A program made the position numbers and the translations under genes. Source: Octopus bimaculoides (taxonomy: Eukaryota). Taken from it: a stretch of DNA of 43,600 nt. The notes under the pieces are model-generated. The model saw only the letters and a list, made by a program, of their open reading frames with translations, did not search any database and had not been told where the DNA came from. Numbering within the stretch: position 1 is the first letter of the stretch; the number at the start of each line of letters is the position of its first letter. The stretch lies in the NCBI RefSeq assembly GCF_001194135.2, contig NC_069003.1:24404115-24447714 (forward strand). The letters run 5' to 3'. This document shows, in pieces, positions 1 through 43,600 of the stretch.

Positions 1-288
1 ATATATCTATATCTGGTCTTCGAAACGTCTAGATAGAATAGAGACAGCTGATGAAGGGATATTCCAAGGGGCTTTCCGTTTTCCTATGTGTTCGTTCCGT
101 TGTCTGTAGTTTATTGTTCTAACGTCCTGTACCCTGATATGCATGTATATACACATGTAGATGTAAGTATGTACATATATGTGTGTATACATGTATATAT
201 ATTCTTTGTATTATATATATATATACATACATATATATATATATACATATGTGTGTGTGTGCGCGCGCGCAGATTAGTAAATACTTAC

Positions 289-416
289 CGTTAGTTTAAT
301 CTTTGTTCCCTTCGCAACTTCGATCGTCCACAAACAGTTTGTGTTATTCTGGTATAGGCCGCTTGGAAATTTCAAGTTCCCCGTGTTCTGCTTCAGAAGA
401 TGTCTACAGCGAGAAG
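289..416 (-). CDS. Gene 1 exon: N-terminal half of a CUB domain (SRCRHLLKQNTGNLKFPSGLYQNNTNCLWTIEVAKGTKIKLT)
   Basis: Acceptor ttgttttgcag|, donor ACG|gtaagt, phase 1 to 0. The C...G.L..P..Y.NN..C.W.I.V..G.KI.L pattern is the CUB signature. The rest of the gene lies left of the window. Confidence 0.9.
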
Positions 417-905
417 CTGCAAAACAAACAAACAACAACAATGATAAAGGTACCGAAGGGGGTCTCAGCATGTACACTTGTGTCTATACATATATACTAT
501 ACGCAAATTGGTTTACACCGCTAAACTTAGAGGGTATCTAAGCAATGCACTTGTGGATAATTGATGCGCTCGTGGATTGTTGGATGTGGTGCTGATGAAA
601 GAGCAATAATTCTTGAAATTTGTATATACACCTATTACCTAGTTTTCTCTCTTCGATCGCATTGTTTACAAAGACGTATTCGTTTACGAAACGTCGTAAC
701 TTGCAGCGCTGGCTCTAAATTCTATAGGAAATTTGTAGAGAAAAACTTAAGTGTGTAAATATATATATATGTGTGTGCGTGTTTACGAGTGCGTGCGAGC
801 ACGTGCGCATTTTTGTCTCTGTGTATGTACATACATATATATATATATGGCTTACAATTTCGATATGCATTATGTGCGTGTGTGTAAATATGTATGTGTG
901 TATGT

Positions 906-962
<57 letters not shown>

Positions 963-1065
963 GTAAAGTTGCCCCCTTCTGAGGATATATTACGAAATAT
1001 AACAGTTACAACATTCATATAACAAGTTATAACAAAAGCTAGAAATAGTTCCCTTATTTACTTAC

Positions 1066-1161
1066 GGCAGTTTAATTCGTCAGAGTAATCACTGCAATCA
1101 GCTTGGCCATCACAGATCGTTCGATTGTGAAGACACTCTCCATTATTACACCGGAAATAGC
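1066..1161 (-). CDS. Gene 1 exon: LDL-receptor class A domain ((G)[31 protein letters not shown])
   Basis: Acceptor ttttacttcag|, donor C|gtaagt, phase 1 to 1. Canonical F.C.NG.C.....CDG..DC.D.SDE..C motif; the first Cys comes from the upstream exon (ACLK-G). Confidence 0.93.
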
Positions 1162-2552
1162 CTGAAGTAAAGAGACGCGTATAGCATTAAAACAATTCGT
1201 TGAAATATGCATATGTATCAGCTTATGTAAGTGTGCATATATATAATATTCCCTTGTGTATAAATTGTACCTCACTTTCACATAAAATCAAGTATAAAAT
1301 AGTGCGACACATACAAGAATAGATACGATAAGATACATACATACATACATACATATATACATGCATATATATATATATATATATATATANNNNNNNNNNN
1401 NNNNNNNNNNNNNNNNNNNNNNNNNNNNNNNNNNNNNNNNNNNNNNNNNNNNNNNNNNNNNNNNNNNNNNNNNNNNNNNNNNNNNNNNNNNNNNNNNNNN
1501 NNNNNNNNNNNNNNNNNNNNNNNNNNNNNNNNNNNNNNNNNNNNNNNNNNNNNNNNNNNNNNNNNNNNNNNNNNNNNNNNNNNNNNNNNNNNNNNNNNNN
1601 NNNNNNNNNNNNNNNNNNNNNNNNNNNNNNNNNNNNNNNNNNNNNNNNNNNNNNNNNNNNNNNNNNNNNNNNNNNNNNNNNNNNNNNNNNNNNNNNNNNN
1701 NNNNNNNNNNNNNNNNNNNNNNNNNNNNNNNNNNNNNNNNNNNNNNNNNNNNNNNNNNNNNNNNNNNNNNNNNNNNNNNNNNNNNNNNNNNNNNNNNNNN
1801 NNNNNNNNNNNNNNNNNNNNNNNNNNNNNNNNNNNNNNNNNNNNNNNNNNNNNNNNNNNNNNNNNNNNNNNNNNNNNNNNNNNNNNNNNNNNNNNNNNNN
1901 NNNNNNNNNNNNNNNNNNNNNNNNNNNNNNNNNNNNNNNNNNNNNNNTATATATACACTAGCCTTGATGCTGCTCTTCGGGAGGCCTTCGACCCCCACCA
2001 TCGGGCCGCTTCGCTGCCCTCTATCCTTGTGTATTGAAACTTATTTTTGCAAATGTGCTAAGAATTGATGCTGAGTATAATTTAATCAATAAGCGTAGGA
2101 GCGAGGTGAATGCAGTAAAAATAGCGGTGTCACTGGGACCCCAATTAGGCGGCCTTTAAAAAAAATAGACTTCCTTAGGAGATTCCCTGCGGTTAGGGGA
2201 GTTGCTGGGTTGAGTTTCGTTGTCCTTGCACCAACGGTCTAGGAGGAGTTAACGAACATAAAAACGTAACAGACAGAGAAACATCACTCAAATTTATATT
2301 AAGATATACATACATAAATATATACCTGTATACATATATGTATATATGTGTATGTATGTGTGTATGTATTTGTGTGTATATATTTATATACTTGCGTAAT
2401 ATACCTCAACTGGTAGTAATAATAATAATAATGGTATCAAATTTTGTCACAAGAGCAGCAAGTTTGGACGATTAGATCAACCCCAGTATTTCACTGGTAC
2501 TTAATTTATCGACCCCGAAAGTTGAAAGGCAAAGTCGACCTCAGCGGAATTG

Positions 2553-2600
<48 letters not shown>

Positions 2601-2615
2601 GTTGTATCTACCGAC

Positions 2616-2771
2616 CTTTGAGACATGCTGTTGCCTGACACACAGCGTAAGAAACAGTGTCGCACGTCTTCTGTGGTCTACTGACGAAATCAGAACTAAC
2701 TGCACAGTCTGCGAATCCGTTTGCGCCAGCATGAAGTGCTGCAGGGTTTTGTACTGCAGAGAAGTTATTGG
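2616..2771 (-). CDS. Gene 1 exon: C-terminal part of the C-type lectin-like domain plus first Cys of the LDLa domain (NNFSAVQNPAALHAGANGFADCAVSSDFVSRPQKTCDTVSYAVCQATACLK)
   Basis: Acceptor ttcgtttcag|, donor AAAG|gtcggt, phase 1 to 1, open frame. DCAV...CD....VCQ matches the end of a CTLD, and the junction builds CLKGYFRC. Confidence 0.85.
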
Positions 2772-2824
2772 CTGAAACGAATAATGAAAATGGTTTTGGT
2801 ATTAATGCTATAGATACGTACGTG

Positions 2825-3502
2825 GAGTAAAAACCTACAGAATTGGTCCCTAGAGCAGTAGAAGAATGTTATTTTCTCGGATGAGTCATCTTTGACCTTA
2901 TTTCCAACCCCCGGCCGAGTATACGTGTGGACTCAGCCAAAAGAAGCATTTGACCCAGACTGCCTTCTTCCAACTGCTAAACATGGAGGAAGATCTGTGA
3001 TGATCTGGGAGGCTATATCTTGGAAATCTATGGCTCAATGGTTTCCCTTTATGGCAGAATTAATAGTCAAGACTATTTAAACATGTTATCTGATAAAATT
3101 CATCCTATGCTTGTAGAACTGTTTCCAGAGGGAAACGCAATCTTTCAGGATAATAATGCACCAATTCACACAGCTAAATTTGTTACTGAATGGCACAAGG
3201 AACATTCTAGTGAAGTTGAACATCTTAGCTGGCCACCACAGTCCCCAGATCTCAATATTATCGAACATTTATGGTGCATTTTAGAAAAACAAGTAAGGAG
3301 TCGATACACCATCATCACTACAAGAACTGGAAACTGTTTTAGCTGAAGAATGGACAAAATTCCTTTGGAAACAATTCAAACTTGTATGAGTCCATAGCTC
3401 GTAGAATTCAAGTTGTAATTACTGCCAAAGTTGATCCTAACCCATATTAAAATTAATTTGTTTGAAATTTCAAGGTGTCTCCATTATTTTGTCCGACCCC
3501 TG
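2825..3502 (+). mobile_element. Tc1-like DNA transposon, 3' half (transposase pseudogene plus right TIR)
   Basis: Translates as VIFSDESS, GRVYVW, KHGGRSVMIW, FQDNNAPIH and WPPQSPDLNIIEHLW, with a stop and frameshifts. TIR end ...ttattttgtccgacccctg. Confidence 0.93.
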
Positions 3503-3843
3503 TTATATATATATATATATAATGTTATATTACATCATATTATATTACAAGGACAATCAAAACCAAGGCAGAACGAGCATCTCAAGTCATTTACAATAAT
3601 TTAATTAGGGTAAGGTGAATTTGAAGTCTTACAATCGTTTCTAGGATAACCCAAGCGTTTATTCAAATTCTGAGATGACTTATTTCGTGAAACAATAAGC
3701 TACTCCGATCTTCCCTTGTTTTCTATTTGTTTCCCTCCTATTTCACATTAGTCTTTCTGCCATCTCTTATTAAGGTACTATGCATCTTTTTTTTTTTTTT
3801 TACGAAAGTATATGAATAAATAAATAAATAAAGGTTCATTTAC

Positions 3844-3947
3844 CTGTAACGTTTGACAGCATGTTTGTGAACTTCGCAATTAACGAGATGTCATGTAAAA
3901 AGGAATACTCTACCTCGTTGGTAATGGTTGCCAATCTAGCACCATGT
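3844..3947 (-). CDS. Gene 1 exon: middle of the C-type lectin-like domain (HGARLATITNEVEYSFLHDISLIAKFTNMLSNVT)
   Basis: Acceptor ttttttcaag|, donor ACAG|gtaaat, phase 2 to 1. G..LATI.N..E..FL is the classical CTLD beta1'/alpha2 motif. Confidence 0.9.
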
Positions 3948-4356
3948 CTTGAAAAAATAGAAAGTGTGAAAACACCATCGATTATTTTTATGCTTTACTG
4001 TGTTTATACATACATGCACTCATGCATACATAAACCTGAATAACCAAAATGTGCGTGTGTGCGCGCGCGTGCATTTGTGTGTGTATGTGTGCGTGACTGT
4101 GTGTGTATACACATACATACATATATACATACACACATACACACACACATATATATATATATATACACACACACATGCATGCACACACACACACACATTC
4201 ACACACACAACATAGTAATCCAATATGGAGGGGTATAATGCAGAGGTTTATGCAGCTGAAATCTAAGAGATCTGTTCGATGAAACTTAAATACGGTAAAC
4301 TTAAATATGGACACAACTTACTGCCTAGACGTATAAAACAAAATGCTATCACTTAC

Positions 4357-4438
4357 CCCTTGCAAAAAGTTTCCGCTTCAGACCACGTCATTTCTTTAAA
4401 CGAAAATAGGTAACAGTCTCCGAATTTTGCAGTCCATC
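4357..4438 (-). CDS. Gene 1 exon: start of the C-type lectin-like domain ((G)WTAKFGDCYLFSFKEMTWSEAETFCK)
   Basis: Acceptor tctctatttag|, donor GG|gtaagt, phase 1 to 2. GW......CY.F.....TW.EA...C is the CTLD motif. Confidence 0.92.
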
Positions 4439-4679
4439 CTAAATAGAGAAAGAAATAACAAGTATTAACAATGATAATTATTTCTAATATTGGCACAAAA
4501 CCTTAAATTTAAGGGGAGGGATTTAGTCGCTTACATCGACCCCAGTGCTCAACTAGTAGTTATTTTACCGAATCCGAAAGAATCAAAAGCAAAGCTGACG
4601 TTGTTGGAATTTGAATTCAGAATGTAAAGGCGGACGAAATGCTGCTAAGCCCATAACACTGTTGAACGCAAATTTCAAA

Positions 4680-5630
4680 ATTTTGTCCAAAGTGTTAGCA
4701 AAGAGGCTGGTGCTTGTCGTTGAGAAACTGATGGGTGATGCGTAAACGTACGCATTCCAAGCATATCCATCCGCGAAAATCTCCACCTCATGCGATGCAT
4801 CATAGAAAGGGTGAGTGAAGAACTTGGTATGGAGAAGCCTGATCAATTTGGATCAGCCTAAATCTTTCGATAGGGTCTTCCACCAATGCTTGGCGGCCGT
4901 TCTCAAGGCGGTCGTTTTCGATCCCATTTTCCGTGGTTGGAACGCTGCATTGTACAGCAACATTTGCTCGGTAGTTCGAGAGATGGTTACTTGTCGGAAC
5001 CATTCAACATCATGCGTTCGGTCTGGCAAGGGTATCCCCTCTCATCTCTTCTGTATGTATTGGCTCCTGAGCCATTACTGCGAAAATCGGAGGCATTGAG
5101 GGGCATCCCGCGCCAACTAGGACGTGGGCGAACCGTGTCGGCATATGCAGACGACGTCACCGTCATAGTGTCAAACAGTAAGCACATAGACCTGGTCGGC
5201 GCATCTCTGAAAGAATACGAGGTGGTGACAACAGCGAAAATTAACCAAGAAAACTCAGTGAGCCTGCAGCTCAGCACGTGGGGAGGCAGGTCCATGTCGT
5301 CCAAGCCCTCATCAACTTTTTCAAGTTTCACTTGAAAAGGAAAGTGAGGGCAGAAGGGAGTGCTGCCGCCAGCAATTTTGTTAAAAGGTGGGTGAATGTA
5401 GTGCGAATGCACCTCTAGATCGAGTAGATGAAGTGGGGAGGGCACTTGCCCAAGAGGTCATGATGATCGTGGTTTGTGTGGGTTTTCCACGAGCAGTCCC
5501 TGAAAGTCTCTTTCTTTTGGGGATTTAATTCTTATAATTTCCGTTGTTATTCTGTTTATATACTCTTCAATTCCATTCTAATTGTGTTATGTTGTCCTGT
5601 TTCGTCCACGATCTTTATATAAACTCGCAG
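4680..5630 (+). mobile_element. Tx1/L1-clade LINE fragment: RT core fused to C-terminus and 3' UTR
   Basis: LDQPKSFDRV, RSVWQGYPLSSLLYVL and AYADDVT RT motifs. The 5310-5630 segment is similar to 40985-41370 (shared gtgggttttccacgag). Confidence 0.85.
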
Positions 5631-5873
5631 AGATGAATAAAGAAAAGATTACTACTACTACTACTACTACTACTATTACTACTGCTGCTGCTGCTGCTGC
5701 TGCTACTACTACTACTACTACTACTACTATTGTTATCATTTGTGTTCTTGTTTTGCTTTATACGAGCTGTTCCGAATCTCACCTAGAAATCTCAAGTAAC
5801 CAAGATCAGATATTTCTGGAAATACTGTAATCGATTAAATCGATTCCAGTTAGCTGGTTGTTACTTATTATCC

Positions 5874-6363
5874 TGTGGAGGCGCAATGGCCCAGTGGTTA
5901 GGGCAGTGGACTCGCGGTCATAGATCGCGGTTTCGATTCCCAGACCGGGCGTTGTGAGTGTTTATTGAGCGAAAACATCTGAGGATCCACGAGGATCCGG
6001 CAGGGGATGGTGGCGAACTCTGCTGTACTCTTTCACCACAACTTTCTCTCACTCTTACTTCCTGATTCTGTTGTGCCTGTAATTCAAAGGGTCAGCNNNN
6101 NNNNNNGCGAACTCTGCTGTACTCTTTCACCACAACTTTCTCTCACTCTTACTTCCTGATTATGTTGTGCCTGTAATTCAAAGGGTCAGCCTTGTCACAC
6201 TCTGTGTCACGCTGAATATCCCCGAGAGCTACGTTAAGGGTACACGTGTCTGTGGAGTGCTCAGCCACTTGCACGTTAATTTCACGAGCAGGCTGTTCCG
6301 TTGATCGGATCAACTGGAACCCTCGACGTCGTAAGCGACGGAGTGCCAACAACAACAACAACA
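5874..6363 (+). mobile_element. tRNA-derived SINE family C, (AAC)n tail
   Basis: A box TGGCCCAGTGG, B-box-like GGTTTCGATTCC, TSD ACTTATTAT(C/T)C. Near-identical copy at 39808-40255. Confidence 0.9.
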
Positions 6364-6724
6364 ACTTATTATTCTAACATCGATTGGATGAGAAACATAT
6401 TAGCAGGATTCGAAATAAGAATGTTAATGTATGTAAACCTTGCCATTTTCTTAGTCTATTATTGCCATTTCTTCGAGCAGAGCTTTTATTCATTGATTTA
6501 ATGTCAATTAAAATTAAATTGAATCGTGAATAAATTATTGTTTAAATATTACATTACTGCATCTATAAGTATTCTTGATTATTTTTACAGTCATGTTCAG
6601 TGTTAGAAAACAGAAAAATCATTGCTGATATTACAATGTCAAAATGCCAATCTGAGAGACTTCTAATTTTAGCCCAGTCAAAAATAGAATACCAAATAGA
6701 ACCACGTATAAGACTTACGAATAA

Positions 6725-6733
6725 CTGGAGAGA

Positions 6734-6778
<45 letters not shown>

Positions 6779-7057
6779 NNNNNNNNNNAGGGAGAGAGAG
6801 AGAGGTACAGAGACAGAAGAGAGAGAAAAAGACAAACAGAAGAGAGACAGAAAGACAGTGAGACAAAGAGAGAGAAGAGGAGAGAGACAGACAGACAGAG
6901 ACAGAAAGAAGAGGAGAGAGAGGAAGAGAGATAAGGGAGACAGGCAGGCAAACAGAGAGAAACGGAAAAGAGAGAAAGACAGACAGACAGATAGAGACAA
7001 AGACAGAGAAAAGAAGGGAAGAGAGGGAGAGAGAAAGTCAGAGACAAAGAAGAGAAG

Positions 7058-7090
<33 letters not shown>

Positions 7091-7200
7091 NNNNNNNNNN
7101 NNNNNNNNNNNNNNNNNNNNNNNNNNNNNNNNNNNNNNNNNNNNNNNNNNNNNNNNNNNGAGAGAGAGAGAGAGAGAGAGAGAGTGAGTGAGTGAGTGAG

Positions 7201-7230
<30 letters not shown>
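6725..7230. repeat. (GA)n and GA-rich cryptic repeat block
   Basis: Direct reading; two internal gaps. Confidence 0.95.
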
Positions 7231-7234
<4 letters not shown>

Positions 7235-7684
7235 CGTGTAGTATAAGCCTGCAGCAGGTCTCTCACTAATTTTCATAGAAACGGTTTTTGTTCATGACAT
7301 GGCTGTGAGGTTGAGAAACTCATTTTGTAGCCTCGTGCTTCCGAGTTCAATCGCACTGCACGGTACCTTAGGCAAGTGTCATTTACTACAGCATTAAGGT
7401 GCCCAGTGCCTTGCGAGTGAATTTGGCAGGCGAAAACTGCACACACACACACACACACACACACAACTCTTAAACTTGTTTCAGCTTTAAAAAGTGACTG
7501 AAATAAGAGATGAGACCGAGAGAGGAGAAAGAGAGAAAAGTTGTTATAGGAGGGGACATTAGTAGAAGAGTTGGAGAGATAGACTAAGAGAGAAAGAGAG
7601 GGAGAGATAGCGAGAGCAAGGAGGAGGTAATAACAGAAAAAAGCAAGATAGTCGTAATTATGGAAAGAAGATTAACGAACATAC

Positions 7685-7748
7685 CTTTTGGACACTCAAA
7701 TGTCAGCTGTCCAATAGTTTCTGTGGTGGAAGCATCGCTGCTTGTGAT
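7685..7748 (-). CDS. Gene 1 exon: linker plus first CTLD cysteine (ITSSDASTTETIGQLTFECPK)
   Basis: Acceptor tgtcattaatag|, donor AAAG|gtatgt, phase 0 to 1. Splicing creates ECPKGW, the usual start of a long-form CTLD. Confidence 0.78.
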
Positions 7749-8606
7749 CTATTAATGACAAAAAGTACTTATAAATAACTAAATGAACGCACTTAAATAT
7801 ATTTTCAGGTACATACATATATAATATTAAAAAGTTCTTCTCCAAGTTGCGAAATATAATGAGAAAAAGAAAACAACAAAAGGAAACGCACAATTTCTTC
7901 TGAATTGTAATGGATGGAATTATTCTAAAATACCTTAATACATACTGCTTTCACTTCAAATAGAAGATAATCATGAGTAATGACTGGTTATTAGCCTTTG
8001 AGTAAAATACGTATAGTATATTCTATACATTGTATATTTTAACAGTAACAATCAGACTTACATATGTACATTATAATGATTATGTTCATTAGAAGTGAAA
8101 CCGGTAGGTGATAGTGTATTTTAGAATAACTTGATTTATTACGATTCAAAATTGTGTGTTTTCTTATTATGTGTGAGAATTTCATTTAGTAAAGGTTTTA
8201 TAACGTCGGAACTCCGAGTTTTCCAGACGGTTATACTACTCATCTTCAAAAAGGGCTGTAGAAGACGGTGGAGTATTGGTTCGGTTGGGAATAAATGGTT
8301 AAGCACAATTACATTTGGTCATATTCTAGCATGGTGACTAACCATTGGCTGAAATTAATAGAAAGGGATTTATAAATATGTTCCCCTTTCTTTAGCTTGC
8401 AAACGTAAATGTGCGTGTGTATTTGTATGTGTATGTATATGTGTGTGCTTGTGTGATTTTGTGTGTGTAACTAAATATATATTTGCGGGTGTACCTTTTG
8501 ACTGTGCTACATTTCCTAAAGGACTTCAAACCGAATATCTATAAAACCATATATTTTATTTACCAGTTCATAATCACCGTTACTAAATTTTTTTATCCAT
8601 CTATAG

Positions 8607-8860
8607 CAGTGTTTCTCAGCCATTTTTTACATATGGATCCCCTTGATTTCTGCTTCCCTCGGATGGACCGTCATAACCATTTGTTGTTTAAAAAGTCCTG
8701 TTATATTTTTATAATTAAATATTATTAGGAATTGTATAAAAGACATTGCTAAGATATTTGTGTATTGCAGAATTATAACCAAATTATTGCGCATAAATTT
8801 TAATGACAAAATCTTATATGGACCCCCAAGGGTCACGTGGACCCTGGTCGAGAACCACTG
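8607..8860. mobile_element. hAT (Charlie-like) MITE
   Basis: TIRs CAGTGTTTCTC and GAGAACCACTG; 8-bp TSD ATCTATAG/ATCTATAA. Confidence 0.85.
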
Positions 8861-8940
8861 ATCTATAATGTACAGATTATCTTTCTTGCGTTTTAAACGT
8901 TGTACAATTTCGGCGATGTCTGTACATAGACATCTAAACG

Positions 8941-9277
8941 CTTAAGGCAAAATCGACCTCGGTGGAATTTGAACTCAGAACGTAAAGACAGAAGAAATAC
9001 CGCTAAGCATTTTGCCCGGTGTGCTAACGTTTCTTATTTCTTTATTGCCCACAAGGGGCTAAACATAGAGGGGACAAACAAGCACAGACAAAGGGGTTAA
9101 GTCGATTACATCGACCCCAGTGCGTAAGTGGTTCTTAATTTATCGACCCTGAAAGGATGAAAAGCAAAGTCGACCTCGGTGGAATTTGAATTCAGGACAT
9201 AAAGACAGACGAAATACCGCTAAGACGAAATACCGCTAAACCCGGCGTGCTAACGTTTCTGACAGCTCGCCGCCTTC
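8941..9277 (-). mobile_element. Two stacked family A SINE copies
   Basis: Two repeats of aaagtcgacctcggtggaatttgaa...gaaataccgctaagc. Confidence 0.8.
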
Positions 9278-10380
9278 ATCCCGAGAAATAATAAAAGATT
9301 GAATGCATGCGCACGCGCACGTAGTATGTGTGTGTTCAAGTAAAGGCTGGAAATAAATTCAATATGGAAACTAAACTAGCGGCAGTAAGAAAAAAGAAAT
9401 GGGAATAGGCGAAAAGAAAATCAGTGAACCAACAGAGGAAACNNNNNNNNNNNNNNNNNNNNNNNNNNNNNNNNNNNNNNNNNNNNNNNNNNNNNNNNNN
9501 NNNNNNNNNNNNNNNNNNNNNNNNNNNNNNNNNNNNNNNNNNNNNNNNNNNNNNNNNNNNNNNNNNNNNNNNNNNNNNNNNNNNNNNNNNNNNNNNNNNN
9601 NNNNNNNNNNNNNNNNNNNNNNNNNNNNNNNNNNNNNNNNNNNNNNNNNNNNNNNNNNNNNNNNNNNNNNNNNNNNNNNNNNNNNNNNNNNNNNNNNNNN
9701 NNNNNNNNNNNNNNNNNNNNNNNNNNNNNNNNNNNNNNNNNNNNNNNNNNNNNNNNNNNNNNNNNNNNNNNNNNNNNNNNNNNNNNNNNNNNNNNNNNNN
9801 NNNNNNNNNNNNNNNNNNNNNNNNNNNNNNNNNNNNNNNNNNNNNNNNNNNNNNNNNNNNNNNNNNNNNNNNNNNNNNNNNNNNNNNNNNNNNNNNNTAT
9901 ATATATATATATATATACGCATGTATGTATATGTATATATATGTATGTAAGTATTTATATATTTGTGTATATGTATATATACGCGCACACATTTTTATTA
10001 TACATATATGTAATATATTTTAATGTATACACGCTTAGAAAAAGTCTTCCCATAAAGAGCTCAAAGGATACAAAGCTTAGGTTTATTTTTTTCCCACTGT
10101 TTAAATGAAATAACGAAACTTTCCCATCTGTTGTTGACAACTGAATTGCAAAACAGAGACATACGCGAAACAAACATCCATCTAGTCATACTGTTATACA
10201 TTCACACACATATACACATGCTCACACGCACACAAGCACAAAAAGTACACACCCAAACACCCATACACATAAATGTACGTCAGTACTCATATATGTGTGT
10301 GTGTGTGTGTGTGTGTGCGTGCGTGTGCGTGCGTGTGTGTGTATATGTATGTATGTATGTATAAAATACACACATATACA

Positions 10381-10435
<55 letters not shown>

Positions 10436-12128
10436 NNNNNNNNNNNNNNNNNNNNNNNNNNNNNNNNNNNNNNNNNNNNNNNNNNNNNNNNNNNNNNNNN
10501 NNNNNNNNNNNNNNNNNNNNNNNNNNNNNNNNNNNNNNNNNNNNNNNNNNNNNNNNNNNNNNNNNNNNNNNNNNNNNNNNNNNNNNNNNNNNNNNNNNNN
10601 NNNNNNNNNNNNNNNNNNNNNNNNNNNNNNNNNNNNNNNNNNNNNNNNNNNNNNNNNNNNNNNNNNNNNNNNNNNNNNNNNNNNNNNNNNNNNNNNNNNN
10701 NNNNNNNNNNNNNNNNNNNNNNNNNNNNNNNNNNNNNNNNNNNNNNNNNNNNNNNNNNNNNNNNNNNNNNNNNNNNNNNNNNNNNNNNNNNNNNNNNNNN
10801 NNNNNNNNNNNNNNNNNNNNNNNNNNNNNNNNNNNNNNNNNNNNNNNNNNNNNNNNNNNNNNNNNNNNNNNNNNNNNNNNNNNNNNNNNNNNNATATATA
10901 TAAACATATATGCGTTCTCACACATACTCGTATATGCTTATGCGTTTTCAGTGTCATAAACACACACACATACGCATTCACACACACATTTACATATAAA
11001 ATAGAACCTCATTTTGTGTACTAATGTGATTGTTTGTTTCTTTCATATTTACCTTGACCCGGACAGGCTTCCTACCAAACAGGCATAATTGCACATATTG
11101 GCGTCTTTTTGCTTACGTACCAGCCTGGTGAATTCAAGTTTAAAAACAATATACACCCTGTATAATGATTATTATAATTCAAGTATTGTTCCATGTATAA
11201 GTCAGTGGTAAATACTTATTTTGCTTCCACAGGTGCAAGTATAGATGTATGGCCATGAAGCTCACGTTGCTATCACGTGATTTTGTGTTTAATCCAACTG
11301 CGTAAAATCTTGGGCAAGTATCTTCTGCTATAGCCTCTGAGCCGACCAATGTCTTGTGAGTAAATTGGTAAAAGAAAACTGTGCAGACGCCTGTTGTCTA
11401 TATGTGTGTGTGTGTGTGTGTGTGTTTGTGCTTGACAACTAGTATTGATTTTTCATATCCTCGTAACCTAGCGGCTTAGTAAAACATATCGATAAAACTA
11501 GTACCAAACTTTAAGTACTGGGGTCAATTTGTCCACTTAGTCTTTGACTGCTGTCCAACGGCATGGATGCAGAGCTAGTTTACCTCTAAGTTAGTAGAAG
11601 AATAGACAGTATAGGACTTTTACAACATTCAAAATGGCGAATGTGATAGCTTTCACGCGTTAAAAAGTGTTGAAAATATTTTTATATATGATCAATTTTA
11701 AAATGTTTTGATACCTCCAAGGAAGTAATTCTGAATGATAAAAGATTTTATAATTTCTAAAACTGAATGGAAATGGTCAAAATTTTGAAGTTATAACAAT
11801 TAAAATAGTGTAAAATGGCAACAGGCAAAGATGAAAAAAAATTGATAGATTATTTCTTAATCTATTTGAGGACAGCTTTGGGCTTGGAAGATGGTGGATA
11901 AAAATAGATAAAACTTAACTTTCAAACAGGACAGAGCTTTTACGAAATTGATGAATGTTTACACATTTAAAAACACAAAATAGCTAAACATTATTTTGTT
12001 CTAATAGATCTGTAAAGAAAGGACATTTTGGTTGATTGACTTAACAAATGTTTGTGGGAAGTACCAAATATAAAATATTTGTTATTGTTAACCAATGTGT
12101 TAACAATAATAACCATATTTATACATAC

Positions 12129-12206
<78 letters not shown>

Positions 12207-13214
12207 NNNNNNNNNNNNNNNNNNNNNNNNNNNNNNNNNNNNNNNNNNNNNNNNNNNNNNNNNNNNNNNNNNNNNNNNNNNNNNNNNNNNNNNNNNNNNN
12301 NNNNNNNNNNNNNNNNNNNNNNNNNNNNNNNNNNNNNNNNNNNNNNNNNNNNNNNNNNNNNNNNNNNNNNNNNNNNNNNNNNNNNNNNNNNNNNNNNNNN
12401 NNNNNNNNNNNNNNNNNNNNNNNNNNNNNNNNNNNNNNNNNNNNNNNNNNNNNNNNNNNNNNNNNNNNNNNNNNNNNNNNNNNNNNNNNNNNNNNNNNNN
12501 NNNNNNNNNNNNNNNNNNNNNNNNNNNNNNNNNNNNNNNNNNNNNNNNNNNATATATATATATATATATATACATATATATCGAGGATATAGTAGAAGAC
12601 GATTGACCGAGGTGTCACGCAGTGGGACTGGGCCCGGAACAATATGGTTGGGAAGTAAACTTCTTACCACACAGATAAGCCTACACCTAAATGAATAAAG
12701 ACCTTCCAGCCCACACTTTCCAATGGAATAAACCACAACCAAAGAAAGCACCGTATTTCGTTAATATATATATCAGAACTCTTGTGTATGAGTGCACTTA
12801 ATATATGAATCATTTATCACCAAGTATTCAATAAGAAAACAAATCGCGTCTGTTTGTGGGTTTTAAGCAGCTTTATATAATATCAGGAATAATATGAACA
12901 AGAGGAGAGACAAGAATGCCAACGACTAAAAAACGAACCTAAGTACGGGATACTACTGCCAACAATGACACCAGCTATGACATTAGGAGTAACGGTAATA
13001 ATAGTGGATAAAATATAAAGCAGTGTGGGTGAATAGGGAACTATAGGTTTTCTCGATAGTATTGTATCAGTGAATCAAGGTTGAGCAATAAAGAAATATA
13101 TATCTAAAAGTTGGNNNNNNNNNNNNNNNNNNNNNNNNNNNNNNNNNNNNNNNNNNNNNNNNNNNNNNNNNNNNNNNNNNNNNNNNNNNNNNNNNNNNNN
13201 NNNNNNNNNNNNNN

Positions 13215-13249
<35 letters not shown>

Positions 13250-13256
<7 letters not shown>

Positions 13257-14045
13257 GATTCGAGAACTCTGTTATCGGTCCACAGACTACAATCGGGATA
13301 TACAAGACCAGGAGCAGTGCAATCGTAAGGTCAGAGTCGGTGCGTGACCTGTGAATACACATGAGTAATGATGCAATATTCTATGTGCATCTTACTAAGG
13401 TGGGAACACTTTGCAAGCGAATAACTGGATGGATTCTGAGATCATTCAAAAGTAGGGAAAAGGGTACCAGCCGTTTCTATGAATAGCTTTCGTTCTCAGT
13501 CGTCTAGATGATTGCCCCCAACTATGGTCACTACACGGCGCCAAACTGGTGGTGGAACTTGAGGCAATCCAGCCCAACCACACAAAGAAGATTGACTTTG
13601 AGCTATTAGGAGAGGATAAAAGAACTGAAGTTCTACTTCTTAGAGAGAAGATGTGAAAGATGTGCAGTGATATTCATATGGAAGATGCTAGAATGTCTAG
13701 CTTCAGTCTCTGGAACTGAAAGCTATACTAATCACGGCACTGCCCAGTATCAAAGATCTCGTCTTCTCCATCAAGAATAAGGACCAAGTACTGTAACAGG
13801 GTGGATTCCAAAGGTCCACAACTATTCAACATTCTGCCAAACAGCATTCATAGATTTGCGCGGTGTAGATGTAGAGGTCGTCAAAGAGTGTCTGGGCAAA
13901 TTTTTTATCCAAGATACCAGATGAAACCCCATCGCGACAGGTGGCACAAAAATGTGCAGCTCCACTCAACCTACTAGTTCATCAGAAAAGGTACAGAAAA
14001 GAAACCCAATCACATTGAAAGGCGCTGCTCCAGCGTGGCCCCAGC
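13250..14045 (+). mobile_element. CR1/L2-group LINE, RT C-terminal region, degraded
   Basis: VRDL*IHMSND, TGWILRSFKSR, FVLSRLDDCPQLWS, ELEAIQ, ERIKELKFYFLERR and GPQLFNILP across frameshifts. Confidence 0.85.
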
Positions 14046-14089
14046 CTCTAGTTGAAACCAGTACAGGATAAAAGACAAAAGATATATAT

Positions 14090-14159
14090 ATATATATATA
14101 TATATATAACTATCGTATATATAAACATATATATATACATATATATAACTATTGCATGT

Positions 14160-14232
<73 letters not shown>

Positions 14233-14392
14233 TATATATAACTATCGTATATATATACATATATATAACTATTTCATGTATACATATATACATACATATA
14301 TATGTATATACATATACATATATATAAATATACATACATATTTATATATACATACATATTTATATATACATACATATTTATATATACATACA

Positions 14393-14430
<38 letters not shown>
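14090..14430. repeat. Compound (TA)n block with an 18-bp minisatellite (TATATATACATACATATT, about 4 copies) and a duplicated unit of about 65 bp
   Basis: Direct reading. Confidence 0.85.
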
Positions 14431-14431
<1 letters not shown>

Positions 14432-15326
14432 AGTGGGAAAGGGTCAAGTATATTAATAAGGCATATTAATTTACTTAAATAAAAACAGAATTTAAAAAAA
14501 TACTCACTATTAGTAGAATACTGTAAATAATTTGTGATAAGGTAAAATATGTTAACATTGTCGGTAGAGAGCCGAACTGTGTACTGAAGATAAATTTGAA
14601 ATCCTACGGTAAACCTTGAAATATCTGTGAGAAAGTGGGTGGCATCGGGGGGTGAGCTGTGTCGTGGGAGAATATAGGATAGGATAGCTTGATTTCGCAA
14701 TAATATATTGTTTATGTGGCTTGGGAATTTAATTCACACGGATCTCTTTGAAATATATGCATAAATTTATTGCGTGAGAGAGAGAGAGAGAGAGGAGAAG
14801 AGAGGCATAATGAAAGGGAGAACTAAAGGACAGCGAAGGGAGGGCTACTGTTTTATAGTTACTCAGTAAACCTATTTACAAAGACACATAAGAGCCTTTA
14901 CGAATATATTCAGAAAAAAAATAAGTCGACAGGACAGCTTTCCTTCTCTCCGTCTCTTCCTATTTTTCTCCTTCGCGCTTCTCTCCCTTCGCCTCATCAA
15001 CATGCTCAACAACAGAATATTATGACTGTCAAGAATAATATGATTGTCACCTTTCGCCACATTCATTTTCCCTCCTCCTCTTTACCATATCTGAGACATC
15101 AACTGGTTAGTCTGTTCCGGCGGACATTTTGGCCAGAGCCCATGGATAATTTCCAGAAATCCCTACTGGGATGCATTGCTGATGGGAGATAAACTGCACA
15201 AGTGCGGAAGAGCCGTCAGTTCCGAAACCACGCATCGCAGTCGGATCCGCCTGAGATGCATGTTTTCGGAACGCTGTTACGACGAGTTTTGCTAGCCTGG
15301 CAAGACACGAAGTATCTCTGAATATA

Positions 15327-15533
15327 CAAGGGGGTGCAAAGGTTCTGGCTTTAAGAGTATCGAGAAAGGTCTGGTTCGAGGCCCAAACTTCCAAGTTCTT
15401 TTACAGGGCTTAGAAAAACTGAAGGACCGCTGCAATAAGTGCGTGAATATCAGAGGGGAATATGTTCAACAAAATCAAAACTAATCCTCCTGTATTTTCT
15501 TTTAACCCAAAGGCGGGAACTTTTCAGCACCCC
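15327..15533 (+). mobile_element. Mariner-derived MITE retaining the transposase C-terminus
   Basis: TA|CAAGGGGGTGC start, ...GAACTTTTCAGCACCCC end at a gap. Internal reading GLEKLKDRCNKCVNIRGEYV. Confidence 0.8.
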
Positions 15534-15844
15534 NNNNNNNNNNNNNNNNNNNNNNNNNNNNNNNNNNNNNNNNNNNNNNNNNNNNNNNNNNNNACAAGGA
15601 GAGATGTTAGCGAGTGACTTTTTTTTTTTTTACTGTATGAGCAATACTTAGAGAAACAAGCAAGAAAGAAGGTAACATAACTGCATTCCTAATACAGGGA
15701 GTTTTCAGACATCTTCAGATGAATAGATGTAGGAGGTATTTTGCCGATGTGTTGAACGACGCGGCTTCCATCGAGCGAAGCTGAGCATATAGGCGTGCGT
15801 AATTAGTTTTCAGTACTTAGCGTATTGAGTCGGTTCCCTATAAA

Positions 15845-16045
15845 CCAGACCACTAACTGGCAATTCGTCGGTTACGACGACGAGGGTTCCAGTTGTTCCG
15901 ATCAACGGAACAGACTGCTTGTGAAATTAACGTGCAAGTGGCTGAGCACTCCACAGACACGCTTACCCTTGACGTAATTCTCAGGGAGATTTAGCGTGAC
16001 AGAATGTGAAATGCCGGCCCTTTGAATTACTTGTACAACTCAATT
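15845..16045 (-). mobile_element. SINE family C, 3' half
   Basis: Reverse complement matches 6180-6345. Confidence 0.8.
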
Positions 16046-16099
16046 TTGCTAAATGAGCGGACTGAAGTAACGTGAAATAAAAAATACCCTAACCACTGA

Positions 16100-16700
16100 G
16101 ACACTTACCTTCACACCTGGCCACAAGATCATCCCGAAATACATGCGTTGGCGGAATACAAGGGCCAAAGTGAAGGGCATTGGTAGTGGCAATGATTCTT
16201 AATTTATCACCACCTTTGTAGCATGGTATGGGCAAAGTGTGTCTGCCGAGGCAACTAGTAACGATATGTGGCTGAGAAAGAAGATTTATATGGGCGTACA
16301 AATAATAACGTCTACAGAAAATCACAGTACACAACATTTACTATTATCTTTTCAGGGTACGGAAGAAAAAGCCGTGAGCCTAGATTCACAGCATGTTAAT
16401 CGTAGCTGGAATAGAGGCAGCAAAGTAGCAGGAACGTTCGAAAGAGAAAAATGAGACGGTCACAAGGCTAAAGATGCAATGCAGAATACCTAACTGTTAC
16501 GTGTGTGTCTGTAAGGGCCATGAGATGACTCTCTGCCCTAAGGAACATGAAAGTGACCGGAGAGAATGCGGCATACAGTCGTAGATTCAATAAGAATATT
16601 AGGAGGTTGCAGTAGCTGATACTCTCAGAACAACCCCAGTGACAGCTCCGAAATTAACCAAAGGACAATGTCCCTTGTCATCCCCAGAAACCCATAACAT
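16100..16700 (+). mobile_element. Degraded LINE ORF1 (gag-like) remnant with CCHC zinc knuckle
   Basis: 16495-16536 reads CYVCVCKGHEMTLC (CX2CX4HX4C); surrounding frames contain stops. Clade (L1/Tx1-like) is inferred. Confidence 0.6.
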
Positions 16701-17861
16701 TCCTCTCAGTAAGACCACACCATCCTTTTGCAATTAAGAGGAAGCAACAAGGAAGGAAAAGGGGTAGCAAGGTGTAAGGACAGTTGAAAAAGAAAAAGAG
16801 AAAAAAACCCACATTCAAAATCAAATAGGTTAATTTTCTGATTAGTGTGTGGGGTCTTGTTTCTTGATCTCCCCTTCCAGCCATCCCAAGAAGGTGTGCA
16901 GCACATTCAATAAGGAGCTTATTCCCTTCTCAATCCTTTTCACACTTCTTTGTCTTGTAAANNNNNNNNNNNNNNNNNNNNNNNNNNNNNNNNNNNNNNN
17001 NNNNNNNNNNNNNNNNNNNNNNNNNNNNNNNNNNNNNNNNNNNNNNNNNNNNNNNNNNNNNNNNNNNNNNNNNNNNNNNNNNNNNNNNNNNNNNNNNNNN
17101 NNNNNNNNNNNNNNNNNNNNNNNNNNNNNNNNNNNNNNNNNNNNNNNNNNNNNNNNNNNNNNNNNNNNNNNNNNNNNNNNNNNNNNNNNNNNNNNNNNNN
17201 NNNNNNNNNNNNNNNNNNNNNNNNNNNNNNNNNNNNNNNNNNNNNNNNNNNNNNNNNNNNNNNNNNNNNNNNNNNNNNNNNNNNNNNNNNNNNNNNNNNN
17301 NNNNNNNNNNNNNNNNNNNNNNNNNNNNNNNNNNNNNNNNNNNNNNNNNNNNNNNNNNNNNNNNNNNNNNNNNNNNNNNNNNNNNNNNNNNNNNNNNNNN
17401 NNNNNNNNNNNNNNNNNNNNNNNNNNNNNNNNNNNNNNNNNNNNNNNNNNNNNNNNNNNNNNNNNNNNNNNNNNNNNNNNNNNNNNNNNNNNNNNNNNNN
17501 NNNNNNNNNNNNNNNNNNNNNNNNNNNNNNNNNNNNNNNNNNNNNNNNNNNNNNNNNNNNNNNNNNNNNNNNNNNNNNNNNNNNNNNNNNNNNNNNNNNN
17601 NNNNNNNNNNNNNNNNNNNNNNNNNNNNNNNNNNNNNNNNNNNNNNNNNNNNNNNNNNNNNNNNNNNNNNNNNNNNNNNNNNNNNNNNNNNNNNNNNNNN
17701 NNNNNNNNNNNNNNNNNNNNNNNNNNNNNNNNNNNNNNNNNNNNNNNNNNNNNNNNNNNNNNNNNNNNNNNNNNNNNNNNNNNNNNNNNNNNNNNNNNNN
17801 NNNNNNNNNNNNNNNNNNNNNNNNNNNNNNNNNNNNNNNNNNNNNNNNNNNNNNNNNNNNN

Positions 17862-18301
17862 TACTTTTTTTAATCCTTTCTAGCATTTCGTGTAAGAGTG
17901 TAAGAGTCCGACGGTCCCTATCTGAAAGTTTTGGTTTTCTTCTGGAGTTTTGCTTCGACAAGGAGGTTTTTTCCCTCTTTCTCAAAGGTTTTCATTATTT
18001 TCGAGACAGTACTTCTTGATACACCAAACATTTCGGCTGTTTTTGTTACGCTAGCACCTGCCATACGAGCACCAACAATTTTACCTCTTTGGAAGTCCGA
18101 TAGATGTGTCCTTTTAATGAATTTTAATTACCTTTTTCTGATGATATCGGAAAAGAACCAGCAATTTTAGCGAAACATATCAAGCAACACTAATAATAAT
18201 TCAAAAAACATAAAAATAAATAAGCTTTTGACGGTTTTATAGATATTTCAAAATTATGATGCTATGATGCTAGGTATTTCCAATATTTTGTTCAACCCCT
18301 G
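17862..18301 (-). mobile_element. Tc1-like transposon, 5' part (left TIR plus paired-like HTH N-terminus); TIR matches the element at 2825
   Basis: TA|CAGGGGTTGAACAAAATATTGG terminus. Reads HLSDFQRGKIVGARMAGASVTKTAEMFGVSRSTVSKIMKTFEKEGKTSLSKQNSRRKPKLSDRDRR, then runs into an N-gap. Confidence 0.9.
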
Positions 18302-18721
18302 TACATGCATACAGACTGACAGACAGAAAAACAAATGGATATGCGTACATATATACGTAAGAAAGAAATCAGAGATTGCCGAGAAGACTCTAAACAATAT
18401 TCATGTGAATCCAACCTTTGTTAATTTTGATTTCAGCTATTATTCCAGTTTCTCCACATTTATTACCTTTCTCTCTGTTCTCATGGTATTTTGCTTGTTT
18501 CCTGTATTTATTTATTTATTGATATGTTTATTTATTTGTTTGCTGTCTTCATTTTTACCACAATACATGGGAAACGAGGTTATTAAGAGAAGGAAAATAT
18601 GGATAAGGGTTAACACAAAAGTTTCAATATCATTTTCTTTTAGTTTACTATAGTGGTGGAAACAAACGATTTCTTGTTTTTTCATTGTGTTACTTCACTT
18701 TCTTCTCCTTTCCCTCTCAAT

Positions 18722-18767
<46 letters not shown>

Positions 18768-19204
18768 NNNNNNNNNNNNNNNNNNNNNNNNNNNNNNNNN
18801 NNNNNNNNNNNNNNNNNNNNNNNNNNNNNNNNNNNNNNNNNNNNNNNNNNNNNNNNNNNNNNNNNNNNNNNNNNNNNNNNNNNNNNNNNNNNNNNNNNNN
18901 NNNNNNNNNNNNNNNNNNNNNNNNNNNNNNNNNNNNNNNNNNNNNNNNNNNNNNNNNNNNNNNNNNNNNNNNNNNNNNNNNNNNNNNNNNNNNNNNNNNN
19001 NNNNNNNNNNNNNNNNNNNNNNNNNNNNNNNNNNNNNNNNNNNNNNNNNNNNNNNNNNNNNNNNNNNNNNTGTCACCTTTTGTAAAATCTTCGATGTCAA
19101 GGTTAAAAAAGAAGTCGGTTCTTTCACGAAGACAGAGAATAACAGTAATGATGATTATGATGATGATGACGACTTCGATATAATCTACCTAGAAAATATT
19201 GATT

Positions 19205-19640
19205 AAAAATTTTGGCACAAGGCCAGCAATTTCAGGGGCAGGGCTAAGTTGATTACATCGATCCAAGTATTCAACTGGTACTTATTTTAGCGACCCCGAA
19301 ACGATGAAAAGCAAAGTCGGCCTCGGCGGAATTTGAACTCAGAATTTGAATGCCGCTAAGCATTTTGCCCGGCGCGATAACGATTCTCCCAGCTCTCTGC
19401 CTCTAATCTACCTAGAAAAATATTGGCTTCAAGTTTTGGCATAGGGCCAGCAATTTCTCGTGAGTGGGTAAGTTGTTTAGATCGACCCCAATACTCATCT
19501 GGTATTTATTTTATCGACCCCCAAAAGGATGAAAGACAAACTCGACCTCGGCGGAATTTGAACGCAGAACGTAAAGACCAACGAAATACAGCTAAGCATT
19601 TTGCCAGGCGTGTTAACGATTCCGCCAGCCTTTCGCCTTG
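19205..19640 (-). mobile_element. Tandem pair of family A SINEs
   Basis: Two consecutive full-length reverse copies, each flanked by tctacctagaaaa(a)tatt-like sequence. Confidence 0.8.
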
Positions 19641-20599
19641 GCCTAGAAAACTATTAATAAAAGAAATGTATGACACTAGAGTAGGTACACCTTAATTCAA
19701 AGAAATCCAACCATACTGAGAGAAAAATACAGAACAGAATATTTACAGCACTATAAAGCTGAATGATAAATTAAGGAACAAAAGAAAAAAATATTCAGTA
19801 ACACCACGAGCATTTACAAGTGGAGAAATGGCTAAAATTTGCCCTGCTTATAATTATACCATACGTTACATATATATTATATCATGCCTTGATATTGGGT
19901 GGACTAAGATCGCCGTTGACAGGCCGCTGGTATTTAAAGTGTTAAACACTTTCGGTATGCAAATTAAGGACACCTTCATAGAGTAACTACTGCATTTGTT
20001 GAGTATATAAATAATTTGGCTGCTTGCTTTTTTTTTTCTGGAGACTTTCAGAATGATGTAGAGACCTCTGTTCATCAAATTTTTTCTTTCCAGTGTGCGG
20101 AGAAATGGCTAACATTTGTCCTGTTTATAATACCATATGTTACATATAACAAGCGAGACATTTATTAATGCAATAAAATATAACCGCTATGAATTGGAAA
20201 TGACTCAGAACTGATAAAGCCACTTAGTTTCCAGATGAATTACATTACCGCACATATATTTGTAACAATAAACATTATAACCTGTTTACCAGCATTACCT
20301 AAGTTTCTGACACCTTCGTTCTCTCTTATATATGGTAATTCATTAGAACATTTAAATAATAATAAAAAAAAAGAGACAAGAGAAAAGAGGGATAAGAAAG
20401 GAAGAGAAAGAAAAGGAAAAAACGGATGGATGGGGCAGTAAAGCAACGGCAGATGGATGGCGAAGGGGGCGAAGGTATATATATCCCTGACCAAATGGTG
20501 TATTTAGCCGTGTCCCGCCGTAATGATCACGATGGTGTTGCCACGGCGAATGGCCAATGTCAGCAATTATAACAGAAATGTAGGTAGATAAACAAAGAC

Positions 20600-20769
20600 G
20601 ATTATATACCACATGTGTTCCCAACCGCTTGGTTCTAGGTTTAGTCCCACTACGTGGCACCTCGGGCAAGTGTCTTCTACTATAGTCTCGGGCCAACCAA
20701 AGCTTTGTCAGTGGATTTAGTACACGGAAACTGAAAGAAGCCGGCCGTATATCTATCTGTCTGTCTGTC

Positions 20770-20807
<38 letters not shown>

Positions 20808-21090
20808 NNNNNNNNNNTCTCTCTATATATATATATAGATATAGATATGTCAGTACGTGTGTGTGTGTGTGTGTTCGCATATGTGTTTGGCTTCCACTAC
20901 CGCTTGACAGCCGGTGTTGGTGTGTTTACGTCCCCACAACTTGACGGTTCGGCAAAAGAGACCGATAGAATAAGTGCAAGGCTTAACAAAAAATAAGTAC
21001 TGGGGTCAATTCATTCGACTAAATATTCTTCAAGGTAGTGCTCTAGCATGGCCGTAGCGTAATGACTGATACAAGTAAAAGATAAAAAAT
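20600..21090 (+). mobile_element. SINE family B with expanded internal microsatellite
   Basis: Aligns to 31940-32290 on both sides of a (CT)n/(TA)n/(GT)n block and gap. Confidence 0.85.
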
Positions 21091-22829
21091 AAAAGTATTA
21101 AAAAAAGTATAATTTAAAAAGACGTGGCTAAAATTTGTGGTTATTACCATACATGGAATAAAGGCTGTCACTACACTGGTTGCGTTAGGTAGCATCTGGA
21201 GTTGAGTGCTTATAGTAGGCATGTGTTCATGTGGTGCATATATATTTAATGGCTTGTTGCAATGGTTTGTTGAAAAAGTATTCGTAAGAGAAAGTGGAGA
21301 TAGCTTTAAAAGTTAAAGAAGCACTGCGCTTATTTAATAAATAGTATGTTCAGTTAATCAAATAACTGAATACTCATTGTCGAAAACGACGGAAGCTCCA
21401 TTCATTTACTTTCTGTTCTTCGAGGTCAGCTCTACACAGTATGTACGTATGTAAACATGTATGTATGTAAGCATGTATGTACGTTATATATATATATATA
21501 TATNNNNNNNNNNNNNNNNNNNNNNNNNNNNNNNNNNNNNNNNNNNNNNNNNNNNNNNNNNNNNNNNNNNNNNNNNNNNNNNNNNNNNNNNNNNNNNNNN
21601 NNNNNNNNNNNNNNNNNNNNNNNNNNNNNNNNNNNNNNNNNNNNNNNNNNNNNNNNNNNNNNNNNNNNNNNNNNNNNNNNNNNNNNNNNNNNNNNNNNNN
21701 NNNNNNNNNNNNNNNNNNNNNNNNNNNNNNNNNNNNNNNNNNNNNNNNNNNNNNNNNNNNNNNNNNNNNNNNNNNNNNNNNNNNNNNNNNNNNNNNNNNN
21801 NNNNNNNNNNNNNNNNNNNNNNNNNNNNNNNNNNNNNNNNNNNNNNNNNNNNNNNNNNNNNNNNNNNNNNNNNNNNNNNNNNNNNNNNNNNNNNNNNNNN
21901 NNNNNNNNNNNNNNNNNNNNNNNNNNNNNNNNNNNNNNNNNNNNNNNNNNNNNNNNNNNNNNNNNNNNNNNNNNNNNNNNNNNNNNNNNNNNNNNNNNNN
22001 NNNNNNNNNNNNNNNNNNNNNNNNNNNNNNNNNNNNNNNNNNNNNNNNNNNNNNNNNNNNNNNNNNNNNNNNNNNNNNNNNNNNNNNNNNNNNNNNNNNN
22101 NNNNNNNNNNNNNNNNNNNNNNNNNNNNNNNNNNNNNNNNNNNNNNNNNNNNNNNNNNNNNNNNNNNNNNNNNNNNNNNNNNNNNNNNNNNNNNNNNNNN
22201 NNNNNNNNNNNNNNNNNNNNNNNNNNNNNNNNNNNNNNNNNNNNNNNNNNNNNNNNNTCTATATATATTATTTATATTAATATATGATTGAACGCCACGC
22301 ATCTTCTTCCAAGTACGTATGTAAATATGCATGTTTCTCTGTATGTATGTATGTATGTGTGTATGTGTGTACGTTATGTATGTTTGTATGCATGTATTAT
22401 GTACGTATGTACGTTACGTATATATGTATGCGGGTGTTTGAGTGTTTGGATTTGAGTGCGTGTTTATATGTATGATTGAATAACAAAATGTTTTTCGTTC
22501 TACCCATGTCGTGTGTACAAGTTGTGATTAATGTCATACTTTTACTGTAGCTCAAAATATCTTAATCAGTGTCAATAATTAGTGTAGCCCTGTCACCAAA
22601 ACAGATGTTTCTTTAATCAAACTCGAAATCTTAGTCAAATAGATTTTTAAGTAGTAACACAGTAGGACACTAGGCGAATGACGAGAGAAAATATGCTTTT
22701 GCGCACGCATGTGTGTGTGCAGTGATTGTTGTTGATTATGTCAAGCCCTGGTATGGCCTCTCCTGAGCTGACCATCAGAACTATACAGGCTGTGATTACC
22801 CTCAGTTTTATAGGTACCATGCTTCTCAC

Positions 22830-23810
22830 TAGTTTTTATCATGGGTCAGGTCCAGGTTTTTGCAAATTAACCAATGAATATATTGTGCTGCTCTATCATG
22901 CCTGTTGAGATACTCTGTAAACGCAAGAAGACTGCACATGGAGACAGCATGATCAATGGTTTCATTTTGTTATTGACACACACGACATGTTGGGCTACTG
23001 CCGTTCTTTAATACGTTGGCCTGGTAGTTTCTTGTAGGTAGGCATTGATCTTGGGCTGCTATGATAAACCCTTCTGATTCTGATTTTAAGCCAGAAGACA
23101 CTAATCATTGATGGGTAAGGGCTTTGTCAACATCGGCATTATTAGCTCTCTTTGGGTATTTGTCAGTGAGAGGTTTTTCTTGCCATTTATCAGTAAGAAT
23201 ATCTAAGGCAGCAGTTTTATCACGTGTTTTCATACACTTAGATTCTTCTGTGCTTCTTTCTAGTACGTTTAATTCTGGAATATGTTGTATTTGGAATTCA
23301 CTTAGATATTCTTCTGCCTGTTTTTTACTGAGTACGATACTTTTTTATTTTCATGTTTTGAGAAAGACTTAACATCCAGTTACCAGAGTTCTTCAGGTGA
23401 GTGTCTCTGCCAATCATGGAAATCTTCATTGTTAATTCCAGTTGTAAAAGCCCACGGCCACCCTCTTTTCTTGGCTGTCGTTCTATATCTGCCTTAGGCT
23501 GGTGCATTCTATGCATTGTCAACAATTTTCGTATTTTTCTGTCAAGATTACATATTTCAGTAATTGACCAGTTAATGATATTGAAACTGTAAGGCACGAC
23601 TGGTATGGCTAAAGTACTGATCGCTTCGATCCTGTGTCTTGCATTCAGATCTGTCTTCAGTATTGCCCTTACTCTGCGTTAACAAAATCTTCTGATCCTT
23701 TCCCTCATCACTGAATGTATAATTCCGACCTCTTCCAATACTCCTAGGTATTAGTAGCTCTCTGCTGGTTCTAATTCCTTTATGACATTCTGTTGGCCAA
23801 GATTAACATT
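22830..23810 (-). mobile_element. R4/Dong-like (RLE-type) LINE fragment: RT thumb to zinc-knuckle region
   Basis: YLGVLE, YSFNIINWS..EI.NLDRKIRKLL, PRKEGGRGL, AAQDQCLPTRNY and ETIDH...EYLNRHDRAAQYIHW, with stops and frameshifts. Confidence 0.82.
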
Positions 23811-23844
<34 letters not shown>

Positions 23845-36279: not shown

Positions 36280-36320
36280 GCACCACCACGCACACATTCA
36301 TATATATATGTATATATACA

Positions 36321-36352
<32 letters not shown>

Positions 36353-36657
36353 CAGAAGCATACTGGGGGAGGGGACAACAGGTCTTTATTCGTAGATATA
36401 AATATTTAATTTAACACGTGTACACATACACACATCACGCACACATACACACACACACACACACACATCATGCACGCATACACACAGACATTCACCCCCA
36501 CATCACATATACTAATTAGATACAGCGTAATCAATAGTGGGTTGTAATATATTCTTATTTAAAAAGGAGTTTCAGTTGCTTTATCTTTTGGATCTGCATT
36601 TCCTTTGAACGGCCAAGAATCGAAAGGCTATTTTGTTTCGGAGAAACCAACGCCAGA

Positions 36658-36718
36658 ATGTCACAAACATTATATTTGCTACTTTTGTGTGGACTTTTCG
36701 CCTCAGCTTTGGCTACAT
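36658..36718 (+). CDS. Gene 2 exon 1: signal peptide (MSQTLYLLLLCGLFASALAT)
   Basis: ATG in context ccagaATG, hydrophobic core, small-residue ALA cleavage motif, donor T|gtaagt in phase 1. T plus GT of the next exon gives Cys. Confidence 0.85.
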
Positions 36719-36899
36719 GTAAGTTAGATTATTTCTTTTGGCTATTATATGTTTGATTTGGAGGAGTTGTTGGAAGGATTGACATATCCTAATGTAAATT
36801 TAAATGTAAATTCTATGTTCAGATCCTAACGAGATCGATAGAATAGGTAACGGTCAAGTACATAGATCGGCACAATCGACTGTTCACCAGCCATACAAG

Positions 36900-36960
<61 letters not shown>

Positions 36961-37732
36961 NNNNNNNNNNNNNNNNNNNNNNNNNNNNNNNNNNNNNNNN
37001 NNNNNNNNNNNNNNNNNNNNNNNNNNNNNNNNNNNNNNNNNNNNNNNNNNNNNNNNNNNNNNNNNNNNNNNNNNNNNNNNNNNNNNNNNNNNNNNNNNNN
37101 NNNNNNNNNNNNNNNNNNNNNNNNNNNNNNNNNNNNNNNNNNNNNNNNNNNNNNNNNNNNNNNNNNNNNNNNNNNNNNNNNNNNNNNNNNNNNNNNNNNN
37201 NNNNNNNNNNNNNNNNNNNNNNNNNNNNNNNNNNNNNNNNNNNNNNNNNNNNNNNNNNNNNNNNNNNNNNNNNNNNNNNNNNNNNNNNNNNNNNNNNNNN
37301 NNNNNNNNNNNNNNNNNNNNNNNNNNNNNNNNNNNNNNNNNNNNNNNNNNNNNNNNNNNNNNNNNNNNNNNNNNNNNNNNNNNNNNNNNNNNNNNNNNNN
37401 NNNNNNNNNNNNNNNNNNNNNNNNNNNNNNNNNNNNNNNNNNNNNNNNNNNNNNNNNNNNNNNNNNNNNNNNNNNNNNNNNNNNNNNNNNNNNNNNNNNN
37501 NNNNNNNNNNNNNNNNNNNNNNNNNNNNNNNNNNNNNNNNNNNNNNNNNNNNNNNNNNNNNNNNNNNNNNNNNNNNNNNNNNNNNNNNNNNNNNNNNNNN
37601 NNNNNNNNNNNNNNNNNNNNNNNNNNNNNNNNNNNNNNNNNNNNNNNNNNNNNNNNNNNNNNNNNNNNNNNNNNNNNNNNNNNNNNNNNNNNNNNNNNNN
37701 NNNNNNNNNNNNNNNNNNNNNNNNNNNNNNNN

Positions 37733-37776
<44 letters not shown>

Positions 37777-38403
37777 GGGGGAGGGAACTAGTCGATTACA
37801 TCGACCCCAGTGTTTCACTGGTATTTAATTTATCGACCCCGAAAGCATGAAAGGCAAAGTCTACCTTGGCGGTATTTGAATTCAGAATGTGCCGATTCTG
37901 CCAACTTGCCGCCTTATATATGTATACATAACAAGTTAAAGGGATTAATGAACCAGACAGATACCTATAAACCACTCAGTGTTAAATGAAGTTGGTTAAC
38001 TATATCAAACAATCAGATGCCAATAAACTCAAGTAGAATTCACATCTAAACTAATTCGTCTTGAATGGCAAGTAAATCCGAATATCGCTTTGAAGAATTT
38101 GAAGAAATTCGGAGGAGACATAAGACAACAAGAACCTGAATGGAGAAAGCCACATCTTTAATTGATGTTTATATCATATTACATTACGAATGATCGTTTC
38201 TATTGCGCCAGCATATTTAGATAGAGAAAAATGATATATAAAATACCAGTCAAAATTATATCCTCGAAAATATATGCTAACACAACGTTATCAAGGTAAT
38301 CTAAAATGAGATATATTCAAAGTGGACTAAGAAAATATTTCTAATAGACAAACGTTGATGACGTCAGTAGATAACGCAAGAATGAAAACATAAATATAGA
38401 AAA

Positions 38404-38719
38404 AGATGAGGAATTATGTACATTATTTACATTATTTATATTTGACGGATATTTGTCCTCATCTTGTTTGTTGTTAGCACAACGTTTCCGCTGATAGACC
38501 CTTCAGCCTTCATCAGGTGTCTTGGGGAAATTTCGAACCTGGGTTCTCATTCCTAAGGTATTTTTTAATGTTGTTATTATTATCATTATTATTAAGGTCA
38601 CTGCCTGCAATCGAACTCGAAATCTTGGGGTTAACAGCGCGGGTTACTAACCCCGAGATTCTGAGTTCGATTCCAGGCAGTGACCTTAATAATAACAACA
38701 ACAACATCATAAAAATACC
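38404..38719 (-). mobile_element. Family D element copy 2, fused head-to-head with an inverted partial copy
   Basis: Reverse complement matches copy 1. Arms 38557-38633 and 38648-38719 form an imperfect palindrome centred in the tRNA head. Confidence 0.75.
38476..38521 (-). ncRNA. Minimal type I hammerhead ribozyme motif (degenerate copy)
   Basis: Minus strand GACAC-CTGATGA-A-GGCTG(aagggtctat)CAGCG-GAAAC-GT-T-GTGCT. Confidence 0.62.
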
Positions 38720-39504
38720 ATTGGAAGNNNNNNNNNNNNNNNNNNNNNNNNNNNNNNNNNNNNNNNNNNNNNNNNNNNNNNNNNNNNNNNNNNNNNNNNN
38801 NNNNNNNNNNNNNNNNNNNNNNNNNNNNNNNNNNNNNNNNNNNNNNNNNNNNNNNNNNNNNNNNNNNNNNNNNNNNNNNNNNNNNNNNNNNNNNNNNNNN
38901 NNNNNNNNNNNNNNNNNNNNNNNNNNNNNNNNNNNNNNNNNNNNNNNNNNNNNNNNNNNNNNNNNNNNNNNNNNNNNNNNNNNNNNNNNNNNNNNNNNNN
39001 NNNNNNNNNNNNNNNNNNNNNNNNNNNNNNNNNNNNNNNNNNNNNNNNNNNNNNNNNNNNNNNNNNNNNNNNNNNNNNNNNNNNNNNNNNNNNNNNNNNN
39101 NNNNNNNNNNNNNNNNNNNNNNNNNNNNNNNNNNNNNNNNNNNNNNNNNNNNNNNNNNNNNNNNNNNNNNNNNNNNNNNNNNNNNNNNNNNNNNNNNNNN
39201 NNNNNNNNNNNNNNNNNNNNNNNNNNNNNNNNNNGCAACAAGGATATCCAAAGTTAATGCAGTACGATCGTTTCATGCGACTCCATTTAATTAAGCAATG
39301 TGAACATTACATCAAATGTAAAATGCAGAGCAATCCTCAGCTGCACAAAGATATAGAAATTTAATGAAATTACATTTCAACAGAAGGACATATTTTTATA
39401 ACTACATTTAAACTCTGCAAGTAGAAAAGGAGAATACAAAGAAAAAAAAACTTTTTGACTTAGCCAATATATATTTAACAATCATTTATATGATATTTTT
39501 TCAG

Positions 39505-39642
39505 GTCCAGCTAAATGCTCCTTACCAACTTACGATTGCACACAACCATTTCCTGACTGTCTGTCAAAGGGGGCCACTGTTGTGTGTGTTGAAAATTCTA
39601 AATTTCAATGTGTTATAGAAGTTCCACGTTCTGATCCAATTT
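39505..39642 (+). CDS. Gene 2 exon 2: six-Cys module 1 ((C)PAKCSLPTYDCTQPFPDCLSKGATVVCVENSKFQCVIEVPRSDPI)
   Basis: Acceptor attttttcag|, donor T|gtaagt, phase 1 to 1, 138 nt, open and Cys-rich. Confidence 0.88.
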
Positions 39643-39807
39643 GTAAGTATCTCTATATCAGATTCGACAGTAGTTTGTGTTTTTTCCCCTTTATTTTTTT
39701 GCTCTTTTTATTTTTTGTCTTGGCAAGAAGCTAAGCCTGGCTAATCAAGCTTCCATTATCGCTTGTTGTTTAGTTACTATAATTATACATTCTGTAGGCG
39801 TAAACAT

Positions 39808-40255
39808 GTGGAGGCGCAATGGTCCAGTGGTTAGGACAGCGGACTCGCGGTCATAGGATCGCGGTTGTGAGTGTTTATTGAGCGAAAACACCTAAACCTC
39901 CACGAGGCTCCAGCAGGGGATAGTGGCGAACCCTGCTGTACTCTTTCACCACAACTTTCTCTCACTCTTACNNNNNNNNNNAGCAGGGGATAGTGGCGAA
40001 CCCTGCTGTACTCTTTCACCACAACTTTCTCTCACTCTTACTTCCTGTTTCTGTTGCGCCTGTAATTCAAAGGGTCAGCCTTGTCACTCTGTGTGACGCT
40101 GAATATCTCCGAGAACTACGTTAAGGGTACACGTGTCTGTGGAGTGATCAGCCACTTGTACGTCAATTTCACGAGCAGGCCGTTCCGTTGATCGGATCAA
40201 CTGGAACCCTCGACGTCGTAAGAGACAGAATGCCAACAACAACAACAACAACAAC
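39808..40255 (+). mobile_element. SINE family C, inserted at the head of a family B SINE
   Basis: Perfect 12-bp TSD AGGCGTAAACAT (39796-39807 and 40256-40267). A degenerate family B body follows at 40268-40430. Confidence 0.92.
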
Positions 40256-40518
40256 AGGCGTAAACATAGGTGCATGTTTCAGAAACTCGCTTTTCAACCA
40301 CGCGGTTTCGGGTTCAGTCTCACTGCGCGGCACTTTGGGTAAGTGTACTCTACTATAACGTCGGGTCAACCAAAGCCTTGGGAGTAGATTTGATAGAAGG
40401 AAACTATGCGGAAGCCAGTGGTATATGTGTGTGTGTATGTGCGTATATTTGTGTGGTGTGTATCCATCCATCCGTCTCTCTGTCTGTCAATCTCCTTATA
40501 AACTTGCTATTTTTTCAG

Positions 40519-40860
40519 GTCCTCAGTGTAATGAGCCTGGTTATAAATGTACCGGAATATATTTAGTCGACAACTGCACAGATATGTTATACGTATGTCC
40601 AGACAGGAGCATGTCCATTTATTACTGCGTTGAATACGATAAATCGACAAAACCAGCTATCACAACGACATCCCTTCCCACCACTACTACCACCGCACCG
40701 GAACCAACCACCACTCCTAAACCGACCACCACCCCGGAACCGACCACTACTCCAGAACCGACCACCACCCCGAAACCGACCACCACCCCGGAACCGACTA
40801 CCACCACCACTATGCAAACGACTACCGTGGTGTTACCGACCACCACGACAGAAATGCCAG
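40519..40860 (+). CDS. Gene 2 exon 3: six-Cys module 2 plus Thr/Pro mucin-like stalk
   Basis: Acceptor attttttcag|, donor CCAG|gtaagt, phase 1 to 1, 342 nt. Reads (C)PQCNEPGYKCTGIYLVDNCTDMLYVCPDRSMSIYYCVEY followed by PTTTP[E/K] repeats. Confidence 0.9.
40698..40805 (+). repeat. Coding 18-bp tandem repeat, six copies, encoding P[E/K]PTTT
   Basis: PEPTTTPKPTTTPEPTTTPEPTTTPKPTTTPEPTTT read directly, with synonymous variation between units. Confidence 0.9.
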
Positions 40861-40984
40861 GTAAGTGATTCTAGTGAATAGTAATGATAGGGGAGAAAGG
40901 AGCAGAGGATTAAAGAGCTGAAGGAGGAGGAGGAGGAACAGTAATAGTTATGGCTTACATTGCTCACAAGGGGTTTGAAAGGGC

Positions 40985-41370
40985 TAAAGACAGGCACTTT
41001 CCACTTCGGCAAGTTGAGGGTGGAGAGGTAAGTGTTGCCCTGTAACAAGTTTGTTGAAAGGTGAGTGAATGTTGGAAGAATGGCCAGTGACAACGGACCA
41101 ATTCTGAGCGTGCATCTGTAAACAAAAGAAGAGCTCTTGCCCTGTTGTCCAGACACCAGTGGCTTTTGTGGGGTTTTCCACGAGGTCCTTAAAGCGCCTC
41201 CCCTATTGAGAGTTTTAAATTCTTTAATTTTTAATCGTTATATATATTGTTTACACGTTGTAGAACCCATTGTATCGTCCTGTTTTTGTCTTTTATGTTG
41301 TATGTGTTTTAATGTAATTTTATGTAAGCCCTTGTGGACAATAAACGAATTTATTATTATTATTATTATT
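40985..41370 (+). mobile_element. Tx1-type LINE 3' end with AATAAA and (ATT)n tail
   Basis: Similar to 5310-5500 in both residual coding frame and UTR; simple-repeat tail. Confidence 0.65.
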
Positions 41371-41648
41371 TGTGGAGACGCAATGGCCCAGCGGTTAAGG
41401 CAGCGGACTCGCGGTCGGAGGATCGCGGTTTCGATTCCCAGACCAGGCGTTGTGTTGTGTTTGCTTATTGAACGAAAACATCTAAAGCTCCACGAGGTTC
41501 TCACTCTTTCTTCCTGTTTCTTGAGTAAAGCTGCGGTGGACTGGCGTCCTGTCCAGTTGGGGGATGGAACTCATACGCCATAGAAACCAGGAAACCGGGC
41601 CCATGAGCCTGGCTAAGCTTTAAAAGGGCGCATAAATAAATAAATAAA
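41371..41648 (+). mobile_element. SINE with family C head and a different 3' module, (AAAT)n tail
   Basis: The 5' 150 nt align to family C; the 3' part aligns to 42285-42378. Confidence 0.8.
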
Positions 41649-41673
41649 TTATTATTATTATTATTAATAATAA

Positions 41674-41903
41674 GGCGGCGAGCTGGCAGAATTGTTAGCA
41701 CGCTGAACGAAATGCTGAGCGGTATTTCGCCCGTCGCAACGTTCTGAGTTCAAATCCCGCCGAGGTCGACTTTGCCTTTCATCCTTTCGGGGTCGATAAA
41801 TTAAGTACCAGTTGAACACTGGAGTCGATGTAATCGACTATCCCCCTCTCCCAAAATTTTAGGCCTTGTGCCTATAATAGAAAATATTATTGTTGTTGTT
41901 GTT
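41674..41903 (+). mobile_element. SINE family A (Nin/Deu-domain-like), full length
   Basis: ggcggcgagctggcagaa head, gagttcaaatcc B box, and gactttgcctttcatcctttcggggtcgataaattaagtaccag central domain. Partial or degenerate copies at about 2431-2553(-), 4481-4652(-), 8941-9277(-, two), 19205-19400(-), 19420-19640(-), 30090-30150, 32760-32930, 33060-33245, 34440-34650(-), 34680-34870, 35210-35375 and 37775-37915(-). Confidence 0.85.
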
Positions 41904-41921
41904 CCTATCGGGATTTTATAG

Positions 41922-42076
41922 GTAATCAATGTATAAGAATTCCAGGACTTTTCCTACCTATTCCTAACTTTTGTCTACCGAAAACGCCTGATGATAAATG
42001 CCCATATGCTGTCTTCGAGAAGGACCCGATTCATCAGTGTGAAAATAAGAACTTAGCATGCTGTGTCCTAAAAAAG
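41922..42076 (+). CDS. Gene 2 exon 4: six-Cys module ending in CC ((G)NQCIRIPGLFLPIPNFCLPKTPDDKCPYAVFEKDPIHQCENKNLACCVLKK)
   Basis: Acceptor ggattttatag| in phase 1 matches exon 3; donor AAG|gtaatt in phase 0. The frame is open over unique sequence between two SINEs. Cys spacing C-x13-C-x8-C-x12-C-x6-CC. Confidence 0.78.
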
Positions 42077-42132
42077 GTAATTGTTTTGTTACGAATTTGA
42101 TTGAATTTTTGTTGTTGTTGTTGTTATTTACA

Positions 42133-42390
42133 GTCCAGCGTGGCTTAGTGGTTAGGGTGTCAGCATCATGATCGTAAGACTGTGATTTCGATTCCTGGAC
42201 CGGGCGACGCGCTGTGTTCCTGAGCAAAACACTTCATTTCACGTTGCTCCAGTCCACTCAGCTGGCAAAAATGAGTAATGTTGCGATGGACTGGCGTCCA
42301 GTCCAGCTGGGGAACACATATGCCATTGAAACCAGGAAACCGGGTCCATGAGCCTGGCTAGGCTTTAAAAGGGCGCATTTATATTTTTTT
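42133..42390 (+). mobile_element. tRNA-derived SINE with Meta/V-type central and 3' domains
   Basis: A/B boxes, then tgtgttcctgagcaaaacactt...ctccagtccactcagctg and gcgatggactggcgtcc. Domain naming is from recalled consensus and was not searched. Confidence 0.7.
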
Positions 42391-42399
42391 TATTTTGCA

Positions 42400-42618
42400 T
42401 GAAGGGATGCTGAAAAGTTCCTGGCTTCGAGTAAAAGAAAATACAGGAGGATCAGTTGATTATGATTTCATTCAGTATATTCCCTTCTCAGATTCTCACA
42501 CCTAATGCAGCGATCCTTCAGTTTTTCTAAGCCCTGTAAAAGAACTCGGAAGGTTAGGCCTCCAACTAAGCGTTTCGCTATGCCCCTAAAGCCAGTAACA
42601 CTTTTCACCACCCCATCG
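42400..42618 (-). mobile_element. Second copy of the mariner MITE, inverted
   Basis: Reverse complement aligns with 15327-15533. TIRs gaagggatgctgaaaagttcctggc and gccagtaacacttttcaccaccccatcg|TA. Confidence 0.8.
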
Positions 42619-42732
42619 TACATGGAGGGTTACAAAAAAAATAGAAAGGAAATAATCATAAAAACAAAGCGAAAAATATCTGCCTAGTGATCGATCTATA
42701 TACCTGTTTATCTGTCTGTGTGTCTGTATGTA

Positions 42733-42830
42733 CAAAGGTTGGACAAAATAATGGAAACATCCTGCTAAACGGCAATTTTATTATTTAGTACAGAGCTGGT
42801 TCGCCTTTGATTTAGTTAATTTGATTTAGA
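42733..42830 (+). mobile_element. Tc1-like left TIR fragment
   Basis: TA|CAAAGGTTGGACAAAATAATGGAAACA is similar to the TIRs at 3502 and 18301. Confidence 0.65.
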
Positions 42831-43269
42831 CGTGTGCGTATATGTATGTGTGTGCGTTTGTGTGTGCGTGTATGTATGTGTGTGCGTGCGTGTGCGTATG
42901 TGTGTGTGAGTGCATGTATGTATGTATGTGCGTGTGAGCGTGTATGTGTGCGTGTGTGTATGTAAAGATAAATCACATAAAGAGCAATCACCGAAGAAAG
43001 AAAGAAAGAGAGAGAGAGAGAAAGACGGAAAGAAAAGAAGAGAAGAGAAGAAAAGAAAATGTAAGAAATAGAAACAAGAAGTGTGGCGCCACTCTACAAT
43101 TGCATAGCCATTGCTTGGTGTGCGACCATGCTACAGCTTTAATTTTGTGGACGCCTCTTTTTTTTATCGAACCGCTAAATCATGGGAACGTTCACAAACA
43201 CTGCTTGTCAAGCGGTCATAGGGACAAACGCACGCACGCCCACACACACTGATACACACAGACGCGCGC

Positions 43270-43343
43270 GCACACACACACACACATACAAATACATCCA
43301 TACATACATATATATATATACATACATACATACATACATACAT

Positions 43344-43379
<36 letters not shown>

Positions 43380-43387
43380 ACATACAT

Positions 43388-43432
<45 letters not shown>

Positions 43433-43540
43433 CATACATACACACATATATATATATATACATACATACATACACACATATATATATATACATACATACA
43501 TACATACACACATATATATATATATATACATACATACATA

Positions 43541-43571
<31 letters not shown>

Positions 43572-43600
43572 ACATACATACACATATATATATATATATA
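43270..43600. repeat. Higher-order (TACA)n-CA-(TA)n compound tandem array
   Basis: Direct reading; runs off the window end. Confidence 0.9.

What the first reader, a model, noticed from the sequence alone, without database searches (positions are those of the whole stretch)
36658..42076. Unrecognised modular secreted protein: signal peptide, two six-Cys repeats, mucin stalk, defensin/clip-like module
Four exons join in frame through phase-1 introns with canonical GT-AG sites; three of the four are absent from the ORF track. The product has a signal peptide, 18 cysteines in three exon-delimited modules and a Thr/Pro-rich stalk. I cannot match this architecture to a named protein. Phase-1-bounded modules suggest assembly by exon shuffling. 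Inference: a lineage-specific mucus, egg-coat, skin or salivary protein that presents small disulfide-rich domains on an O-glycosylated stalk.
Basis: partly seen in the sequence, partly recalled or inferred. Interest (0 to 1): 0.72.

Follow-up and report, generated by a model that had tools for sequence, protein, structure and literature searches.

The report
Orphan secreted cysteine-rich mucin-like gene
The four exons form a real spliced animal gene for a secreted protein that carries small disulfide-rich domains on a sugar-coated Thr/Pro stalk; one distant relative exists in a public sequencing run, none of its domains matches a known family, and this kind of protein is common and only moderately interesting.

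Summary
Exons 36658-36718, 39505-39642, 40519-40860 and 41922-42076 join in frame through three phase-1 GT-AG introns. The 232-residue product has a signal peptide, 18 mature cysteines in three six-Cys modules, and a 73-residue Thr/Pro stalk. All three assembly gaps lie in introns, at least 243 nt from any exon, so they cannot affect the frame.

The gene is not a chance ORF. An exhaustive HMMER search found one relative, P0013 (E = 4e-13, 39% identity). It is an uninterrupted ORF on a Logan contig with the same module order, and all 18 cysteines are conserved. The alignment runs straight across the exon 2/3 and 3/4 junctions. Differences between the stalk repeats fall almost entirely on third codon positions.

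No module matches Pfam, PDB sequences or PDB folds, so the "defensin/clip-like" label is not supported. The 3' end is open. There is no stop at 42076 and no poly(A) signal before the window ends. The relative carries a second stalk and a second C-terminal module.

The most likely product is a monomeric, O-glycosylated extracellular protein of mucus or another secreted matrix. Tissue and ligand are unknown. It is a new variant of a known kind, of modest interest.

The parts
36556..36565 (+). TATA-like box (TATTTAAAAA), 102 nt upstream of the ATG; possible core promoter
   Evidence: Read directly from the sequence. No upstream ATG lies between about 36590 and 36658. Promoter function is an inference.
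36658..36718 (+). Exon 1: start codon (A at -3) and a 20-residue signal peptide, MSQTLYLLLLCGLFASALA|T, plus the first base of the Cys21 codon; donor GTAAGT, phase 1
   Evidence: The hydrophobic core is L5-L18 and the A-L-A at -3/-1 fits the von Heijne cleavage rule (established knowledge; SignalP was not run). The split codon T|GT gives Cys21, which is conserved as the first Cys of the relative's extended ORF. The link to exon 2 spans two assembly gaps.
36719..39504 (+). Intron 1 (phase 1), containing assembly gaps 36961-37732 and 38728-39234 and interspersed repeats
   Evidence: A (TA)n microsatellite flanks gap 1. A palindromic repeat at 38550-38726 flanks gap 2. A hidden exon inside the gaps cannot be excluded.
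39505..39642 (+). Exon 2 = module 1 (six Cys): C-PAK-C-SLPTYD-C-TQPFPD-C-LSKGATVV-C-VENSKFQ-C; phase 1-1 symmetric, 138 nt
   Evidence: Homologous to P0013 residues 2-37 ('YDC.Q.FP.CLSK' conserved).
39643..40518 (+). Intron 2 (phase 1), containing the 10-N gap 39972-39981 inside an interspersed repeat
   Evidence: 39912-39971 is 100% identical to 39982-40041, and the element is 84-96% identical to another copy at 5874-6365, which has the same kind of 10-N gap.
40519..40640 (+). Exon 3, first part = module 2 (six Cys): C-PQ-C-NEPGYK-C-TGIYLVDN-C-TDMLYV-C-PDRSMSIYY-C-VEYD; a diverged repeat of module 1
   Evidence: hhalign of module 1 against module 2 gives E = 0.0033 with cysteines 2-6 aligned. 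'VCPD...YYCV' is conserved in P0013.
40641..40860 (+). Exon 3, second part = Thr/Pro (PTS, mucin-like) stalk of 73 residues (36 Thr, 16 Pro), with a core of six P[EK]PTTT units; donor GTAAGT, phase 1
   Evidence: TRF finds an 18-nt period, 6.5 copies, at 40689-40805. Pairwise differences between units by codon position are 8/0/32, so nearly all are synonymous. O-glycosylation is inferred.
40861..41921 (+). Intron 3 (phase 1), filled with interspersed repeats
41922..42076 (+). Exon 4 = module 3 (six Cys): C-x13-C-x8-C-x12-C-x6-CC, followed by VLKK; ends at a GTAATT donor in phase 0
   Evidence: Homologous to both C-terminal modules of P0013 (E = 7e-8 and 2e-7). The 'PG' spanning the exon 3/4 split codon is conserved. 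The AF2 model has pLDDT 79 and three beta-strands.
42077..42100 (+). Alternative 3' end: if the donor at 42077 is not used, read-through adds VIVLLRI and a TGA stop at 42098-42100
   Evidence: No AATAAA or ATTAAA occurs in 42077-43600, and no further stalk or module exon is visible in the readable window.

Best explanation
This is a real, apparently intact protein-coding gene of an animal genome, with at least four exons and a 3' end that is not resolved inside the window.

The product enters the secretory pathway through a 19-residue signal peptide. Each ~45-55-residue module carries six cysteines. Cysteine numbers are even throughout and no cysteine lies in the stalk. The inference is that each module closes three internal disulfides and no cysteine is left free for polymerisation. 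The dense TTTP[EK]P stalk is the kind of sequence that Golgi GalNAc-transferases O-glycosylate, which would make it a stiff, extended, protease-resistant spacer.

The mature protein would then be a monomeric 'dumbbell'. A tandem pair of related N-terminal modules and one or more C-terminal modules of a second, unrelated type are held apart by a glycosylated rod. The most likely role is as a binding or bridging component of mucus or another secreted extracellular layer.

Shown here: gene structure, module architecture, conservation and coding constraint. Inferred: signal-peptide cleavage, disulfide pairing, glycosylation, monomeric state, tissue and ligand.
For: Gene model: canonical sites and phases. 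Three of the 14 + strand GTAAGT hexamers sit at exon ends. The exons are unique sequence while the introns are repeat-rich.

Homologue: P0013 was the only credible hit among 1.84 billion representatives (E = 4.3e-13). It is encoded as an uninterrupted 318-codon ORF on Logan contig L001. Its order is module 1, module 2, PTS stalk, module 3, PTS stalk, module 3, stop.

Module-level matches: BLASTP of modules 1+2 gives E = 2e-14 in a single HSP across the exon 2/3 junction. Module 3 matches both C-terminal copies at E = 7e-8 and 2e-7. All 18 mature Cys are conserved once the L001 ORF is extended upstream in frame.

Coding constraint: the stalk repeat units differ 8/0/32 times at codon positions 1/2/3.

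Foldability: AF2 on module 3 gives pLDDT 79 with a three-stranded sheet.

Secretion: P0013 ends a few residues after its last module with no transmembrane segment.
Against: There is no direct transcript evidence for the window gene itself.

The relative's contig is odd at its 5' end. A stop lies 19 codons upstream of its first Cys, there is no signal peptide in frame, and a 149-codon ORF lies on the opposite strand. Whether L001 is cDNA, intron-retaining RNA, genomic DNA or a chimera is therefore unknown.

Exon 1 is joined to exon 2 only through scaffolding across two gaps.

The N-terminal modules fold poorly in single-sequence AF2 (pLDDT 30-44).

The family has only two known members, so function is argued from architecture alone. 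The stalk is short (73 residues) compared with classical mucins.
Confidence: 0.7

Rival explanations
1. It is a matrix or cuticle protein analogous to invertebrate peritrophins and intestinal mucins. The six-Cys modules would bind a polysaccharide such as chitin, and the PTS stalk would space them, cross-linking a chitinous lining.
For: The layout (six-Cys domain, Thr/Pro linker, six-Cys domain) is the same as in CBM14-PTS proteins. Such proteins were pulled in by the stalk, for example P0010 with PF01607 and P0003. Module 3 has conserved aromatic and proline positions ('CP.P[VI]F...P') and a predicted small beta-sheet.
Against: No CBM14 or any other Pfam hit at E <= 10 for any module of either protein. 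The Cys spacing differs from CBM14, which has no terminal CC. Foldseek found no chitin-binding fold.
Confidence: 0.15
2. It is an immune or regulatory effector. The C-terminal module would be a defensin-like or clip-like domain that acts on microbes or on protease cascades, possibly after release from the stalk.
For: The pattern of six Cys ending in CC (C...C...C...C...CC) recalls beta-defensins, big defensins and clip domains (from general knowledge). The protein is secreted. The predicted fold is a small beta-sheet.
Against: Pfam CLIP and defensin models do not match at E <= 10. A PDB sequence profile search returns only chance hits. The best Foldseek hit has E = 5.6 and is not a defensin or clip structure. 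The spacing 13/8/12/6/0 differs from the defensin spacing of about 6/3-4/9-13/4-7/0 (from general knowledge). The module is not cationic, with 6 K/R against 6 D/E. There is no conserved dibasic processing site, since the residues after the CC read VLKK, VLKP and SLRKQ.
Confidence: 0.1
3. The window copy is a truncated, mis-scaffolded or non-functional member of the family: a partial gene or young pseudogene rather than an expressed gene.
For: There is no stop codon at the end of the model and no poly(A) signal within the window. The exons lie on three contigs joined by estimated gaps. No identical or near-identical protein is present in the searched collections.
Against: All four exons are open. 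All 18 Cys and the family motifs are intact. The splice sites are near-consensus. The stalk repeats show synonymous-biased variation. Absence from the databases may simply reflect poor coverage of this organism.
Confidence: 0.1
4. The four exons are chance open frames with fortuitous splice-like sites, and there is no gene.
For: Part of the exon 3 ORF is low-complexity ACC-rich repeat that is open in several frames.
Against: A homologue has the same module order and all cysteines conserved. GTAAGT donors coincide with exon ends in the right phase. The repeats show a codon-position bias.
Confidence: 0.02

Closest known systems
Logan contig SRR25158133_23453 product P0013 (uncharacterised, unnamed; the only relative found)
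   Same: It has the same three module types in the same order, all 18 Cys, and shared motifs: YDC[ST]Q.FP[DE]CLSK, VCPD...YYCV and PG..C...CLP.T...CP...F...P...C...CC.L[KR]. A Thr/Pro/Ser stalk follows module 2. It shows no transmembrane segment.
   Different: Identity is only 39%. P0013 has a second stalk and a second copy of module 3. Its two module 3 copies are about 65% identical to each other by my hand count, against 37-39% to the window's copy. The duplication may therefore be specific to its lineage. Its ORF is not interrupted where the window gene has introns. Organism and library type are unknown.
Invertebrate intestinal mucins / peritrophins (CBM14 - PTS - CBM14 proteins)
   Same: These are secreted proteins in which small six-Cys domains alternate with Thr/Pro-rich O-glycosylated linkers, and the domains have even Cys counts.
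   Different: The domains here are not CBM14 (Pfam negative). The Cys spacing differs, and no chitin binding has been shown.
Clip domains and beta-/big defensins (six Cys ending in CC)
   Same: Module 3 has six Cys with an adjacent C-terminal pair, is about 50 residues long, and is predicted to form a small beta-sheet.
   Different: It gives no sequence or fold match. Its spacing is different and it is not cationic. It is not attached to a serine protease as clip domains are.
Gel-forming and secreted mucins (PTS domains flanked by Cys-rich domains)
   Same: A PTS tandem-repeat region is encoded by repeats whose period is a multiple of 3 and is flanked by Cys-rich globular parts. The protein carries a signal peptide.
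   Different: No VWD, C8, TIL, CK, SEA or trefoil domain is present. The stalk has only 73 residues. No unpaired Cys is evident for polymerisation.

Membership tests
Clip domain (Pfam PF12032 CLIP) | Sequence match to the CLIP profile | tested here: not met
   hmmscan against Pfam-A at E <= 10 gave no CLIP hit for module 3 of the window protein or for either module 3 copy of P0013.
Clip domain (Pfam PF12032 CLIP) | Fold similar to solved clip domains | tested here: not met
   Foldseek of the pLDDT-79 module 3 model against PDB gave a best E of 5.6, and no hit was a clip domain. Foldseek has limited sensitivity for very small disulfide-rich domains.
Clip domain (Pfam PF12032 CLIP) | N-terminal to a trypsin-like serine protease or protease homologue domain | tested here: not met
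   No protease domain is present in the window product or in the complete C-terminus of P0013.
Beta-defensin / big defensin | Profile match and characteristic Cys spacing (C-x4-8-C-x3-5-C-x9-13-C-x4-7-CC; from general knowledge) | tested here: not met
   No Pfam defensin hit at E <= 10. The observed spacing is 13/8/12/6/0. The PDB profile search gave only chance hits.
Beta-defensin / big defensin | Disulfide connectivity C1-C5, C2-C4, C3-C6 | not testable with these tools
   Model coordinates are not returned, and the test needs disulfide mapping by mass spectrometry.
Chitin-binding peritrophin-A domain (CBM14, PF01607) | Profile match with six Cys and conserved aromatic residues | tested here: not met
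   No hit at E <= 10 for any module. Foldseek was negative.
Mucin-like (PTS-domain) secreted protein | Signal peptide plus a Ser/Thr/Pro-rich tandem-repeat region | tested here: met
   The 73-residue stalk is 52% Ser+Thr and 22% Pro. It is encoded by an 18-nt repeat with 6.5 copies. The N-terminal hydrophobic leader carries an AxA site.
Mucin-like (PTS-domain) secreted protein | Dense O-glycosylation of the repeat region | not testable with these tools
   This needs NetOGlyc-type prediction or glycoproteomics. It is inferred here from the TTTP context.
Gel-forming mucin | VWD-C8-TIL assemblies and a C-terminal cystine knot | tested here: not met
   No such Pfam domains were found.
New family defined by the window protein and P0013 | Order module 1, module 2, PTS, module 3, with 18 conserved Cys and the shared motifs | tested here: met

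The most novel reading that the evidence does not exclude
Modules 1/2 and module 3 may be two previously undescribed disulfide-rich domain families, possibly new folds. They would be restricted to a narrow animal lineage and assembled, through phase-1 intron duplication and shuffling, into a new class of small non-polymerising mucin-like proteins with a lineage-specific extracellular role such as adhesion, mucus organisation or gamete/egg-coat interaction.
Probability: 0.4. Interest if true: 0.45.

Novelty: new variant of a known kind. Interest (0 to 1): 0.33.

Why it matters
The gene appears to be missing from every protein collection searched. Nothing closer than 39% identity turned up among 1.84 billion cluster representatives. 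It shows how an unannotated, lineage-restricted secreted gene can be recovered from raw sequence by splice-phase logic alone.

If the two module types are new disulfide-rich domains, they add to the catalogue of extracellular building blocks that spread by phase-1 exon duplication. They also give a handle (profile HMMs) for finding relatives in mollusc transcriptomes.

In practical terms the gene is a candidate component of mucus, adhesive or egg-coat secretions. Nothing here points to an unusual mechanism, and orphan Cys-rich/PTS proteins are common in invertebrates.

Tried and rejected
- **Full-length protein search.** All 12 hits were Thr/Pro low-complexity matches (checked) and were rejected as homologues.
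- **Stalk-less word-indexed searches.** These gave no hits, and P0013 itself was not retrieved, so that index is uninformative for this family.
- **P0014 (665 aa, E = 1e-6).** It is a tandem-repeat protein whose score sums nine weak matches to 'LSKGATVVC'. It has no shared Cys framework and was rejected as spurious.
- **Pfam on all modules and on P0013.** Nothing was found.
- **PDB sequence profiles.** Only chance hits appeared, such as the antibody 'YYC' motif and a Kelch protein.
- **AF2 full-length, single sequence.** pLDDT was 46, and Foldseek on it was meaningless.
- **Foldseek on the module 3 model.** No significant match.
- **hhalign of modules 1/2 against module 3.** The two module types are unrelated.
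- **tblastn and profile HMM scans of the window for further module copies.** Only the exons themselves were found.
- **Exact look-up of the exon 3 ORF in public assemblies.** Not on record.
- **JGI metagenome scan with family patterns.** No relatives.
- **Rfam and ARAGORN on the window.** Nothing was found, and the tRNA-derived appearance of the intronic repeats stays unconfirmed.
- **Literature searches for the run accession and for cephalopod Cys-rich mucin-like proteins.** Nothing identified the family or the sample.
- **Cluster look-up of the L001 minus-strand ORF and Pfam on it.** Nothing was found.
- **Alternative start at ATG 40425 for a single-exon protein.** This was rejected because the relative has module 1 directly before module 2 in one ORF.

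Full report
**1. Observation**

| Exon | Coordinates | Length | Upstream feature | Downstream feature |
|---|---|---|---|---|
| 1 | 36658-36718 | 61 nt | ATG with A at -3 | GTAAGT |
| 2 | 39505-39642 | 138 nt | ttttttcag | GTAAGT |
| 3 | 40519-40860 | 342 nt | ttttttcag | GTAAGT |
| 4 | 41922-42076 | 155 nt | ttttatag | GTAATT |

The exons join into 696 nt, or 232 codons, with no stop, and all three introns are phase 1. The product is:

- MSQTLYLLLLCGLFASALA|T, the signal peptide (hydrophobic core, A-x-A at -3/-1);
- module 1, with six Cys;
- module 2, with six Cys;
- a 73-residue stalk with 36 Thr and 16 Pro;
- module 3, with six Cys ending in CC.

**2. Assembly gaps**

Two gaps (36961-37732 and 38728-39234) lie in intron 1. 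The third (39972-39981) lies in intron 2. The closest exon edge is 243 nt from a gap. The reading frame is carried from exon to exon by splicing, so the unknown gap lengths cannot alter it.

Gap 1 sits in a (TA)n microsatellite. Gap 3 is flanked by a perfect 60-nt duplication, 39912-39971 = 39982-40041, inside an interspersed repeat. That looks like an unmerged contig overlap rather than missing sequence.

Two uncertainties remain. An extra exon could be hidden in the roughly 1.3 kb of unread intron 1. Exon 1 lies on a different contig from exon 2, so that join depends on the scaffolding. For exons 2-4, order and orientation are independently supported by colinearity with the homologue described below.

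**3. Is it more than chance?**

Several independent lines say yes.

- Only 14 GTAAGT hexamers occur on the + strand of the 43.6-kb window. Three sit exactly at the ends of exons 1-3 in the required phase.
- The exons are unique sequence, while the introns are packed with interspersed repeats that have other copies in the window.
- The stalk is encoded by an 18-nt tandem repeat. Its six P[EK]PTTT units differ pairwise 8, 0 and 32 times at codon positions 1, 2 and 3. Almost all variation is therefore synonymous in the proposed frame, which is a coding signature.
- There is a homologue.

**4. The homologue**

Word-indexed searches failed. The full-length query drew only Thr/Pro low-complexity hits, and the stalk-less query drew nothing.

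The exhaustive HMMER scan of 1.84 billion cluster representatives, run with the stalk-less product, found P0013. It is 318 aa, with E = 4.3e-13 and 39% identity. It is a singleton from a Logan assembly of run SRR25158133, encoded on a 2084-nt contig, L001. Its uninterrupted ORF reads module 1, module 2, Thr/Pro/Ser stalk, module 3, second stalk, second module 3, stop.

- BLASTP of the window's modules 1+2 against P0013 gives E = 2e-14 as a single HSP that runs straight through the window's exon 2/3 junction.
- Module 3 matches both C-terminal copies, at E = 7e-8 and 2e-7. The 'PG' that straddles the exon 3/4 split codon is conserved.
- Extending the L001 ORF upstream in frame restores the first cysteine, so all 18 mature cysteines align.

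A second hit, P0014, is a tandem-repeat protein whose score is the sum of nine weak matches. I regard it as spurious.

**5. Caveat on L001**

The 5' end of L001 is odd. A stop lies 19 codons before the first Cys and no signal peptide is in frame. The sequence just upstream looks like a phase-1 acceptor (ttttttttaacgttttaactgacaatgttaaag|CT). A short ATG exon with a GTAAGT phase-1 donor exists at 175-217. A GC-richer 149-codon ORF runs on the opposite strand at 1-447.

The contig may be an intron-1-retaining transcript, genomic DNA of an intron-poor gene, or an assembly chimera. I could not identify the run's organism or library type. Whichever it is, the uninterrupted ORF validates the order and frame of the window's modules. 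I do not count it as direct proof of splicing.

**6. What the modules are**

Modules 1 and 2 share the framework C-x2-4-C-x6-C-x6-8-C-x6-9-C-x7-10-C, with [YF]-x-C-[ST] and YYC-V motifs. Profile-profile comparison gives E = 0.0033, and the raw pairwise score beats 97.8% of shuffles. They are probably diverged duplicates. Module 3 is unrelated to them.

No module of either protein hits Pfam at E <= 10. Profile searches of all PDB sequences give only chance hits.

Single-sequence AF2 on the full protein is poor overall, with pLDDT 46 and the N-terminal modules at 30-44. Module 3 alone, with P0013 as a second alignment row, reaches pLDDT 79 with three beta-strands. Foldseek against PDB finds nothing better than E = 5.6, and the same is true for the full model.

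The 'defensin/clip-like' label therefore fails every membership test I could run. It remains only a Cys-pattern resemblance.

**7. The 3' end**

The model ends at a moderate donor (AAG|GTAATT) in phase 0 with no stop. Read-through would add VIVLLRI and a TGA at 42098-42100.

There is no AATAAA or ATTAAA between 42077 and the window end. No further stalk-like or module-like frame is visible there either. P0013 continues after 'CCVLKP' with a second stalk and module.

However, the two module 3 copies of P0013 are much closer to each other (about 65% by my hand count) than to the window's copy (37-39%). That duplication may therefore be lineage-specific. I lean towards the gene continuing beyond 43600, but this is unresolved.

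**8. Mechanism (inferred)**

- The signal peptide directs the protein into the ER.
- Each six-Cys module forms three internal disulfides. Cys counts are even and none lies in the stalk, so there is no obvious basis for polymerisation.
- The TTTP[EK]P stalk is O-GalNAc-glycosylated in the Golgi and becomes a stiff spacer.
- The secreted product is a monomeric dumbbell with two kinds of small binding modules. Its most likely role is as a component of mucus or another secreted layer.

The closest architectural analogue is the invertebrate peritrophin / intestinal mucin design, in which six-Cys chitin-binding domains alternate with PTS linkers. The domains here are not CBM14.

The 1-1 phase symmetry of exons 2 and 3, and the phase-1 start of exon 4, fit module duplication and shuffling through introns. 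That is an inference from established rules, not something tested here.

**9. Novelty and score**

The kind of protein is familiar. The specific modules have no recognised family, and only one relative was found. Database coverage of this organism is evidently poor, so 'orphan' status may shrink once mollusc transcriptomes are searched. I rate it a new variant of a known kind, with interest about 0.33.

**10. Surroundings**

The rest of the window holds a minus-strand gene with a CUB-domain exon at 289-416 (Pfam E = 5.7e-5). It also holds further candidate exons at 4357-4501 and 16109-16271, and transposon fragments: DDE_3 at 3020-3346 and RVT_1 at 4886-5335. No paralogue of the finding is present.

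Noticed in passing
window 289-416 (-), 4357-4501 (-), 16109-16271 (-): These are candidate spliced exons of a second gene on the minus strand, each with a pyrimidine-tract/AG acceptor and a GTAAGT donor. The 289-416 exon encodes the start of a CUB domain (Pfam PF00431, E = 5.7e-5, above the gathering score). The 4357-4501 exon ('GWTAKFGDCYLFSFKEMTWSEAETFCK') looks like the start of a C-type lectin domain, but Pfam did not confirm it.
   Followed up: partly
window 3020-3346 (+) and 4886-5335 (+): Transposable-element fragments are present: a DDE_3 (mariner/Tc1-type) transposase C-terminus (Pfam E = 1.8e-12) and a reverse-transcriptase fragment (RVT_1, E = 2.8e-6, just below the gathering score).
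   Followed up: partly
window 39912-40041 and 6000-6152: The 10-N gaps at 39972-39981 and 6097-6106 lie in two copies of the same interspersed repeat. Gap 39972-39981 is flanked by a 60-nt exact duplication. The alignments around 6097-6106 point to a similar overlap there. This looks like a systematic failure to merge overlapping contig ends, so no sequence is really missing.
   Followed up: partly
window 37777-37890, 41672-41884, 39807-40252, 41357-41633, 42130-42380 and many sites upstream: Several families of short interspersed repeats (SINE-like, some with tRNA-like box motifs by eye) fill the introns and have 5-10 copies each in the window. ARAGORN and Rfam recognise none of them.
   Followed up: partly
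L001 1-537: The 5' part of the homologue's contig does not encode a signal peptide in frame. It contains an acceptor-like site at 520/521, a possible mini-exon at 175-217 (MFSCLMGILGLMRQ, GTAAGT donor, phase 1), and a GC-rich (50%) 149-codon ORF on the opposite strand with no Pfam match. The contig could be a retained intron, genomic DNA or a chimeric assembly.
   Followed up: partly
P0014: This 665-aa protein is made of about 12 tandem copies of a ~50-residue unit (CRYPVYRLSTKGLTIVCLQVSSLSAIYQGPDHCMFAGVQFIGYLPRAWPLYV). It scored E = 1e-6 only by summing weak repeats and is probably a translated satellite rather than a relative.
   Followed up: no
window 28783-29486 (-): Long His-rich, Thr-rich and Val-rich open frames lie on both strands around gap 29133-29332. 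They are low-complexity CAT/CAC-type repeats and show no sign of being a gene.
   Followed up: no
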